This document shows, one piece after another, positions 1 through 64,000 of a stretch of 64,000 bases of DNA. The translations under genes were made by a program, and so were the position numbers. The DNA is from Candidatus Alloenteromonas pullistercoris (GTDB lineage: Bacteria > Bacillota_I > Bacilli_A > RFN20 > CAG-826): the NCBI GenBank assembly GCA_017694295.1, contig JADINA010000024.1, positions 5,295-69,294 of the forward strand, written 5' to 3'. The notes beneath the pieces are model-generated. The model was not told where the DNA came from and made no database searches. It saw only the letters and a list, made by a program, of their open reading frames with translations. How positions within the stretch are numbered: the first letter of the stretch is position 1; each line of letters begins with the position of its first letter.

Positions 1-1
1 C

Positions 2-928
2 GAGCTTTCGCGCCGGCCCAACATCGATCTTTACATAACAGGGAGCAACTCCCGCATGCTTTCTCGCGACGTCCAAACCGATTTCCGGGATAAAGCGACC
101 CTCATTAACGTCCGGCCCTTATCTTTTGAGGAATGCTTTGATTATCTCGGCGGCGATCACCAAACCGCTTTCGAATCCTTCCTTAAATACGGCGGGATGC
201 CTTTGGCTATCGGGAAAAGCGATTCATCGAAGGAAAGCTATCTTAAGGAACTTTTCTCCGTCACCTATTTCAAGGACATCCTCGATCGTTATCATTTCAA
301 ACGGAGCGAGGCCCTTTCCGAGCTCGCCTCTTTGCTTTCATCTTCCGTCGGCAGTCTTTTAAGTGTCTCCAAGATTAGCGATCTTTATAAAGCCAAAGGC
401 AAAGGGGAGATCGACGACGGCACCGTCAATAACTACCTCGCGGCCTTCGAGGATTCCTTCTTGCTCCAGGAGGCTAAGCGTTACGACGTCAAAGGCAAAC
501 GGGTCATCGGCTCGACCAAGAAGTACTATTTCATTGATCCCGGGCTCCGCAACGCGAGCAACGACTTCATGTTCGAGGATAAAGGCCTGGTTTTCGAAAA
601 CATCATCTACAACGAGCTCCTATATAACGGGTACGAGGTGGCGGTCGGAACCTATGATTCTTTCTCAAAGAACGCGGAAGGGATCACCGTCCGTAAAAGC
701 CTGGAGATAGACTTCATCGCCAAGAAGGGCCCGCGGGTCCTTTATGTCCAGTGCTGCCAAGATCTTTCATCTCACGATACCTACGAACGCGAGATAAAGC
801 CTTACATCGCCCTTAATGACAATATTGCCAAGGTCTTGGTCGTCAATAAGGCGATGGGGCAAGAGCTGGATCGGAATGGCATCACCATCATCGGGGCCAC
901 CGATTTCATCCTTCGTTACATCAAATAA
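2..928 (+). CDS. AAA_14/DUF4143 family ATP-binding protein, 5'-truncated by the window edge
   Basis: Frame is open from position 2 (ELSRRPNIDLYITGSNSRMLS...). The ITGSNS motif, KKYYFIDPGLRN and C-terminal EIDFIA...YVQ are typical of DUF4143 ATPases. Confidence 0.85.
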   Translation, partial: ELSRRPNIDLYITGSNSRMLSRDVQTDFRDKATLINVRPLSFEECFDYLGGDHQTAFESFLKYGGMPLAIGKSDSSKESYLKELFSVTYFKDILDRYHFKRSEALSELASLLSSSVGSLLSVSKISDLYKAKGKGEIDDGTVNNYLAAFEDSFLLQEAKRYDVKGKRVIGSTKKYYFIDPGLRNASNDFMFEDKGLVFENIIYNELLYNGYEVAVGTYDSFSKNAEGITVRKSLEIDFIAKKGPRVLYVQCCQDLSSHDTYEREIKPYIALNDNIAKVLVVNKAMGQELDRNGITIIGATDFILRYIK

Positions 929-1174
929 ACAGTTTGACTAGGCAGCATATAGGGTTTGATGGCCTCGATGAAAGGCCCCGGGATCCAAATGTTCTGTTTT
1001 GATTTGCCGTCTACGAAGTGCAAGACTTCTTCCTTGTATTTATTGAACTGCTGCTGGATACCGGTAAAAACCTATTTTCCAGTTAGCGTTATTTCCAAAG
1101 CTTTTTAGAGAATCTTGGATTTGTATGATATCCGGAGCTCTTTTCTTTTTTTGGCTATGGGTCTATATTGCTCT

Positions 1175-1263
1175 CGTCCATAGAGAGAGCGGCCAGGGAC
1201 AAGCCCGTTGACCCGCCGGCAACCTGCCATAAACGGCAAGGTGCCAAAGCTTGCATGATGGGT
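1175..1263 (+). ncRNA. SAM-I-superfamily (S-box) riboswitch aptamer, P4-less variant
   Basis: Conserved blocks in order: cAUaGAGAG, AGGGAC..GCCC..UGA, GGCAACC, stem UGCC/GGCA, GGUGCCAA, GAUGG. P2 GCGG/CCGC pairs. TATATT -10-like hexamer just upstream. Confidence 0.8.
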
Positions 1264-1278
1264 AGAAGCATATCGTTC

Positions 1279-1304
1279 CTCCCATCATGGCGATGGGAGT
1301 TTTT
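1279..1304 (+). terminator. Riboswitch expression-platform intrinsic terminator
   Basis: CTCCCATC-atggc-GATGGGAG-TTTTT. Its 5' arm (cccatcatg, 1281-1289) is also the exact complement of the aptamer 3' strand (catgatggg, 1254-1262), giving an antiterminator. Confidence 0.85.
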
Positions 1305-1460
1305 CTTCCTCTATGGGGTTATATAGAGGAGGATCGAATAAGGTCAAGCATCGGATATCTTTATAAAGCCATTAACGCTTTTTCATTTTGAATGAGAGGG
1401 TTCTGCGGGTTTTCCTGCTTGGTGCAAAACCCGCATAGACGATAAGAAAGGAACGAACAT

Positions 1461-2204
1461 ATGAGCAATTTCCATATCGGTTTAACCGAAGACAAATCGC
1501 TGCGACTTCGTGGCAAGCCTTTGCAAGAGGTCGTTAGGCAATACGCGGCAGAGCATAATCTCAAGGTCGTCATGCATTTTCCGCATTCGAGTTTGGCGGT
1601 ACCCGCCTCTTTTTGGGAGGACGTCGGCATCGATAGAGGCTATTTCGACTTCATTAACCTTCAGATGAGCGATCTATGCCTCCTCGATCTTTTCTCTTCC
1701 TGGGATTTCGAGAAGGTAATCGCCCCGTATTCAAGGCTTTACGTCGACGTCGAGAAATACTGGGATGAAGCCAAAGAGCCGATGGCCAAATTCGGCATGG
1801 GGGCTGTCTATTCAAAAGACATCTTCGGCAACGACCTTCACAAAAGGACGCCGCTATTCATGGCCGAGGCCAAGCAGTATTACGACCATCACCATGGGTT
1901 GTTATCCAAGGCCTGCGATTGCGATAAGGATGTCTTAATCCTCGACATCCATTCCTTCAGTTACCGGATGTCTCGGCTCGTTACGGGCCGTCACGCCGTT
2001 CCAGACCTTTGCTTTGGTCAAAACAAAGACGATTCCGATTGCCCGGACTTAGTCGAGCTAATCAAGCTTTGGCTAAAGGCCAACTGCAAATGCAGTTGTC
2101 AAACCAACTATCCTTATAATGGCTCGATCCTCCCCAATAGAAGAAGAGCCGGCCAAAGGATCTATTCGCTGATGCTTGAGTTCAATAAGCGGTTTTATCT
2201 TTGA
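1461..2204 (+). CDS. N-formylglutamate amidohydrolase (FGase/HutG)-like protein
   Basis: HFPHSS, SRLYVDVE, MGAVY, YY..HH and LILDIHSF motifs. SD AAGGA 8 nt before ATG. Confidence 0.7.
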   Translation: MSNFHIGLTEDKSLRLRGKPLQEVVRQYAAEHNLKVVMHFPHSSLAVPASFWEDVGIDRGYFDFINLQMSDLCLLDLFSSWDFEKVIAPYSRLYVDVEKYWDEAKEPMAKFGMGAVYSKDIFGNDLHKRTPLFMAEAKQYYDHHHGLLSKACDCDKDVLILDIHSFSYRMSRLVTGRHAVPDLCFGQNKDDSDCPDLVELIKLWLKANCKCSCQTNYPYNGSILPNRRRAGQRIYSLMLEFNKRFYL

Positions 2205-2472
2205 TCCTTATTGTTTGGCCAATCGGCTTTGAGGCTAAAGGAGCTTACGTTAAATAACATATTCGCAGGTAAGTTCATTCATTCCCGCCTTTTTTGGGCG
2301 ACTCGTTTAGCTCGATGATCCGCTAAGCTACCGGGGCTTCCGGTCGATGCGCTTCAGCCGGATGCTGTAGGACGCGGCAAGCCTTTTGTATTTTCTTAAT
2401 GTCATGTCCTTTCTCTATTAGTTTGCCACGAGAACCTATTTGGAGATGGTTATTTTAAGGAAATCAAAAAAA

Positions 2473-2545
2473 TTAGCACTCAAGACTTGACACTGCTAAA
2501 AAGGCGGTTATTATATTGCTAGCACTTGAACAAGACGAGTGCTAA
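2473..2545 (+). promoter_or_regulatory. Two tandem CIRCE (HrcA) operators overlapping a sigma-A promoter
   Basis: TTAGCACTC-N9-cacTGCTAA (2473-2499) and cTAGCACTt-N9-GAGTGCTAA (2519-2545). TTGACA at 2487-2492, TATTAT at 2509-2514. Confidence 0.9.
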
Positions 2546-2570
2546 AAGATAACCACAGGAGGCATTGCAT

Positions 2571-3002
2571 ATGGCTTACAATCTCAACCGCTACATCGGG
2601 AACTTCCTCGATCCCTTCTTCGACGATTCCATCTTCGAGGACATCAACACCGAGAACTTCGGCTCGATGGCCATGAAGACCGATATCCGCGAACTCGACG
2701 ACAAATACGTCATGGACATCGATCTCCCGGGCTTCGACAAGAACAACCTCAACGTCTCGCTCAAGGATGGCTACCTCACCATCACCGGCAAGGTTTCCCG
2801 CAGCATCCGCCCCGAGCAGGGGAAGAAGCATAACTTCATCCACCGCGAACGCTTCTCCGGCTCGGTGACCCGCAGCTACTACGTCGGCGACATGCGCCAG
2901 GAAGACATCTCCGCTTCCTACAAAGACGGCGTGCTGACCATCGAGCTGCCCAAACCGCAGGAAAAGAAGCCGGAAGAAGCCAGCCCGATCGCCATTAAGT
3001 AG
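2571..3002 (+). CDS. Hsp20/alpha-crystallin small heat-shock protein
   Basis: MKTDIRE, DLPGFDK, RER..GS..RSY and ASYKDGVLTIELPK. SD AGGAGG places the start at ATG 2571. CIRCE upstream. Confidence 0.95.
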   Translation: MAYNLNRYIGNFLDPFFDDSIFEDINTENFGSMAMKTDIRELDDKYVMDIDLPGFDKNNLNVSLKDGYLTITGKVSRSIRPEQGKKHNFIHRERFSGSVTRSYYVGDMRQEDISASYKDGVLTIELPKPQEKKPEEASPIAIK

Positions 3003-3016
3003 AGTGGCGAAGTGTC

Positions 3017-3050
3017 AAACCGCTTGAGAAATCAGGCGGTTTTTTGTTTT
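3017..3050 (+). terminator. Intrinsic terminator after hsp20
   Basis: aaaccgcttga-gaaa-tcaggcggttt followed by a T-run. Confidence 0.85.
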
Positions 3051-4241
3051 TTATTTTAGAATTGCGATGATTTCCTCTTGTCTTCCAGCCACGACGACCG
3101 GCTTTCCGTCTTCGATATGGATGTTGGTTTCGCTCCTCATCCCGAAATCCGGGGCGTATATCCCCGGTTCGTCGGAGAAGGAGGTTCCTTCAAGCAGAAG
3201 GCGGTCGTCATGGGTTTCGTAGTTGTCCAAATTGGCCCCGGGGCCGTGGGGGGAGAGGTCGATGGCGATGTTGTGGCCGACCCGGTGGGTGAAGTATGGC
3301 CCATACCCTTCCGCCTCTATGATGCGCCTTGCCACGTCATCGGCCTCAAAAGCCATGACATTTCTTTTTGGCAATTCGCTATTCAGGAATTCGATGACCC
3401 CGTCCCTTGCCTTTTTCAAAACCTCGAATCTGGTTTTGTATTCTTCCGGGACCTCTTCGCCGATATAGCCCATCCAAGTGATGTCGGCATAGACGCCGTC
3501 TTCGTCGTCTAACTTCGCCCACATGTCGATTAGGACCAAGTCTCCGGGCAGCAGCCTGGAATGGTTGTCCTTGGTTGGGGAGTAATGGGGGTTGCTCGCG
3601 TTTTTCCCATTCGCCACCAAAGGCGGCTCATCATAGGTCATCCCCTCTTCGGCAAAGCGCTTTGCGATGAAGTTTTGCACCTCGTATTCGCTTGTCTCCC
3701 CTTCGCTTTCTATCTTCGATTTTATGAAGGCGAAGGCCTCGTCTTTTATTTGCAGCGTCTTCTTGCAGGCGATAAGCTCCTCCTCGTATTGGCGCTGGGT
3801 CAAAACGGCTACCAGGGTTTGCAGCAGGTTGGCCGAGCTTTCGACCTTAACGCCAAGTCCCTTGACGAATTCGACCGATCCGGCATCGGCTTTGGCCACC
3901 CGCATAAGCAGCCCGGAGGCGGAATAGTCCATTAAGACCTTTTTGCCTTTTAATGGCGATAACAGCTTTTCCTCTAGGGAAAGCATTTCCTCCCAGGTGT
4001 TGTAAATTTCCGTCTTGAAAGGGATGGGCCTTCCTTTCAATACCCCGGCGTCAATCGAATGGAGGATGATGGTTGGCTTGCCATATGACGGGATGAAGGC
4101 GATGACTTTCCTGGTGAGCATCGCCTTGCCCAGCAGCTTCGTTAAGACCTCGTTATGGGATTCGTAATCCAATAGCAGATAGCCTTCGGCCTCCTCTTCT
4201 TTTATTTTGCTTTGCAGCAGCTCGATTTCATTGTTTTCCAT
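3051..4241 (-). CDS. Xaa-Pro aminopeptidase, M24 family
   Basis: LVLIDMW, ADITW, HRVGH, DEPGIY and RSETN metal-ligand motifs. Confidence 0.9.
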   Translation of the reverse strand: MENNEIELLQSKIKEEEAEGYLLLDYESHNEVLTKLLGKAMLTRKVIAFIPSYGKPTIILHSIDAGVLKGRPIPFKTEIYNTWEEMLSLEEKLLSPLKGKKVLMDYSASGLLMRVAKADAGSVEFVKGLGVKVESSANLLQTLVAVLTQRQYEEELIACKKTLQIKDEAFAFIKSKIESEGETSEYEVQNFIAKRFAEEGMTYDEPPLVANGKNASNPHYSPTKDNHSRLLPGDLVLIDMWAKLDDEDGVYADITWMGYIGEEVPEEYKTRFEVLKKARDGVIEFLNSELPKRNVMAFEADDVARRIIEAEGYGPYFTHRVGHNIAIDLSPHGPGANLDNYETHDDRLLLEGTSFSDEPGIYAPDFGMRSETNIHIEDGKPVVVAGRQEEIIAILK

Positions 4242-4267
4242 AATGGCGGAATTATATCGCGGGGGAG

Positions 4268-5998
4268 ATGTTTTTTGTTTATGATACGTTTATGCCTAAG
4301 ACCGATTCCTTGCTTCAATTGCATCCCAATCCCTATTTCGAGAGAAAGGATTTTTGGCTGCTTGACGGCATTTGGGATTTCGCCATCACCAAAAGCCCAA
4401 CCCCTCCTGAATCCTACCCGCTTTCGATAAAAGTCCCCTTCGCCGTCGAAACCAAGGCCTCGCAAGTGGGGCAAATGGTCGGGAAAGGCGACTTCCTCCA
4501 TTACCGGCTTTCCTTTGATTTGCCTTCATCATTCGACAAAGGATGCGTTTTGCTTCATTTCACCTACGTTGATCAAGTCCCCGACGTCTACCTTAACGGC
4601 GAATTGCTTGGCCATCACGAAGGGGGATATGTTCCGTTCCATTTCGAGTTGGGCAAGCTAAAGGAAAAGGGGAACATATTGCAGGTCGTCGTCTCCGATG
4701 ACGTCGACTCGCCTATTTATCCGCGTGGCAAGCAAAGCCGGAACCCCCATGGCATTTGGTATACCGCCACCTCGGGCATTTATGGCTCGGTTTACCTTGA
4801 ATCTGCCCCAAAGAGGCACTTTGAGCAATTCGCCGCCAAGACGAAAGGCCTCTCCCTTATTTTGGAGGGAGACCCGCTTCTAGAAGGGGCGGAATACGCC
4901 ATATTTGAGCATGGCGAGCTCCGCCAAAGCGGGCGTTATGAAAATGCCCCGATCGATTGCTCTTCCTTTGCTTCGCTTTGGACCCCCGAAGCCCCTTATG
5001 TCTATAAGCTTGTTTTGAAATCAGGCGAGGATGAGGTGAGCTGCCAAATCGCTTTCCGCGACGTCGGGGTGATTTCCCGCGGCGAGGCCAATTCCGTTTC
5101 CTTAAATGGCAAACCGGTTTTCCTCACCGGCGTCCTCGACCAAGGCTATTGGCTGGAAACCGGCTTGACCCCGCCTAGCCGCGAGGCGGCCGAAAAAGAC
5201 ATAAAGACGATGAAGGAGCTTGGCTTCAACGTGCTTAGGAAGCATATAAAAGCCGAGCCGCTTTGGTGGTATGCCCTTTGCGATACCCTCGGGATGATGG
5301 TCATTCAGGATGTCCCAAACGCCGGGGATGCCTATAACCCGATCCTTATAACGACCGCCCCCTTCGTCAAATACCGCTTCGACGACAAAAAGGCCTTTTC
5401 GCAGCGGATCTTAGGGCGCGCCGATGAACGGTCGCGAAGCTTTTTCGCCTCGATGCTTGAACCTTTCATCCGCCATTTGGCGGTTTGCCCCTGCATCGTC
5501 GCCTGGACCTTGTTCAACGAGGGGTGGGGCCAATTCAATGCCGAGGAATTCACCAAGCGGCTTCGCCTAATTGACGATACAAGGCTCATCGATTCGACCT
5601 CGGGCTGGTATGACCAACAATGCGGCGACTTCCTTTCCAAGCATGTCTACTTCAAGAAGATAAAGCGGCCCAATGGGCAAGAAAGCGACGAGCGGATCCC
5701 CATCATAAGCGAATTCGGCGGCTATTCATTTGAGGTTAAGGGGCATAGCTATGCAAGCAAAAGGAGCTTTGGCTATGGGAAGGTCGAAAGCGCCGAAGAG
5801 CTGACTGCAAAGATCGAGAAGCTTTACAAAGAGCAAATAATACCTTATGCCAAAACCTGGCTATGCGGGGCCATCTACACCCAGCTTTCGGATGTGGAGA
5901 ACGAGCTTAACGGCCTTTTCACCTTCGACCGGGAATCGCTTAAGGTCGACGCGGCGCGGATAAAAGCGCTCAACGAGGAGCTCAAAGGTTCGTATTGA
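4268..5998 (+). CDS. Glycoside hydrolase family 2 (beta-galactosidase-like); start may be ATG 4292
   Basis: LDGIWDF, HEGGY, SGIYGSV, LDQGYW, RKHIK, WTLFNEGWGQ (acid/base) and SEFGG (nucleophile). Confidence 0.9.
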   Translation: MFFVYDTFMPKTDSLLQLHPNPYFERKDFWLLDGIWDFAITKSPTPPESYPLSIKVPFAVETKASQVGQMVGKGDFLHYRLSFDLPSSFDKGCVLLHFTYVDQVPDVYLNGELLGHHEGGYVPFHFELGKLKEKGNILQVVVSDDVDSPIYPRGKQSRNPHGIWYTATSGIYGSVYLESAPKRHFEQFAAKTKGLSLILEGDPLLEGAEYAIFEHGELRQSGRYENAPIDCSSFASLWTPEAPYVYKLVLKSGEDEVSCQIAFRDVGVISRGEANSVSLNGKPVFLTGVLDQGYWLETGLTPPSREAAEKDIKTMKELGFNVLRKHIKAEPLWWYALCDTLGMMVIQDVPNAGDAYNPILITTAPFVKYRFDDKKAFSQRILGRADERSRSFFASMLEPFIRHLAVCPCIVAWTLFNEGWGQFNAEEFTKRLRLIDDTRLIDSTSGWYDQQCGDFLSKHVYFKKIKRPNGQESDERIPIISEFGGYSFEVKGHSYASKRSFGYGKVESAEELTAKIEKLYKEQIIPYAKTWLCGAIYTQLSDVENELNGLFTFDRESLKVDAARIKALNEELKGSY

Positions 5999-6000
5999 AA

Positions 6001-6789
6001 ATGGATAAGCGAATCAAAGCCGCGTTCTTCGATGTCGATTGGACGCTTTACGATCACCATAACCGCCGTTACGTCCCTTCCGGCATAGAGGCCATAAAGA
6101 GGCTTAAGCAAAAAGGCGTTATGGTGTTTGTCTGCTCGGCTAGGCCTTACGAATCGCTAAAGCAATTCGGGGTTTTCGATTTGGGCATCGCCTGGGATGG
6201 GTATATCGCCTGCGCCGGCGCCTATGCCAAAGTCGGGAGAAGGGTCATCCGCAAGCAATCAACCCCGAAGCAGGAGGTGCGCCGCCTGCTTAGGATCGCC
6301 AAGGAAAACTCTTTATGCGTCCAGCTCGTCACCCCGAAAACGAGGTTTTTGACTTCGCCCGGGAATTCCTATTACGAGCAGTATGAATCGGTTTTCCGCG
6401 ATTGGGTGGATGACGTCCACCCCTATTCGGGCGAAGAGGTAATCGGCATCCTGGTTTTCTCGCCAAAGGAATTCGACCCGTTATTTGCCGCGGCCTTCCC
6501 TTCCTATTTTATTTTCCGCTTCGCCGAATACGGGGTCGACATCATGGACGTCCCGCATATAAAAGGCGATGCCATCAACAATGTTTTGGACTATTTGGGG
6601 ATTGAGAAAGAAGACGCGATCGCGGTGGGGGACGACGTCCAGGACATTTCCATGAAAGGCGCGGTCGGCACCTTCATATGCATGGGAAACGGCAAAGACG
6701 AGGCCAAAAAGGCGGCCGATCACGTCGCAAGGAGAATTGAGGAGGATGGGCTTAGCCTCGCTTTGGAGGAACTGGGCTATCTATCTTAG
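6001..6789 (+). CDS. Cof-type HAD-IIB hydrolase
   Basis: FFDVDWTL, CSAR, K-G and GDDVQD...MGNG motifs. Confidence 0.9.
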   Translation: MDKRIKAAFFDVDWTLYDHHNRRYVPSGIEAIKRLKQKGVMVFVCSARPYESLKQFGVFDLGIAWDGYIACAGAYAKVGRRVIRKQSTPKQEVRRLLRIAKENSLCVQLVTPKTRFLTSPGNSYYEQYESVFRDWVDDVHPYSGEEVIGILVFSPKEFDPLFAAAFPSYFIFRFAEYGVDIMDVPHIKGDAINNVLDYLGIEKEDAIAVGDDVQDISMKGAVGTFICMGNGKDEAKKAADHVARRIEEDGLSLALEELGYLS

Positions 6790-6829
6790 TATTCACTTCC
6801 CGCCCAATTAGAGTAGACTATCGCCCGAT

Positions 6830-9442
6830 ATGGCAAAGCTCGATCAAAGGAGGACCCCGTTCCTCGATGCCTTAAAGAAATATGCCGCCGAGGACGTCGT
6901 CCCTTTCGATGTCCCCGGGCACCACATGGGCAACATCGACAACAAAGCGACCAAGCTATTCGGCAAGAAGCTTTTCCGATACGACGTCAACGCCCCCATC
7001 GGGACCGATAACCTCGCTAAGCCCCATGGCCCCCTTTTGCAAGCCGAGAGGCTATTGGCCGAAGCCACCGGGGCCGATGAGGCTTTCTTTTTGATAAACG
7101 GCACCTCCAGCGGCATCATCGCCATGATCATGGCAGCCGTCAAAGCCGGCGAGCGGATCATCTTGCCGCGCAACGTTCACAAATCGGTCATCAACGCCCT
7201 TATCCTTTCCGGCGCCATCCCCGAATACGTCATGCCCTCGATCGACGGCGACTTGGAAATCGCCAACCAGCCGAGCCTAAAGGACTTCGAAAAAGCCATC
7301 CTCCGTCACCCCTCGGCCAAAGCCGTATTCGTCATCAACCCGACTTACTTTGGGTCGGTGTGCGATTTGAAGTCCCTGGTTGAGATCGCCCATGCCCATA
7401 ACATGGCCGTCCTCGTCGATGAGGCGCACGGGGCCCATTTCTATTTCCATGCCACGGAGTCGCCTATAACCGCCATGGACGCCGGGGCCGACATCTCCTC
7501 GGTCTCCTTCCATAAAACGGCTGGCTCGCTTACCCAGTCCTCGGTGTTGCTCGTTAAGGGGAAGGCCTTTTCCCGTTATGACATCCAAAAGGCCTTGAAC
7601 ATAACAAACACCACCTCGCCCTCGATGATTTTGATGGCAAGCCTCGACGCGGCCCGCTCATTCATGGCGACCGAAGGACGCGAAGCCCAGGAAAAGACCT
7701 ATGAGCTTGTCCGCTACGCCGAAGCGGAAATAAACAAAATACCGGGGTTTTACGTTGCTTCCACTGAGCATTTCCTTAAATACGGCAGTTTCGATTTCGA
7801 CCCTTCGAAGTTCGTCATCGGCCTCGATAAGCTTGACATCGACGGCTTCCATCTTTACCAGCTTCTGAAAAAGGAAGAGGGCGTTCAGCTTGAGCTAGCC
7901 GAGACTTACGCCGTTTTGGCCATCTTCGCCATCGGGACGAAAAAAGAGCACGTCGACCGCCTCATCGAAGGGCTTAGGCGCATTTCGAAAGAGCATTACC
8001 ATCCAGACATAAGCTATGAGGACCATCATTTCGATTCCTCCTTCCCCTATATGCTTCTTAGGCCGCGCGTCGCTTTCCATGCCGATGGGAAGCTGGCTAA
8101 GCCCGAGCAATGCGTTGGGGCCATTTCCAAGGAGATGGCCATGATCTATCCCCCGGGAATCCCCTTTATTTGCCCGGGCGAGGTTTGGACGAAGGAATTG
8201 GTCGATAAGCTCGCCTTTTTGAAGAAGACTGGGGCGACGATCCTAAGTTCCTATCCCAACGGCTTCGAAATAGTCGATACAGCCAAATGGAAGAAATTCC
8301 CTCTTTACGCCAAACGGCTTTCCGATTACCGGGATTCGAAGAAGACGAGTCCGTCAAACGACGGCTTCCATATGCCTTTTGAGGGGGAGAAGCACAAAGC
8401 GACGGTCGTCTTGCTTCCCTTCCGCCATGACACTTGGAGACAAAAAGGGGCCCCGGCGAGGAAGAACTTCAAGGAAGTGATAGACGCCATCGCCAAGCAT
8501 GAGCCCGTCATCGTCGGCATCCATCCGGCAATTTACGACGAGGTCATCGGCGATTACCGGATGAGGAAGAACATCGAGCCCATCAAAATCCGCTACAACG
8601 ATTCCTGGGCCCGCGACAACATGCCTTTGTTCGTCACCGATTCGAAGAGGATCCGCGGCGTCGATTTCCGCTTCAACGCCTGGGGCGGGGACTTCGACGG
8701 GCTATACAAAAACTACCAAGACGACGACCGGCTATCCTCGGTCTTCGATAGGAAATACAAAATCCGCGATTACCGCCTCGACTCCTTCGTCTTCGAAGGC
8801 GGGGCGATCGCCGTCGACGGCAAAGGGACCGGCATCGTCGTCGAGGCCTGCCTTCTTTCCCCTGGCCGCAACCCGACCTTAAGGAAAGAGGAAATCGAGG
8901 AAGTGCTTAAGGAGTATCTTGGCCTTGAGAAGCTCATATGGATACCACATGGCATTTACGGGGACGAGACCAACGAGCACGTCGACAACATGGTCGCCTT
9001 CGTCAAGCCCGGCGTTTTGGCCCTTTCATGGTGCGATGATCCTTCCGATCAGCAATATTATTATTCCCATGAGGCCTACCGCATCCTAGCCGAGGAGAAA
9101 GACGCCAAAGGGCACGCCTTCGAGATCCACAAGATATTGGTTCCCCATCCCAATTTGACCATGACCAAAGAGGAAGCCAAAGGATTGTCCTCGGCGATGC
9201 GCGAAGGGGCGAAGCCGCGCCTTGAAGGCGACCGCCTATCGGCTAGCTATGTCAATTTCTACCAAGGCAAGGGCTTTGTCATCCTGCCTGCTTTCGGCGT
9301 GGCTGAGGACAAATTGGCCTATGAAGAGTTCTCCCGCCTTTTCCCGCGGAAGAAGATCCATCAGATCAACACGCGGGAGATTTTGCTTGGCGGAGGCAAT
9401 ATCCACTGCATAACCATGCAAATCCCGGAGGTTAAAAAATGA
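6830..9442 (+). CDS. Fusion: PLP-dependent Orn/Lys/Arg decarboxylase (N-terminal) + agmatine deiminase (C-terminal)
   Basis: N-half: FDVPGH, NGTSSG, RNVHKS, DEAHG, SFHKT (PLP Lys). C-half: NDSWARD, NAWGG, EGGAI, NEHVDN, GGGNIHCITMQIP. One uninterrupted 870-aa frame. Confidence 0.92.
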   Translation: MAKLDQRRTPFLDALKKYAAEDVVPFDVPGHHMGNIDNKATKLFGKKLFRYDVNAPIGTDNLAKPHGPLLQAERLLAEATGADEAFFLINGTSSGIIAMIMAAVKAGERIILPRNVHKSVINALILSGAIPEYVMPSIDGDLEIANQPSLKDFEKAILRHPSAKAVFVINPTYFGSVCDLKSLVEIAHAHNMAVLVDEAHGAHFYFHATESPITAMDAGADISSVSFHKTAGSLTQSSVLLVKGKAFSRYDIQKALNITNTTSPSMILMASLDAARSFMATEGREAQEKTYELVRYAEAEINKIPGFYVASTEHFLKYGSFDFDPSKFVIGLDKLDIDGFHLYQLLKKEEGVQLELAETYAVLAIFAIGTKKEHVDRLIEGLRRISKEHYHPDISYEDHHFDSSFPYMLLRPRVAFHADGKLAKPEQCVGAISKEMAMIYPPGIPFICPGEVWTKELVDKLAFLKKTGATILSSYPNGFEIVDTAKWKKFPLYAKRLSDYRDSKKTSPSNDGFHMPFEGEKHKATVVLLPFRHDTWRQKGAPARKNFKEVIDAIAKHEPVIVGIHPAIYDEVIGDYRMRKNIEPIKIRYNDSWARDNMPLFVTDSKRIRGVDFRFNAWGGDFDGLYKNYQDDDRLSSVFDRKYKIRDYRLDSFVFEGGAIAVDGKGTGIVVEACLLSPGRNPTLRKEEIEEVLKEYLGLEKLIWIPHGIYGDETNEHVDNMVAFVKPGVLALSWCDDPSDQQYYYSHEAYRILAEEKDAKGHAFEIHKILVPHPNLTMTKEEAKGLSSAMREGAKPRLEGDRLSASYVNFYQGKGFVILPAFGVAEDKLAYEEFSRLFPRKKIHQINTREILLGGGNIHCITMQIPEVKK

Positions 9443-10293
9443 AAGCCAAACTCGCCTTAGTCCAAATGCAGATGTCGAGCGCATACGAGGAAAACATCGC
9501 AAAAGCCGACCATTATATTGAAAAAGCTGCCAAAGAAGGGGCCGATTTGGTTTTGCTGCCTGAGCTATTCGAACACCGTTACTTCTGCCAAAAAGAGGAT
9601 TATGGCCGCTTCGAATTGGCCGAGGACCCAAACAGCAGCCTAACCCTCCGTCATTACCAAAAGCTTTCAAAAGACCTAAACGTCATCCTCCCCATTTCCT
9701 TTTTCGAGAAGGGGCGGAATTGCTATTTCAATTCCATCGCCCTAATAGAGGATGGCGAGGTCAAGGGGATTTACCGCAAGTCCCATATCCCGACGGGGGA
9801 ATGCTATGAGGAGAAGTTCTACTTCACCCCGGGCGACACCGGCTTCATGGTCTTCAAAACCCGGATCGGGGGAATCGGCATCGGCATTTGCTGGGACCAA
9901 TGGTTCCCGGAAACCGCCCGCATATTGGCTTTGAAGGGGGCTGAGGTTCTTCTTTTCCCGACCGCCATCGGCTCGGAGCCGGTGTTGCCAAAGGACTCCA
10001 TGTCGCACTGGCAAAACGTCATGAAGGGGCATGCAGCCGCCAACGTGATGCCGGTATTGGCTGCCAACCGCGTCGGGACGGAGGAGGACGTCGGCTCATC
10101 GATGACTTTCTTCGGGTCTTCGTTCATCGCCAATCAGCATGGCGATTTGCTTTGTTGTTTCAACCGCAGCGAGGAAGGCGTCTTGCTTTATGAATTCGAC
10201 CTTGGGGAAATCGCCAGGGAAAGGCGCGACTGGGGCGTTTTCCGCGACCGTCGCATCGATTTGTACGGCCCGTTGCTGAAAACGGAAGATTAG
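9439..10293 (+). CDS. aguB: N-carbamoylputrescine amidase
   Basis: Nitrilase triad LPELF / YRKSHIP / ICWDQWFPE; PTAIGSEP. Overlaps the agmatine deiminase fusion gene. Confidence 0.92.
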   Translation: MKAKLALVQMQMSSAYEENIAKADHYIEKAAKEGADLVLLPELFEHRYFCQKEDYGRFELAEDPNSSLTLRHYQKLSKDLNVILPISFFEKGRNCYFNSIALIEDGEVKGIYRKSHIPTGECYEEKFYFTPGDTGFMVFKTRIGGIGIGICWDQWFPETARILALKGAEVLLFPTAIGSEPVLPKDSMSHWQNVMKGHAAANVMPVLAANRVGTEEDVGSSMTFFGSSFIANQHGDLLCCFNRSEEGVLLYEFDLGEIARERRDWGVFRDRRIDLYGPLLKTED

Positions 10294-10397
10294 GCGAAGA
10301 CGATAAGCAGCACCAATATGGCGATGGCCAATAGGCCAAGAAGGACCGGAAACACATAAAGCCAACGGGGTTGCCCGTTTTCGTCAAACTTCTTCAT
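10290..10397 (-). CDS. 35-aa single-pass membrane microprotein (not in ORF track)
   Basis: MKKFDENGQPRWLYVFPVLLGLLAIAILVLLIVFA*. ATG overlaps the TGA of the nucleotidase gene (ATGA coupling) and the ORF fills the whole intergenic gap. Confidence 0.7.
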   Translation of the reverse strand: MKKFDENGQPRWLYVFPVLLGLLAIAILVLLIVFA

Positions 10398-11923
10398 CGC
10401 GAGCCAAAGCCGTTTTGCCCGCTTTGGAAATCGCTGGCCCTTATGACCCCGCCAAGCTCGTTTTGCATGTAGTCGAAGCTTAGGTCCATCGGGTAGGTTT
10501 CGTAAGTCGCGATGAGGCTTCCGTCGTCATTTAGCGAACGGAAGTAGTCGTATTCCTTCCTGCTGTTTTGGTGAAGAGCCAAATAGTCTATTACCGCGAC
10601 CGTGTAATATTCGTCATAGACGATGCCATCCACGGTCAAGCCTTTGTCGGTGTAGGAGCAGTTTCCGGAGATCCCGGAGATGACGTCTGACCCGGCGACG
10701 TTTAGGATGCAGATGCTGTTCATGAAGGGCGAGGCTTTGTAAAGGTCGGAATAGGTGACCTCACCCGGATATAAGCTAGCCCTTTGCGAGTTTTCGATGG
10801 CGAAGGCGAGGTCTGGGTAATCGTCGACGTATTCCTCGTATATGGCCTTGCAGCCGAGGTTGGCGACCTCGGTGCGGCTCATTTGGTTGTCGAGCACGCC
10901 GCCGACCCGGGAGGCGTAGGCTTCAAACTCTTCGTCGAGGTATTCGTCGATGACCGCTTGGATCTCAGGCTCGACTTCCCAGTCGTAGGAGGTGTTCATC
11001 ACCTCGTACTCGTCGCATCTTATCTCCCCGTTTTCCACCGTTAGGGTGAAATGGGAGATGTTATGTCCGTTGTAATAGCTTTGGACGACCGGCACCCGTC
11101 CGGCAAGCAATGAGAGGTTTTTGGAATGGGTGTGCCCGGTGAAGATGCCGTCGACGTAGTTTTCGACCGGGTCGTCGAAGTATTTAATAGCGCGCTCGTC
11201 ATCGTGCAAAAGCAAGATAACCAAGCCGCACCCTTCGTATTCGCGAAGCCTCGTGGCTTCCTCCTTGATTATCGGCTCGATGTCGGTGAAGACGCAGTTG
11301 CTGACGGCGGAGGAGGTGATGTCGTCGGTGAGCCCCTCGCCAATCGCCCCGATGATCCCGATGCGGTTGCCGCCGCGCTCGATGATGGTGGAGGAGCCGA
11401 TTAGGTCGGATAACGGCTCGCTTGTCTCCTGCCCGTTTTCCCATTTGACGATATTGGCCCCAAGGAAGGGGAAATCGGCGGCCTTAGTCAAATCGAAGAG
11501 GCGGGATTGCCCGTAATCGAACTCGTGGTTGCCGACCGCCATCGCGTCGAATCCGGCCGCGTTCATCCCGGAAAGGACCGACATCCCATATTCGCGGTTG
11601 CTTTCAAGCGAGCCTTGAAACATGTCGCCGGCAGAAAGGATGAAGGTGTGTTCGGGGTCGGCGTCTTTTAGCCGCTTAAGCTCGGAGAAGAGCTTCCCCA
11701 TTCCGACGGCGTGCTCTTCGGATAGCTCCCTAATGGACCCGTGGAAGTCGTTAAGGCAATAGAAGTCGTAGGTCGCGTCGTTAAGTTCGACTTCGACCGG
11801 CGTTCTCGATTCGCTTGATGAGGAGGTGAATTCGCTTTCGGAGGATTCCGAAGATAGGTTGCTTTCGGTGGGTCCGCAGGCGAGCAGAATGGCCAACAAG
11901 GGCAGCAGCAATGTCTTTTTCAT
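10394..11923 (-). CDS. Lipoprotein 5'-nucleotidase / calcineurin-like metallophosphoesterase
   Basis: Signal peptide MKKTLLLPLLAILLA-C (lipobox); NDFHG, AGDMFQG, GNHEFD, GHTH. Confidence 0.9.
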   Translation of the reverse strand: MKKTLLLPLLAILLACGPTESNLSSESSESEFTSSSSESRTPVEVELNDATYDFYCLNDFHGSIRELSEEHAVGMGKLFSELKRLKDADPEHTFILSAGDMFQGSLESNREYGMSVLSGMNAAGFDAMAVGNHEFDYGQSRLFDLTKAADFPFLGANIVKWENGQETSEPLSDLIGSSTIIERGGNRIGIIGAIGEGLTDDITSSAVSNCVFTDIEPIIKEEATRLREYEGCGLVILLLHDDERAIKYFDDPVENYVDGIFTGHTHSKNLSLLAGRVPVVQSYYNGHNISHFTLTVENGEIRCDEYEVMNTSYDWEVEPEIQAVIDEYLDEEFEAYASRVGGVLDNQMSRTEVANLGCKAIYEEYVDDYPDLAFAIENSQRASLYPGEVTYSDLYKASPFMNSICILNVAGSDVISGISGNCSYTDKGLTVDGIVYDEYYTVAVIDYLALHQNSRKEYDYFRSLNDDGSLIATYETYPMDLSFDYMQNELGGVIRASDFQSGQNGFGSR

Positions 11924-12080
11924 AATCAAGCAATATTAAAGCAAACCGCCCGATATTTTGCTAGATATGGCCTTTTTGACGAACCTTTTACAAAACAAAT
12001 GCCAATTTTCCCTTGTTGAGAGGGTTAAGAGCAAGTACCATTGTAAACAATGGTGGGCATCCACTTTGGAAAGGGAAAAC

Positions 12081-12938
12081 ATGTTTAACGAGAGGATAGG
12101 ATTAGCGGTGCAAGGCGGGGGTACCCGCGGCGTTTTCGCCGCCGGCGTCCTCGACGTGCTTCAGGAGCAGGGGATATCCTTCCCCGCGGTTTACGGCACC
12201 TCGGCCGGTTCGCTTTGCCTCGCCAATTTCCTTTCCGGCGATCTTGGCAGAAGCCGTTACATCATCTGCACTCTTATGGGCGATCCGCGCTTTGTCTCGG
12301 TCAGGAACCGCATCTTCCGGGGTACCGTCTTCGACTTCGATTACCTTTTTTACGAAATACCAAAATCCGAGTCGCCTTTCGATTTTGCCGCCTTTAATGA
12401 CAACAAGACGCGATTTGGGATCGTCACGACCTCGCTTGAGGATGGCGGGATGAAGGTTTTCTATAAAGGCCAAACCCCCGATCCGTTCAAAGCCCTTGCC
12501 GCCTCGAGCTCTTTGCCTTTGCTTTCCCGCCCCGTTTACGTCGAGGGTGATCCCTATTTGGACGGGGGCCCGGCTTGCTCAGTCCCCTTTGCCCCCGGTT
12601 TCTCCGACGGCTATGAGAAAATGGTGGTCATCGCCACTAGGCCGATCGGCTTTAGGAAAAAAGGCATCAAGCGCCTTTCCGCCAGGCTCGCCAAATCGAT
12701 GTATAAGCAATACCCGGCGTTTATAAAAACCTATTTGCATTCCCCGCATATATACAACGAATCGATGGACGAGCTCGACCGCCTTGAGAAGGAGGGCAAG
12801 GTGTTTCGCCTTTGCCCGGAGACCTCGAGCAAGGTCGGCGTAGCCGAGAAAGACGAGAAGAAGCTTGAGGCCCTTTATGCGCAAGGGCGCGAGGTGGCGT
12901 TGAAGCGCCTAGCCGATCTAGAGGGGTTCCTTTCATGA
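12081..12938 (+). CDS. Patatin-like phospholipase
   Basis: GGGTRG, GTSAG and DGG motifs. Start moved to ATG 12081 behind GGAAAGGG. Confidence 0.9.
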   Translation: MFNERIGLAVQGGGTRGVFAAGVLDVLQEQGISFPAVYGTSAGSLCLANFLSGDLGRSRYIICTLMGDPRFVSVRNRIFRGTVFDFDYLFYEIPKSESPFDFAAFNDNKTRFGIVTTSLEDGGMKVFYKGQTPDPFKALAASSSLPLLSRPVYVEGDPYLDGGPACSVPFAPGFSDGYEKMVVIATRPIGFRKKGIKRLSARLAKSMYKQYPAFIKTYLHSPHIYNESMDELDRLEKEGKVFRLCPETSSKVGVAEKDEKKLEALYAQGREVALKRLADLEGFLS

Positions 12939-13975
12939 ACAAAAACGACAAGAAGGCCTTTCGCCCAAGCAAAGGGCTGGTCGACCCGCGGATGGTCAAG
13001 GAGTTCAAGGTGTATCGGGAAACGACCCTTTTGGAATTCCTTTTCCTCAAGTTCCCTTCCACCCCAAAGAAAAACGTCAAATCGCTTTTGGCCCATCACC
13101 AAGTCGCGGTCGGGGGAGTGCCGATCTCCCAATTCGATTACCCCCTATGCCCGGAAGACGTCGTCACCGTCTCGCAGAAAAGCATCGCCAAAAGGGAGTT
13201 CAAGGGGCTTAAGGTCATTTTCGAGGACGATGACATCATCGCCATCGACAAGCCTTCCGGCCTGCTTAGCGTCGCCACCGAACGGGAGAAGGGCCATACG
13301 GCCTATCGCCTCGTCTCCGAATACCTCGACCCCCGCGGCAAAGGGGCGAGGGCCTATGTGGTCCACCGCCTAGACGAGGACACCTCCGGCGTGCTCATAT
13401 TCGCCAAAAACCTCCAAACCAGGGAGGCTTTGCAGTCTTCTTGGCAGGAAATCGTCGCAAAGCGGGGCTATTACGCGATCGTCGAGGGCCATCTTCCCGA
13501 TAAGGAGGGGACGCTTTCCGATTACCTTTACCAGGATTCGTTTCAGCTTGTCAGGGTCAGCAAGGAGAAAGGCAAGGGAAAGCTTGCCATCACCCATTAT
13601 CGGACCATCGCCGAGAAAGACGGATATAGCCTTCTTGACGTCAACATCGACTCGGGGAGGAAAAACCAAATACGCGTCCAGCTTGGGCATATTGGGCACC
13701 ACGTCATCGGCGACGACAAATACGGGGAACCATCCGACCCGCTTAAGCGGCTGGGGTTGCATGCTTACGAATTGGCTTTCTCCAATCCCTTAAACGGCAA
13801 AAGCTACGACATCGTCTCCCCCTTGCCCGAGGAGTTCAAATCGCTCATATTCGGCAAGAAGAAGGCGGAGAGGAAAAAAGAGGCGCCGACGCGGGACACC
13901 CGCTCGATGACGAAGATAAAGGCCGGGAAACGCCGGCAATCAGGATATGGGAAAAGGATGGGAGGCCGAAAATGA
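12935..13975 (+). CDS. RluA-family pseudouridine synthase
   Basis: DKPSGLL, HRLDEDTSG, GRKNQIRVQ, IGDDKYG, LHA. Confidence 0.92.
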   Translation: MNKNDKKAFRPSKGLVDPRMVKEFKVYRETTLLEFLFLKFPSTPKKNVKSLLAHHQVAVGGVPISQFDYPLCPEDVVTVSQKSIAKREFKGLKVIFEDDDIIAIDKPSGLLSVATEREKGHTAYRLVSEYLDPRGKGARAYVVHRLDEDTSGVLIFAKNLQTREALQSSWQEIVAKRGYYAIVEGHLPDKEGTLSDYLYQDSFQLVRVSKEKGKGKLAITHYRTIAEKDGYSLLDVNIDSGRKNQIRVQLGHIGHHVIGDDKYGEPSDPLKRLGLHAYELAFSNPLNGKSYDIVSPLPEEFKSLIFGKKKAERKKEAPTRDTRSMTKIKAGKRRQSGYGKRMGGRK

Positions 13976-15585
13976 ACAAACTGCGCGCAGTGCTCTCTTA
14001 CATGGGCAAATTCAAGGAATCGGCCGTTTCCACCTTGCCGATTGCCTTCGTTTTGGTCGCCGTCTTCCTGGTTGAGCGCTTTGCCCTCGCCCCGGGGACC
14101 ATCGCCGACCGCTACCTGATGACCGACACCGACATGTACGGCTTTGCCCTTTCAGTGCTTTTCATCATTCTCGGCATGGGCCTATTCAACATCGGGACCG
14201 AGAACTCGATGACGGAAATCGCTTTGGTCATCGGCGGCTCGCTCATCAAGAAGAAAAACTTCTTCCTCGTCATCTTCATGACCTTCGCCCTCGGCGTGTT
14301 GGTCACGATCGCCGAGCCCGACCTTTCCGTCCTTTCCGGCCAAATCGGCATCAACGAGCAAATCATCATCTGGACCATCGGCGTCGGCGTCGGCGCGTTC
14401 CTCGTCATCGGCGTCCTCCGCGTCTTCTTCGCCAAAAACCTCAACACGATGCTCCTTGTCTTCTATGCCCTCGTCTTCATCCTCGTCTATTTGATCGATC
14501 CCCGCTTCCTGCCGATTTGCTTCGATTCCGGCGGGGTCACCACCGGGCCGGTCACCGTCCCCTTCCTCCTTGGCTTTGGCTTAGGCATCGCCGCCTCCCA
14601 CGGAAGGCATAACGCCGAGGACTCATTCGGCTTAACCGCCCTTTGCTCGGTCGGCCCGATATTATCGGTCGTCATCATCGCCAGCATCATGAACGCGGCC
14701 GGGATGGAGCTGCCATCGCTAGAGGAGTTCGTCGACCCGATCTCCGAGCTTGACCCCAATCTCGGCTCGGCGGTCGGCCACGCTTTCGCGGCCAACCTCG
14801 GCAACGTCGCTTTGTCGGTCGTTCCCCTGTTCGCCTTCTTCCTCGTCTATGAGCTTATCTTCATCCGCTTGCCGTTTAGGAAGGTGTTGAAGATATTCAT
14901 CGGCATCCTCTTCGTCTATTTCGGCTTGGTCATGTTCCTTTCGGCCGTTGAGTTTGGGTTTATGCCAATTGCCTCAAAGCTTGGGCAGACTCTCGGCTCC
15001 GACAAAAGCTTCCTGCCCTTCGCCTTGATCGTTGGGGCTTTGTTTGGCCTATTCGGCGTCTTGGCCGAGCCGGCCGTGCACGTCTTGGTCGACCAGGTTC
15101 AAAGCGTCTCCGAGGGCACGATAAAGAAAACGACGATGCTCCTTGTGCTTTCGCTTTCGATTTGCCTTGCCGTCTGTTTGCAGATAATCCGGAGCTACTT
15201 CCGCTTCGATTTGATGTTTTACCTGATACCCGGGTATGTCATCGCCTTCGCCCTTTCCTTCGTCGTGCCCAAGATATATACCGCGATGGCCTTCGATTCG
15301 GGCGGGGTCGCCTCGGGCCCGATGACCTCGACCTTCATATTGCCTTTCTGCATCGGCTTTGCCTACGCCCAAGGCGAGGATCCCTATCTTTATGGCTTCG
15401 GCTTGGTGGCGATGGTGGCCATGATGCCCCTTATCGTCGTTCAGGGGATGGGCCTAGCCTCGGTATTGAAGATCAAGTCCGGGCTAAGGAAGACAAGGAA
15501 GCGCCTAGTCGAGGAAGACGACGACCAGGTTATCCACTTCGATGCCTGCGAGGCCGATTTGCCTTATAATCCGGAGGAGGCCTAA
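13972..15585 (+). CDS. DUF1538 family polytopic membrane protein (two repeats in one chain)
   Basis: Twice-repeated AEP and (F)DSGGV(T/A)(T/S)GP(V/M)T motifs; many hydrophobic helices. Confidence 0.85.
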   Translation: MNKLRAVLSYMGKFKESAVSTLPIAFVLVAVFLVERFALAPGTIADRYLMTDTDMYGFALSVLFIILGMGLFNIGTENSMTEIALVIGGSLIKKKNFFLVIFMTFALGVLVTIAEPDLSVLSGQIGINEQIIIWTIGVGVGAFLVIGVLRVFFAKNLNTMLLVFYALVFILVYLIDPRFLPICFDSGGVTTGPVTVPFLLGFGLGIAASHGRHNAEDSFGLTALCSVGPILSVVIIASIMNAAGMELPSLEEFVDPISELDPNLGSAVGHAFAANLGNVALSVVPLFAFFLVYELIFIRLPFRKVLKIFIGILFVYFGLVMFLSAVEFGFMPIASKLGQTLGSDKSFLPFALIVGALFGLFGVLAEPAVHVLVDQVQSVSEGTIKKTTMLLVLSLSICLAVCLQIIRSYFRFDLMFYLIPGYVIAFALSFVVPKIYTAMAFDSGGVASGPMTSTFILPFCIGFAYAQGEDPYLYGFGLVAMVAMMPLIVVQGMGLASVLKIKSGLRKTRKRLVEEDDDQVIHFDACEADLPYNPEEA

Positions 15586-15589
15586 GGTA

Positions 15590-16063
15590 ATGGAAAAGAA
15601 AAGCGAATCGCCATCGGGGAGGAAATTCGTCCCCTTTGAGAAGACCCACAAACTGCACCGCCTGCTTTTCGTCCTCGTCATCGTGAAGGAGGGGCAGGGC
15701 GAGGCCATCGCGAACCTATTGAAGGAAAACGAGGCCTATTTCGCCTTCATCAACCACGGCCGGGGGACGGCGCCCCATTCGGTTTTGGAGATGATGGGCT
15801 TGGCCGACACGAGGAAGCACCTCGTCTGCTCGGTTTTGAAGGAAGACCGCTACCCGATATTCCGGAAGTCGCTGGAGGCCCGCTTCGGGGTCAGCGATTT
15901 GGCCCAGGGGATCGCCTGCGCCATCCCCTTATCGGCCGTAATGGGCGTCTCGACTTACAAAATGCTCGCCAACGTCCAGTTCAACGAGCTTAAGCAAATG
16001 AAAATCGGCAGGAAAGCGTCTGAGAAAGGCGAGAAGGAGAATAACGACGATGGGAAAAAATGA
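15590..16063 (+). CDS. Degenerate P-II-like protein
   Basis: VIV..G, HGRGTA and GIACAIPL...G pattern. SD GGAGGAGG places the start at ATG 15590. Confidence 0.7.
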   Translation: MEKKSESPSGRKFVPFEKTHKLHRLLFVLVIVKEGQGEAIANLLKENEAYFAFINHGRGTAPHSVLEMMGLADTRKHLVCSVLKEDRYPIFRKSLEARFGVSDLAQGIACAIPLSAVMGVSTYKMLANVQFNELKQMKIGRKASEKGEKENNDDGKK

Positions 16064-16436
16064 ATTGGTTGTCTGCATAGTGAACCACGGATTCACCGAC
16101 CTAGTCATGGAAAGCGCCCGCAAAGCCGGGGCGCGGGGCGGGACGGTGTTGACCGGGCGCGGAACCGGGAACAAGGAGATGGAAAAGCTTTTCGGCGTCG
16201 CCATCACCCCGGAGAAGGAAATGGTCCTCATCATCGTCCCCGCCTCGATTCGCGACGCCGTCTTGAAGGAAATAAACGTCGGCGCCGGCATGGAGACCCC
16301 AGGGCAAGGCATAGCCTTCTCGTTGCCGGTAAGCGACGTCGTCGGGCTATCTTCCCCTATGGCGGAAGACGCGCTTAAGGAGGATAATGCACAAGCGCCT
16401 TCCGAAGGCGAGAAGCAAGCCAATGACGGAGAATAA
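16050..16436 (+). CDS. P-II family signal protein
   Basis: IVNHG, GARGGTVLTGRGTG, EKEMV, PGQGIAFSLPV..VVGL. Confidence 0.85.
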   Translation: MGKNELVVCIVNHGFTDLVMESARKAGARGGTVLTGRGTGNKEMEKLFGVAITPEKEMVLIIVPASIRDAVLKEINVGAGMETPGQGIAFSLPVSDVVGLSSPMAEDALKEDNAQAPSEGEKQANDGE

Positions 16437-19400
16437 GGGTACCTTAGCCGATTATCGCCACAAAAAAGCCTCGATAAAGTCGATTGGGCCTTTTCTTCGC
16501 GAGCATTGCCCTTATTTGTTTAACCTCAATTCATTGTTTTATTTTGGGGCCTTTTTGGTGGCCGTCGGGCTTTTGTGGATGGCCGCCGGGCTTATAAGCA
16601 ACTCCTTTTCCAGCGCCTATAACTGGGACTATAGCCACCAGTATTTGCCCTTCGCCTACGATTATCGGCAAATTTGGCTAACCTTCTTCTCGACCGGGGA
16701 ATTTCCCCTTTACGACCCAGTCGTTTTCATCGGAAACGACAACATCGGCTCCAATTCCTACTATGGCCTATTCGACCCATTCATCGTCGTTTTGGCCTTC
16801 TTCCCCGAAAGCTGGATCCCGCAGCTTTTCGCCCTTGCGACCGTCGCCAAGCTCACCATCACCGGCTTGGGGGCAAGGGCCTATCTCTCTTACCTTGGAA
16901 GAAAGGAATGGACGTCGCGGCTTGGGGCCGTCGCCTGGGCGTTCTCGGGTTATTTCTGCTTCTTCGTCGGGTTCCCGAGCTTCGTAAGCGCCCTCGCCTA
17001 CGTCCCCCTTATCCTTTTGGGCATCGAGAAGACGATTCGGGAGGGGAAGATCGGCTATTTGGTGTTTGGGATCTTCCTTTTGGAGATATCCTGCTTCATG
17101 CTGCTGGTCCCAATGTGCATTTGGGGGGTTATCTACGCTTTATGGCGCTTCTTCTCCACCTGCAAGGGGAGGAATGGGGCGGAAAACGTCAAAGGCATGC
17201 TTTTGGGGGTTGCGGCCTTCGCCTGCGGCCTCGCCCTCGGCTCATTTTGCCTTTTCCCTTCGATTAGGCAAAGCTCCTTGACCGGGAGGGCCTCCTCGAT
17301 CGGGGCAGCTTACATGAACGTCCTCCTCGATTCGCTTAAGTCGCTTGACGGAGCCACCTTCCTCACCTATTTCTTCGAGGAGGTTGGGGCCAACCCGGCC
17401 CGCGAGCTGATGGGCTTGGTCTCCTTTTTCTTCCCCACCGGCGGATTCCAGTCGCTGCCTTTGCTTATCCCCGACAGCTCCTCGGTCTATGACGCCTGGA
17501 TGTCCTCTATTTTCTGTTATACCCCCTTCATCATCCTTTTCTTTTCCGCCATCCTCATTTCCATAAAGGAACGGAAGACCAGCCATCTTATCGCTGTCCT
17601 CGGCGGGGTCACGTTGCTTTTCACCACCTTCGCCTATTACGCCTTCTTCGCTTTCTCCGGGAACGGGTATGGCCGGTGGTTTTTCGTCCTCATCCCCGAG
17701 ATCATCGCCTATGGCTGCTACGCCTTCGATAAGCGCAAGGAGGTTTCCCCCTATATTTACCTTTCCGGCGGGCTCCTTTCCTTGTTTGGCACCTTCCTCG
17801 CCTATTTTTCCATCTATTGGTGCCTTGAGGGCGTTTCCGTTTCCTCCGCCCATGGATTGACCTATTTCTTCAGCCGCTGGCTCATGCCGACTTCCACCTC
17901 ATTCCGCGGCTTGGCCCGCAACTGGTATTTGTATTACCAGGTGGTTTTGGTGGCGCTTGAAGGGGCTTTGATCTTCGCTTGCTCCAAAAAGAGGTTTTTG
18001 CCCATCGCCCTTACCTTCATCGTAGCCGCCGAGGCTTGCATCGCCGGCAATTCCGCCTATTGCTATATTTCCACCTGGTCGATAAAAAGCACCTTCATGG
18101 GCGGGAAGACCAATTTCTCGGAAAACCGCGAGATGGCCGATAACATTAGGGATTACGATGGCAATTTCTACCGGGCCTATTTCGATTCCTCCGGCGGGAT
18201 AGACAACTACCAATACGCCGTCGCCACCCCGGAATCGAGCTCGTTTCATTCGCTTATGAACTTCGAAGCCGAATCTTTCGCCGTCATGAACGGGATGAAA
18301 TCGCAGGCCAGTTCCAATCTTACTTATGGCGGGGAGGAATACCTCAACCCCGGCTGGAGCGCCTCCTACCGCGGCAAGCTTTGGGGCATTGACACGGCTT
18401 TGGGATATCGTTATTACATCACCAGCAACGACAACGGCCGTTCCAATAAGTCGAAGTGGGTCGGGGCCAACATCCCCTTTGGGGCGACAAAGGTCGATTC
18501 GCTTTCGATGAACAACAACTTCTACCACGTCTATCGGGTCGATGAGGAAGCGCTGCCGACGCTTGGCCATGCGGTCGACAAGGATCAGCTTTACCGCTTC
18601 GACTTCGATTCAAACGGCAATTCGGAGCTTTTTGCCCGCGGCTCTTCCTCGGCCGCCCGCTTCCGCGAACGGATTAGAAGTTCCCGCATCCAAGCTAGCG
18701 GCGCGATCTTCGAAGACGATGCCATCTTGCCCGATGGCTTTGAGATCTCTTCCCTCCCCTCCGTCGATTCCGACGCCGCCTTGATCAACAACTATGGGAT
18801 AACCCGCTACGCCGACGGGGCTTCCAACGACCTCGATTTCACCGTCTACGTCCCCAATGAGGGCGATAAGCTGCTTCCGGAAGACGATGCCGAATACGCC
18901 GAGTTGGGGGCCAGTTACATCTTTGACCACCACCAAGAGGTTTATGACTTCTCTTCTTCCGGGAGCAACACCTTGACCTCGGGTTCGGATTTCCTGCTAA
19001 TCACCCCGCATAACAAGGAGTACTTCAACGAGGACCCCAATGGGTGCTACATCGAGTTGAAATACTATAACGGCCTATATTCGAGCGGCGCTAATGGCTA
19101 TGACTACATGCCCCGGGTCATCGTTTATGGCGATGTAACCGACGAGGACGGGAACGTAACGAAAAACCAGGTTCTCGCTTTCGAGGGGAAGGCGCTTAAA
19201 AACGTCGCCGACTGCGACCAGAACAACTGGACCAATTCGATGATTGGGATCTACGCTTATGGCCGGGCGACCTCCATCGCCTTGGTTTGGCCCGATCGGA
19301 CGGTCGATGGGGAGACGTTTGAGCAAAAGTTCTCCCCGACCTACCTTTCCCTCGCCTTCGAGGAAAGAAGCAGCATCGAGGAAAAGCAGCGCTTCAACGC

Positions 19401-19761
19401 GGAGATGGGTTTGCAAAACGTGAAGAAGCAAACCAACTCCTACACCTTCGAAACCGATTACGACGAGGATCAGATCGTCGTCACCCAGCTTGGCTATGAC
19501 CAAGGCTGGTCGGTCGAAGCGAGTTTGCCGGATGGGACGAGTATCGATTGCCCGGTGTATAAGCTTGACGGCGGCCTCGTCGGATTCCTTGCCCCCGCCG
19601 GGGAGGCGAGCTACGTCATGAGCTATTTCACCCCAAGCCTAGACAAAGGCCTCATATTCGGGACCGTCGGCTTCTTCTTCATAACTGGCTACTACCTATA
19701 TTGGCATATCGAAAAAAGACGCCGGCATTACGGCATCTCGGTTTTCGATGAAATCGCCTGA
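16423..19761 (+). CDS. YfhO-family membrane glycosyltransferase (GT-C fold)
   Basis: D..HQY.PF, G.N..G..SYY.L.DPF, N.YGRW, large external domain, C-terminal YD.GW...and YFTP.L..G followed by a TM helix. Confidence 0.8.
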   Translation: MTENKGTLADYRHKKASIKSIGPFLREHCPYLFNLNSLFYFGAFLVAVGLLWMAAGLISNSFSSAYNWDYSHQYLPFAYDYRQIWLTFFSTGEFPLYDPVVFIGNDNIGSNSYYGLFDPFIVVLAFFPESWIPQLFALATVAKLTITGLGARAYLSYLGRKEWTSRLGAVAWAFSGYFCFFVGFPSFVSALAYVPLILLGIEKTIREGKIGYLVFGIFLLEISCFMLLVPMCIWGVIYALWRFFSTCKGRNGAENVKGMLLGVAAFACGLALGSFCLFPSIRQSSLTGRASSIGAAYMNVLLDSLKSLDGATFLTYFFEEVGANPARELMGLVSFFFPTGGFQSLPLLIPDSSSVYDAWMSSIFCYTPFIILFFSAILISIKERKTSHLIAVLGGVTLLFTTFAYYAFFAFSGNGYGRWFFVLIPEIIAYGCYAFDKRKEVSPYIYLSGGLLSLFGTFLAYFSIYWCLEGVSVSSAHGLTYFFSRWLMPTSTSFRGLARNWYLYYQVVLVALEGALIFACSKKRFLPIALTFIVAAEACIAGNSAYCYISTWSIKSTFMGGKTNFSENREMADNIRDYDGNFYRAYFDSSGGIDNYQYAVATPESSSFHSLMNFEAESFAVMNGMKSQASSNLTYGGEEYLNPGWSASYRGKLWGIDTALGYRYYITSNDNGRSNKSKWVGANIPFGATKVDSLSMNNNFYHVYRVDEEALPTLGHAVDKDQLYRFDFDSNGNSELFARGSSSAARFRERIRSSRIQASGAIFEDDAILPDGFEISSLPSVDSDAALINNYGITRYADGASNDLDFTVYVPNEGDKLLPEDDAEYAELGASYIFDHHQEVYDFSSSGSNTLTSGSDFLLITPHNKEYFNEDPNGCYIELKYYNGLYSSGANGYDYMPRVIVYGDVTDEDGNVTKNQVLAFEGKALKNVADCDQNNWTNSMIGIYAYGRATSIALVWPDRTVDGETFEQKFSPTYLSLAFEERSSIEEKQRFNAEMGLQNVKKQTNSYTFETDYDEDQIVVTQLGYDQGWSVEASLPDGTSIDCPVYKLDGGLVGFLAPAGEASYVMSYFTPSLDKGLIFGTVGFFFITGYYLYWHIEKRRRHYGISVFDEIA

Positions 19762-20613
19762 TCAGCTTTTTAGGGAAAGAAAGACGCGGTAGACGCGGTT
19801 TTTCCCGATTTGCAGCGTTTTCGCGGCTTCCTTAACCGCCTCGGTTCCGCTTAAATTCCCTTCTTCGATTAGGTTTTGCAAGGTTTTGGCGATATCCTCA
19901 TCGCTCACTTCGGCTTTGCTTTTGTTTCCTTCTATGACGATGACCATCTCCCCTTTCAAACTGCTTTCCTCGAGTTCACATAGTTCGGAAAGGGGCCCGC
20001 GGATATATTCCTCGTGGGCCTTGGTGAGTTCCCTCGCGATGACGGCTTTCCTTTCCCCAAGGAGGCGAAAAAGCGATTCAAGCGTTTTCTTGATGCGGTG
20101 GGGCGATTCGTAGAGGATTATCGTTTCCTTCCTATGGCTTATCTCTTTTATCTCCTTTTCCTTCTCGCTTTCCTTGGCGTCAAGGAAGCCATGGAAGTAG
20201 AAGTGGGTTGAGTCCAAGCCGGACGCCGACAAAGCGTTTAAGGCGGCGTTAGGCCCGGAGATCGTCGACACCTTGATGCCGTTATCGAGGCAATTGGCCA
20301 CAAGCCTTGACCCCGGATCGCTAATCCCCGGGTATCCGGCATCGCTCATGTAGGCGACTTTCTTCCCGGACAAAAGGAGGGAGACGATCTTTTTCGAGGC
20401 CGCCTCCTCGTTATGCTCATGGCAGCTGATGAAGGGCTTGTCGATTCCTAGCTTCTTAAGCAAAGCGCCCGAGTTCCTTGTGTCCTCGGCGGCCACAAAA
20501 TCCGTTTCTTTGAGTATGGAGACGGCCCTTGGGGTCATTTCCTCCATGTTGCCTATCGGGGTCGCCACGAGGTAAAGCAAAGGCGATGGCCCAAAGAAGT
20601 TGAGTTCCCTCAT
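19762..20613 (-). CDS. rsmI: 16S rRNA C1402 2'-O-methyltransferase
   Basis: LYLVATPIGN, AAEDTR, SDAGYPGISDPG, YESPHR, RELTK.HEE. Confidence 0.95.
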   Translation of the reverse strand: MRELNFFGPSPLLYLVATPIGNMEEMTPRAVSILKETDFVAAEDTRNSGALLKKLGIDKPFISCHEHNEEAASKKIVSLLLSGKKVAYMSDAGYPGISDPGSRLVANCLDNGIKVSTISGPNAALNALSASGLDSTHFYFHGFLDAKESEKEKEIKEISHRKETIILYESPHRIKKTLESLFRLLGERKAVIARELTKAHEEYIRGPLSELCELEESSLKGEMVIVIEGNKSKAEVSDEDIAKTLQNLIEEGNLSGTEAVKEAAKTLQIGKNRVYRVFLSLKS

Positions 20614-21758
20614 TTGGCCTCTTGCTTGGGTTTGTTGGGGCGATGGTAATGGCGGTGGCGGTTATGCCGTTTCTGATTTTGGCTACCGTTGGGCCCGCTT
20701 TGGCCGTCTTTCCCTTTTTGGGCGTTCCCGTTGCTTGGCTGGTTGCCTTTTTGCTGCCCGCCGCGGTTATTGCGCCCCGCCTTGCCCTGTCCTTTTTGGT
20801 GTTGCTCGGGTTTGCCGTTTTGCTCTATCTTCCCCCGGTTTCCCATGCCGCCGTAGCTGACGTCTTTGAAGTGCCCGGAGACCACGCCATAATCCGGAAG
20901 GGCGAATTCCTCTTCCTTCTTCTCCTCTTTTTTCCTATACGTCCCGTTGATCATCGCCAAAACGTCTTCAAGGGGATAGGTCTTGGAGTTTTGCCGGTCC
21001 TGGGTGCAGAGGCGGACGGTGCGCGAGATGACGTTATACGAATCGACTTTGTATTCCCCTTCATCGAATTTGACGATGGTGCCAAGGCGGGGGAAATCCT
21101 TCTTTTCCTGGGTGTAGGTGTCATCTTCATAGGCCAGACAGCACATCAGCTTCCCGCATTGGCCGGAAAGCTTGGGGATGTTGATGGTGAGCATTTGGTT
21201 TTTGACCCGGGAGATGGAGATGCCCTCGAATTGGTTTAGGAAGGTCGAGCAGCATAAAGGCAACCCGCAGGGGCCGAGTCCGCCGATCATCTTGGCTTTG
21301 TCGCGCGGGGCGATTTGCCTTAGTTCGACCCTTCCGGCGATCCGGGGGGCGATTTTGGTTAATAGGACGCGGAAATCAACCCGCTTCTCCGGGGTCGTGT
21401 AGGTGATGAGGACATGGTTGCCCTCGAGGTTGTATTCGCCTCCGATGACGTCCATTGGGAGGTCGAGCTTCTTAATCTCCTCTTTCGTCGCCTCCACCGC
21501 CTTTTTGGCGGCTTCCAAATTGAATTGGTAGTTATCGAGGTCGGATTTGCTGGCTTTTCTTTCGATCGGCTTAAGCTCGAGGTCGCTGCTATATTCGGTT
21601 AATGGCTGGGGGGCGGAGCAGACGAAAGCCAGCTGCGTCCCGTTTTGGGTGAGGACGACGACCGGGTCGCCAGGCTGCAGATCGGCGATATCGGTGGCAA
21701 AGCAATAGGGCTTATCCGAATTTGGGTAATGGACGCTTACGTAATGGGTTTCCTTCAT
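20610..21758 (-). CDS. ricT: PSP1/RicT (YaaT) family protein with low-complexity basic tail
   Basis: RVDFR.L, ELRQI..RD.A, GG.GPCG..LCC, KLSG.CG.LMCCL.YE. Canonical position after holB. Confidence 0.9.
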   Translation of the reverse strand: MKETHYVSVHYPNSDKPYCFATDIADLQPGDPVVVLTQNGTQLAFVCSAPQPLTEYSSDLELKPIERKASKSDLDNYQFNLEAAKKAVEATKEEIKKLDLPMDVIGGEYNLEGNHVLITYTTPEKRVDFRVLLTKIAPRIAGRVELRQIAPRDKAKMIGGLGPCGLPLCCSTFLNQFEGISISRVKNQMLTINIPKLSGQCGKLMCCLAYEDDTYTQEKKDFPRLGTIVKFDEGEYKVDSYNVISRTVRLCTQDRQNSKTYPLEDVLAMINGTYRKKEEKKEEEFALPDYGVVSGHFKDVSYGGMGNRGKIEQNGKPEQHQKGQGKAGRNNRGGQQKGNQPSNGNAQKGKDGQSGPNGSQNQKRHNRHRHYHRPNKPKQEAK

Positions 21759-21764
21759 ATTCGA

Positions 21765-22733
21765 TCACTCCTTGCAGAGCTCGCTGGCCAAATGGGTCAG
21801 CAAGAGCCCGGCGTTGACGTTGGTTTCGATTTCCTGCCGCATGGTCATCGCCTGCAACAGCTTTTCCTGCGGGTTTTTGATTTTCTTGGCCAGCCCGTCG
21901 ACTATTTTACCATAGCTTGGCAGCGACCTTCCCCCCGAATGGGCGTTGACGTCCAATAGGAAGAGGCAAACCAGGTCGAAGTATAGCCGGAGAGCGGGTT
22001 TGTCCTTAATGGTTAAGGAAGCCGTCTCGGCGGCGAACCTCGTTGCCCCCTTTCCTTTTAATAACCCCGCCATCAGGTTAAGCGAGGCCTCTTTGGCTTT
22101 GGGGTAGCGGGGCGAGGAGGCGGTGTCGAGGATGAGCTTGGGCTCGTTGCAGAAAGGGCTTAGGAGCTCGGCGTCCTCTTGGCTTACCCCAAGTTTAATG
22201 GCTTCGGCGATGACCTCATCGCGCGGGGCGAGGCGAAGATGGTAGATTTGGCAACGCGACGCGATGGTCGGCAAAACCTTCGTTTGGTTTTGGGTGGTGA
22301 GGATCGCGTAGGTGTCCGAGCTGGGCTCTTCGAGGAACTTCAAGATGGCGTTGGCCGCCTTCTCGGTCATATTCTCGACGAGGTTGATGACGTAGACCAT
22401 GATCCCCTTTTTCTCCAAGGCCGTCTGGGAGAAAAGGCTTTCAAGGCCCTCGACCTGCTCCTTCTTCACCGTCTCATCGGCCCCATCGAGCAAGATGAAA
22501 TCCGGATAGGAACCTGAGTCGATGCGGGTGCATATGTGGCAGGATTCGTCGGCCAGGGGCGAGGGGTTGTCGCAAAGGATCGATTTGGCCAGGAAGACGG
22601 CCGTTTCCTTTAAGGGCGCGCCTTCCTCGCCGACTAAAAGGTAGGCGTGGCCAAGGCGGTTCTCCCTTATGGCGGAGGACCACATTTTGGTCAGGACCTT
22701 TTGCCGAGAGTAGATGTAGGGCGCGAAAGACAT
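21765..22733 (-). CDS. holB: DNA polymerase III delta' subunit
   Basis: HAYLL, C..C.RI, AANAILKFLEEP, LPTI.SRC. Located between tmk and ricT. Confidence 0.92.
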   Translation of the reverse strand: MSFAPYIYSRQKVLTKMWSSAIRENRLGHAYLLVGEEGAPLKETAVFLAKSILCDNPSPLADESCHICTRIDSGSYPDFILLDGADETVKKEQVEGLESLFSQTALEKKGIMVYVINLVENMTEKAANAILKFLEEPSSDTYAILTTQNQTKVLPTIASRCQIYHLRLAPRDEVIAEAIKLGVSQEDAELLSPFCNEPKLILDTASSPRYPKAKEASLNLMAGLLKGKGATRFAAETASLTIKDKPALRLYFDLVCLFLLDVNAHSGGRSLPSYGKIVDGLAKKIKNPQEKLLQAMTMRQEIETNVNAGLLLTHLASELCKE

Positions 22734-23356
22734 TAGGGCAATTTCCTCTTTATGGCCGCATAGGCCTCCGACACGACGGTCGATAGGTCTTGCGAGGCGT
22801 CTATGACCTGGTAACGGCTTTCAAAGCGCTTGGCTAGGGAATGGAAGGCCTCGCGGACTTGCTTGTGGAAGGAAAGCTTTTCCAAATCGAGCCGGTTTAC
22901 CTCCCTTTCCGAGTTTTTGGCGATCCTGGCCAAGCCCATCTCCGGGGGCAGGTCGAACAAAAGGGTCAGATCGGGGAAGGTTTTCTCGGTGGCGAAGTAG
23001 TTGATGGACAAAACCTCATCGATTCCTAGTCCCCTTGCCACCCCTTGGTAGGCAAGCGAGGAATCGAGGAAGCGGTCGCAAAGGACGATTTTCCCCTCCT
23101 TTAGTGCCGGCCATATTTTCTCGATTAGGTGTTGGCGGCGGCTGGCGGCGTAAAGCAAAGCCTCGGTCCTTGGGTCCATAGCCGTGTTGCTTTTGTCGAG
23201 GATGACGTTTCTTATTTGCTCGGCTATCGGGGTTCCGCCGGGCTCGCGGGTGGTCAAAACCGGGTATCCCTCTTCTTGGAGGCGCTTAGCAAGAAGGGCC
23301 ATCGCCGAGGATTTGCCTGACCCCTCCCCGCCTTCGAAGGTGACGAATAGGCTCAT
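22733..23356 (-). CDS. tmk: Thymidylate kinase
   Basis: FVTFEGGEGSGKS, TREPGGT, LCDRFLDSSLAYQG. True start is MSLFVT at 23356. Confidence 0.96.
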   Translation of the reverse strand: MSLFVTFEGGEGSGKSSAMALLAKRLQEEGYPVLTTREPGGTPIAEQIRNVILDKSNTAMDPRTEALLYAASRRQHLIEKIWPALKEGKIVLCDRFLDSSLAYQGVARGLGIDEVLSINYFATEKTFPDLTLLFDLPPEMGLARIAKNSEREVNRLDLEKLSFHKQVREAFHSLAKRFESRYQVIDASQDLSTVVSEAYAAIKRKLP

Positions 23357-23949
23357 AGCTTTTTCCTCCCTTGGAATGCCCTTTGCAAGGTGAGGGAGTC
23401 GGCGAAGTCGAGGGTGGCCCCGACCGGGAGGCCATAGGCGAGCCGGCTCACCGGGATGTTTTGTTTTTCTAGTAGCCTCGCGATGTATAAGGCCGTCGTC
23501 TCCCCTTCCAAGGTCGGGTTGGTGGCGACCACGACTTCCTTTATCCCCTCTTCCTCGCATCGTCTGAGCAGTGAATCGATTTGCAGCTCCGATTCGCCGA
23601 TTCCCTTTGAGGGGGAAAGCAATCCGCCTAGGACGTGGTAGACGCCCTTATAATCGCCTAGCTTCTCAAAGGCGATCGCGTCTTTGGCTGAGGCGACGAC
23701 GATGCAGGTCGAGTGGTCGCGGGTCGGATCGGAGCATATTTCGCAGCTGCCGTCTTCCTCGTATAACCCGCAGCGGGGGCATCTTTTTATCTTTTCCTTG
23801 GCGTCAGCAATGGCTTGGGAAAATTCCGCCGCGTCTTCCTCTTTCATCTCAAGCACGGCGAAAGCCATTCGTTCGGCGGTTTTGCTGCCAATCCCCGGCA
23901 GCTTGCCAAACGAATCGACCAAGGCGGCGAAAGTCGGAAGCTCCTTCAC
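23353..23949 (-). CDS. recR: Recombination protein RecR
   Basis: LPGIG.KTAER, C..C Zn finger, YHVLGG, ATNPTLEGETTA. Confidence 0.97.
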   Translation of the reverse strand: MKELPTFAALVDSFGKLPGIGSKTAERMAFAVLEMKEEDAAEFSQAIADAKEKIKRCPRCGLYEEDGSCEICSDPTRDHSTCIVVASAKDAIAFEKLGDYKGVYHVLGGLLSPSKGIGESELQIDSLLRRCEEEGIKEVVVATNPTLEGETTALYIARLLEKQNIPVSRLAYGLPVGATLDFADSLTLQRAFQGRKKL

Positions 23950-23950
23950 G

Positions 23951-24256
23951 TTAGAACGGGAAGCCGGTTTGGCCGGTGATCCTTTCCTCCATTTCTTCTT
24001 TCTCCTCGGCGATCTTGGAAAGAACCTCCTCGAAGGCCATTTGGATCGCCTCCTCGAGCATTTCCTTGTTGTCCTCTTCTAGCGCATCGGGGTCGATGCT
24101 TAGCTTTTTGACCTTCATGTCGCCGGTCATGGTGAGCTCGACCATCCCCGATTTGGAGACGGAGAACTCCTTTTCCTTCAAGGCGGCCTGGGCTTTTTGC
24201 ATCTCGCGCTGCATCCTTTGGGCCTGAGCGAGCATTTGCTGCATTGGGTTTGGCAT
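23951..24256 (-). CDS. YbaB/EbfC nucleoid-associated protein
   Basis: M.QMLAQAQRMQ...G.V...GD....IDP. Located between dnaX and recR. Confidence 0.92.
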   Translation of the reverse strand: MPNPMQQMLAQAQRMQREMQKAQAALKEKEFSVSKSGMVELTMTGDMKVKKLSIDPDALEEDNKEMLEEAIQMAFEEVLSKIAEEKEEMEERITGQTGFPF

Positions 24257-24270
24257 GGTTTGTTTCTCCT

Positions 24271-26124
24271 TTATTTATCCTCTGGCAGGTGGATATTGAC
24301 TTCCTCGACGCTTGGCAGCTTGTTGATTTGCCGTAAGTTGCGGTACATGCCGAGGTAGTGGTTGTGGTCGATGCGGTCGAAGAAGTAGACGAACACTTCC
24401 CTTCCAAGCAATTGGCCGACTAGGTTTGACAGCACCTTTTGGTTGGCCTTGATGTTGGCCCGGTTCCTAAGCCTGGTGGTGTTGAAGCTCATGATGAGCG
24501 CCTTCTCGCCCAAGACGACGGTGCTGGCTTGGGAAAGCAAGGCGGCCGCGTCCCCGATCTTCGGGTCGAGCTTCATGTCGGCAAACGCCGGCCATTTGGC
24601 GTTGAGCTCTTTGCGCTCGGCGGAGTATTTTGCGCCTTGGACCATGAGGCCGATGACGCTGTCGTCGTCGAGCTTATACGATTCGCCCTCGGCGACCAAT
24701 GAGGCGTTTTTGATCTTCCCGGGATCGAGCGCCGGCCTCGCCGGGGGTTCGGGCTTAATCTCTTCCTTCTTCGGCGTTTCCGGGGGATTTGCTTTTTTGA
24801 TTTCCGCCTTTTGCGGGCTTTTCGGCATATCCTCGTCATCGTCTTCTAGGAAGAAGGAGGGGACCGTCGACCCTTGATAAGGGCCGGTCTGCTCCTTGGG
24901 TTCGTCTTCTTCTTTGGGGACGGGTTTAGGCTCGGGTCTTGGCTCGGGCTTTGGCTGCTCGAGAGGCTTTTCGATTCTCGCCGGCTCGTTTGGCTTTATC
25001 TCCGGCTTGGGTTTTGGCGCCTCCGGCTTAGGCAATTCGATGCTTGGCATGCCGAGGTTGGCGAGCTTAAGCAAAGTGAGCTCGAAGTAGTTCCGGACGT
25101 TGGCCACCGATTTGTAATCGACTTGGGCCTTGAGCAAGACGTCGATCATGGCGTTGGCCTTTTCGGCCTTGATAATGGAGGAGACGATGATGGGCTCTTG
25201 GTCGGAGAGGGAGGTTAATAGCCTTTCCTCCCCGGTGCGGAGGTATATCAAGTCGTCTTTCAGCATCTCCAACAAAGACGACGTTAGCCGGGTGACGTCG
25301 ATGCCCTGGTCCTCGAAGGAGCTAAGCTTCTCCAACACGTCGGCGACGTTGCCCTCGGCCGTTGAGATAAGCAACTCAAGGGCCTCTTTCTTCGAGGCCA
25401 AGCCGAATAGCTCGCGCACGCCTTGTTCGGTCAAGGGGTTTTCGCAATAGGCGATGGCCTGGTCGAGGATGGAGAGGGCGTCGCGCATGCCGCCGTCGGA
25501 AAGGGCGGCGATGTCCTCGACCGCCGATTTCTCAGCTGAGAGGTTTTCGGCGTCTAGGACGTAATTGAGGCGGTTTACGATGTCCTTTCTTTCGATTTTG
25601 CCGAAGTTATAGCGTTGGCAGCGACTGACGATCGTCGGAAGAAGTTTTTCCGGCTCGGTGGTGGCCAAGATGAAGATGACGTAATCGGGCGGTTCCTCAA
25701 GCGTCTTGAGCAAGGCGTTGACCGCCGAGTTCGAAAGCATGTGGACTTCGTCGATGATGTAGATTTTGTATTTGCCGTTGATCGGGGTGTATTGGACTTG
25801 GCTGATGAGCTCCCTGGCTTGGTCGACCGAGGTGTTGCTGGCCGCGTCGATTTCGATGACATCGGGATGTGACCCTTCGGCTATCGCCCGGCAGGAGACG
25901 CATTTCCCGCATTGGACGCCGGGGCCTTCGTCGCAAAGAAGGGATTTGGCGAAAAGGCGGGCCATCGAGGTCTTCCCAGTTCCGCGGGGGCCGCAGAAGA
26001 GGTAGGCGTGAGCGATCTTGCCCGATTTTATTGAGTTGCGCAGCGTCCTGACGATCGCCTTTTGGCCGGCGACTTCATCGAAAGTGGCGGGCCGGTATTT
26101 ATTGTAGAGTGCTTTATATGCCAT
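24271..26124 (-). CDS. dnaX: DNA polymerase III gamma/tau subunit
   Basis: ALYNKYRP, GPRGTGKT, EIDAASN, IIDEVHML, LKTLEEPP, SRCQ; Pro/Glu/Lys-rich linker. Confidence 0.97.
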   Translation of the reverse strand: MAYKALYNKYRPATFDEVAGQKAIVRTLRNSIKSGKIAHAYLFCGPRGTGKTSMARLFAKSLLCDEGPGVQCGKCVSCRAIAEGSHPDVIEIDAASNTSVDQARELISQVQYTPINGKYKIYIIDEVHMLSNSAVNALLKTLEEPPDYVIFILATTEPEKLLPTIVSRCQRYNFGKIERKDIVNRLNYVLDAENLSAEKSAVEDIAALSDGGMRDALSILDQAIAYCENPLTEQGVRELFGLASKKEALELLISTAEGNVADVLEKLSSFEDQGIDVTRLTSSLLEMLKDDLIYLRTGEERLLTSLSDQEPIIVSSIIKAEKANAMIDVLLKAQVDYKSVANVRNYFELTLLKLANLGMPSIELPKPEAPKPKPEIKPNEPARIEKPLEQPKPEPRPEPKPVPKEEDEPKEQTGPYQGSTVPSFFLEDDDEDMPKSPQKAEIKKANPPETPKKEEIKPEPPARPALDPGKIKNASLVAEGESYKLDDDSVIGLMVQGAKYSAERKELNAKWPAFADMKLDPKIGDAAALLSQASTVVLGEKALIMSFNTTRLRNRANIKANQKVLSNLVGQLLGREVFVYFFDRIDHNHYLGMYRNLRQINKLPSVEEVNIHLPEDK

Positions 26125-26239
26125 ATGCCGAAGTAGATTATACAAGGCAAAGCGGTTTGGAGAAAGGGAGAAAAGCGCGCTTGCTAATCTATGATTAGGG
26201 GCGCTTTATATCAACTTCTTGGGAAGGCTTGGGCCCTTT

Positions 26240-26248
26240 TGCTATAAT
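26240..26248 (+). promoter_or_regulatory. Extended -10 promoter for the prfA operon
   Basis: TG-C-TATAAT 24 nt upstream of the prfA ATG. Confidence 0.6.
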
Positions 26249-26271
26249 GGCCGCCGAAAAGAGCCGATTTT

Positions 26272-27351
26272 ATGAACGAAAGCATGCGCAAGCGCCTTGA
26301 GGCGACCAAAGAACGCGTCGAGCAGCTCGATAAGGAGCTATCGAGCGAGGATATCGATTCCGACTTGGGGAAATTGACGAGGCTAAGCAAGGAGAAGTCC
26401 GACCTCCAGGAAGCCTATGACCTTTATTTGTCCTACCTTAAGCTTGAAAGGGAGGTCGAGGATTCCTTTGCCCTTGAATCTGACCCGGAAATGGCCGAGT
26501 TCGCCAAGGAGCAAAGGAAGGAGGACCTAGCGAAGATGGAGCGGATGGAAGACGAGTTCCAGGCTTTGCTATTGCCCAAAGACCCCAACGACGACAAAAA
26601 CATCATCGTCGAGATCCGCGGGGCGGTCGGGGGAGATGAGGCCAACATCTTCGCCGGCGATTTGATGAGGATGTATCAAAAATACGCGGAGAAGCAAGGC
26701 TGGAAGATAAAGCTGCTCGACGCCTCACTTGGGGCGGCTGGGGGCTATTCCTCCGTTTCTTTCATGATCAAAGGGGAATCGGTTTATTCCAAGCTTAAGT
26801 TCGAATCGGGGGCCCACCGGGTCCAACGGGTCCCGAAGACCGAGGCCAGCGGCCGCATCCACACCTCGACGGCCACGGTGTTGGTCATGCCTGAGGCCGA
26901 GGAGGTCGACATCCAAATTAACCCAAGCGATTTGAAAATCGACACCTACCATTCCCAAGGGGCCGGGGGCCAAAACGTCAACAAGACCGAATCGGCGGTC
27001 CGCATCACCCATTTGCCGACCGGGCTGGTCGTCGCCTGCCAAACCGAGAAGGCCCAGCTGCAAAACAAGGAAATCGCCATGCAGATGATAAGGGCCAAGG
27101 TCCATGCCTATTACCAGGAGCAGGAAGACGCCAAGCGGGCAAACGAAAGGAAGCTTAAGGTCGGAACTGGGGAAAGAAGCGAGAAGATCAGGACCTACAA
27201 TTACCCGCAGAACCGGGTGACCGACCACCGCATCGGCTTCACCATCAACCAGCTTGACCGGGTCATGGAGGGCGAACTCGATCCGATCATCGAGGCCCTC
27301 ATCCATTTCGACCAGGAGCAGAAGCTGCTCGAGGAAGAGAAGAATGGCTAA
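26272..27351 (+). CDS. prfA: Peptide chain release factor 1
   Basis: [10 protein letters not shown] (PxT), [23 protein letters not shown]. Confidence 0.98.
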
Positions 27352-28204
27352 GGTCATTGACGTCTATTCCAAAGCCGTTAACGAGGGGAAGGAGGCCGGA
27401 GTCTATTCCTCCGACATCCGCGTTTTGCTTGCATTTGATTTGGGGTTTGCTACGGAAATCGAGGTCCTTTTGCATAAAGACGATGAGATGGACGAAAAGA
27501 AAATCCAATTGTTCAACGCCCAATTAGCGCGCCTTTTGAACAACGAGCCCGTCGAATACATCGTAAACGAATGCAAGTTCCTCGAGTTTAAGCTTTTCGT
27601 CGACAATAGGGTGCTTATCCCGCGGATGGAGACGCAGGAGATGCTTGCCATCCTCTCGGAAAGGATCCTCGATTACTATGACCCCCGGAATTACTTGGTG
27701 GCGGCCGATGTTGGGACGGGGTCAGGCTGTTTGGCCATCGCCTTGAAATCCTATTTCCCCAATTGGCTCGTCAACGCCTCCGATATCTCGGAAAAGGCCC
27801 TTGAGGTCGCCAAAATCAACGTGGATAGGCATAACACCAGGGTCAAATTGCTCCAAGGCGACGCCTTAACCCCCTATATTGAGGAGAAGATGAAGCTTGA
27901 CGTCATCGTCTGCAACCCGCCATATATCGCCTCAAGGGAACGGGTGCAATCCTCGGTTAAGGATTTTGAGCCGGAAACCGCCCTTTATCTAGATAAGGAA
28001 AACTCGGTTTACGAGAAGGTTTTCCGTGACATTGGCAAAGTCAAAAAAGGCAGCATCCTCCTTTGCTTTGAGATCGATGACGACATCGTTTCCTTCCTAA
28101 ACGGATTGATCGATCGCCACATCAAGCCAATCTATAAGGCGGAAATCGATTATATTAAGGATATGAACGGCTTCGACCGTTTCCTGTTTATCTATTTGGA
28201 GTAA
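27344..28204 (+). CDS. prmC: Release factor glutamine methyltransferase
   Basis: P.EYI, VLIPR.ET, DVGTGSG, NPPY. Follows prfA. Confidence 0.95.
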
Positions 28205-28208
28205 GCCT

Positions 28209-29273
28209 ATGGACACGAAGATCATCGGATTCGACAAAGTTGACGAGGCCGTTTGCTCGTTAGGGAAAGGCGAGGCCGTTTGCTTTCCGACCGAAACCGT
28301 TTACGGCATCGGGGTAAGAAGCGATTCGGAGTCATCTTTCCGCCACCTGGTCGAATTGAAGAAAAGGCCTCCGGAAAAGCCTTTTACCCTGATGGTTTCC
28401 TCCTTAGCCGACGTCGCGAGGTTTGGCTATGTCGATTCCAAAATCATAAGCCTCCTGCATTCCTTCATGCCCGGGCCATTGACGGTTTTGCTTAAGGCCC
28501 GCCCCAATTTGCCATCCTATTTGACTTTGGGGGAGGAGACGATCGGATTGCGCTTCCCCGATGATGAGCGGGTTTGCTCCTTAATCGAAAAAGCCGGCGT
28601 CCCCTTGCTCGTCCCTTCGGCCAACCCTAGCGGCCTGCCCCCGGCATTGAATTGCAAGGAAGCCTTCGATTATTTCAAAGGAAAAGTCGAATACGTCATC
28701 GACGGCCACTGCGGGGCCACAAGCCCCTCGACCATCGTCGATTTGTCGAAGGAAGGAGAGCTTTCCCTCGTCAGGGAAGGCGGGATAAGCGAAAGCGAGC
28801 TTAGGAAGAGCTTCGTTAACGAAGAAAAAACCATCGCCCTTGCCTCCGACCATGGCGGGTTCGCCTTAAAGGAAGCCATCAAGCGGCATTTGGGCGAGAT
28901 TGGTTTCCCCTATTTGGATTTTGGGACCGATGCTCTTAATAGCTGCGACTACCCCCAATTCGCCGCCTCCGCCGCCTCCGCGGTTGCTCAGGGCAAGGCC
29001 GATTTAGCGATAATCTGCTGCACCTCCGGGGAAGGGGTTTGCATGGCGGCCAACAAAGTCAAAGGGGTCCGCTGCGGCATCGGCTATGACGACGTCGTGA
29101 CCGGCAAATGCCGTGAGCATAACGACGCGAACGCCATAACCTTCGGGGAAAAATACATGAAGGAGGAGGATGTGCTCCGCCGGGTCGACATCTTCCTAAC
29201 CGAGCGCTTCTCCTCTTTGGAAAAACACCATCGCCGGGTGAAGCAGCTAAGCCAAATCGAAGATAAACAGTGA
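28209..29273 (+). CDS. Fusion: threonylcarbamoyl-AMP synthase (TsaC/Sua5 catalytic domain) + ribose-5-phosphate isomerase B
   Basis: N-part: FPTETVYG, K.RP..KP, PSANPSG, STIVD, REG. C-part: IALASDHGG, DYP, C..G.G..MAANKV.G.R, HNDAN, RHHRRV-like end. One frame. Confidence 0.92.
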   Translation: MDTKIIGFDKVDEAVCSLGKGEAVCFPTETVYGIGVRSDSESSFRHLVELKKRPPEKPFTLMVSSLADVARFGYVDSKIISLLHSFMPGPLTVLLKARPNLPSYLTLGEETIGLRFPDDERVCSLIEKAGVPLLVPSANPSGLPPALNCKEAFDYFKGKVEYVIDGHCGATSPSTIVDLSKEGELSLVREGGISESELRKSFVNEEKTIALASDHGGFALKEAIKRHLGEIGFPYLDFGTDALNSCDYPQFAASAASAVAQGKADLAIICCTSGEGVCMAANKVKGVRCGIGYDDVVTGKCREHNDANAITFGEKYMKEEDVLRRVDIFLTERFSSLEKHHRRVKQLSQIEDKQ

Positions 29274-29276
29274 CTT

Positions 29277-30470
29277 TTGCCTCTTGCCCACCTATATGTA
29301 GGCATGGGCGCAAATTACGTTTGTCCGCGCTGCGGCAACTCCGACCCGCGTTATATCGGGACGAAGAACAAAGTCAAATACTGTCGGCGATGCCTCATCT
29401 TCCAAGGGGAGGAGGTCAAGCGGGCGGAAGGGGCGCCAAAACCTGTTTCCCTTTCGATTCCCTATCATCTTTCCAAAGAGCAAAAAGAACTTTCCGAGCG
29501 GATACTCGCCAATTACAAGCAAGGCAAAGACACCTTGGTTTACGCCGTCTGCGGGTCGGGGAAGACGGAGATTTCCTTCGGGGTCATCGGCTTTGCCATG
29601 AGCGAAGGCCACAAAGTCGCCTTCGCCTTGCCTAGGCGCGACGTCGTCATCGAGCTTTCCTCCCGCCTTGCCGAGGCCTTCCCAACCAACAGGATCGTCG
29701 CGGTCTATGGCGGCCATAACGAGGAGCTTGAAGGCGATTGCATCGTCCTCACCACCCATCAGCTTTACCGATATCCGGACTATTTCGATTTGATCGTCAT
29801 GGATGAGGTCGACGCCTTCCCCTTCAAGGGCAGTGAGCTGCTTGAGGCGATGCTAAAGCGTTCCTTAAGGGGGAGGCTGGTCATGATGTCGGCGACCCCT
29901 TCAAAGGAGCTAGTCGCTCAATTTCGGAAGCCGGGGAAGGACCTCGTCACCCTCCACACTCGCTTCCACAAAAAGCCGATCCCCGTCCCTAAGCTCGTCG
30001 TTGGCCCAGCCCCATATCTTCTCCTTTCATTGCTGCGGTTGCTAAGGCGTTACCAAAAGGAGGGGAAGCCATGCTTCATCTTCGTCCCAACGGTGGCCTT
30101 AAGCGAGGATTTGCACCGCAAAACGTCCCTATTTTGCCCAAATGGCAATTACGTGTCCTCGAAAAGGGAAAAGAGGGCGAAGATTATCGCCGATTTCAAA
30201 AAGGGGCGTTATTCCTACTTGGTCACGACCGCGGTTTTGGAAAGGGGGATAACGGTTAGGAACCTTCAGGTCATCGTCTATTTGGGCGACGAAAGCATCT
30301 ATGACGCGGCCGCCTTAATCCAAATAGCCGGGAGGGCCGGCAGGAAAAAAGACGCCCCGTTTGGGGAGGTGACCTTTTTGGCCAGGAAGGAGACTAAGGG
30401 GATTGACAATGCCATCATCGAGATCAAGCGCTGCAACGCCTTTTTGCCGAAGGTGCTTCAAACCTCTTAA
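29277..30470 (+). CDS. comFA: ComFA-like DEAD-box helicase with N-terminal Zn finger
   Basis: CPRCG..YCRRC, AVCGSGKTE, PRRDV, DEVDAFP, SATP, ERGIT, QIAGRAGR. Confidence 0.88.
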   Translation: MPLAHLYVGMGANYVCPRCGNSDPRYIGTKNKVKYCRRCLIFQGEEVKRAEGAPKPVSLSIPYHLSKEQKELSERILANYKQGKDTLVYAVCGSGKTEISFGVIGFAMSEGHKVAFALPRRDVVIELSSRLAEAFPTNRIVAVYGGHNEELEGDCIVLTTHQLYRYPDYFDLIVMDEVDAFPFKGSELLEAMLKRSLRGRLVMMSATPSKELVAQFRKPGKDLVTLHTRFHKKPIPVPKLVVGPAPYLLLSLLRLLRRYQKEGKPCFIFVPTVALSEDLHRKTSLFCPNGNYVSSKREKRAKIIADFKKGRYSYLVTTAVLERGITVRNLQVIVYLGDESIYDAAALIQIAGRAGRKKDAPFGEVTFLARKETKGIDNAIIEIKRCNAFLPKVLQTS

Positions 30471-31047
30471 GGAAAACGGGCTCCGCTTCCTATTCGGCTT
30501 TCCGCCGATTTGCAAGCGCTGCTACCAGGAGCTGTCGCCGAAATGGATTAGGTGGAAGGAAGAGGGCGCCTCGTGCCTTGCCATTTACCAATACAACGAG
30601 GCGGTCCGCTCCACCCTTTACCAGTTCAAGGGGCTTGGGGACATCGAGCTTGCCTCCGCTTTCTTCGGCTACCAATCGCCTTACCTTCGCCTCCTTTATC
30701 GGCATTACTGGGTTGTTCCGATTCCCTCCTCCCCAAGCCACGACCAGGCCAGGGGCTTTAACCAGGTAAGGGAGATGGCCGCTTGCCTTGGGCTCCCTAT
30801 AGTCGACGCGTTAAGAAAAAAGGAGGGGGCCAAGCAATCCGATTTGCCGGCGAAGGAAAGGGCGAGGGTCGGCGAATTGCTCGAATTGGCCCATCCTGAG
30901 TTAATCCAAGGCAGACGGGTGCTGCTTCTTGACGACGTTTTCACCACCGGCTCGACCGCCAGGGCCTGCCTTGAATTGCTTAAAAGGGCAAAGCCAAGGA
31001 AAATCCGTTTCTTGGCGATGGCGAAAACAATGGGGAAAACGCCTTAG
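30403..31047 (+). CDS. comFC: ComFC competence protein (PRTase-like); exact start uncertain
   Basis: C..C..C..C, RGFNQ, VLLLDDVFTTGST. Confidence 0.88.
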   Translation: MTMPSSRSSAATPFCRRCFKPLKENGLRFLFGFPPICKRCYQELSPKWIRWKEEGASCLAIYQYNEAVRSTLYQFKGLGDIELASAFFGYQSPYLRLLYRHYWVVPIPSSPSHDQARGFNQVREMAACLGLPIVDALRKKEGAKQSDLPAKERARVGELLELAHPELIQGRRVLLLDDVFTTGSTARACLELLKRAKPRKIRFLAMAKTMGKTP

Positions 31048-31148
31048 GATCCGCCTTTTCGCCTTGTTGTTTTCGACGCGTCAGTTGTTGATTGCGCCCC
31101 ATTTCCTTAAATGGTAACATTTAACCGCTTTGTTTCAGGGAGTCTATC

Positions 31149-33572
31149 GTGGCTAATATCATTGAGAAAATATTCCATCTAGAAAAACGCGAATTGAATC
31201 GCTACGCCAGGGAGGCCGATCGGGTCATCGCCTACGAGAAGGAGATGCGGGCTTTGACCGACGACGAGTTGAGGGCGAAAACCGCCACCTTCCAGCACCT
31301 TCTTAAAAACGGAAAAACGATCGAGGACATCAAATACGAGGCCTTCGCCGTCGCCCGCGAAGGCGCTTACCGCGCGATTAAGCAATTCCCCTATAAGGTG
31401 CAGATCATCGGCGCTTTGGTCCTCAACGACGGCAACGTCGCCGAGATGAAGACCGGCGAAGGCAAAACCTTGACCGCCACCATGGCCGTCTACCTCAACG
31501 CCCTCACCGGAGACGGCGTCCACGTCGTCACCGTCAATGAGTATTTGGCTTCCCGCGACGCCGAGTGGATGGGCTCGATCTATCGTTTCCTCGGCTTGAC
31601 CGTCGGGGTCAATCTCTCGAGCAAGACCAACTCGGAGAAGAAGGAAGCCTACCTTTGCGACATCACCTACACGACCAACTCCGAACTTGGCTTCGATTAC
31701 CTCCGCGACAATATGACCCAATCCCTCAACAACCGGGTCCTGCGCGGGCTTAAATACGCGGTCGTCGACGAAGCCGACTCCGTCCTCATCGACGAATCGC
31801 GGACCCCGCTTATCATCTCCGGCGGCCAAAGGGCCCCGGCTTCCCAATACATGGTGGCCGACCGCTTCGTCAAAATGCTTAAGGCCGAGAAGGATTTCGC
31901 CGTCGACATCAAAACCAAGACCTGCTCGCTAACCGACGCCGGGGCCGACAAGGCCGAGAAGATGTTCGGCGTCCGCAACCTCTATGATCCGGGCAACCAG
32001 GAATTGGTCCACCGGATCCACCAAGCCCTAAAAGCCAACTACATCATGCACCGCGACGTCGAATACATGGTCGACAAGGACCGGACCGTCCAACTCATCG
32101 ACCAGTTCACCGGGCGTATCCTCAAAGGCCGGGAGTACAACGACGGCCTCCAGCAGGCCATCCAAGCCAAGGAAGGGGTCGAGATCAAGCAAGAGACCAC
32201 CGTTTTGGCCACCATCACCTATCAGAATTTCTTCCGGCTTTACAAGAAGATGTCGGGCATGACCGGCACCGCCAAGACCGAGGAAGAGGAATTCGAGAAA
32301 ATCTACAACATGAAGGTCATCTGCATTCCCACCAATCGGCCGATCGCCCGCGTCGACGACATGGATTACATCTATGGCACCCATAAAGCCAAACTGAAAG
32401 GGCTAGTCGACGAAGTCAAAGCCCGCCACGAGAAGGGGCAGCCGGTTTTAATCGGCACCGTCTCGGTCGAATCCAACGAGGAGATTTCCGGCTTGCTCAC
32501 CGCCGCCGGCATCCCCCACGAGGTCCTAAACGCCAAAAACCAAGCCCGCGAAGCCGAAATCATCTCCCACGCCGGGGAAAAGGGCGCCGTCACCTTGGCC
32601 ACCAACATGGCCGGCCGCGGCACCGACATCAAGCTTGGCGAGGGGGTCAAGGAGCTTGGTGGGCTTTGCGTCCTCGGCACCGAGCGCCACGAATCCCGCC
32701 GCATCGACAACCAGCTCCGCGGCCGCAGCGGACGTCAGGGGGACCCCGGGTATTCCCGCTTCTACGTTTCCTTCGAGGATGAGCTCATCCGCCGGTTCGT
32801 CGACGATAAGCGGCGCGAGTTCTTCATCAAGCAATTGGGCGATGACCATTTGGAGAATAAACTCATTCAAAACGTCGTCACCAACGCCCAAAAGCAAATC
32901 GAGGGCCGCAACTTCGACACCCGAAAGAACCTTCTTGACTACGACGACGTCTTGGCCAAGCAAAGGCAAATCATCTATGACCGCCGCGATTCGATCATGC
33001 TTGCCAAGGACATCGGCGACATGATCCACGATTTCTTCCTCCAAACCGGCGCCTTCTTAGCCAAAAAAGCCGCTTCGGGGCGCGATGAGGGGTTAATCGA
33101 CGGCGAGGAGCTTCGGAAACTGGTTGAGCCTAGATTCGTTCCGGAGAACTACTTCCCCGCGAAGGCCTATGACGAGGCCCCCGTCGAGGAAGCGGGGGAA
33201 GACCTCGGCGAATTCCTCTATGGCGCCTATTGCAAACGGAAGGCCGAATGGCCCGAAGGGGCGGCCGACCAAATCGAGAGGTCGGTGTCGCTTTCGGTCA
33301 TCGACCGCAACTGGACCCGCCACATCGACACGATGTCGCATCTTCGCGAAGGCATCGGCTTGCGTTCCTACGCCCAGACCAATCCGCTTCAGGATTACGT
33401 CAACGAGGGCTATTCCTACTTCCGGGAGATGAACCAGAACATCGCCATCGACTGCGTCTTCAACTTCCTTAACGTCAAGCCCCGCATCCAGCCCAAAGCC
33501 GAACCCGCCCCCTCGGAAGGCAAAGACGCCCCGAGCAAGGAAGCCAAGCCAGAAGGCGCCGAATCCAAGTAA
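31149..33572 (+). CDS. secA: Preprotein translocase ATPase SecA
   Basis: AEMKTGEGKT, DEADS.LIDE, GMTGTA, TNMAGRGTDI, RSGRQGDPG. Confidence 0.98.
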   Translation: MANIIEKIFHLEKRELNRYAREADRVIAYEKEMRALTDDELRAKTATFQHLLKNGKTIEDIKYEAFAVAREGAYRAIKQFPYKVQIIGALVLNDGNVAEMKTGEGKTLTATMAVYLNALTGDGVHVVTVNEYLASRDAEWMGSIYRFLGLTVGVNLSSKTNSEKKEAYLCDITYTTNSELGFDYLRDNMTQSLNNRVLRGLKYAVVDEADSVLIDESRTPLIISGGQRAPASQYMVADRFVKMLKAEKDFAVDIKTKTCSLTDAGADKAEKMFGVRNLYDPGNQELVHRIHQALKANYIMHRDVEYMVDKDRTVQLIDQFTGRILKGREYNDGLQQAIQAKEGVEIKQETTVLATITYQNFFRLYKKMSGMTGTAKTEEEEFEKIYNMKVICIPTNRPIARVDDMDYIYGTHKAKLKGLVDEVKARHEKGQPVLIGTVSVESNEEISGLLTAAGIPHEVLNAKNQAREAEIISHAGEKGAVTLATNMAGRGTDIKLGEGVKELGGLCVLGTERHESRRIDNQLRGRSGRQGDPGYSRFYVSFEDELIRRFVDDKRREFFIKQLGDDHLENKLIQNVVTNAQKQIEGRNFDTRKNLLDYDDVLAKQRQIIYDRRDSIMLAKDIGDMIHDFFLQTGAFLAKKAASGRDEGLIDGEELRKLVEPRFVPENYFPAKAYDEAPVEEAGEDLGEFLYGAYCKRKAEWPEGAADQIERSVSLSVIDRNWTRHIDTMSHLREGIGLRSYAQTNPLQDYVNEGYSYFREMNQNIAIDCVFNFLNVKPRIQPKAEPAPSEGKDAPSKEAKPEGAESK

Positions 33573-33590
33573 TTGAAAAGAAGGGAATAT

Positions 33591-34716
33591 ATGAAAGAGC
33601 TAGTCGAGTTAAAACAGCAATCCCAAAACCTTGGGGAGCTTGTTTCGCAGCTCGGTGACTCTCTTTGACTTGCCGAAAATCGAGAAAGAGATAGCCGAAC
33701 TCGAAGCCAAGCAAAACGCCGAGGGCTTCTGGGACGACCAAAACGCCGCCAAAGCGGTCAATAGCCGCCTTTCCTCCTTGCAAAAGAAGGTCGACCGCTA
33801 CAAAAAGGCCGCTTCGGCCTATGAGGATATAAAGGGCATGCTCTCGGAAGTCGGGGAATCCGACGTCGAGATGCTCGAGCTTTTGTCCTCGATGGAGGAC
33901 GACCTCGGGGACGATTGCGAGGATCTTCGCCACCAATTGCTTTTCAGCGGCGAATACGATTCGCTTAACTGCACCCTGGAAATCCATCCGGGCGCCGGGG
34001 GAACCGAAGCCCAGGATTGGGCCTCGATGCTGTTGCGGATGTATGGGCGCTGGGCCGAAAGGAACGATTTCAAGCTCCAGACCATCGATATCCAAGACGG
34101 CGATGAGGCCGGCATTAAATCGGCCACCATCAAGATCATTGGCGATGACGCCTATGGGATGCTAAAAGGGGAAAAAGGCGTCCACCGCCTTGTCCGCATC
34201 TCCCCTTTTGACGCCAACGCGCGCCGCCATACCTCCTTTGCCTCAGTCAACGTGATCCCCGAGTTCGGGGCCGTCCCCGACATCGTCATTGACCCTAAGG
34301 ATCTTCGGGTCGACACCTTCAGAAGCGGCGGGGCCGGCGGCCAAAACGTCAATAAGGTTTCCTCGGCCGTCCGCATCACCCATTTGCCGACGGGGATCGT
34401 CGTCCAATGCGAGATCGAGCGCGACCAGATCCGCAACAAGGCGACTTGCATGAGCATGCTAACCGATAAGCTGATGCAGCGCCGCCTCGAGGAACGGGAA
34501 AGGCAATTGAAGGCCGAAATCGGCGAGCAGAAGGACATCGAATGGGGCTCGCAGATCCGCAACTACGTCTTTCAGCCCTATACCTTGGTAAAAGACGTCC
34601 GCACTTCCTTTGAGACCGGCGACATCCAAGGGGTCATGGATGGCAACATCAACCCGTTTATCTATGCCTATTTGGAACAGGAGGCCAAGAAAAATGAAGG
34701 AAAGCGGAAAAAGTAA
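33591..34716 (+). CDS. prfB: Peptide chain release factor 2, with programmed +1 frameshift at CTT-TGA-C (33663-33669)
   Basis: ATG 33591 opens 25 codons to CTT TGA C; the +1 frame continues DLPKIEK... and contains SPF and GGQ motifs. Confidence 0.96.
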
Positions 34717-35749
34717 TTTCCTTCATTCGCTTTCCAATAAATGGAACGGCCTCACCAAAAAGGAGAGGTGGGGGATAATTCGCAACTTCCTTTTGATGAT
34801 CCTCGGCTCATTCGTCTTGGCCTTTGGCAACGCCGCCTTCATCGTCCCGTCCGACCTCGTCACCGGTGGAGTATCCTCAATCGGCGTCATCGTCCAGTTT
34901 TATTTGGATGAGGCCGGAATCGGCTTTGAGATCGTCGACATCGTGACCGCCGCCTTGACGGTCGGGCTGTTCCTCATCGGGCTTTTCGTCTTGGGGAAGA
35001 AGTTTTCGGCCCATACCTTCCTTGCCTCCGTCCTTTACCCGGCTTTCTTCGCCTTGCTTTATCGGACTGAGCTCCTCGCTCCTATTTACAATTCGCTTCT
35101 TAACGCCGAATCCGAGCCAATGATCGGGATGCTTTTATGCGCGATTTTCGGCGGCATCTTCGTCGGGGCCGGGGTGGCCATCACCTTTAAGGGGAACGGC
35201 TCAACCGGCGGGGTCGACATTTTGTGCGCCATCATCGCCAAATACACCCCGATAAAGGAGTCTTTCACTTCGGCCACCATCGACTGCTCGCTCGTCGTCA
35301 TCGGCATGATTTGCCGTTACTCGGTCGATAATTCGATCGCCCTTGGGCTAATCGGGATCCTCTCCGCCCTCACGGCGGCCGCCATGATCCAAATCGTCTA
35401 TGTGGCCTCCAACTCCTTTGTTTTATGCGACGTCATTTCCTCGAAATACGAATCGATCATCGAGTTCATTCAAAACGACCTCGACCGCGGTTGCACCTTG
35501 CTAAACACCACCGGCGGCTATACCGGCGAAGACCGGCTCATGGTTCGGGCGGCCTTAAGCAAGTCGGAGGCTCAGGAGCTTAAGAAGTTCATCGCCAAGG
35601 TCGACCCCAAAGCCTTCCTCACCATGGTCGATGCCTCGGCCGTCAACGGCGAAGGCTTCGCCCCAATTGTCTATAAACGCCGCAAAAAGAAGGCGGATGT
35701 TGCGAATTTGCCTATTGAGAAAGGCGAAAACCTGACGGAAGGCGAGTGA
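34694..35749 (+). CDS. YitT family membrane protein
   Basis: L.TGG.SSI, G.STGG.DI, G.T......GGYT, IDP.AF; C-terminal DUF2179-like part. Confidence 0.88.
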   Translation: MKESGKSNFLHSLSNKWNGLTKKERWGIIRNFLLMILGSFVLAFGNAAFIVPSDLVTGGVSSIGVIVQFYLDEAGIGFEIVDIVTAALTVGLFLIGLFVLGKKFSAHTFLASVLYPAFFALLYRTELLAPIYNSLLNAESEPMIGMLLCAIFGGIFVGAGVAITFKGNGSTGGVDILCAIIAKYTPIKESFTSATIDCSLVVIGMICRYSVDNSIALGLIGILSALTAAAMIQIVYVASNSFVLCDVISSKYESIIEFIQNDLDRGCTLLNTTGGYTGEDRLMVRAALSKSEAQELKKFIAKVDPKAFLTMVDASAVNGEGFAPIVYKRRKKKADVANLPIEKGENLTEGE

Positions 35750-37737
35750 AGATGGATCGGGAAGTAAAGCCGTTTAAGCTTGTTTCCAAATTCTCCCCAA
35801 CCGGCGATCAACCCGCCGCCATCGAAAGCATTTTGAAAGGCATTGAGGCCGGGAAGAAGGTCCAGGTCATCCGCGGGGCGACCGGGACGGGGAAAACCTT
35901 CACCGACGCCAACATCATCGCGGCTTTAAATAGGCCGACTTTGGTCATGGTCCACAACAAGACGCTGGCCAGCCAGCTTTACGCCGAGTTCAAGGAGCTT
36001 TTCCCTGAGAACCGCGTTGAGTATTTCATTTCCAACTTCGACTTTTACCAGCCTGAAGCCTATTTGCCCAAATCCGATACCTACATCGACAAAAACGCCG
36101 TCACCAACCTTGAGCTCGACATGATGCGGACCTCGGCCATGAATTCGGTATTGTCGCGCCGCGACACCATTGTCGTCGCCTCGGTGGCCGCGATATACGG
36201 TTTAACCGACCCCGCCGAATACGAAGGCTTGATATTTGAGATCCGGGTTGGCGAGACGCTTGACCGCAAAGACCTTTACCGCCACCTCATTGATGCCCAA
36301 TACACCAGGGACAACTTCGACCTCAAGCCCGGGACCTTCCGGGTCCATGGCGACATCATCGACATCGCCCCGGCGACCCATGATTACTACATCAGGGTCG
36401 ATTGCTTTGGCGATGAGGTGGAGAATATCTTCCAAATCAATACCCTCAGCGGCGAAATCGAAAGGACCTACGCCACCTATCCGATATTCCCCGCCTATGA
36501 CCACGCCTCGACAAGGCGGCGGATTGAGGCTGCTTGCAAAACCATCAAAGAGGAATTGGAGATGCGGCTAAAGGAGTTCCGCGACGAAGGGAAGCTGCTA
36601 GAGGCCGAGCGGTTGGAGATGCGAACCAACCAGGACATAGAAAGCCTCCTTGAGTTTGGCCGCTGCCCGGGCATCGAGAACTATTCCCGCCACATCGACG
36701 GGCGAAAACCCGGGGAAAGGCCGTTCACCCTAATCGACTACATGCCGAAGGACTATTTGCTTCTGCTTGACGAATCCCACGTCACCATCCCCCAGATCCG
36801 CGGGATGTACAACGGCGATAGGTCAAGGAAGGAGACGTTGGTGGAATATGGCTTTAGGCTGCCTTCCGCTTTGGATAACCGCCCATTGAATTTCGCTGAG
36901 TTCGAGGCCCTTATGCCCTCTAGCGTCGTCTGCACCAGCGCCACCCCGGGAGATTATGAACTAGGTCGCTCCGGCGGGGAGGTGGTGGAGCAGATCATCC
37001 GGCCCACCGGCTTGCTTGATCCGACTATCTCCGTCCGCCCGACTTCTGGGCAGATCGACGACCTCCTTTTCGAGATAAACAAGCGCATCGAAGCCTCTGA
37101 GAGGGTTATGGTCGTCACCTTGACCATCAAGATGGCCGAGGACCTCACCGCCTTCTTGAAGGAAAAAGGCATTAAGGTCACTTATTTGCATAACGAGACC
37201 AAAACCTTGGAACGTAGTCAGATCATCTATCAGCTGCGGAAGGGGAAATACGATGTCCTCGTCGGCATCAACTTGCTTAGGGAGGGCCTTGATATCCCCG
37301 AGGTTTCCCTAATCGCCATCCTCGATGCCGACAAAGAGGGGTTCCTCCGCTCAACCAGGTCGCTTATCCAGATAATCGGGAGGGCGGCCAGGAACGCGAA
37401 CGGGCAGGTCATCATGTACGCCGATTCGATTTCCGATTCGATGAGGGAGGCAATCGACGAGACCATGCGCCGGCGGGGCATCCAAAAAGCCTATAATGAG
37501 GAAAACGGCATCATCCCGACGACCATCGTCAAGGAGATCCGCCCGCCTTTGTCCAATAGCGAGGATGAGGCCAAGAAGCTCATCAACTCCGACGGCAAGA
37601 CGAGCCGGAAGGAGATGGAGGCCCGCATTAAGGATATCGAGAAGCAAATGTACGCGGCCGCGAAGGTCTTCGATTTCGAACGGGCCGCCGAACTCCGCGA
37701 CATATTGTTTGAGGCGAAAGCGAGTTTGGAAAAATGA
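35746..37737 (+). CDS. uvrB: Excinuclease ABC subunit B
   Basis: PTGDQP, GATGTGKTFT, YQPEAY, DESH, INLLREGLD, GRAARN; UVR tail. Confidence 0.98.
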   Translation: MKMDREVKPFKLVSKFSPTGDQPAAIESILKGIEAGKKVQVIRGATGTGKTFTDANIIAALNRPTLVMVHNKTLASQLYAEFKELFPENRVEYFISNFDFYQPEAYLPKSDTYIDKNAVTNLELDMMRTSAMNSVLSRRDTIVVASVAAIYGLTDPAEYEGLIFEIRVGETLDRKDLYRHLIDAQYTRDNFDLKPGTFRVHGDIIDIAPATHDYYIRVDCFGDEVENIFQINTLSGEIERTYATYPIFPAYDHASTRRRIEAACKTIKEELEMRLKEFRDEGKLLEAERLEMRTNQDIESLLEFGRCPGIENYSRHIDGRKPGERPFTLIDYMPKDYLLLLDESHVTIPQIRGMYNGDRSRKETLVEYGFRLPSALDNRPLNFAEFEALMPSSVVCTSATPGDYELGRSGGEVVEQIIRPTGLLDPTISVRPTSGQIDDLLFEINKRIEASERVMVVTLTIKMAEDLTAFLKEKGIKVTYLHNETKTLERSQIIYQLRKGKYDVLVGINLLREGLDIPEVSLIAILDADKEGFLRSTRSLIQIIGRAARNANGQVIMYADSISDSMREAIDETMRRRGIQKAYNEENGIIPTTIVKEIRPPLSNSEDEAKKLINSDGKTSRKEMEARIKDIEKQMYAAAKVFDFERAAELRDILFEAKASLEK

Positions 37738-38360
37738 GAAAACACGACATCTTCATCTTCGATTTCGATGGGACGTTGGTCGACACCAAGGAATCATTGG
37801 TCCCGGTTTATCGGGCTGGTTTTGATTTGCTTGGCATGAAGGTGAGCGAAGCCCAATGCGCCCATTTCATGCACCATAACCTATTGGAGACGATGCAGGA
37901 GATGAACGTTGACCCTTCCGACTATGAGCGCTTCGTCCTTAAGGTCGTCGAAGCCCTTGATTACGAAGAGAGCATTTCCCTCATCAAGCCTTTCCCGGAA
38001 ACGGAGAAAGTGCTGCAAAAACTTGAAAAGGAACGCAAAACCCTAATAGTCGTGTCGGGAAATTCCTCGGTTCACATTAAAAAGGTGCTTGAGAAATTCC
38101 GTTGGTCGCATTATTTCAAGCTCATCGTCGGTTCGGACATGTATAAGCATGGGAAGCCTTCCCCGGAACCGCTTCTTCTTGGGCTAAGCCTTCTTGGCGA
38201 CCAAGACAAAAGCAAAGCCGTTTACATCGGCGACTCCAAGCAAGACCGCCTCTCGGCCATCGCCGCCGGGATTGATTGGGTGCTTGTTGATCGCGATGGC
38301 TCCTATGGCAACAAGATCCCAACCATCCGTTCCCTTGATGAAGCGGAGGAGCTTGCCTAG
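37734..38360 (+). CDS. HAD-IA hydrolase (phosphoglycolate phosphatase-like)
   Basis: FDFDGTL, KPSP, YIGDS..D. Confidence 0.88.
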   Translation: MRKHDIFIFDFDGTLVDTKESLVPVYRAGFDLLGMKVSEAQCAHFMHHNLLETMQEMNVDPSDYERFVLKVVEALDYEESISLIKPFPETEKVLQKLEKERKTLIVVSGNSSVHIKKVLEKFRWSHYFKLIVGSDMYKHGKPSPEPLLLGLSLLGDQDKSKAVYIGDSKQDRLSAIAAGIDWVLVDRDGSYGNKIPTIRSLDEAEELA

Positions 38361-38415
38361 CCCATCTTAAGGAGGCCTTTTGGCTCAGGGCGAAGGAAAA
38401 ACTTTATTTGTATTC

Positions 38416-38433
38416 ATAGACTAATTAGTCTAT
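38416..38433. promoter_or_regulatory. Perfect 18-bp palindrome upstream of secG, putative operator
   Basis: ATAGACTAA|TTAGTCTAT. Confidence 0.55.
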
Positions 38434-38470
38434 CCTATGTGTCGCACGTTCGCTTAAAGGAGGGACGAGT

Positions 38471-38743
38471 ATGCAATGGTATGACATAATCCTTATGATC
38501 GCCAGCCTCATAATCATCGTTTTGTCTCTTCTGCAAGGCGGCAAATCAGAGGGCGCTTCGGGCGCCATCACCGGCGGCGGGCTCAACGTCTTCGCCAAAA
38601 CCAAGGAACGCGGCTCGGAGAAAGTGATCACCTGGCTGACCTTCGGCTTCGCCATCGTCTTCGTCTTCTTGGCCCTTATCATCTCGGTCATCTCGCCTGA
38701 GACGGCTTCCGACGCCTCCTCCTCGATCTCCTCGTCCCTATAA
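38471..38743 (+). CDS. secG: Preprotein translocase subunit SecG
   Basis: LLQ.GK..G..GA..GG...F.K.K.RG.E; two TM helices; SD AAGGAGG. Confidence 0.93.
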   Translation: MQWYDIILMIASLIIIVLSLLQGGKSEGASGAITGGGLNVFAKTKERGSEKVITWLTFGFAIVFVFLALIISVISPETASDASSSISSSL

Positions 38744-38744
38744 C

Positions 38745-38765
38745 GCCTCCTCCGAGGCTTTTTTC
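38745..38765 (+). terminator. Intrinsic terminator after secG
   Basis: GCCTC-ctcc-GAGGC-TTTTTT. Confidence 0.7.
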
Positions 38766-38775
38766 TTATTGAGCC

Positions 38776-39588
38776 ATGGATAACCCTTTGAGCATTAAAG
38801 AATACGTTTCCCTAAGGAAAAAGGAACTTGCCAAGCAAGCCGCCTCCTTTTCCAAAGCCCCGACTTTGCTTATCATTCAAGCCAATGACGACCCGGCGAG
38901 CAATTCCTATGTCCGGGGGAAGATCAAAGACGGGCAGGAAGTCGGCTTTAAGGTCGATCTTTTAAAATTCCCCACCGACGTGGGTGAGCAGGAGATACTC
39001 GATGCCGTTAAGCGGGCCAACGAGGACGAAAACATCGATGGGCTCATCGTCCAATTGCCTTTGCCCAAGGGTATAGATGAGGAGAAGATCAAGCTAGCGG
39101 TCGACCCGAAGAAGGACGTCGATGGCTTCCACCCCCTTTCGACCTTCATCCCCTGCACCCCCAAAGGCATTGTCGATTACCTTACCTTCCTCGGCTTCCC
39201 CTTCAAAGGGAAAAACGCCGTCGTCCTCGGCAGAAGTGACATCGTCGGCAAACCGATGGCAAGATTGCTGCTATCGAAAGATTGCAACGTCACCGTGTTG
39301 CATTCGAAAACCGGTGACGCGGATAGGCGGGATTACATCGCCAAAGCCGATTTGATCGTGGTCGCGATTGGCAGGCTTGGTTATTTGGATGGCTCCTATG
39401 CCTTTAAGAAAGACGCCGTCATCGTCGACGTCGGCATAAGCCGGGGGGAGGACGGCCATCTCCACGGGGACGCTGTCCCCAACTTGCCGGTTGCCTTGCA
39501 AACCCCGGTGCCCGGGGGAGTGGGGCTATTGACCAGGATATCGTTATTGGAAAACCTATTGGAGGCCGCAAAATGGAATTCGCGATAA
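38776..39588 (+). CDS. folD: Methylene-THF dehydrogenase/cyclohydrolase
   Basis: YV..K, VQLPLP, KDVDG, PCTP.G, GRS.IVG.P, TPVPGGVG. Confidence 0.95.
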   Translation: MDNPLSIKEYVSLRKKELAKQAASFSKAPTLLIIQANDDPASNSYVRGKIKDGQEVGFKVDLLKFPTDVGEQEILDAVKRANEDENIDGLIVQLPLPKGIDEEKIKLAVDPKKDVDGFHPLSTFIPCTPKGIVDYLTFLGFPFKGKNAVVLGRSDIVGKPMARLLLSKDCNVTVLHSKTGDADRRDYIAKADLIVVAIGRLGYLDGSYAFKKDAVIVDVGISRGEDGHLHGDAVPNLPVALQTPVPGGVGLLTRISLLENLLEAAKWNSR

Positions 39589-40184
39589 GCAATTACCAAG
39601 TATATGGCTTGGAAAGGGCCGTTAAGGCCTCGGGCAACCCGATGAGGACGAAAATCGATACCTCCGAGCCCAATGAAAAAGACTACGCCCGGGCCATTAA
39701 GCTAGGATCGACAAAAGGCGGGGAGGGGCATGACAATTTCCTAAAGGGCATCCTCGTCCAATTGGATGTGACCGCCCCTTTGTTTTGGTGGAAGGAAGCC
39801 CAGCGTTATCATTGGTTTGACTTCGTCTCGAGCCAATCGACCATGCATTGCCTTTTGAAGTTCGATGTTTCCCATCAATGCGTAGACGACACCGATCCGG
39901 TGGTTTTGGAAAGGATGAGGGCCCTCATCGATTCCTATAACTCCATTGCTGACGATGATGCCCACCGCGAAGAGAAAAAGGCCGCGTGGCGCGTTTTGGT
40001 CGCCTCCTTGCCTTGCGGTTTTTGCCTTTCGGCGACCATGACGACCAACTATCAGCAATTGAAGACGATGTACCGTCAGCGTCGCTTCCACAAGCTTAAG
40101 GAATGGCATGTTTTCTGCGATTGGTGCGAAAGCCTTCCCCATTTTGCCGAGCTTATCGGCCTAGACGGGGAAAAGGCGGACTAG
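39573..40184 (+). CDS. Divergent ThyX-like (flavin-dependent thymidylate synthase fold) protein
   Basis: GH..FL..I.V..D.TAP..WW.E..RY...SxSTMH and C-terminal NY..L...Y.QR..H.L.EW pattern of ThyX-like proteins. Overlaps the folD stop. Confidence 0.6.
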   Translation: MEFAISNYQVYGLERAVKASGNPMRTKIDTSEPNEKDYARAIKLGSTKGGEGHDNFLKGILVQLDVTAPLFWWKEAQRYHWFDFVSSQSTMHCLLKFDVSHQCVDDTDPVVLERMRALIDSYNSIADDDAHREEKKAAWRVLVASLPCGFCLSATMTTNYQQLKTMYRQRRFHKLKEWHVFCDWCESLPHFAELIGLDGEKAD

Positions 40185-40298
40185 ATAGCCGCTTCCCCAT
40201 TTTTTAAGTGTTTTGTGATTGCTTAAACTGAGATGCCTAATTGCCCAAGGCGCAACTAGGCAATTTAAACAAGGTATTTTGGCCAATCCGCGATACAG

Positions 40299-41567
40299 TC
40301 AATTCTTTAAGCAACCTAAGGGCACCACGAATACGCCATCTTCCCTTCTATAGGCATTCTTTGTTCCGGTAAGTACCATTAAAAACGTCGGTTCCCCCAT
40401 CTTTTGGTTATTGACGTTATCTTTGAATTTAATAAGGTTCTTGCAGGATTTTTCTATTGCATCGTCGTCATAAAGCTTAATTTCGATCGCGGCCCATTTC
40501 CCGTTGCCAAAATGAATTATCGCATCCACTTCGAAATCGTTTTTGTCGCGATAGTGGAATAAACGGGCGCCGTTGGCTTCCGCGTAAATTTTCAAATCCC
40601 TAATCGCCATCGCCTCAAAGACAAAACCAAAAGTTTTGAAATCGTTAATCAAATCCTCGGGACTTACGTCCAATGCCGCGGCAGCGATTGAGGGATCGGC
40701 GAAATAACGTTTCGGCGAAGTCCTGATGGCGGTTTTGCTTCTTAATGAAGGCGACCACGCGCTTAATTCGTCAATGACGAAAATATCATTCAAATATTTT
40801 AAATACGAAGAAACGGTGGTGTCCGAAATAGGCAAATTCTCTCCGTAAACGTCTTTCAAAATTGTTGTCATCGGGCAAGAAGTGCCGATGTTTCTGGCGT
40901 AAGACCTCAAGGTTAATCTGAATTTCCTGGTATCGCGTTCTTGTTTTGCGTTTAGCATAAAATCTTGGTTAACCAACGAATCGAAATAGTTTTTGGCTAT
41001 TTCCAAACTATCTTCCTTGCCTAATTCCAAGACGCTGGGAAAACCGCCTCGGCAGGCTAAGTAGGCATAGTCCAAAACATCGAGTTTGGATATCGCCCCG
41101 CTAGGGTAAATGCCATCGAATAAGTCCTTTATCGAATATTCGCCGCCGCTGTCTTGGGATTCATATAAGCTCATTGGCCTCATTGCCAATGTGGAGATCC
41201 TGCCTAAACCGCTGTGGATTATATCAGCCGTTTCCAAAGGCGATGAACTGCCGGTGAGAATGAATTGACCGAACGAGCTTCTTTGGTCGATTTCGAACCT
41301 GATGGCATCCCAAATGAAAGGGATGGTTTGCCATTCGTCGATTAATAGCGGCGCCTCCCTATCCAAAAATTTTTTTGGTGAGGCCTTTGCCAAAGCGATA
41401 TTTTGTTCCCTTGTCGAAGGATCTTGCATATAAATAATCGAGTTGGCAATTTGCGAAGCCGACGTTGACTTGCCACACCATTTCGGGCCTTTAAGCAAAA
41501 CCGCGCCCGAAGTTCTCAATTTCTTTTTTAAAAGATCATCAATAATTCTAGGATAATATTTTTTCAT
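40299..41567 (-). CDS. AAA_14/DUF4143 family ATP-binding protein
   Basis: GPKWCGKST, LIDEWQ, LTGSS, GGFP, KRYFADPS, EVDAI. AT-rich relative to flanks. Confidence 0.9.
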   Translation of the reverse strand: MKKYYPRIIDDLLKKKLRTSGAVLLKGPKWCGKSTSASQIANSIIYMQDPSTREQNIALAKASPKKFLDREAPLLIDEWQTIPFIWDAIRFEIDQRSSFGQFILTGSSSPLETADIIHSGLGRISTLAMRPMSLYESQDSGGEYSIKDLFDGIYPSGAISKLDVLDYAYLACRGGFPSVLELGKEDSLEIAKNYFDSLVNQDFMLNAKQERDTRKFRLTLRSYARNIGTSCPMTTILKDVYGENLPISDTTVSSYLKYLNDIFVIDELSAWSPSLRSKTAIRTSPKRYFADPSIAAAALDVSPEDLINDFKTFGFVFEAMAIRDLKIYAEANGARLFHYRDKNDFEVDAIIHFGNGKWAAIEIKLYDDDAIEKSCKNLIKFKDNVNNQKMGEPTFLMVLTGTKNAYRREDGVFVVPLGCLKN

Positions 41568-41613
41568 GCAACAATTTTACATCAAATTTTGCTAATTTTT
41601 AATACTTTTTGCT

Positions 41614-41690
41614 TTTTGGCGGTTTTTCACTTGGCATTTTGGCGGTTTTTCACTTTGCGTTTTGGCGGGTTTTGACTTGGCATTTTGGCG
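41614..41690. repeat. 23-bp tandem repeat, 3 full copies plus 8 bp
   Basis: TTTTGGCGGTTTTTCACTTGGCA / ...CACTTTGCG / ...GGGTTTTGACTTGGCA / TTTTGGCG, with no spacers. Confidence 0.9.
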
Positions 41691-41714
41691 ACCATAATGC
41701 AACTGCCATTAATT

Positions 41715-42026
41715 TTATGAAAGGATTGCCGATAGGAAGCATAGACCCAACCTGCCCTTTCCCTACTTTATGTAGGATATGTCGGTGAGCAGGTGGAGGC
41801 TAGGCCGCGAGACGGCGAACTGGCGGTTGAGCTTGTTCGAAAACACCGCGTTCTCCGCGATGGCCTTGGCGATCCTCCGCAGCGGGTTGCGGCCCTCAGC
41901 GTATCCGCGAGCTGCGGGTCGATGATCTTCGCCATATCAAAAGCCTCCGGCTGTTTTCAGTGTAACCGGAGGCCGCGTTTTGGGGCACCTTTTTATTTAG
42001 GAGTCCGATTTATGGGGTCCAGTTTA
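41715..42026 (-). mobile_element. Internally deleted IS3-family remnant (terminal inverted repeat + transposase fragment)
   Basis: Minus frame reads NKLNRQF...LLTDISYIK*GKG..LCFLSAIL, the start of an IS3 DDE core, with stop and frameshift. 42003-42026 reads TAAACTGGACCCCATAAATCGGAC on minus, resembling IS3/IS150 ends. Confidence 0.7.
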
Positions 42027-42041
42027 TTGCTTCTGCCTTTT

Positions 42042-43019
42042 TTATTCTTGTTTCACTTTCCAGCGGCCATATTTCTTGCCGCCAATGCGCTTAAGTTTTC
42101 CTTCTTTTTTCAAAATAGCTACTATGCTTTTTACGGTTCGCAATGAAACGCCCAATTCCTCGGCGAGTTCTTCTGTTTTGATCGACGGGTTGGTTTTTAG
42201 CAAAACAAGCAATCTGACTTCTCTTGTATCACCCTTATTGGGAGAGGAAGGGGTGATATGCAGCTCTTTGTTTTCCAAGCGATTATTCTCATTTAATAAA
42301 AGATTTCTTAAAAACTTAATTAAATAGGACCTGTCTTCGTAAATGCCTTTTTGAATATTGGTGTAATTCGCCCTTACAAGAGCGTTTCTGAAATACCATG
42401 CGTTTTTGGCAAAGGTATCATTATTCGTGACATCAAAGCCAAGACTTCGAAGATATTTAATCGCAAATACGGCGGTGGTCCTTGTGTTTCCCTCTTCAAA
42501 GGCATGAATTTGCCACAGATTAGCGATGAAGACGGCTAAATGCACAATTGCTTCATCGATGGATAGCCTTGAATAGTCAAACTGTTTTTCCGTTTTGAAG
42601 TCATATTGAAGCGTCATTTCCAAATCCCTGAAATCGCCATAGATCACCGAGGCTCCATCAAGAACCCATTCTTTCTTTGAGAAGTTGCATGTTCTTAACT
42701 GCCCAGGGTGTTTCAACACACCAACAAAAAGCTTTTTGTGTATCGTTAATAACTGACCTACGGTAAACGTGAAGGAATCTTCGCCAATAAGACGTGCGAT
42801 TCGAATAGAAATTTTGTCAGCCTCTTCGCTTCTATCTTCCGTGGTTGGCTTACTTTCATAGTAAGAAGCGATGATGTTATCTAACTCTTCAAGCGAAATT
42901 TCGCCTTTAAGGTATCTTTCGGACTCTTTAACGAAATAGGATGAGTTTTTAAGACGATCGACATCTTGAAGACCAATTCCAGTTTCCAATATATATTTCT
43001 TTGTATAGTCGTTTTCCAC
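42042..43019 (-). CDS. Fic-domain protein with N-terminal VbhA-like segment and C-terminal HTH
   Basis: IGLQDVD..K.S.Y N-terminus; HAFEEGNTRT Fic motif; NPSIKTEELAEELGVSLRTV HTH. Confidence 0.85.
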   Translation of the reverse strand: MENDYTKKYILETGIGLQDVDRLKNSSYFVKESERYLKGEISLEELDNIIASYYESKPTTEDRSEEADKISIRIARLIGEDSFTFTVGQLLTIHKKLFVGVLKHPGQLRTCNFSKKEWVLDGASVIYGDFRDLEMTLQYDFKTEKQFDYSRLSIDEAIVHLAVFIANLWQIHAFEEGNTRTTAVFAIKYLRSLGFDVTNNDTFAKNAWYFRNALVRANYTNIQKGIYEDRSYLIKFLRNLLLNENNRLENKELHITPSSPNKGDTREVRLLVLLKTNPSIKTEELAEELGVSLRTVKSIVAILKKEGKLKRIGGKKYGRWKVKQE

Positions 43020-43086
43020 GAGAAAATAATATCATTTCACTTTTTAAGTGCAATCTTAAAGTGCAATTTGCACTTAAAACGGGGCG

Positions 43087-43114
43087 CAAAAAAAGCCGCC
43101 ATTTCCGACGGCTT
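43087..43114 (-). terminator. Terminator downstream of tRNA-Ala
   Basis: Minus strand: AAGCCGTC-ggaaat-GGCGGCTT-TTTTT. Confidence 0.75.
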
Positions 43115-43171
43115 ATCTTTGAACTGCCGAGGGCGAACGGAATCGGGCTGCGACAGCATGTTAATTCCCGG

Positions 43172-43247
43172 TGGTGGAGCATATCGGGATCGAACCGACG
43201 ACCTCATCGTTGCGAACGATGCGCTCTCCCAACTGAGCTAATGCCCC
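43172..43247 (-). tRNA. tRNA-Ala (anticodon CGC)
   Basis: GGGGCAT..TAGCTCAGTTGGGAGAGC..CATCG-TT-CGC-AA-CGATG..GGTTCGATCC..ATGCTCC-A-CCA; 76 nt with encoded CCA. Confidence 0.97.
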
Positions 43248-43337
43248 GGGCCCGCTTATTATATACTTCTGTTTTGCCAAGGCAAGAGGCGCCAATGATA
43301 CCTTGTGCTAAAGTCAAAAACCATAAATGCAGCTTGC

Positions 43338-44227
43338 TTAATATCGCACTTTAAAATAGTCAAGGTAACGTTTAAATTTGTCTTGCGCATTCAGGCAGGT
43401 ATCGCGTAAATAACCGCGTTCATTTGCCCATTCCTTTAAGCCGCGATAATAGAATAGTTTCAGTTCTTCGTCGATAATGAAAGGCACAATATCGCATTTT
43501 AGGCATTCCTTGAAAAGCAACAATCTGCCGATGCGCCCGTTTCCGTCTTGAAAAGGATGAATGCACTCGAATTTGTAATGAAAGTCCAAGAGGTCGTCAA
43601 ATGTCTTTTCTTTCTTTGCGTTGTATTCAAAAAGCAATTCCTTCATTTTTTGGGCGACTTCTCCAGGTTGGGCTGTCAACATATCGCCGACGGTATTAGG
43701 CAATCGTTTGTAATCGCCAACGGCAAACCAATCTTGACGGGCATCCTTGTTCCGCTTTTTAATGTGCGGTGTAATTCCTTTATGAATGTTTCTGTAATTG
43801 GCTTTTTCGCCCTTTCGATAATCATGTCAATGCACTTAAAGTGATTAACCGTTTCCACAATGTCGTCGACCTTAACCGAGCCGCCGTCGATTCCAATGGT
43901 ATTCGTTTCAAAAATGTAACGGGTTTGGTCGTGTGTCAAACGACTTCCCTCTATATGATTGGAGTTGTAGGTTAATTCGATTTGTATCTTATGATAAATG
44001 CCACCTGAAAGCCTTGCTTTCTTTTCAGTTGAAAGTACCTCTAAAAGGGTAGTTGGCAATGCAACTTTCTTATTCGCTCGATCGGGTTTTTGAGCGTCTT
44101 CGGGAATATTCCACGTCTTACCCGTTAAAAACGCGCCAGTTATCCTTCCCAAAGCGCAGTAGTTGCGGACGCTTCTCTCCGATATATTCCATTTTTTAGC
44201 CGTTTCTGTTACAGACAAATATTTCAT
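43338..44227 (-). pseudogene. HTH-Fic protein split by an apparent 1-nt deletion near 43746
   Basis: N-terminal MKYLSVTETAKKWNISERSVRNYC HTH and YNSNHIEGS. Restoring one base in ACA AG_ GAT gives SGTxDARQDWFAVGDYKRLPN...HPFQDGNGRIGR. Confidence 0.85.
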
Positions 44228-44628
44228 ATCATTGCGCCCCGTTCATTGTGATTGTATATCATATTATCGGCAAAAAAGTAAATTCGCTGCTCATAATTTG
44301 CAAGATTTTTGCCGATATAGGCAAACATATTGTCTTTTGCACCTACAAAAATTCCTACAAAAGCCCGCATTATCAATAGATCATCTAAAGGATAATTTTT
44401 CGACAATTCTGGGTTGTTAAACAGCAATAAAAAATGATAGGCAACAAATGCGAAATAAAACTTGAAAACCGCTTTGGAATTTACCTTGCCCAAGCGACAA
44501 AGAAAGGGCTTCAATCGGTAAAACGGCATTTCCTAGATGCCGTCTTGAATGCCTTTTCGCAAGCCAAAATCAAGACTGGAAAGGAAAATCTTTGCCCGTA
44601 TCATTATCCTTGCCAGGAGGAAGAAGCG

Positions 44629-45870
44629 GTGGAGGAAGCATACGCGGTCATCGATTTGAAAAGCTTCTATGCAAGCTGCGAATGTGCGGCCCGCGGGCTT
44701 GATATTTTCTCTACCCCATTAGCCGTGGCAGATCCGACCAGAAGCGCCAATTCCATCGTCATGTCGGTCACCCCCTATCTTAAGAAGAAATATGGGGCCT
44801 CCAACGTTTGCCGGGTCCGCGACCTTCCTAATGACGAGAACCTCATATTCGCCAAGCCAAGGATGGCCTATTATTTGGAAATGTCCGCAAAAGTTGTCTC
44901 CATTTTCAGCGATTTCCTCGATGAAGAGGATATTCACGTCTATTCCGTAGACGAGAGCTTCCTTCATCTCACCCCCTATCTCTCCCTTTATTCGAAAACC
45001 CCGGAGGAGCTTTGCCTTGCCATTCAAAGGCGCATCAAGGAAGAGCTTGGCCTAGTCGCCACCTGCGGCATAGGCCCCAATATGTTCTTGGCTAAGATCT
45101 GCCTTGATAACGAAGGGAAGAAAAAGCCGCCTTTTATGGCAAGGTGGGGATATGAAGACGTCAAGACGAAGCTCTGGTCCATCTCGCCCATAACCGAGAT
45201 ATGGGGCATCTCAAACGGAATCGCCTCCCATCTATACCGGATTGGGATAAGGAGCCTAAAGGAATTGGCTTTGGCCGATGAGTTTTTGCTTAAAAGGGAA
45301 TTCGGCGTGATGGGCGCTCAGCTTCATGACCTGTCAAATGGCATCGATAGGAGCGACATCCGCGAGGAATACGTCCCCAAAAACAGGAATCTAAGCATTG
45401 GCCAAACCTTGATGAGGGATTACGACGGAAAAGGGGCCAGGCTTGTGCTACGGGAAATGGTCGATGACCTATCCCATCGCCTAAGGGCGGCCGGATGCGA
45501 AACGACGTTGGTGTCTTGCTACGTCGGCTATTCCGATTGCACCGGCTTCTCCAGGCAATGCTCCCTTTCAATCCATAGTGATGATCCGGATGCTTTATAT
45601 GACGCGGTCATCGCCATCTTCGATAAGCACAACGTCAATAAGCCCATTCTCCATCTTGGCGTCTCGTTTGGGAAGATCAAACCTTATGCCTTCCGCCAAA
45701 ACACCATCTTCCTATCCGATGAGGAGGCCGAGAAGAAGAGGCAGCTGAACATCGCCCTTGACGCGATAAATGCCAGATATGGGAAAGACGCCTGTCTGCG
45801 CGCCTCCTCGCTGACCGCGGATTCGACTATTAGGCAAAGGCATAAGCAAATCGGAGGGCATCGGGCATGA
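44629..45870 (+). CDS. Y-family DNA polymerase (UmuC/UvrX-like)
   Basis: IDLKSFYASCE, YSVDESF, GIGPNMFLAK, WGI..G. GTG 44629 has SD AGGAGG 8 nt upstream. Confidence 0.9.
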   Translation: MEEAYAVIDLKSFYASCECAARGLDIFSTPLAVADPTRSANSIVMSVTPYLKKKYGASNVCRVRDLPNDENLIFAKPRMAYYLEMSAKVVSIFSDFLDEEDIHVYSVDESFLHLTPYLSLYSKTPEELCLAIQRRIKEELGLVATCGIGPNMFLAKICLDNEGKKKPPFMARWGYEDVKTKLWSISPITEIWGISNGIASHLYRIGIRSLKELALADEFLLKREFGVMGAQLHDLSNGIDRSDIREEYVPKNRNLSIGQTLMRDYDGKGARLVLREMVDDLSHRLRAAGCETTLVSCYVGYSDCTGFSRQCSLSIHSDDPDALYDAVIAIFDKHNVNKPILHLGVSFGKIKPYAFRQNTIFLSDEEAEKKRQLNIALDAINARYGKDACLRASSLTADSTIRQRHKQIGGHRA

Positions 45871-46172
45871 GCGATCGCGGGATGGTCAAATGGATGCCCT
45901 ATCAATCGCTGGTGGAGCAATCGAGTTTTTTGGCGCGGATGCGCTACGAGAAGAACAAAAAACCCCGCCCCCACATTTCCTCGGACAGGGCCCGCGAGAT
46001 AAACGAGATCCTGGTCACCTATGAGGGCGAGGAGGTCGCCGCCCGTTATTACCATGACGGCTATCTTTACGACCTCACCGGGAGGATTTCGAAAATCGAC
46101 GCGCTTTACCGCCGGCTTTGGATCAACGGCATCCTCATTCCCTTCCCCGACTTAATCGACTTGCGGCGATAA
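45867..46172 (+). CDS. YolD-like protein
   Basis: DRGM.KW.P..SL signature. Overlaps the polymerase stop. Confidence 0.88.
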   Translation: MSDRGMVKWMPYQSLVEQSSFLARMRYEKNKKPRPHISSDRAREINEILVTYEGEEVAARYYHDGYLYDLTGRISKIDALYRRLWINGILIPFPDLIDLRR

Positions 46173-46173
46173 G

Positions 46174-46205
46174 AAAAACCCGCCAGGGGTTTCCTAGCGG
46201 GCGTT
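46174..46205 (-). terminator. Terminator between yolD-like gene and the small ORF
   Basis: Minus strand: CCCGCTAGG-aaac-CCTGGCGGG-TTTTT. Confidence 0.75.
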
Positions 46206-46220
46206 TGTAAGCTATTTGGA

Positions 46221-46379
46221 TTAGATGTTGGCGTAAGTGCCGACCCGCCCAAGCGCGTAATTGGTGCAGAGAGCGGCCATGGCGTAAGCATACATCCGGC
46301 AATCTTCAACAGCTTGCATCTGCGCTTCGTCGGAATCGAGATCGTATTCGTGGAAGCGGAAGTTGTATTTCTTTTCCAT
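46221..46379 (-). CDS. 52-aa hypothetical small protein
   Basis: MEKKYNFRFHEYDLDSDEAQMQAVEDCRMYAYAMAALCTNYALGRVGTYANI. SD AAGGAGG before ATG 46379; own terminator. Confidence 0.7.
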   Translation of the reverse strand: MEKKYNFRFHEYDLDSDEAQMQAVEDCRMYAYAMAALCTNYALGRVGTYANI

Positions 46380-46464
46380 TTGCGTTCCTCCTTGCTTTGT
46401 TGGCATTGGTCTAGTTTTTTCTAGACGCCAATAATATAGGGGCGGAGTAAAAAACTGGCTAATT

Positions 46465-46607
46465 TGTAAGCGGTACCTGAAAAGGCTTTCAACATTGATA
46501 AACGAAAAACCGGCTTACTATCGATTGAATATTTACCAAATGGAAGCGTTTACATCATTTTATGAAAATTTACGAAGCATTTTCAAAGCGTTTTCAAAGC
46601 ATTTTGG
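46465..46607. promoter_or_regulatory. Cluster of cre-like (CcpA/LacI-family) sites and 11-bp direct repeats
   Basis: TGGAAGCGTTTACA (46541-46554), TGAAAAGGCTTTCA (46478-46491), TGTAAGCGGTACC (46465); AAGC(A/G)TTTTCA x3 (46575-46607). Confidence 0.55.
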
Positions 46608-46658
46608 CCAAGAAAAAAGGCCTTCGCCAAGAAGGCAAAGGCCCGAATGGTTGATCGC

Positions 46659-47885
46659 TTAGATGGCCCAGGTCCCGTTTTCGAAGATGACGACCGTTTC
46701 CCCTTTTTCGGTCAAAGCCTCGATCTTTAGGTCGCTGGTCCCGATCATGAAGTCGACGTGGCTGATCGATTCGTTGATGCCGAAGGAATGGAGCTCGTCT
46801 TCGGTGTACATCTCATGCCTTGGGTAAAGGTTGGTGAAGCCCCGCCCAATGGCCAAATGGCAGCAGGCGTTTTCGTCGAATAGGGTGTTGTAGAACAATA
46901 GCCCGGTTTTGTTGATCGGCGAATCGAAGGGCACCAAGGCGCATTCGCCCAAATACCCGGCGCCCGCGTCGATCGTGATGATCGATTCCAAGACCTCTTT
47001 GCCTTTTTCGGCCTGGACTTCAACCGCCTTGCCCTCGTGGAAACGGATGAAGAAGTTTTTGACAAGATGCCCTTGGTAGCTTAGTGGCTTAGAGGAGTAG
47101 ACGATGCCCTCGGCTTTCCCTTTTATGGGCGAGGTGAAGCATTCCTCGCTCGGGATGTTGGGCTGATAATAGACGCCTTGGATGGTTTTCTCCCCGCCGC
47201 CGAGCCAAATGACGTCGGGATTAAGCCCGATGGTCAGGTCGGTGCCGTTGGAGGCGGTGTAATGGAGCTGCGTTATCCGCAGGTCGTTAAGCTTATCGCA
47301 TTGGGCTTTGAGGTTTTGGTCGTGCTTCTCCCAATTGGCGATGCCGTTGCCGTCTTTCGCCCTTGAGGCGGTGAGGATGGCGTCCCAAAGCAGCTTCATC
47401 CCCTCGGCCTTGGTTTTGCCCGGGAAAACCTTCTTGGCCCATTTCGGGCTTGGGACGGCGGCGATGCACCATTGGTATTTGTTCTCCCTCTTCTTTATGA
47501 GATCGAAGACCTCGGATTGCTTCCTCGATTTGATTTTGGCGGCTTTGCTAGGATCGGTGCCGCGGAGGGCATCGGGGTCGTCGGAATCGAGCCAGAGGTA
47601 GCAGGGGAGGGCCTCGCTCCACCATTGCTGGAAGGCGATTTCCTGGGGAAGGTTTTTCATTAAGGGCCGTAAATGGCCTTTCTTGAGATCGACGCGGTTG
47701 AGTTTCTCCGATTGCCAGCTCATGACGACGCGGCTGGCCCCCGCGTTATAGCATTCCTTGGCGACGATGGCGGCGAAGGCCTCCTGGTCGACGTTGGCTT
47801 TGATGATGACCGCCTGGCCTTTTTCGAGGGCTAGTCCAGAACGGACTATGAGTTTGGCATAGCTTTTCAGTAGGGCTTGTTTCAT
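46659..47885 (-). CDS. Aminopeptidase, M29 (AmpS/PepS) family
   Basis: W.IA..P...WA, NIPSEE.FT.P, YLGECAL, LFDENA.CH.A.G, HVDFMIG. True start is MKQALL at 47885. Confidence 0.93.
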   Translation of the reverse strand: MKQALLKSYAKLIVRSGLALEKGQAVIIKANVDQEAFAAIVAKECYNAGASRVVMSWQSEKLNRVDLKKGHLRPLMKNLPQEIAFQQWWSEALPCYLWLDSDDPDALRGTDPSKAAKIKSRKQSEVFDLIKKRENKYQWCIAAVPSPKWAKKVFPGKTKAEGMKLLWDAILTASRAKDGNGIANWEKHDQNLKAQCDKLNDLRITQLHYTASNGTDLTIGLNPDVIWLGGGEKTIQGVYYQPNIPSEECFTSPIKGKAEGIVYSSKPLSYQGHLVKNFFIRFHEGKAVEVQAEKGKEVLESIITIDAGAGYLGECALVPFDSPINKTGLLFYNTLFDENACCHLAIGRGFTNLYPRHEMYTEDELHSFGINESISHVDFMIGTSDLKIEALTEKGETVVIFENGTWAI

Positions 47886-47967
47886 GGCTTTCTCTTTAGG
47901 TGTCCTTTCTTGGCGCGTATAATTTAAGCGGATTTCCCATAAAAGGGAAAATATTTTTGCGAGGCCC

Positions 47968-48744
47968 ATGTCCATGGACAAGAAAGAAAAGGAAAAACAA
48001 AAGAGCATATCCCGCGTTTGGGGCGTTTGGAACATAGTCGAGGCCTTGCTTCTTGTGTGTTCCGGCGTTTTGTCGATCGTCATCGGGTCGATAAGCGAAA
48101 CCCCTGGCGAGCAAGGTCCGATCCAAACCGTTTTGGCGGTTGTGGTCGGGATCTTCATCGCCCTCGATGGCCTGCTTAGGATAATCATGGTTTTGTCCCG
48201 GCAAGCCAAAACCGAGCAATCGATAATGCTCATCGGGGGATTTGAGATAACAGCTGGCATCGTCGTGGCGATCATGCACCCGTATTTCGTCGGCATCATC
48301 GTCAATTTCCTCGGCGTCTTGCTTTTGGTGATCGGCCTTTTGTTCGTTTTGTTCTCGATTTTCTCCATCGCCAAGCGGTGGGAGAGGTTCTATATGCCGA
48401 TTTTGGAAATCGTCTTCGGGGCCATTTTGCTTTCCGTCGGCGTTTCCATCCTCATCCTTTATTATGGCTCGGACACCGCGGTGCAAAACCGCGTGACTCT
48501 GATAGTCATCGGGGCGGTCATGGGCATCGCCGGCCTCTCGCAATTCATCATCACCCTCATATCCCTTTCGAAGGCGAAGAAACAAAACTACGTCGTCCCA
48601 ATCGAGAACGTCGACGTCTTCGAATTCGACAAGGCGGAGGAAAAGGGGAAGAAAAAGGCCGTCAAAAAGGATATCATTGAGATACCCGCGGAGCCGGTTG
48701 ATGCAATCGAGCATAAAGACGGCCCCAGCGAAAAGGAGGATTGA
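47968..48744 (+). CDS. Multi-pass membrane protein (HdeD/DUF308-like), charged C-terminal tail
   Basis: About 6 hydrophobic segments; E.LLL..G.L and D.LLR motifs shared with the next gene. Confidence 0.7.
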   Translation: MSMDKKEKEKQKSISRVWGVWNIVEALLLVCSGVLSIVIGSISETPGEQGPIQTVLAVVVGIFIALDGLLRIIMVLSRQAKTEQSIMLIGGFEITAGIVVAIMHPYFVGIIVNFLGVLLLVIGLLFVLFSIFSIAKRWERFYMPILEIVFGAILLSVGVSILILYYGSDTAVQNRVTLIVIGAVMGIAGLSQFIITLISLSKAKKQNYVVPIENVDVFEFDKAEEKGKKKAVKKDIIEIPAEPVDAIEHKDGPSEKED

Positions 48745-48746
48745 AT

Positions 48747-49499
48747 ATGTTTAGAAAAGGAAAGGCCGGTTGGCTTACCCTCAACATCGTCGAAAGCGTA
48801 TTGCTTATCGCCGCCGGCGTTCTTTGCCTGGTGTTTTGCAATAACGAGGATTTCCAAAACGCCTGCATCCTGGCGGTTGGCATAATCGTCGTCTTGGACG
48901 CCTTGCTTCGCCTCGTCCTCGACGTCGTTTCGGTCGTCTCTTCGGGCGACGCGACTTTGATTAAGACAAGCTACGGCCAAGCCATCACCGGGTCGTTAGA
49001 ACTTGCAAGCGGCGCCATCCTCATCATGGTCGGGGCCAACAAGACCGACGCCGGCATCATCTTCGAATACCTTGGCTGGTTCATCGGCATATTGATGATC
49101 GTCTTGGGCATCATCCTTTGCGTTTACGCCGGCGTCTACATCGCCAAGAAAGCCGGGCCGGGCGGGAAAAACGTCGGCTTGCTCCTTGCCGGCCTCCTTC
49201 TTATCGCCGCCGGCATCTTAACCATCGTCTTCCTCACCAAGCAATCGACCATCCTCACCATCTTCTTCATCGTCTTTGGGCTTTGCCTGCTCCTTGCCGG
49301 CGGGCTAATGGCTTATCTAACGTTCGCCTACGTCAATGAGCTGAAGAAGCAAAAGAAGGCCGCGGAAACCGCCTCCAAGCCTGAGGGCGAAAAAGAAGAG
49401 GCCATCGAAGTCGAAGCTTCCGATGTTATAAGCGAAACCCCCAAAGACGAAGGCGACAATAAGCCAACAGAAGGGCAAAACGAAGAAAAAGACGCCTGA
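48747..49499 (+). CDS. Paralogous multi-pass membrane protein (HdeD/DUF308-like)
   Basis: NIVESVLLIAAGVL and DALLRL parallel the previous gene; SD AGGAGG. Confidence 0.7.
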   Translation: MFRKGKAGWLTLNIVESVLLIAAGVLCLVFCNNEDFQNACILAVGIIVVLDALLRLVLDVVSVVSSGDATLIKTSYGQAITGSLELASGAILIMVGANKTDAGIIFEYLGWFIGILMIVLGIILCVYAGVYIAKKAGPGGKNVGLLLAGLLLIAAGILTIVFLTKQSTILTIFFIVFGLCLLLAGGLMAYLTFAYVNELKKQKKAAETASKPEGEKEEAIEVEASDVISETPKDEGDNKPTEGQNEEKDA

Positions 49500-49514
49500 T
49501 TTGCGTCCTTTGCC

Positions 49515-50210
49515 ATGAAGATATCCGGCTGGGAGAAGCTTTCCCTCGTCGATTTCGACGATTACGTCTGCACGACCGTTTTCTGCGCAAGCTGCAACAT
49601 GCGCTGCCCATTTTGCCATAACGCCTTTTTGGTCCTCGGCGCCTCTTCCGCCCCCTCGATACCCTATGAGGAAGTGAGATCCTACCTAAGCAAGCGGAAG
49701 GGCATCCTTGAGGGCGTTTGCATCTCCGGCGGCGAGCCGACCCTTTCCCCGGATTTGCCTTCCGTCTTAAAAGACATTAAATCGCTTGGCTATAAGATAA
49801 AGCTCGACACCAACGGCTACCGTCCCGACGTGATTAAGGAATGCATCGATTCCGGTCTCGTCGATTATTTCGCCATGGACATAAAAAACTCCCCTTCGCT
49901 TTATGGGAAAACAGCCGGGATAGCCGATTTGGATATGAGCCGGATCGAAAATAGCGTTAACCTCATCATGCGTTGCGGCATCGAATACGAGTTCAGGACA
50001 ACCATCATCAAGGAATTCCATGACGCCCGTTCGATTGGGGAGGCGGCCATGCTCATCAAGGGGGCAAAAAAGTATTTCCTGCAGATGTACATCGATCGCG
50101 ACGGCTGCATTGAGCATGGTTTCCACGCCTTTTCCAAGGAAGAGGCCGAGGAACTTAGAATTGAGGCCTCCAAGCACGTGGAGAAGGCCTATCTTCGGAA
50201 TTACGATTGA
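49515..50210 (+). CDS. nrdG: Anaerobic RNR activating enzyme (radical SAM)
   Basis: CNMRCPFCHN, SGGEPT, KLDTNG, YEFRTT. nrdD nearby. Confidence 0.9.
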   Translation: MKISGWEKLSLVDFDDYVCTTVFCASCNMRCPFCHNAFLVLGASSAPSIPYEEVRSYLSKRKGILEGVCISGGEPTLSPDLPSVLKDIKSLGYKIKLDTNGYRPDVIKECIDSGLVDYFAMDIKNSPSLYGKTAGIADLDMSRIENSVNLIMRCGIEYEFRTTIIKEFHDARSIGEAAMLIKGAKKYFLQMYIDRDGCIEHGFHAFSKEEAEELRIEASKHVEKAYLRNYD

Positions 50211-51112
50211 TATTGGTCGATATACGATCTGGCCGAGATGGCGGCGATGGCCCCATCGGAAATGGCGGTTACGACCTGGCGCGATTTTTTCTCGCGGCAA
50301 TCGCCGACCGCGTAAATCCCCGGCGTCTTCGTTTGCATGTTCTCATCGACTACGGCATAGCCGTTTTTTAGCTCGATAAGGTTGGAGAAAGATTCAAGTT
50401 CCGGCTTTTGCCCGATGGCGACGAACGCCCCGTCGGCCTCTATGACCTTCGTTTGTCCGCTTTCCCTATCAAGGAAGGAAACGGCCTTCAGTTCCTTTTC
50501 CCCGATGAACTCCTTCGATTCCATGTTGTGTATGACCTCGACGTTATGAAGGCTTAGCATCCTGTCGACGATGACTTTGTCGGCGAAGAATCTGTCGAAT
50601 ATGGTTATCACCGTCACCTTGTTGCATATGTTGGAAAGCTCGATCGCGTATTGGACCGCCGAGTTGCCATCCCCGATTACCAAGACGTTTTGCCCTTTGT
50701 AGAAGGGGCCATCGCAGGTGGCGCAATAGGAGATGCCGTGTCCGATTAGCTTATCCTCGTTTGGGATTCCAAGCTTTTTGTGGTGGCATCCGGCGGCGAT
50801 GATGACTGTTTTGGCTTGGGCAAGGCTTCCGTAATCGACCTCGAAGCCGCCTTCTTGAAGCTTCTTAACGCTTTTCGCCTCGCCGAAATCGAAGTTGACC
50901 CCGAGTTCGCTTACCTGGTCGAAAGCCCGATCGGCCCATTCTATCCCGGAGATCGTTTTGCTGGCCGGGTAGTTCTCCAGTCGCGGCGAGGTGGCGATCT
51001 GCCCGCCTATGCCCTCTTTCTCAAGCAAGAGGACGGATTTGCCCGAGCGAAGGAGGTAGAGGGCGCTGGTTAGCCCGGCGGGGCCGGCTCCGATGATTAT
51101 CGCGTCATGCAT
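50201..51112 (-). CDS. trxB: Thioredoxin reductase
   Basis: GAGPAG, CATCDG, GDGNSA, YAVGD. Confidence 0.93.
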   Translation of the reverse strand: MHDAIIIGAGPAGLTSALYLLRSGKSVLLLEKEGIGGQIATSPRLENYPASKTISGIEWADRAFDQVSELGVNFDFGEAKSVKKLQEGGFEVDYGSLAQAKTVIIAAGCHHKKLGIPNEDKLIGHGISYCATCDGPFYKGQNVLVIGDGNSAVQYAIELSNICNKVTVITIFDRFFADKVIVDRMLSLHNVEVIHNMESKEFIGEKELKAVSFLDRESGQTKVIEADGAFVAIGQKPELESFSNLIELKNGYAVVDENMQTKTPGIYAVGDCREKKSRQVVTAISDGAIAAISARSYIDQYQS

Positions 51113-51170
51113 TGTCTTTTCTCCTTTATGAACGCAAAAGGCCCCTTCTTTTATGAAGAGGCCATTGCCG

Positions 51171-53549
51171 TTAGTTGGCTTTCTTCGAATCGATGTAGCC
51201 TTTGATGAGGGAGGCGTTATCGTAAGTCAGGTAGGATTCGCCGTTGGGGACGACGAGGGTCGGGGCGTTTTTGATGCCATAGGCCTTGGTCGTCTCGGCG
51301 TTGGAGGAGGCGTCGATTTGATGGTAATGGATGCCCGACTTATCAAGCATCATCTTCGCCATCTTGCAGTTGGGGCAGGTGGGGGAGGTGAACAGGAGGA
51401 TCTCGTCGAGCTTGGGGGCCTCTTTCTTCTCCTCACCTAATTGGCAGCATGCCCCGTCGTGGACGTGGACGTCGCTGCTGGAGGCCATGTCGTAGGTTTT
51501 CCTCATCTTGAATTCCTGCGATTTGCCGGCGTTCCAGTTCTTGACGGGCCGGTAGTAGCCGGTGATGCGGGAATAGACCTCGGTTTCCTTGCCACAGATG
51601 GGGCATTTGTATTCCTCGCCGTTGATGTAGCCATGGTCGGCGCACACCGAATAGGTGGGGGACATGGTGTAGTAGGGGAGTTTGTAGTTTTCGGCGATCT
51701 TGCGGACGAGCTTCATGCAGGACTCATAGTTGGGGAGCCGCTGGCCCAAGAAGGCATGGAAGACGGTCCCGGAGGTGTAGAGGGTTTGGAACTGATCCTC
51801 GATGTCGAGGGCTTCGAAGATATCGGAGGTGAAGCCAACGGGAAGGTGGCTGGAGTTGGTGTAGAAGGGGGTGTCGCCGTCTTTGGAGGCGGTGATGATG
51901 TCCGGGTAGCGTTCCTTGTCGTGCTTGGCAAGGCGGTAGGCGGTCGATTCGGCCGGGGTCGCCTCAAGGTTGTAGAGGTCGCCGTATTTCTCCTGGTAAT
52001 CGGAGAGGCGGGTCCGCATGTGGTTGAGGACCTCGACGGTGAATTCCTGGGCTTCCTTGTGGGTCAAGTCGGCTTTGATCCAGCGGGCGTTGAGGCAAGC
52101 CTCGTTCATGCCGACTAGGCCAATGGTCGAGAAATGGTTGTTGAAGGTGCCAAGGTAATGCTTGGTGTAGGGGTAAAGCCCGGCTTCAAGCAATTTGGAG
52201 ATGGTGTTCCGCTTGACCTTGAGCGAGCGGGCCGAGATGTCCATGAGGCGGTCAAGGCGATTGTAGAAATCGTCCTTATCGGTCGCCAGATAGGCAAGAC
52301 GCGGCATATTGAGGGTGACGACGCCGACAGAGCCGGTCGATTCGCCAGAGCCGAAGTATCCGCCGCTTTTCTTGCGCAGCTCGCGCAAATCAAGCCTAAG
52401 CCGGCAGCACATCGAGCGGACGTCGCTTGGCTTCATGTCCGAGTTGATGTAGTTGGAGAAGTAGGGGGTGCCGTATTTGGCGGTCATGGTGAATAGGAGG
52501 CGGTTGTTCTCGGTGTCCGACCAATCGAAGTCCTTGGTGATGGAATAGGTCGGGATCGGGTATTGGAAGCCGCGGCCGTTGGCATCGCCTTCGATCATGG
52601 TTTCGATGAAGGCCTTGTTGACCATCGCCATCTCTTCCTTGCATTCCCCGTAGGTGAAGTCCATTTCCTTTCCGCCGACGATGGCCGGGAGGTTGGCCAT
52701 GTCATCGGGGACGGTCCAGTCGAGGGTGATGTTGGTAAAAGGCGACTGGGTGCCCCAGCGGGACGGGGTGTTGACGCCGTAGATGAACGACTGGATGCAT
52801 TGCTTTACCTCTTTATAGGAGAGGTGGTCGGCCTTGACGAAGGGGGCGAGGTAGGTGTCGAAGGAAGAGAACGCCTGGGCGCCGGCCCACTCGTTTTGCA
52901 TGATGCCGAGGAAGTTGACCATTTGGTTGCAAAGGGTCATGAGGTGGCGGGCCGGGGAAGAGGTGATCTTGCCAGGGACCCCGCCAAGTCCTTGCTGGAT
53001 GAGCTGCTTAAGGCTCCAGCCGGCGCAATAGCCGGTGAGCATCGAGAGGTCGTGGATGTGGATATCGGCGTTGCGGTGGGCATCGGCGATTTCCTTATCG
53101 TAAACCTCGGAAAGCCAATAGTTGGCGGTGACGGCGCCGGAATTGGAGAGGATGAGGCCGCCGACCGAATAGGTGACGGTCGAGTTTTCCTTGACGCGCC
53201 AATCGGCAACCTTCAAATACGAATCGACGACGTTTTTGAAGTCGAGGGTGGTGCTTTTGACGTTGCGGATGGCCGCCCTTTTGTTGCGGTAATCCATATA
53301 GGATTTGGCGACATCGATGTAGCCGGCCTGAATCAAGACGATTTCAACCGCGTCTTGGATGTCCTCAACGCCGATTTGCTCGTTTTTGATCTTGGAGTTG
53401 AAGACCGAGGTGACGCGCAGAGCCAAAAGCTCGAGCACATCCTCGGTTATCGATTTGTTCTCCGCGGTGAAAGCCCGGGAAATGGCGTTTTCGATTTTTT
53501 TCAGGTCGAATGGAACCAGGTTTCCATCTCTTTTGATTACTTGAAGCAT
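51171..53549 (-). CDS. nrdD: Class III (anaerobic) ribonucleotide reductase with ATP-cone and fused C-terminal glutaredoxin/NrdH-like domain
   Basis: VIKRDG ATP-cone; HIHDL; SMCCRL; EATPAES; C..H...CPIC Zn site; YSRITGYY glycyl site; C-terminal FTSPTCPNC...APTL. Confidence 0.95.
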   Translation of the reverse strand: MLQVIKRDGNLVPFDLKKIENAISRAFTAENKSITEDVLELLALRVTSVFNSKIKNEQIGVEDIQDAVEIVLIQAGYIDVAKSYMDYRNKRAAIRNVKSTTLDFKNVVDSYLKVADWRVKENSTVTYSVGGLILSNSGAVTANYWLSEVYDKEIADAHRNADIHIHDLSMLTGYCAGWSLKQLIQQGLGGVPGKITSSPARHLMTLCNQMVNFLGIMQNEWAGAQAFSSFDTYLAPFVKADHLSYKEVKQCIQSFIYGVNTPSRWGTQSPFTNITLDWTVPDDMANLPAIVGGKEMDFTYGECKEEMAMVNKAFIETMIEGDANGRGFQYPIPTYSITKDFDWSDTENNRLLFTMTAKYGTPYFSNYINSDMKPSDVRSMCCRLRLDLRELRKKSGGYFGSGESTGSVGVVTLNMPRLAYLATDKDDFYNRLDRLMDISARSLKVKRNTISKLLEAGLYPYTKHYLGTFNNHFSTIGLVGMNEACLNARWIKADLTHKEAQEFTVEVLNHMRTRLSDYQEKYGDLYNLEATPAESTAYRLAKHDKERYPDIITASKDGDTPFYTNSSHLPVGFTSDIFEALDIEDQFQTLYTSGTVFHAFLGQRLPNYESCMKLVRKIAENYKLPYYTMSPTYSVCADHGYINGEEYKCPICGKETEVYSRITGYYRPVKNWNAGKSQEFKMRKTYDMASSSDVHVHDGACCQLGEEKKEAPKLDEILLFTSPTCPNCKMAKMMLDKSGIHYHQIDASSNAETTKAYGIKNAPTLVVPNGESYLTYDNASLIKGYIDSKKAN

Positions 53550-53943
53550 ACTTTCTCCTCGCTTTGCCCGCCGCCGTTATTAAAGCCCATTGCCTAGATG
53601 AATGGGGCCAGACCGGTTTTGGGGTCGTGCGGGGTACATTTTAGGTAAGAAAAATTTAAGTGCAAGCAATATGCTTCTCGAATTTCGCGGGTTTGTTTTT
53701 CCCTCTCTTTTTTCCCTTGAATTTTGAAAACGCCGACCCAATCGGAAGAAGAAAAAATAATTAGTAGTTTATTGGTGTCAATTTCACCTTAGGCTATTGA
53801 TTTGGGTTGTTCAAAATATTTGACAGTGTACAGTTTTATTAAAATAAAGCCGATAGAATCGTTATTTTTTGTTGTTAAAGAAAACGACCTGATTTCAGGC
53901 CGAATTCAAAAACGGGCAAATCGTTTTGTTTTTCCTCGGTTTC

Positions 53944-54696
53944 CTAGCCAAGGAAGAAATTCATGACCGCGGTATAGCCCAAATCGGTCGTGATGAACCA
54001 TTTGGCGATGCCAAAGCCCTCTTGCCCCAAGCCAATCGAGTTGGCTAAATAGTTGCCCCAGTCGGAGCCGCTTGAAATAAGAAGGTTGGCCACCAAGGAG
54101 ATGACCCAGCAGACGGCGAAGGCCTTCGCGGCCCCAAGGGCCAAGCCAAGCAGGCGGGAAAGCATCGTTGGCTTCGATTTCCCTTTCTTAAGGAGGAGGC
54201 AAATGACCCAGACGATCAACCGGAGGACGATGAAGCCGATTATGAAGATCAGAAGGTAGGACAAACCGGTGAGGAAGAGCCCGGTGAGCGAGGTGGCGAC
54301 GCTGCTGGCGATCGAATCAAGCGGGGCATCCTCGATTTGGGCCATGATCGCTTTATCGAAGGCCTCATAGGCGAATTCGGGTATGTGGAGGGCCTCATAG
54401 ATCGTGTGGAGGCCGCCGCTGGTTATCCCGCCTGGCAGGTTCGCCCAATCGACCGCTTCGTTGATGGCGGTCTCCAAGTAAGTGTCTATGCCTACGCCTA
54501 ATCTAGAGCCAATAAGGGCGTCGGCGATAGGTTTGGACAAAAGGAAGCACAACCCGATGGCCCCGGCCATGCAGGCGATGGTGAAGACGGTTTTCATCCC
54601 GCCTTTCCAAAACCCGATGAGCAAGGAGAGGACAATGATGATGACGAAGACGACAGATAGCCAATCGAATACTTTATCCGCAAATACGTTGAACAT
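53944..54696 (-). CDS. CvpA (colicin V production)-family membrane protein
   Basis: D......I......GF.KG N-terminus; RLLG..LGA.K motif. Confidence 0.7.
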   Translation of the reverse strand: MFNVFADKVFDWLSVVFVIIIVLSLLIGFWKGGMKTVFTIACMAGAIGLCFLLSKPIADALIGSRLGVGIDTYLETAINEAVDWANLPGGITSGGLHTIYEALHIPEFAYEAFDKAIMAQIEDAPLDSIASSVATSLTGLFLTGLSYLLIFIIGFIVLRLIVWVICLLLKKGKSKPTMLSRLLGLALGAAKAFAVCWVISLVANLLISSGSDWGNYLANSIGLGQEGFGIAKWFITTDLGYTAVMNFFLG

Positions 54697-54922
54697 GTTT
54701 TCCTCGTTTTCCTCCTGACAAAAGCAATTATTCAGCCTGAAGTCTATTAAAGCAATATCTTTTTGAATATCGGCGATTTGCGAGAATTAATAGAGATTTG
54801 TGAGCCTTTTGCGAATACTTCTTAATTACTTGGTAATCGCTTTTATCATTTCCTGTGCCATTGGCTCTTAACTAAGAAGGTAAGACAAGGCAAAATACAC
54901 CCGTCTATAAAAGGAGGGCCTT

Positions 54923-55582
54923 ATGGCCAAGAAAAACAAAGATTTAACGAAGTCCGCCAAATCCGTTTGGTCGGAGTTCAAAGCCTTCATCTCCCGCGGC
55001 AACATCCTCGATATGGCGGTCGGCGTCATCATCGGCGGCGCGTTCAATGCCATCGTCACCGCGTTTACCTCGATCCTCATGTCGATTTGCACCTGGGGAG
55101 TCCCCGGCGGCCTCTCTGGATTGGTAACCGTCCTACCTCCGGCTTCCGCCTCCCAACGCGTTCCTTCCGACATCACCGTCGGCGGGGAATCCCTTAAGCA
55201 GGTTTACACCGCCATCGAGTGGGTGAACCTTTCCCAGGAAGCCGATTTCAACACCACGATCGCCGGCATGTACACCAAACACGGCGCCTCCTATTACTAC
55301 AATGGGGCTGCCATCATCGATTGGGGCGCCTTCATAAACGCCATCATCGCCTTCTTGATCATCGCCCTCACCTTGTTCGTCATCGTCAAGGTGTTCAAAT
55401 ACATGTCCGTTAAGCGGGAAGCCCTCAAAGCCAAAGCCCTTGAGGAATATTACCAAAAGCATCCCGAGGAACGCCCCGTCCCTCCCGAACCCGAACCGGC
55501 CAAACCGACTCAGGAGGAGTTATTGACCGCCATCCTCGAAGAGCTTAAAAAAGGCAATGGCGATCCGACGCCTAAACAATAA
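54923..55582 (+). CDS. mscL: Large-conductance mechanosensitive channel with enlarged external loop
   Basis: EFKAFI.RGN.LDMAVGVIIGGAF; G.F.NAII.FLI; LL..IL.ELK. SD AAGGAGG. Confidence 0.92.
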   Translation: MAKKNKDLTKSAKSVWSEFKAFISRGNILDMAVGVIIGGAFNAIVTAFTSILMSICTWGVPGGLSGLVTVLPPASASQRVPSDITVGGESLKQVYTAIEWVNLSQEADFNTTIAGMYTKHGASYYYNGAAIIDWGAFINAIIAFLIIALTLFVIVKVFKYMSVKREALKAKALEEYYQKHPEERPVPPEPEPAKPTQEELLTAILEELKKGNGDPTPKQ

Positions 55583-55600
55583 GCCGATTAAAGAGGAATA

Positions 55601-55642
55601 AACCAAGCCCCGGCGCTTCAAGGCGCATCGGGGTTTTTCTTT
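55601..55642 (+). terminator. Intrinsic terminator after mscL
   Basis: CCCCGGCGC-ttcaag-GCGCATCGGGG followed by a T-run. Confidence 0.7.
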
Positions 55643-55900
55643 TCTGCAATTTTGAATATTGCAAAAGGGATCAAGACGTTGTCTATTGTCTTCTCGTTAT
55701 CGAAGATGAGCTGATCTAGCGGGCAACAGGAAACATATTCCTCGGCATATCTTTCCAAGTCATTTCAGCTTAGGGCTTCGCCATTTAGCTTAAGGGCGCC
55801 TTCAAACGATCTATCGCGGCCGGAAAGCATGGAGAGCAAAGTCGTTTTCCCCGTTCCGTTTTCCCGCGGAGGATGAACAAACCTCTTGATGGCAAATGCC
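55640..55900 (-). pseudogene. ABC-transporter ATPase gene remnant
   Basis: ENGTGKTTLLSMLSGRDRSFEG (decayed Walker A), in-frame TGA, then ...DQLIFDNEKTIDNVLIPF; no signature or Walker B. Confidence 0.65.
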
Positions 55901-55960
55901 CGCTCTCCTTCGCCTTTGTTTTGTTTGTCTTTGTTCAATAGGGTAAAATCCGCCATTGAT

Positions 55961-57049
55961 ATGAGAAGCGTTAATTTTGAAAAGATAACAAACTTCCGTG
56001 ATTTAGGTGGATACGAATCCCGTTATGGCGAAACGAGCTTTGGGGTGCTTTATCGCTCGGGAAGGCTTTACGGGGCTTCCAAATCCGATTTAAGGAAGCT
56101 TTCATCCATTGGATTAAAAACCATCATCGACATACGCGATGACGAAGCCAAATCCCAATGCCCCGACCCGATTGTCGAAGGGGTGCGCTTTATATCGCTT
56201 CCGGTCAATGGCAACGGCCGCATCCCCGTTGACCAAGACGACCAAGTCGATAGCTATCTTGAGATGCTTGAAGAGCCAAAGCAAGCCCGCGACGTTTTCC
56301 TTGCCTTGCTTAATTGCGAGAAACCGGCTCTTATCCATTGCAATGCCGGAAAGGACAGGACCGGGGTTTTCGTTTCCCTTCTTTTGCTTTTAAACGGCGT
56401 CAGCTTCAATGACGTCAACGCCGATTACATGGCTTCCTTTGCCTATTTGCTTGAGCTTGAGCGGCATGTTAAGGACGGGCTGACCGATATCCCCCCTTTC
56501 ATCATCGTTCCCGATCCATTTTATTTTGAAAGGTTTTATTCCGTCTTTTTGGAACGATACGGCTCGATTGAGGGTTATTTGGAGGCCATCGGTTTAAATG
56601 AGGATGACATCAAGGCCCTCGCCTCTTTGCTGGGGAAGCAGGAAAAATCCTGCGGCGCCGTCTTATTCAAAGATGGTAAGGTGCTAATCGAGCATATGGC
56701 TATGGGCCATTATTCGATACCCAAGGGCCATGTCGAAAGCTTCGATCTATCCGAAACCGATACTGCCAAAAGGGAAATAGAGGAAGAGCTCGGCCTTAAG
56801 GCGGAGATAATCCCTGGGTTTAGGGAAAGGATTGTCTATTCCCCAAGCGATGGGACAATCAAAGAAGTTGTCTTTTATTGCGCTAAAGCCAAAGACGGTG
56901 AGTTAACCCTTCAAAAAGAGGAAGTCGCCGACGCCTATTGGCTTTCGCCTGCCGACGCGATGAGGGTGCTAAGCCATGATAGCGATCGCCATATCGTCGC
57001 CAAAGCCAGCTATTTCGAAGCCGGCCCGAACGTCAAGAAGGTCAGCTGA
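55961..57049 (+). CDS. Fusion: Cys-dependent (PTP/DSP-like) phosphatase + Nudix hydrolase
   Basis: NFRDLGG, YRSG.L, HCNAGKDRTG (CX5R); then KSCGAV, PKGHVE...AKREIEEELGL. Confidence 0.88.
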   Translation: MRSVNFEKITNFRDLGGYESRYGETSFGVLYRSGRLYGASKSDLRKLSSIGLKTIIDIRDDEAKSQCPDPIVEGVRFISLPVNGNGRIPVDQDDQVDSYLEMLEEPKQARDVFLALLNCEKPALIHCNAGKDRTGVFVSLLLLLNGVSFNDVNADYMASFAYLLELERHVKDGLTDIPPFIIVPDPFYFERFYSVFLERYGSIEGYLEAIGLNEDDIKALASLLGKQEKSCGAVLFKDGKVLIEHMAMGHYSIPKGHVESFDLSETDTAKREIEEELGLKAEIIPGFRERIVYSPSDGTIKEVVFYCAKAKDGELTLQKEEVADAYWLSPADAMRVLSHDSDRHIVAKASYFEAGPNVKKVS

Positions 57050-57935
57050 ATAGCCTGATAAGCAAATCGCAGAATCCCTTAGGCTTCTCAAAAGCCGGCA
57101 AATGGCCGCAGTCGAATGGGTAAAATCCCTTTCGCGGCGCCTTGATATCTTCAAAATAGGCTTTGGCGACGGGGTAGGGCGTTATGAAGTCGTCCTTGCC
57201 TTGGCATATGAAAAATGGGATATCAAATTCGCGCGGCAAGGAAATCGCGCTTAAAGGCAGGCAAAGCCTTTCAAGCAGCTTTGTTCCTTTTCTCCAGCCC
57301 CTTTTTGCCCAAAGCGAATACTCGCCTGATTTGTAGAATGGGATGATTTCCCTTTCTTTGTAGCTCGGATAGTCCTTTGGCTCGAAGGCGGGGTAAAGAA
57401 GCGAATGGAAAAGCGCTTCTTGCTCCTTGGTTTCGAATACGCCGCCAATCGGCCTTTTAAGCCCGGCTTTCGCGACGTCGATTCGCTTGCTTAATTCTTC
57501 GTATTGCCAAAGGACGCTTTCCCTTGAACTGACGAACTGCCCATAGCCTAAGTAGGCATCGAAAAGCCCATTGGCTTTGGCTAAAGACAAAACGGAGATA
57601 GCCGATCCCCATGATTCGCCGACCAATATGATTTTTTCCAATGAGTAGCGGCTCTTTATCAGCCTCCCCCAAGCGAGGATGTCTTCGACATAGCTTTCGA
57701 TTGAATAATCGGCTTTCTTTGGGAACGCATGATAGGAGCCCCCGGTGCCGCGCTGATCATAGGCGCAGACTAGGAACTTATCGAAAAGCGGGCTCAATTT
57801 GTCTTTTATCTTGTGGCGGTTGGGATTGCCGGGCCCGCCATGGACGAAAAGCAGCCCGGTCTTATTTGGGATTCCAAAGACATGGGCGATTTGCCCTAAG
57901 CCGTTTATTTTAGCTTTGACCAATTCGTCTTTCAT
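57042..57935 (-). CDS. Alpha/beta hydrolase (proline-iminopeptidase-like)
   Basis: HGGPG, YDQRG.G, GESWG, G.DD, GH.P. Confidence 0.85.
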   Translation of the reverse strand: MKDELVKAKINGLGQIAHVFGIPNKTGLLFVHGGPGNPNRHKIKDKLSPLFDKFLVCAYDQRGTGGSYHAFPKKADYSIESYVEDILAWGRLIKSRYSLEKIILVGESWGSAISVLSLAKANGLFDAYLGYGQFVSSRESVLWQYEELSKRIDVAKAGLKRPIGGVFETKEQEALFHSLLYPAFEPKDYPSYKEREIIPFYKSGEYSLWAKRGWRKGTKLLERLCLPLSAISLPREFDIPFFICQGKDDFITPYPVAKAYFEDIKAPRKGFYPFDCGHLPAFEKPKGFCDLLIRLFS

Positions 57936-58813
57936 TTGGCTTTCTTCATTAGGTAGGCGGCGTAGTGGGAGGCGACGTCGATGCCCGTTGTTTTCTCAAT
58001 GCCATCGATGAAGGCGTTGGAATTGACCTCGCAAAGTATCGGCTTGCCGTCTATACCCACCAAGATGTCAACCCCGGCATAATCAAGTTTTAGGGCTGTG
58101 GCGGCCTTCTCGGCCATCTCGATATAGGAAGAGGGGATCTCCACGTTATAGCCCTTTCCCCCTTGGGCGACGTTTGAGCGGAAGTCGGAATCGTTGTAGC
58201 GCATCATACCGGCCACGAATTTCCCCCCTATGACGATAAGGCGGAAATCCTTTCCTTTGCTTGAGGCGATGAAGCGCTGGTAAAGGCGGGGCTTTTGCCG
58301 GCTTTTGGCATCGAAATCAATCAATTCATCAAGGTTTTGCAAAAGGAAGACGTTGTTTCCAAGCGATCCATAGTTCAATTTGGCGACAAGGGGGAAGCCT
58401 AGTTCGTCCCCGATTCTTTTTAGGTAATCCGGGTCGGTTTCCTCAAAGGTGTAATTAAGCGGCGGGGCGATGGTCTTCGGCATGTCGATATGCAAACAGG
58501 ACAAAGCCAGATAGGTCATCATCTTGTCATCGCAAAGCTCGATTGAGCGGGGCGAGTTGAAAAGGCGGAAACCCTGCTTTTCCAATGCATAGGCGGCGTA
58601 GCGGTCTTTATCCAAATACAAGACGAAGGCGCATTCGCTTAGGATCGATGAAATGGATCCGTCATCTTCGATTTTTATAAACGCGTCCCCCGTCCTAAGC
58701 AAAGAAAGGTCAATGCCATATGGCGCGAGGGCTTCCTTCATCCTTTCCTGGAAATGCCTTACCCCCGGATAGAGGCGGTGCTGATTGACGATGGCGTAGG
58801 CTTTTTTCGGCAT
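57932..58813 (-). CDS. RimK-family ATP-grasp ligase
   Basis: DKM.TY, P.V.K...GSLG, D.R..V.G, FRSN...GG, GVDIL, CEVNS. Confidence 0.88.
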   Translation of the reverse strand: MPKKAYAIVNQHRLYPGVRHFQERMKEALAPYGIDLSLLRTGDAFIKIEDDGSISSILSECAFVLYLDKDRYAAYALEKQGFRLFNSPRSIELCDDKMMTYLALSCLHIDMPKTIAPPLNYTFEETDPDYLKRIGDELGFPLVAKLNYGSLGNNVFLLQNLDELIDFDAKSRQKPRLYQRFIASSKGKDFRLIVIGGKFVAGMMRYNDSDFRSNVAQGGKGYNVEIPSSYIEMAEKAATALKLDYAGVDILVGIDGKPILCEVNSNAFIDGIEKTTGIDVASHYAAYLMKKAK

Positions 58814-58875
58814 AAGGCAATTGTGGGGCTTTGCCTTTCCCTAATCAAGATGGCAACCACACTTCTATATATGTT

Positions 58876-58897
58876 CATAATTATGCTATTATTATGC
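58876..58897. promoter_or_regulatory. Putative operator/promoter of the antitoxin-domain nadE
   Basis: Palindrome CATAATTATG (58876-58885), repeated ATTATGC (58880, 58891), TATTAT -10-like hexamer (58887-58892); no SD before ATG 58902. Confidence 0.5.
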
Positions 58898-58901
58898 CGT
58901 T

Positions 58902-61052
58902 ATGAAGATATTGCCAATCACCGCCTTGCGCGACACCCAAAAGATCCTTGAGGAGGCCCTTAGCTCAGACGAGCCGATCCACATAAGCAAAAACGGGGCC
59001 GATTCGCTCGTCCTTATGAGCGAGGGCGTCTATTCGACTCTTGGTTATTCCCCTATAAGCAAAAAACCCGAATACGACCTCAGGCAAAGCAAAACCAAAA
59101 AAGAGGTTAAGGCGATCGAATATGGCGATCATGCCTCCTCACCGTTATCCGATCCCCTTGGCTTCGTCCGGGTAAGAAGCGCATCGCTTCGAATTAAGAT
59201 CGCCAACCCAAAAGCCAACGCCGAAAGCACGAAAACGAAGATCGAGGAGGCAATCGGAGACGGGGTTTCCGTGCTTTGCTTTCATGAGCTTTCCCTTTCC
59301 GGCTATACTTGCGGCGACCTTTTCCTCGATTCCTCGCTTTTGCGGGGCTGCTTGGAGGCTTTGGCCGACTTAACCGAGTTCTCCAAAGGCAAAGACATCG
59401 CCTTTTGCCTTGGCTTGCCTTTGGAAAGGAACCACACCCTCTATAACTGCGCCGCCCTTATTTGCCGCGGTTCGATACTGGGCATCGTCCCCAAACGGAA
59501 CATCCCCAACTACCAGGAATTTTATGAGGGGCGTTACTTCAAGCCTTATGAGGGGGATGATGGCTATATTGATATCAATGGGGTGCAAGTGCCCTTTGGC
59601 AACCACCTTATCTTTGTCGACTCTGCCTATCCGCTTCTTCGCCTTGGCATTGAAATATGCGAGGACCTTTGGGTGCCCGATTCGCCTTCGATCGGCCTTA
59701 GCCTAGCAGGCGCCAACCTCATCCTAAACCCTTCGGCCTCAAACGAGACGGTTGGGAAAGCCGAGTACCGCTCCTCCTTGGTTAGGATGACCTCGGCCAA
59801 GCTTTTGTCCGGATATGTCTATTGCGATGCCGGGGAGGGGGAGTCGACCACCGACTGCGTCTATTCCTCGCATCAGATAATCGCGGAAAACGGCGCAATA
59901 ACCTCCCAAACGGAATTGTTTTCGATGCAAGACGCGACCAGCGACATCGATTTGGAGAAGCTGCAAGCCGAGAGGCGGAAGATGAATAGCCTTAGCCAAG
60001 GGGATGAATATTCGAAAGTCTACTTCGCCCTTCCTTTGGTTAGGCCGGCTTCTTTGCTTCGCCATTACCCTAAAAACCCTTTCATCCCCGAGGGGGAGGA
60101 GGTGGATTTAGACAGGGTCAAGGAAGTCCTAACGATGCAGGTGGCCGGGTTAAGAAACCGCCTATTGGCTATCAATTGCCGCAAAGCCATCGTTGGATTA
60201 AGCGGCGGGCTCGATTCGACTTTGGCCTTGCTCGTCGCCGTTGAGGCCTTCAAGTCCCTCAATTACCCCTTAACCGGGATCACGGCTTTGACCTTGCCGG
60301 CTTTCGGCACCTCGAAAAGGACCCACGACAACGCCGAATCCCTAGCCAAAAGCCTAGGCGTCGCCTTCCGGGAAATCTCGATAAAGGAGACGCTGCGGTC
60401 ACACCTAAAAGACATCGGCCACGACGAGGACAACCACAACGTCGCCTATGAAAACGCCCAAGCCCGGGAAAGGACGCAGGTGCTCATGGACATAGCCAAC
60501 GACGAAGGCTCGCTTATGGTCGGGACTGGGGACCTTTCCGAGCTTTGCCTTGGCTGGTGCACCTATAACGGCGACCATATGTCGATGTATGGGGTCAACG
60601 CCTCGATACCGAAGACGCTGGTCCGCTACCTATGCCGGGGATACGCTTTGCTGCATAAGGAGGCGGCTGGTCCGCTACTAGACATAATCGACACGCCCAT
60701 CTCCCCCGAGCTTTTGCCGACCAAGGATGGGGAGATCGCCCAAAAGACCGAGGACACGGTGGGGCCGTATGAACTTAACGATTTCTTCATCTACCATTAC
60801 CTCCGCTTCCGCTTCACCCCGGAAAAACTTCTCTATATTGCCGAAAAGGCCTATGAAGGCGTCTATGACCGGGCTTATATAAAGAAATGGCTTAAGGCCT
60901 TCTATCGCCGTTTCTACCATAACCAATTTAAGCGCAGTTGCCTTCCCGATGGGCCGAAAGTCGGCTCCGTCGCCATTTCCCCGAGGGGGGATTGGCGGAT
61001 GCCCTCCGACGCCGATTCGAAACATATCGAGGAGGAAATCGACGCCCTATGA
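58902..61052 (+). CDS. nadE: Glutamine-dependent NAD+ synthetase with N-terminal Phd/YefM antitoxin-like domain
   Basis: Nitrilase triad HELSLSGY / PK..IPNY.EFYE / EICEDLW; SGGLDST, ENAQARER, GTGDLSEL, FKRSCLPDGP. Extra N-terminus ILPITALRDT...EPIHISKNG...LVLMS...Y. Confidence 0.93.
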   Translation: MKILPITALRDTQKILEEALSSDEPIHISKNGADSLVLMSEGVYSTLGYSPISKKPEYDLRQSKTKKEVKAIEYGDHASSPLSDPLGFVRVRSASLRIKIANPKANAESTKTKIEEAIGDGVSVLCFHELSLSGYTCGDLFLDSSLLRGCLEALADLTEFSKGKDIAFCLGLPLERNHTLYNCAALICRGSILGIVPKRNIPNYQEFYEGRYFKPYEGDDGYIDINGVQVPFGNHLIFVDSAYPLLRLGIEICEDLWVPDSPSIGLSLAGANLILNPSASNETVGKAEYRSSLVRMTSAKLLSGYVYCDAGEGESTTDCVYSSHQIIAENGAITSQTELFSMQDATSDIDLEKLQAERRKMNSLSQGDEYSKVYFALPLVRPASLLRHYPKNPFIPEGEEVDLDRVKEVLTMQVAGLRNRLLAINCRKAIVGLSGGLDSTLALLVAVEAFKSLNYPLTGITALTLPAFGTSKRTHDNAESLAKSLGVAFREISIKETLRSHLKDIGHDEDNHNVAYENAQARERTQVLMDIANDEGSLMVGTGDLSELCLGWCTYNGDHMSMYGVNASIPKTLVRYLCRGYALLHKEAAGPLLDIIDTPISPELLPTKDGEIAQKTEDTVGPYELNDFFIYHYLRFRFTPEKLLYIAEKAYEGVYDRAYIKKWLKAFYRRFYHNQFKRSCLPDGPKVGSVAISPRGDWRMPSDADSKHIEEEIDAL

Positions 61053-61101
61053 GTTTTTATATATCCCTTAATTGGTGTAAAGTTTGTTAACGGAGGAATT
61101 T

Positions 61102-61395
61102 ATGGCAGCGAAAACAAAGGAGACGGAAAAGGCCAAACCAGCCGAAGAGGCGAAACCCAAGGACAAGACCAAGGTTTACCATATCGCCAAAAGGGCGAGC
61201 GATGGGATGTGGTCGATAAAATTCGCCGGGGGCGAGAAGGTCATCAAGCTTTTCAAAACCAAGGAAGAGGCCATGGCCTATGGCGACTCGGTCGCCGGGA
61301 ACCAAGGCGGAATCGTCTTGGTCCACGCCTCGAAAGGGGCCAAAGCCGGGAAGATCCAAAAGCAGAAGTCCAGCGGCAAGAAAAACATAAAGTAA
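61102..61395 (+). CDS. DUF2188-like small basic protein
   Basis: YH......G.W..K..G....K.F.TK.EA......A......VH pattern; Lys-rich termini; SD GGAGG. Confidence 0.7.
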   Translation: MAAKTKETEKAKPAEEAKPKDKTKVYHIAKRASDGMWSIKFAGGEKVIKLFKTKEEAMAYGDSVAGNQGGIVLVHASKGAKAGKIQKQKSSGKKNIK

Positions 61396-61408
61396 ACCGT
61401 TTCGCCTT

Positions 61409-61942
61409 ATGAACATGTCATTCCTTAAGAGCAAAGCCTTTTGGGGCGAGCTCTTCCGCTTCCTGGCCGTCGGCATATACGGCACGTTGATCGATTACGT
61501 CGTCGAGGTGTGGGTCACCTCATTCTTTTCCTCTTCGCTCACCTCCAATCACGTTTCGGCCTTTTTCATCCAATTCGGCATTTCCTTGGTCGGCTTTTTG
61601 ATCGCCTTGCCCTCGACTTGGTCGCTTTCGGCCGTTTGGGCCTTCAAAGACGCCGAGGACAAAGAGGGGACTAGGTCGGCTAAGGGTATGGCCAAATTCG
61701 CCCTGTTTGCCTTCTTGGGGCTTTTATGTGGGGCCATCGTCCAGTTCCTTGGCTATATGACCTGCATCGAATGGTCGGGGTGGGGCATCAACATCCTCGA
61801 CATCGACTTCTCAACCTTGTTTGGGTCGGATGTGTTGGTGTTTTGGAGCTACACCGTCGTCTTCGTCTTGAAAACGGCGGCCACCACCATCTTCAATTAC
61901 GTGACGAGGAAGTTCATCCTCTACAAGACGAAAACCGCTTAG
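61409..61942 (+). CDS. GtrA family (polyprenol-sugar flippase-like) protein
   Basis: RFLAVG...TLID; 4 TM segments; K..AT...FNY..RK...Y. Confidence 0.8.
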   Translation: MNMSFLKSKAFWGELFRFLAVGIYGTLIDYVVEVWVTSFFSSSLTSNHVSAFFIQFGISLVGFLIALPSTWSLSAVWAFKDAEDKEGTRSAKGMAKFALFAFLGLLCGAIVQFLGYMTCIEWSGWGINILDIDFSTLFGSDVLVFWSYTVVFVLKTAATTIFNYVTRKFILYKTKTA

Positions 61943-62430
61943 TCGACGTAAACCTCGCCGACGAAATCGAAATGCCTTTTGCATTCCGGGCTCGGATCCT
62001 CGTAATGGGAGGCCATGTCCATGATTATGTGGTCAGGCACCCATTTTTCTTTTGGGCGTTGGTGGTTCCTTTGAAGGCAAAGGGAATAATCCTTCAGCTT
62101 AAGCAATATCAATAGGTAACGGTCGAAGCAGCCATCGAGTTGGCGGCGGAAATAAAGCCTCCGCTCATCGTAAAGCATGGTGGTGTCGAAGATGATTGAG
62201 ACGCTTTCCTTTTCCTCGCAAAGCCTTTTGGCCCTTTCGACCATCTCCTCATAGATGACCATCATGTTCATTCCGGGTGGGAATTGGTCATAGCCGCCAT
62301 ACATTTGCTTCCTCACCTCATCGGCCGCGATGACGGCGACGTCTTCGCCTGGATGCTCCAAGGCGTAATTGGCGGAGAACGTCGATTTGCCGATGGCCGC
62401 CGGGCCGCAGACGAGGATTAGCTTTTTCAT
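61939..62430 (-). CDS. P-loop kinase (AAA_33-like)
   Basis: LILVCGPAAIGKST, D..R, FDTT, C..RN..R. Start is MKKLIL at 62430. Confidence 0.8.
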   Translation of the reverse strand: MKKLILVCGPAAIGKSTFSANYALEHPGEDVAVIAADEVRKQMYGGYDQFPPGMNMMVIYEEMVERAKRLCEEKESVSIIFDTTMLYDERRLYFRRQLDGCFDRYLLILLKLKDYSLCLQRNHQRPKEKWVPDHIIMDMASHYEDPSPECKRHFDFVGEVYVD

Positions 62431-62561
62431 ATCTTGGCCTTTCTTGACGCGGCTATTGTACTTTAAGCAACGCTTAAAGATGAATAGGCTTTTTAATGGG
62501 CAAGGCAAAATTGTTAAGTAAGCTTTTTGCATTGGGCCGCTTTCTACTTTAAGATAGGGAT

Positions 62562-62924
62562 ATGGAGAAATACACTAGGTCGCAAGAAGATTTCCTCGAA
62601 GCATTGCTGGTGCTTGAGGAGAGGGGAGAGCCGCTGGAGACGACGAAGGTCGCCAAATTGCTTGGCGTCTCCAAGCCCGCCGTTCATCAGATGGGGCATG
62701 AGCTTATCGACAAGGGGCTCATGACCAGGATCGACTATGGCGATATGTCGCTTACCGAAAAAGGCCGGGAGGTCGCCACGCGGGTTTACGAACGCCACAA
62801 GGTGCTCCGGGCCTACTTGCTTAGCCTTGGGATTAGCCCGGAGACGGCGGAAAACGATTGCTGCCAAATAGAGCACGTCATAAGCGAGGAGACTTTCGAG
62901 GCGATAAAGAAAATAGTCGGCTAA
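62562..62924 (+). CDS. DtxR/MntR-family metal-dependent regulator
   Basis: EDFLE, VAKLLGVSKPAV, LTEKG, A..CQIEH.IS. Confidence 0.9.
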   Translation: MEKYTRSQEDFLEALLVLEERGEPLETTKVAKLLGVSKPAVHQMGHELIDKGLMTRIDYGDMSLTEKGREVATRVYERHKVLRAYLLSLGISPETAENDCCQIEHVISEETFEAIKKIVG

Positions 62925-63442
62925 CGTTGCTTGGCTTCAAAATAGGCGGATAGGTAACCCTGTTCGCCTTTTCTTGTCGCCTCTTCCAAATCGGATGCGA
63001 TCCCCAACTCGATTAGGCATTGGGGGTCGGATTCGGCGATGGGGGCAAATAGGAGGCTTTTGAGGTGCTGGATGAACTTGCTTGAGGCGAATTCCTTCCT
63101 GTAGCGGTCGAAGGACAAAAACGCGTCGGCGAATAGGAGGATGTCGTTTTCGATTTTGACGAAGAAGTCGACGTCTCCGCGCCGCAAAGGACGGTTTTTG
63201 AATAAGGGCTTATAGGGGATGTCCTGCCCTTGGCCGAGGGAGGAGAGGAACGCCAATTCCCTTTCCCTGGCCTCAGGGGTCCCGCTAAGCTGGAGGAGGC
63301 AGGCTTTTTTGAAAATGAAGAGGAAGGCAGAATAGGCCTGCTCGGCTTTATCTGCGTCATCAAGGAAAAGGGTAAAATCCCCCAATAGCCTTCCTTTCAA
63401 TCTTTCGGCTTGGAGAAGCTCTTTTCCCATTGCTTTGACCAA
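62921..63442 (-). CDS. Hypothetical protein
   Basis: 173-aa ORF filling the gap between convergent and divergent neighbours; no recognised motif. Confidence 0.55.
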   Translation of the reverse strand: MVKAMGKELLQAERLKGRLLGDFTLFLDDADKAEQAYSAFLFIFKKACLLQLSGTPEARERELAFLSSLGQGQDIPYKPLFKNRPLRRGDVDFFVKIENDILLFADAFLSFDRYRKEFASSKFIQHLKSLLFAPIAESDPQCLIELGIASDLEEATRKGEQGYLSAYFEAKQR

Positions 63443-63533
63443 AGGAAGTATAGCTTCGGCTTGTTCTTTTTAATAGGGTTTTCGCTATTGCGAAGGGTAA
63501 AATCCTTTTGTTTTGTGGTAAGGTTAGCCCTAT

Positions 63534-64000
63534 ATGGGAAAAAGGCGCCGGATAGTCATAGTCGGAGGGTCGATCGCCGGGGTTTACTCCGCCTTGCTTT
63601 TAAGGGAAAAACACCAAGATGCCGACATCCTCATCTTGGAGAAAAACGATAAGCTGCTTAAGAAGATATACGCGACCGGGAACGGCCATTGCAACCTCCT
63701 AAACCTCGCCTCGGCGGGGAAAAACTACAACCGGCCCGATTTCATCGATTCCGCTTTTTTCCGCCACCCGATCCCCTCTTTGCTTTCCTTTTTGGGCAAA
63801 TACGGCATCGCCACCAGGGCCAAAGGCGATTTGGTTTACCCGGAATCCTATTCGGCCGCCTCGTTTTGCCTTTACCTGGAAATGCTTATAAGAAAAATGG
63901 GGATTGAGGTAAGGCTCAATACCAGAATCGTCGATTACGATGGGTCGTTTGTCTATGGGGAAGGCGGGGAGAAATACCCTTACGACCATCTTTTGTTTTG
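63534..64000 (+). CDS. HI0933/BaiN-family flavoprotein, 3'-truncated by the window edge (not in ORF track)
   Basis: MGKRRRIVIVGGSIAG...LEKNDKLLKKIYATGNGHCNLLN...G.VYP.S..A. Confidence 0.9.
   Translation, partial: MGKRRRIVIVGGSIAGVYSALLLREKHQDADILILEKNDKLLKKIYATGNGHCNLLNLASAGKNYNRPDFIDSAFFRHPIPSLLSFLGKYGIATRAKGDLVYPESYSAASFCLYLEMLIRKMGIEVRLNTRIVDYDGSFVYGEGGEKYPYDHLLF

Follow-up and report, generated by a model that had tools for sequence, protein, structure and literature searches.

Thymidylate synthesis is essential and textbooks give two enzyme families for it, ThyA and ThyX. ThyX, the flavin-dependent thymidylate synthase or FDTS (Thy1, PF02511, EC 2.1.1.148), is represented by the structures of TM0449 (1O26 and 5CHP) and of the enzymes from H. 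pylori (3AH5), M. tuberculosis (2AF6) and PBCV-1 (4FZB). The RHR of the ThyX signature RHR-x7-S contacts FAD and the phosphates of dUMP, and His53, Asn169, Arg174 and His178 are flavin- or dUMP-side residues. ThyA (PF00303, EC 2.1.1.45) has an unrelated fold, uses no flavin and gives DHF as product. The ThyX fold is also found in PolB, a UMP/dUMP C5-methylase of polyoxin biosynthesis in Streptomyces cacaoi (4P5A) and a paralogue of ThyX, which shows that this fold can accept another pyrimidine nucleotide. PolB is encoded within a gene cluster for antibiotic production, and its actinomycete host possesses a separate thymidylate synthase. PHROG 6721 is a phage family without functional annotation.

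The window analysed here, a 64,000 nucleotide stretch of Candidatus Alloenteromonas pullistercoris DNA, carries a gene that we call X (P0001) directly after folD. The original prediction was that X may be the thymidylate synthase of this organism with an altered active site, or else a new folate/flavin-dependent enzyme. The first of these was well supported by the ThyX fold of the modelled protein, the lack of thyA and thyX in the genome and near-perfect mutual exclusivity of X with thyA and thyX in the order and in further families. On this comparative and structural support we consider it likely that X is a functional ThyX-fold thymidylate synthase, probably flavin-dependent, that belongs to a large and very divergent clade missed by profile libraries and is the sole dTMP source here.

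X overlaps folD and follows it in related species

The folD-X locus comprised the following features.

38745-38768, + strand: terminator-like hairpin with T-run, 3' of secG and 8 nt 5' of the folD start codon (consensus scan alone)
38776-39588, + strand: folD, bifunctional 5,10-methylene-THF dehydrogenase/methenyl-THF cyclohydrolase, 270 aa (Pfam and phrog_7320 matches)
39561-39565, + strand: GGAGG, Shine-Dalgarno-like, for X, within the folD coding region, 7 nt 5' of the ATG (sequence reading)
39573-39588, + strand: 16 nt overlap of folD and X, with the X ATG at 39573 and the folD TAA at 39586-39588
39573-40184, + strand: X, 203 aa, ThyX-fold, member of a divergent clade that has no name, proposed to be a flavin-dependent thymidylate synthase (AF2, Foldseek, VIA, predicted homotetramer, phyletic pattern)

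The coordinates confirmed that X overlaps the folD stop codon, as originally observed, and this layout suggests translational coupling of the two genes. The hairpin and T-run may mark the 5' boundary of a folD-X unit. FolD matched both Pfam THF_DHG_CYH domains by profile search (PF00763, E 1e-31; PF02882, E 1e-41) and matched the NCBIfam FolD models with E ~1e-69, yet under their equivalog cut-offs. The neighbours of the pair were secA, prfB, uvrB, a HAD hydrolase and secG, and with these housekeeping neighbours and synteny throughout the family a prophage origin of the X copy at 39573-40184 was ruled out. A 544 nt gut metatranscriptome contig, about 95% identical (related strain), spanned the folD/X junction at 39410-39946; it came from the only gut metatranscriptome run containing 10% of the sampled words, and as contigs from RNA libraries cannot prove transcription it was not counted as evidence.

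Related loci were searched for with a 10-sequence subset of alignment A1 as query and all 80 loci found were from close relatives. FolD was directly upstream of X in 79 of the 80 related species, with a tblastn gap of -12 to +38 nt, indicating that the arrangement is not due to chance. Identity at these loci was 67-84% for X as compared to 52-71% for FolD. This tight joining to folD in its own lineage sets X apart from ThyX. The gene order dCMP deaminase-folD-X was seen at loci L065, L079, L092, L093 and L112. X was also found without an adjoining folD in two families of the wider class sample, f11 and f21, and in phages. The gene order in f11 was fhs - orf - mnmG - X, placing X between the tRNA/rRNA modification genes mnmG and rsmG, and phage homologues of X adjoined nucleotide-modification genes, such as DUF1599 at locus L115. 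Relatives with only ThyA kept folD and had no trace of X 3' of it, with thyA-folA at another site. An in-situ swap of X for thyA was ruled out, as these relatives carried other genes after folD and had thyA-folA elsewhere.

X escapes profile searches and has relatives in phages

P0001 was searched against the profile libraries and did not match Pfam Thy1 (PF02511) even at E <= 10, nor Pfam Thymidylat_synt (PF00303, ThyA), nor any NCBIfam model. PDB sequences searched with P0001 (phmmer) and with alignment A1 (hmmsearch) gave no meaningful match. Thy1 was weakly matched by 9 of 56 X-family members (best E 1.7e-5), so that sequence homology between X and ThyX can be traced only transitively, through some of the relatives. 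Alignment of A1 to a canonical ThyX alignment with hhalign gave E 0.16 over 40-60 columns, which is not significant, and the global mode returned nonsense. The identity between X and ThyX was only 12-18%.

Phage family phrog_6721 matched X over its full length with E 2e-56, and 20 phage records contained an X homologue that was called 'hypothetical protein' wherever it was annotated. The original remark that similar divergent proteins are seen in phages was thus correct. X and PHROG 6721 are the same family, and the PHROG entry makes no mention of chromosomal members linked to folD. At 50% identity the family fell into ~3000 clusters, and at 90% into 4546. Aside from phages it was present in entire families of gut Bacilli, with relatives that carry the labels Candidatus Enteromonas, Coprobacillus sp. 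CAG:826, Erysipelotrichaceae and Turicibacter. A literature search found no description of the X family, and one text that seemed to name a 'third thymidylate synthase' did so only as an artefact of how the sentence read.

The X model has the ThyX fold and a predicted tetramer

The AlphaFold2 model of X had a pLDDT of 96.3 and a pTM of 0.89. A Foldseek search of the PDB returned 150 matches at E <= 0.001, and the best 50 of these were all ThyX/FDTS structures. The top match was 3ah5 (E 4e-8, TM 0.69), and the comparisons to 3ah5 and 1o26 had a probability of 1.00 with TM of 0.6-0.7. In an exhaustive VIA search the top five chains were from the ThyX family with Z of 13.6, 13.6, 12.5, 12.2 and 11.3, followed by a drop to Z 5.3. 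The ThyX-family chains aligned with X over 168-190 residues, nearly the whole chain; the top match was T. maritima ThyX (5chp; Z 13.6, 178 aa, 2.8 A) and PolB shared the fold over 173 residues (Z 12.2). The predicted ThyX-like architecture was therefore borne out but is clear from structure only, as the model matched ThyX structures exclusively. The profile and structure search against Thy1 that had been proposed as a check succeeded in its structural half (Foldseek and VIA) and failed in its profile half. Along with the fold, X shares with ThyX a size of about 200 aa.

Prediction with four copies of X gave a homotetramer in which every chain contacted the other three. The ipSAE was 0.93 as compared to 0.00 for the best control, the contact agreement between runs was at least 97% and the partner pLDDT was 89. 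Of the solved same-chain pairs used for calibration 20 of 30 reached the mark, as did 1 of 23 single chains. The pass of the X tetramer may reflect the model's memory of, or likeness to, solved ThyX tetramers. FAD was included in the complex prediction and carries no score. The conserved motifs at residues 48-59, 83-93, 143-150 and 165-176 were in predicted subunit interfaces, with the tightest predicted inter-subunit contacts made by residues 143-150. A predicted homotetramer with conserved motifs at its interfaces is a further likeness to ThyX.

The signature of X differs from that of ThyX

Four conserved blocks of X were compared to ThyX.

39726-39734, + strand: G52-H53-D54, near-invariant, lines up with ThyX GHE (His53 of T. 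maritima ThyX)
39804-39848, + strand: signature block R78-Y79-H80-W-F-D-F-V-S86-S87-Q-S89-T-M91-H92, which stands for ThyX RHR-x7-S-x-RY
40011-40019, + strand: P147-C-G149, part of the N-x-P-x-G turn that the family conserves, placed by hhalign against the ThyX 'ARxxFPN' block, no Arg at the T. maritima Arg147 position
40047-40091, + strand: C-terminal block N159-Y-Q-Q-L-K164-T-M-Y-R-Q169-R170-R-F-H173, aligns with ThyX 'TMNARSL..F..R...H' (N169, R174, H178; hhalign local)

Residues 78-89 of X were RYHWFDFVSSQS (R-Y-H-W-F-D-F-V-S-S-Q-S, nt 39804-39839). As originally claimed, this stretch stands where ThyX has RHR-x7-S, with R-Y-H in place of R-H-R. The Ser register of X was shifted relative to RHR-x7-S, giving the X motif RYH-x5-SSQSTMH where ThyX has RHR-x7-S-x-RY. 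Conservation of the block was high, with R78 kept in 147/149, Y79 in 149/149, S87 in 146/149, S89 in 149/149 and H92 in 144/150. H53 was kept in 145 of the 149 X-family representatives aligned at that column; the G52-H53-D54 alignment to ThyX was made by eye with T. maritima numbering and agrees with the strand/helix order of the model. In the C-terminal block Q169 and R170 were invariant (145/145) and H173 was found in 143/145. Across 151 representatives H53, R78, N159, R170 and H173 of X were near-invariant and aligned with H53, R78, N169, R174 and H178 of ThyX, including the dUMP-side Arg174 of T. maritima, which aligned with the invariant R170.

At the other T. maritima arginines, placed by sequence blocks and secondary-structure order, X had no Arg: the Arg90 position was T90/M91 and the Arg147 position was V143, with a family consensus of N-x-P-x-G. 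The dUMP-binding/polarising Arg90 and Arg147 of ThyX thus appear to have no counterpart in X. The X family has invariant residues of its own, namely Y79, S86-S87-x-S89, H92, K164 and Q169, of which Y79, S87, S89, H92 and Q169 are part of its difference from ThyX. In all, about 20 near-invariant polar residues were maintained across the ~3000 clusters at 50% identity.

X rarely occurs together with ThyA or ThyX

Profile searches of the organism's own genome assembly (86.7% complete) found no thyA, no canonical thyX (Thy1) and no thymidine kinase; neither synthase gene was present, which was the genome check originally proposed for X. The genome did contain SHMT (glyA), FAD synthetase, thymidylate kinase (tmk) and four cytidine/dCMP deaminase-family genes. 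No TK or dNK above cut-off was found in five X-only relatives that were 97-100% complete. A published survey reported that bacteria without both thyA and thyX carry tdk (PMC1971073), and by this rule X-only genomes would be exceptions unless X makes dTMP.

Among 151 genomes of the order, 32 had X only, 56 ThyA only and 54 ThyX only, with two of the three in 4 and none in 5. A Fisher test on this table gave p ~4e-24, a value that is overstated as related genomes are not independent, and the argument rests on repeated switches within genera rather than on this p. Congeneric species differed in synthase in genera g5, g15 and g39. X and ThyA have the same inferred role and replace each other between such species. 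X accompanied another synthase in 3 genomes of the order and in 2 of these 3 the X copy was in a mobile or phage-like context. X was found alongside both ThyA and DHFR in G141, G243 and G458. Of the 38 f11 genomes of the class sample 17 had X and 24 had ThyA with 3 overlaps, and of the 10 f21 genomes, a single genus with Turicibacter-labelled relatives, 4 had X and 6 had ThyA with zero overlap. Outside the organism's own family none of the 23 genomes with X carried ThyX. Two genomes of the order (G115 and G078) were without X, ThyA, ThyX and TK, so an apparent lack of all known routes also arises without X.

DHFR (PF00186) was present in 0/32 X-only, 55/56 ThyA-only and 1/54 ThyX-only genomes of the order, and folA was the partner of thyA in those 55 of 56, unlike X. 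The difference between X-only and ThyA-only genomes indicates that X behaves like ThyX, which regenerates THF. Outside the order DHFR was present in 9 of 19 X-only genomes, suggesting it is optional there, and in genus g157 it was ~4.5 kb from X. In replacing ThyA, making DHFR dispensable and being common in phages too, X resembles ThyX.

Discussion

We infer the substrates, flavin cofactor and chemistry of X by analogy. The X homotetramer would bind FAD, with active sites at the subunit interfaces, and the flavin would be reduced by NAD(P)H. The reduced flavin would accept the methylene of 5,10-methylene-THF, with GlyA as the putative source of this cofactor and the presumably co-translated FolD as the balance. 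The flavin would then pass the methylene to C5 of dUMP, supplied by dCMP deaminase, and it would be reduced to methyl. The expected products are dTMP and THF, not DHF, and with THF as product dihydrofolate reductase would be unneeded.

As the ThyX fold is also that of the UMP methylase PolB, the fold by itself does not fix the substrate of X, and X could be a ThyX-fold C1-transferase acting on UMP, dCMP or tRNA/rRNA uracil, with thymidine nucleotides from an unrecognised salvage. The rank of the UMP/dUMP methylase PolB among the top structural matches (Z 12.2) is consistent with this, as are the changes at Arg90, Arg147 and the second Arg of RHR, the residues with which ThyX holds dUMP, the position of the f11 gene between mnmG and rsmG and the DUF1599 neighbour in phage locus L115. 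However, X differs from PolB in being single-copy in minimal gut genomes without another synthase, amid housekeeping genes and not in a nucleoside-antibiotic cluster. Action on another substrate also leaves unexplained why X and ThyA or ThyX almost never co-occur and why the loss of X coincides precisely with the gain of thyA-folA. Furthermore, the X-only genomes examined were missing TK and dNK, so no known dTMP salvage was seen, and the dCMP deaminase-folD-X operon provides exactly both substrates of dTMP synthesis. We regard this alternative as decidedly unlikely.

It is also unlikely, in our estimate, that X is a thymidylate synthase with chemistry unlike that of ThyX, either in its reductant or flavin handling or by using methylene-THF as reductant as ThyA does. 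The changed RHR and the new invariant residues (Y79, S86-S87-x-S89, H92, K164 and Q169) point in that direction, as does the DHFR kept in X-only genomes outside the order and near X in g157. As cells also need DHFR to synthesise and salvage folate, finding it beside X says little, and in the 32 X-only genomes of the order without it oxidation of THF by X would trap folate as DHF. Retention of the equivalents of H53, N169, R174 and H178 and the FAD synthetase in the genome argue for ThyX-like chemistry. The tight overlap with folD and the loss of the canonical ThyX signature could be read as marks of a ThyX-fold protein that has lost catalysis and instead assists FolD in a regulatory or structural capacity, but the ~20 near-invariant polar residues cluster at predicted inter-subunit sites that are the ThyX active-site locations, and X is found without an adjoining folD in f11, f21 and phages. 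Such a partner would also leave the phyletic complementarity with true synthases unexplained, and we find this highly improbable.

The preferred explanation therefore remains a thymidylate synthase of the ThyX fold. More tentatively, and with somewhat less than an even chance of being right, the X family may be a mechanistically distinct third thymidylate synthase derived from the ThyX fold. Its nucleotide/flavin site would have been rebuilt (RYH and SSQSxMH, no counterpart of Arg90 or Arg147), and it would differ from every studied FDTS in dUMP binding/activation or in flavin/reductant handling. Many gut Bacilli and numerous phages would depend on it alone for dTMP, while current annotation overlooks it.

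Together these data suggest that a third lineage beside ThyA and ThyX, with the ThyX fold but unrecognisable by sequence, performs thymidylate synthesis. If true, this would close an annotation gap, as X-only genomes now look incapable of dTMP synthesis, and would correct the metabolic models of common gut bacteria. It would explain the DHFR-free state of these genomes, and such bacteria might then be expected to be intrinsically insensitive to trimethoprim and other DHFR inhibitors. X would also serve as a natural experiment to tell which ThyX residues flavin-mediated methylene transfer truly needs, and would offer a family-specific drug or marker target.

The folD-X locus

X (P0001), the product of the ORF 3' of folD, was examined in its genomic context in the window.

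Features of the folD-X locus and its surroundings
33592-34716, plus strand: prfB (RF2), with a classical programmed +1 frameshift
38745-38768, plus strand: terminator-like hairpin (GCCTCCTCCGAGGC plus T-run)
38776-39588, plus strand: folD, 270 aa, both THF dehydrogenase/cyclohydrolase domains (Pfam E 1e-31 and 1e-41)
39573-40184, plus strand: X, 203 aa, ATG 16 nt before the folD stop codon
40299-43019, minus strand: AAA_14/DUF4143 ATPase and Fic-HTH protein

The X start codon is preceded by GGAGG 7 nt upstream. Upstream of the pair the window carries secA, prfB, a YitT-family gene, uvrB, a HAD hydrolase gene and secG, and downstream genes for a DUF4143 ATPase, a Fic protein and a Y-family polymerase. 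A prophage location for this copy of X was ruled out as these surroundings are ordinary chromosome. The hairpin sits in the secG-folD interval, only 8 nt ahead of the folD start codon, and no convincing promoter was found in that interval. The ATPase and Fic-HTH genes, 3' of X on the opposite strand, resemble accessory or defence-type genes at the flank of the housekeeping block. A single metatranscriptome contig of a related strain spans the folD/X junction, and contigs from RNA libraries cannot prove transcription. In prfB, the short ORF runs from the ATG at 33592 to CTT TGA C (stop at 33667-33669) and the PCRF/RF-1 frame resumes in the +1 frame and continues to 34716, all on the plus strand.

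Among 80 loci kept from 470 species genomes encoding an X relative, folD was immediately 5' of X in 79. Five loci had the order dCMP deaminase-folD-X, which puts the genes that supply both substrates for dTMP synthesis in one operon. In family f11 the order is fhs (formate-THF ligase)-orf289-mnmG-X-rsmG-parB, again a neighborhood rich in folate and flavin genes, located 13-25 kb from the start of a single-contig record (G356:C1). The orf289 product (positions 2536-3405 of locus L133) is 289 aa and has no Pfam match. In Clostridioides and Fusobacterium phages X was found in the replication module, named 'hypothetical protein'. At locus L112 (G090:C42, 6773-8500) of one relative, a Schlafen/AlbA_2-HATPase-HTH gene (453 aa) lies directly 3' of X and is followed by a second, partial X copy (residues 89-203, 64% identical), an arrangement that resembles an insertion in which part of the 3' end of X was duplicated.

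The X family in sequence databases

Searched with permissive thresholds, Pfam and NCBIfam gave no match to X, and neither the single protein nor a 56-member profile had a meaningful match among PDB sequences. A full-length match was found to PHROG 6721 (E 2e-56), a phage family of unknown function. The family is very large (3002 clusters at 50% identity, 4546 at 90%), and all names given by the sources were 'hypothetical protein'. Pfam, NCBIfam and PHROGs assign no function to it and our literature search found no paper describing it. The nearest relatives share 70-82% identity and were found on contigs of up to 1.5 Mb in MAGs labelled Mollicutes, Bacilli or Candidatus Enteromonas. Pfam Thy1 weakly matched 9 of 56 relatives (best E 1.7e-5), providing a transitive sequence link from X to ThyX.

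Many metagenomic homologues carry an HNH_3/AP2 homing-endonuclease insertion. In P0124, P0148, P0191, P0192, P0212, P0229 and P0263 the HNH_3 (plus AP2) module is in frame, and it splits the X match of many 400-470 aa homologues into two stretches. Such insertions are common in essential phage DNA-precursor genes.

Predicted structure of X

An AlphaFold2 model of X built from the 56-sequence alignment (pLDDT 96.3, pTM 0.89) has the ThyX fold. The best 50 of 150 Foldseek PDB matches (E <= 0.001) were all ThyX/FDTS structures, led by H. pylori 3ah5 (E 4e-8, TM 0.69, 14-18% identity). A second, Foldseek-independent scan of 48,161 chains was led by five ThyX-family chains, with the sixth match dropping to Z 5.3.

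Leading matches to the X model in the Foldseek-independent scan
T. maritima 5chp: Z 13.6 (178 residues, 2.8 A)
H. pylori 3ah5: Z 13.6
M. tuberculosis 2af6: Z 12.5
PolB (UMP methylase) 4p5a: Z 12.2
PBCV-1 4fzb: Z 11.3

The ThyX-like architecture of the original prediction was therefore recovered in structure, as ThyX-family matches lead both scans, and not by the Pfam Thy1 profile. Against a viral structure library, the model matched two uncharacterised phage proteins best, and most of the matches ranked below them were annotated phage ThyX proteins.

Four copies of X were also modelled as a complex with FAD, which was included unscored. The predicted homotetramer reached an ipSAE of 0.93 (best control 0.00) with a partner pLDDT of 89 and contact agreement between runs of at least 97%; in calibration the mark was reached by 20 of 30 solved same-chain pairs and 1 of 23 single chains. 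Every chain contacts the other three via residues 48-59, 83-93, 143-150 and 165-176, segments that coincide with conserved motifs. Memory of solved ThyX tetramers in the prediction model may partly account for this result, which points to likeness and not to binding.

Active-site residues

Near-invariant polar residues across 151 X representatives were H53, D54, D65, R78, Y79, S86, S87, S89 and H92, and toward the C-terminus N159, Y160, Q162, K164, Q169, R170 and H173. Comparison of the X profile to canonical ThyX by hhalign was not significant (E 0.16), with the C-terminal block aligned as expected ('LPxG...TTNYxQLKTxYxQR' in X, 'FPN...TMNARSLxxFFxxR' in ThyX). From H53 to about residue 88, X appears to align gap-free with T. 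maritima ThyX, matching at GHD... (GHE... in ThyX), V(K/T)AP(I/L)F and R78. The order of strands and helices in the model is consistent with this alignment.

On these alignments, equivalents of ThyX H53, R78, N169, R174 and H178 appear to be kept, whereas ThyX H79 would correspond to an invariant Tyr, R80 to His and the Ser/Arg/Tyr of S88-x-R90-Y91 to S-S-Q-S-T-M-H, and no Arg is seen at the position of Arg147. The altered motif reported in the original prediction was borne out, with residues 78-89 reading RYHWFDFVSSQS. With some ThyX equivalents kept and others replaced, the catalytic constellation judged from sequence appears partly kept and partly rebuilt.

Distribution of X, ThyA and ThyX

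The same 151 genomes of the order were searched for X, ThyA, ThyX and DHFR.

X, ThyA, ThyX and DHFR in the order
X only: 32 genomes, DHFR in 0
ThyA only: 56 genomes, DHFR in 55
ThyX only: 54 genomes, DHFR in 1
Two of X, ThyA and ThyX: 4 genomes
None of the three: 5 genomes

X replaces ThyA and ThyX across these genomes. DHFR tracks ThyA and is absent from every X-only genome, and X therefore behaves like THF-regenerating ThyX. The 41 genomes of the organism's own family (f1) comprised 30 X-only, 9 ThyA-only, one with both (G141) and one with none (G115), and ThyX was found in 0. Species of one genus differed in which gene they carry (six X and five ThyA in g5, one of each in g15, and X, ThyA and ThyX each in different species of g39), so the switch happened repeatedly. 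Three genomes of the order carry X together with ThyA or ThyX, and in two of them X is in a mobile context: G089 has one X copy next to an integrase and another containing three in-frame TGA codons, and in G064 X adjoins a DUF1599 nucleotide-modification gene. The third, G141, combines folD-X with a thyA-folA pair of the typical kind. Three of the five genomes with none of the three genes encode thymidine kinase and are less than 90% complete. In G115 (96% complete) and G078, X, ThyA, ThyX and thymidine kinase were all not found, reflecting either assembly gaps or yet another dTMP route.

ThyA-only members of the own family keep folD with no trace of X 3' of it, and carry thyA-folA at another site. 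These nine X-less members (L099-L107) have an unusual, short ThyA with 31-34% identity to the common ThyA of the order (Pfam E ~1e-85 vs 1e-110), a type also found in g39. Its gene is always paired with folA and never within ~6 kb of folD, suggesting lateral acquisition as a cassette. Canonical ThyX of the order (L010-L016, families f3 and f7) is ~300 aa, and Pfam Thy1 matches it as two separate segments (positions 11-64 and 56-187), implying a sizeable insertion between them.

In a class sample of 401 genomes X was found in three further families.

X and ThyA in further families
f11: X in 17 of 38 genomes, ThyA in 24 of 38, three overlaps
f21: X in 4 of 10 genomes, all genus g60; ThyA in 6 of 10, no overlap
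f24: X in 2 of 23 genomes

Every f11 genome had at least one of the two. Three of the four f21 X genomes are single-contig (2.4-2.8 Mb), and relatives at 77% identity are labelled Turicibacter sp. ThyX was found in 0 of 23 X-bearing genomes outside the own family. DHFR was present in 9 of 19 X-only genomes outside the order and is thus optional with X, as with ThyX; it may be kept there for folate synthesis or salvage.

dTMP supply and the function of X

The source draft genome (1.42 Mb, 86.7% complete) encodes SHMT, four cytidine/dCMP deaminase-family genes, FAD synthetase and thymidylate kinase. A search of this draft for thyA and canonical thyX, a check proposed with the original prediction, found neither, and thymidine kinase was also not found. 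In five X-only relatives (97-100% complete) thymidine kinase was absent and dNK was absent above the cut-off.

These data show the fold, the folD linkage and the phyletic replacement, whereas the chemistry of X is inferred; X is most likely a functional thymidylate synthase with ThyX-like flavin-dependent chemistry. It probably still works through FAD, as DHFR is dispensable, equivalents of H53, R174 and H178 are present and the tetramer is ThyX-like. The rebuilt site may bind or activate dUMP differently from studied FDTS, a tentative reading that overlaps both flavin-dependent synthesis and the unlikely case of a thymidylate synthase with cofactor or reductant chemistry unlike that of ThyX. 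It is slightly less likely than this last case that X acts on a different substrate with an unknown thymidine salvage supplying the cell, and very improbable that X is a dead partner of FolD, for all its linkage to folD; neither explains why X and ThyA or ThyX exclude one another.

A published survey (PMC1971073) found tdk in the few bacteria that have neither thyA nor thyX, and the X-carrying genomes here without thyA, thyX and tdk would be exceptions to this rule unless X is the synthase. The most economical interpretation is that X is a ThyX-fold thymidylate synthase of a deeply divergent, unnamed clade.

Follow-up and report, generated by a model that had tools for sequence, protein, structure and literature searches.

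The window, a stretch of 64,000 nt from contig JADINA010000024.1 (GCA_017694295.1) of Candidatus Alloenteromonas pullistercoris (lineage Bacilli_A; RFN20; CAG-826), contains an open reading frame on the + strand (58902-61052) that encodes a protein of 716 aa. From N- to C-terminus, this product consists of a 47-aa Phd/YefM-type domain, a disordered, Lys-rich linker of ~39 aa, and a complete glutamine-dependent NAD+ synthetase, NadE (Table 1). NadE is an essential, NAD-making enzyme, and the fusion gene is the sole nadE copy in the host genome. A divergent RimK-type ATP-grasp gene, a gene of the DUF2188 family, and one of the GtrA family are its neighbors; none of the adjoining genes encodes a toxin, and a search for ParE-family toxins (PF05016) returns no match anywhere in the 87%-complete genome. 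An earlier note on this DNA, made from the letters alone, had described about 48 extra residues followed by a Lys-rich linker and an intact Gln-dependent NadE, with no toxin gene alongside. The reading frame is exactly as described there, and the neighboring genes agree.

Table 1. Features of the nadE fusion locus (positions within the window)
Feature	Position	Strand	Basis
Operator-like array, three 12-bp units before nadE	58863..58898		sequence, inverted-repeat search
Unit 1, degenerate, TTCTATATATGT	58863-58874		sequence
Unit 2, TCATAATTATGC; perfect 10-bp palindrome CATAATTATG at 58876-58885	58875-58886		sequence
Unit 3, TATTATTATGCC	58887-58898		sequence
Alternative candidate -10 hexamer, CATAAT	58876-58881	+	inferred
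Candidate -10 hexamer, TATTAT, 9 nt before ATG	58887..58892	+	inferred
Predicted N-terminal Phd/YefM-type dimerization and DNA-binding domain, aa 1-47	58902..59042	+	PF02604, AF2, Foldseek
Met39 ATG, start of public 678-aa protein	59016..59018	+	NCBI/UniRef record
Lys/Ser/Asn-rich linker, aa 48-85, variable, disordered	59043..59156	+	pLDDT, ortholog comparison
Glutamine-dependent NAD+ synthetase body, aa 86-716, and stop codon	59157..61052	+	NF002730, PF00795, PF02540, 3dla

The body of the protein is predicted to be a working glutamine-dependent NAD+ synthetase. Residues 86-714 match NCBIfam NF002730 (PRK02628) over profile positions 10-671 of 677 with a score of 779.9 bits (cut-off 473), both PF00795 and PF02540 are matched as well, and residues 87-714 give a full-length alignment of 477 bits with NadE of M. 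tuberculosis (PDB 3dla). The CN-hydrolase (glutaminase) domain (aa 90-357) contains the triad E129, K198, and C253, and the NAD synthase domain, which begins at aa 413, contains the SGGLDS P-loop (434-439). Each of these residues aligns with its equivalent in 3dla, so the catalytic columns that the earlier note had recognized (E-K-C triad, SGGLDS) are all present. The M. tuberculosis enzyme (PDB 3dla, 3syt, 6ofc) has this triad and P-loop in common with the fusion; however, it begins at the nitrilase domain and lacks any N-terminal extension.

The extra residues had been assigned to the Phd/YefM antitoxins, and a profile search against PF02604 (PhdYeFM_antitox) had been suggested as a check. 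In that search aa 1-44 match profile positions 1-45 of 74; the score, 26.8-27.9 bits (E 2e-6 to 4.5e-6), falls slightly short of the curated cut-off (29.8 bits). Orthologous N-domains match PF02604 at E <= 0.01 in 23 of 25 cases (best 3.3e-8), and two relatives (P0004 and P0005) bear a precomputed PF02604 call. The AF2 model of the domain (mean pLDDT 82) has the element order β1-α1-α2-β2-β3-α3 (E2-5, H6-10, H12-21, E26-30, E34-38, H41-46). When this model is compared with the PDB by Foldseek, the best 43 matches are all N-domains of Phd/YefM/RelJ-type antitoxins, among them the Phd-operator complex 4zm2 and the YefM-YoeB-DNA complex 6l8e; target-normalized TM-scores run from ~0.4 (full-length chains) to 0.78, and the rmsd is ~1.7-2.5 Å for most. 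Thus, the profile match and the fold comparison both support the assignment. It leans on the latter, because a profile built from the aligned N-domains retrieves no PDB sequence at E <= 0.01; its five weak matches at E <= 10 are all Phd/YefM-type antitoxins.

Two residues of YefM, R10 and R31, are essential for operator binding (PMC4803016). In the aligned fusion orthologs I3, P5, I6, L9, R10, N31, G32, and V37 are invariant, and T12, P25, and K30 are nearly so. R10, which is unchanged in 25 orthologs, corresponds to YefM R10 by position only, the HMMER alignment having stopped short of it; K30 aligns with R31, which is the Arg in the 'ITR' motif of YefM (2a6q). The toxin-binding, C-terminal half of the antitoxin (Pfam positions ~46-74) is missing, and its place is taken by the linker, which varies in length from 23 to 43 aa (median 28) across orthologs, shows no conservation of sequence, and has pLDDT < 50 at aa 48-70 of the full-length model.

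Phd-type antitoxins reportedly partner many toxin families, and the domain's nearest relatives are true antitoxins linked to ParE. Such kinship would suit a protein that is still an antitoxin, one whose N-domain or linker neutralizes a distant toxin, or one whose NadE body is itself the toxic partner of a fused toxin-antitoxin (TA) pair. We consider this very improbable, given that the toxin-binding half has been swapped for a non-conserved linker, that a ParE-family toxin is found neither in the genome nor beside the gene, and that the NadE body, the only one in the genome, retains every catalytic residue.

The public (NCBI/UniRef) protein for this contig of 72,898 bp, P0157, has 678 aa and begins MSEGVYSTL at Met39, a start that would split the N-domain within β3. 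If translation did begin at Met39 (59016) or later, codons 1-38 would be the remnant of a decayed antitoxin that now serves as a 5' leader, and the lack of a Shine-Dalgarno sequence before 58902 would fit such an account. However, 59016 also lacks a Shine-Dalgarno sequence, and several orthologs have Leu at position 39. Over codons 2-38 dN/dS is ~0.22 in comparisons with L003 and L014 and 0.11 for the L014-L015 pair, synonymous sites being near saturation, and residues 1-12 are invariant among close relatives. Furthermore, in all orthologs the domain starts with an ATG that has a stop codon just upstream, and in many of them GGAGG lies in front. Because codons 1-38 are conserved, the public start is contradicted and was most likely mis-called; a leader of this kind is hardly credible, and neither is the start near the nitrilase domain that the earlier note had raised. 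Judged by its codons, the N-domain is translated and under purifying selection. The public record, beginning at Met39, conceals the domain, and annotation pipelines therefore likely miss the architecture in some records.

The fusion is conserved throughout the host order, uncultured gut Bacilli with genomes of 0.8-2.4 Mb, where it is present in at least 85 of 301 genomes; a class-wide sample of 401 genomes yields none outside the order. This distribution, which answers the architecture search that had been proposed for related genomes, comes from profile searches of whole genomes, an initial word-based homolog search with aa 1-88 having returned four clusters only. A long NadE is encoded by 31 of the 101 genomes in the window's family. 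In 26 of these the N-domain is present in a frame of ~700-735 aa, in one more (G072) the frame that contains the N-domain is truncated at the end of the contig, and in three NadE is unfused. Another genome of the family (G032) encodes a NadE with a different N-terminal DNA-binding domain, HTH_3/XRE (40.9 bits), and a search for further fusions of this type returned that protein alone; this isolated case lends weak support at best to a model of self-regulation.

Positioned 1-30 nt upstream of the ATG in fusion loci is an array of 12-bp periodicity with the consensus ACATAAnAATGT/ACATAATTATGT (ATGT/ACAT), and tandem palindromes occupy this position in genomes of 26-53% GC. A site with <= 2 mismatches is present at 19 of 27 fusion loci compared to an expected 0.06 (binomial), a figure that overstates independence since the motif was derived from the loci counted and the loci are phylogenetically related. 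Nine relatives have the exact 13-mer GTACATAATTATG; in all nine it lies at nadE, and in eight it is unique within the genome. In most of the putative fusion operators, two units meet in an exact TGTACA. The window's own array is partly degenerate, with one good unit (TCATAATTATGC) and two weaker ones. The motif is absent from the three unfused nadE genes (3/3), which are few as controls. The array also precedes the stand-alone antitoxins nearest to the domain (ACATAATTATGT in L055, ACATAATTATGCTATAATTATGTC in L065, and GCATAATTGTGCTATAATTATGTC in L053), some of which are followed by a ParE-like ORF; more distant stand-alone antitoxins have different upstream repeats. Thus, the motif tracks the domain rather than the downstream gene. 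Published operators have a similar layout: E. coli YefM binds paired TGTACA palindromes that lie 12 bp apart, center to center, over the -10 box, and the two palindromes bound by Phd have a spacing of 13 bp (PMC1802561). The spacing of the array matches that of the YefM operators, and we regard the array as a putative operator.

The relation of the array to the nadE promoter depends on where the -10 element is placed. A TAnAAT-like hexamer with no Shine-Dalgarno sequence is present 6-9 nt before the ATG in L003, L004, L006, L008, L011, L020, and L028, and GGAGG precedes the ATG in other orthologs. In the window, the position of TATTAT so near the ATG, together with the missing Shine-Dalgarno sequence, would imply a leaderless or near-leaderless mRNA. 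Because a consensus promoter scan flags no σ70 promoter on the + strand, this placement of the promoter is tentative; the one match on the - strand (TTGGCA-18-AATAAT, 58917..58888) does not exceed shuffled controls. Promoter sequence could account for part of an AT-rich palindrome at a -10 region.

A wider regulon was considered and rejected. Sites found by scanning 12 related genomes at <= 1 mismatch and the window's own genome at <= 2 mismatches lie inside genes, between dnaA and rnpA, or beside genes of unrelated function (trpS-like, dnaG-like), and no site adjoins an NAD gene. The own genome contains no other promoter-proximal copy of the motif, and it lacks a 3H domain of NiaR, which commonly regulates NAD genes. 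Since motif sites are not found beside NAD genes, the regulon was dropped and autoregulation of a single target was kept.

The N-terminal domains of Phd/YefM proteins are dimerization modules, and type II antitoxins are typically protease-labile. With these properties the domain could have been kept for a role that does not involve DNA, either as an additional handle for dimerization or oligomerization or as a protease-sensitive degron that sets NadE stability. The palindromes would then be an inherited promoter or would be bound by some other factor, and the partial degeneracy of the window's array is in keeping with this. Nevertheless, such a role seems unlikely to us. The array is conserved far past a -10 hexamer despite the range of GC content, it accompanies the domain ahead of unrelated downstream genes, and the basic residues that match YefM R10 and R31 are conserved. 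In addition, M. tuberculosis NadE, an octamer, oligomerizes without a Phd/YefM-type domain (3dla).

The preferred reading is that the NadE fusion most likely shuts off its own gene, and that it probably does so with a promoter-operator-N-domain cassette that nadE captured from a ParE-type TA operon. The earlier note had proposed a TA-derived repressor module grafted onto NadE; what this predicts at the level of sequence (fold, translation, selection, order-wide conservation, and an array) is all found. In the order's ancestor, nadE would have acquired from a Phd-ParE operon, in a single step, the promoter, the operator, and the N-domain, which a flexible tether of 23-43 aa joins to NadE; the toxin and the toxin-binding tail would have been lost. 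Dimers of the N-domain would bind the ATGT/ACAT palindromes (58863-58898), which appear to overlap the -10 region of nadE, and the bound dimers would block RNA polymerase. Consequently, the level of NadE protein would feed back negatively on its own transcription. In this scheme a domain tethered to a large oligomer is assumed to be able to reach and bind DNA, and oligomerization of NadE may give the avidity for which TA systems depend on the toxin.

A bolder version of self-repression, which we consider less probable, is that the NadE body has replaced the toxin as co-repressor, making the fusion an NAD-sensing trigger enzyme built from a part of a selfish element. Oligomeric NadE would gather several tethered N-domain dimers, and the tandem 12-bp sites would be filled cooperatively, only above a threshold concentration. 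NaAD, ATP, glutamine, NAD+, or the state of assembly might tune the avidity. The promoter-operator-N-domain unit would then be a portable cassette for self-repression, one that could land on other genes.

The literature searched contains no description of a NadE-Phd/YefM fusion, as the earlier note had supposed. We know of no case of a Phd/YefM DNA-binding domain that works outside a TA pair or of a NadE that serves as its own transcription factor; if correct, the proposal would provide the first of each. It would also offer a concrete route from the parts of selfish elements to regulators of core metabolism, in which nadE apparently acquired promoter, operator, and repressor head as a single unit, in genomes of 0.8-2.4 Mb. 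Furthermore, with an oligomeric enzyme in the place of the toxin, the fusion would be a natural experiment on TA autoregulation, asking what substitutes for toxin-driven cooperativity.

The fusion shares its N-terminal fold with the YefM, Phd, and Axe antitoxins (yefM-yoeB, phd-doc, axe-txe), it matches the basic positions R10/R31 of YefM, and, like the YefM and Phd operons, it is preceded by short tandem palindromes, many with a TGTACA core, that are spaced by ~12 bp and appear to cover the -10 box. The closest stand-alone homologs are the Phd-type antitoxins of ~85-90 aa that accompany ParE-like toxins in Bacilli, and these have an identical putative operator. However, type II TA systems have a downstream toxin gene and a toxin-binding tail, whereas the fusion has neither; its C-terminal partner is a core metabolic enzyme of 630 aa in cis, and toxin-dependent conditional cooperativity is presumably lacking.

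Among regulators, NadR of enterobacteria, which combines an HTH with NMN adenylyltransferase and ribosylnicotinamide kinase, senses NAD and controls nadA, nadB, and pncB. It thus shows in the same pathway the enzyme-repressor logic proposed for the NadE fusion. The two differ in fold (HTH versus Phd/YefM) and in their enzymes, and NadR has a regulon and NAD sensing, whereas the only detectable target of the fusion is its own promoter. PutA and BirA are likewise enzymes that repress their own or pathway genes, PutA through a ribbon-helix-helix domain, a fold shared with other antitoxin families. The PutA switch is membrane association and that of BirA is the co-repressor biotinyl-AMP, and both differ from the fusion in fold and pathway. 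Given its layout and its upstream array, the NadE fusion is consistent with membership in the trigger-enzyme class that includes NadR, BirA, and PutA.

One open reading frame in the window joins a Phd/YefM-type domain to a NAD synthetase (NadE; features are collected in the table). An intact Gln-dependent NadE lies behind the N-terminal extension, as the earlier note had read from the sequence: M. tuberculosis NadE (3dla) aligns with the body over its entire length (477 bits), and this alignment retains the E/K/C triad (E129, K198, C253) and the SGGLDS loop. A Pfam search of the N-terminus returned a PF02604-type match below the cut-off. With frame, domain matches, catalytic residues and neighbours all as found here, that note's description is accurate. 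The assembly (1.42 Mb, 87% complete) contains no second NadE and no other Phd-like sequence; the fusion is its sole NadE. In two metagenome fusion orthologs, P0078 and P0085, the glutaminase catalytic Cys is replaced by Gly and the SGGLDS loop is retained; such fusions may be ammonia-dependent or otherwise altered.

Features of the nadE region and of the encoded fusion protein
Feature	Position	Strand	Remarks
Phd/YefM-NadE fusion	58902-61052	+	716 codons, open throughout
PhdYeFM_antitox	aa 1-44		Pfam; profile 1-45 of 74; E 4.5e-6; 26.8 bits, cut-off 29.8
NAD(+) synthase	aa 86-714		NCBIfam NF002730; 780 bits
CN_hydrolase	aa 90-357		Pfam
NAD_synthase	aa 413-580		Pfam
P0157, NCBI/UniRef protein of this contig	59016-61052		678 aa
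Predicted operator array	58863-58898		inverted repeats
Best operator unit, TCATAATTATGC	58875-58886		perfect CATAATTATG core, then TATTATTATGCC
Best -10 candidate, TATTAT	58887-58892		operator unit 3; 9 nt from ATG
Promoter-like TTGGCA-18-AATAAT	58888-58917	-	toward RimK-like gene
RimK-like gene	57932-58813		divergent from nadE; not conserved in relatives
DUF2188 protein, Lys-rich	61084-61395	+	103 aa; starts 32 nt downstream of nadE
Y_phosphatase3-type tyrosine phosphatase + NUDIX fusion	55886-57049	+	387 aa; 1.9 kb upstream of nadE

Structure prediction bears out the assignment of the N-terminus. An AF2 model of residues 1-62 (25 orthologs as input; mean pLDDT 82) has the order beta-alpha-alpha-beta-beta-alpha, and in a Foldseek search of the PDB its best 43 matches are Phd/YefM-type N-domains without exception, among them operator-bound Phd (4zm2, 4zlx) and YefM-YoeB on 26-bp DNA (6l8e); the rmsd of most matches is ~1.7-2.5 A. 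A role for the domain that does not involve DNA is a less likely reading. In the full-length model the domain is still folded; disorder spans residues 48-70, and from about residue 87 the chain forms the NadE body. The linker, noted earlier as Lys-rich, is N/S/K-rich and 23-43 aa long in 27 orthologs. Close relatives show no variation at residues 1-12 and 25-32 or in a S.V.MSE..Y motif, and no conservation of the linker.

Evidence that the N-domain is translated matters because P0157 begins at Met39, inside beta3, a split that hides the Phd/YefM domain from the public record. All orthologs have an ATG at the start of the domain and a stop a few codons upstream, and GGAGG precedes this ATG in many. 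In codons 2-38, dN/dS comes to ~0.22 when the window gene is compared with two relatives and to 0.11 for another pair of relatives; synonymous sites are close to saturated. Several orthologs have Leu at position 39, so the Met39 start is most likely wrong, and translation from it is the less likely alternative.

The window's genome is a MAG of uncultured small-genome Bacilli, from a family with one member labelled Erysipelotrichaceae by NCBI. Only 31/101 genomes of this family contain a long NadE. The N-domain is present in 26 of the 31 (frames of 698-735 aa); one more of the 31, G072, has it in a frame interrupted by the contig end. Three family genomes have an unfused NadE (637-638 aa), and one further is a fragment. 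Searching for the architecture across related genomes, as had been suggested, located the fusion in at least 85 of the 301 genomes of the order, spread over four families. Outside the order, every strong N-domain match among 401 genomes sampled across the class is a stand-alone ORF of 63-131 aa. A search of 1.84 billion representative proteins with the domain profile gave 2,653 at E <= 1e-3. Most of the 150 top-scoring ones are antitoxins of 60-160 aa, or fragments, belonging to one subfamily (MPQIxPIxDLxNT.EIS..CH...EPIFITKNGYGD.V.MS.E.YE), and ~15 of the 150 continue into NadE. This distribution and the stand-alone matches mark the fusion, on sequence comparison, as an innovation of this order made from a common Bacilli antitoxin subfamily.

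Other joinings were also seen. The NadE of G032, of the same family (L066:163-2241, minus strand; 692 aa), carries an N-terminal HTH_3/XRE domain (40.9 bits), not the Phd-like domain, and Gly stands where the glutaminase catalytic Cys would be (AIEIGDD). In the protein database this architecture is confined to one cluster, that of G032. In seven metagenome proteins (P0118, P0151, P0153, P0122, P0006, P0012, P0028) N-domains of the same subfamily occur with C-terminal fragments of radical-SAM, pyridine-nucleotide oxidoreductase and DUF4368 proteins, with a Pol-beta-type nucleotidyltransferase, or as tandem doubles. These may be true cassette captures, or assembly or gene-calling chimeras.

Upstream regions of the fusions do not align apart from a 12-bp-periodic array (consensus ACATAAnAATGT followed by ACATAATTATGT) that ends 1-30 nt before the ATG, in most cases with an exact TGTACA at a unit junction. 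A site with <= 2 mismatches lies within 60 nt of the start at 19/27 loci, against 0.06 expected from the remaining sequence of these loci, figures to be read with caution, as the motif was drawn from the very loci counted and their lineages are related. Nine of the searched relatives contain the exact 13-mer GTACATAATTATG, at nadE in every case and genome-unique in eight. No regulon beyond nadE was seen: in this genome and its relatives, the remaining near-matches are intragenic or beside unrelated genes. The second-best match in this genome, ACATAATTTTGT (C38:29869-29880), adjoins a DnaA-box-like TTGTCCACA in the AT-rich dnaA-rnpA intergenic region and is most likely due to chance.

No Shine-Dalgarno sequence lies between the -10 candidate and the nadE ATG, and several orthologs likewise have a TAnAAT hexamer 6-9 nt ahead of the ATG; this placement hints at a leaderless mRNA. 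The minus-strand promoter-like match also overlaps operator unit 3 and is no better than shuffled controls.

The operator site is absent ahead of nadE in the three family genomes where the gene is unfused. The family's stand-alone Phd-like genes belong to ordinary toxin-antitoxin (TA) pairs, with an overlapping ParE toxin downstream. Those nearest the fusion domain in sequence have the same operator as the fusions (perfect ACATAATTATGT at locus L055, ACATAATTATGCTATAATTATGTC at L065, GCATAATTGTGCTATAATTATGTC with a ParE-like ORF at L053), whereas more distant ones have other repeats; thus the motif goes with the domain regardless of the downstream gene. Together with the geometry of the array, these two comparisons link operator and domain to each other. 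The genes flanking nadE (divergent RimK-type ATP-grasp, DUF2188, GtrA) include no toxin, as had been noted, and a search of the genome (87% complete) for ParE-family toxins gave none. A toxin and a toxin-binding region were both looked for and are missing, so the fusion does not qualify as a TA system; that it retains an antitoxin role is among the less likely readings.

Among other genes that bear on NAD, no NAPRTase (PncB) was seen in the assembly (87% complete), and its sole NadD-like match is sub-threshold, in a 381-aa frame (C9:21770-22330). The phosphatase-NUDIX protein has weaker matches to PTP-NADK and PTP-SAK, phosphatase families that occur fused to NAD kinase, and may be linked to NAD or nucleotide metabolism.

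We propose that nadE acquired, directly ahead of it, the promoter, operator and N-domain of a Phd-ParE operon as one unit, and that the toxin and toxin-binding tail were lost. Flexibly tethered N-domain dimers would then bind the array overlapping the -10 region and repress nadE, giving negative feedback on the level of the enzyme itself. The genome lacks a NiaR 3H domain, so the last step of NAD synthesis may have no control in it other than this proposed self-repression. A literature search found no paper describing a Phd/YefM-NadE fusion; automated Pfam tables already show all three domains together for some relatives.

NadR, BirA and PutA are enzymes that also repress genes, and by analogy the fusion would follow the same logic. 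With YefM and Phd, the likeness lies in the parts. In E. coli, YefM occupies TGTACA palindromes in pairs, their centres 12 bp from each other, over the -10 box, and the two palindromes bound by Phd lie 13 bp apart (PMC1802561); the predicted fusion array has the geometry of these characterised operators. YefM operator binding requires arginines R10 and R31 (PMC4803016), which correspond to the invariant R10 of the fusion, by position only, and to K30, by alignment.
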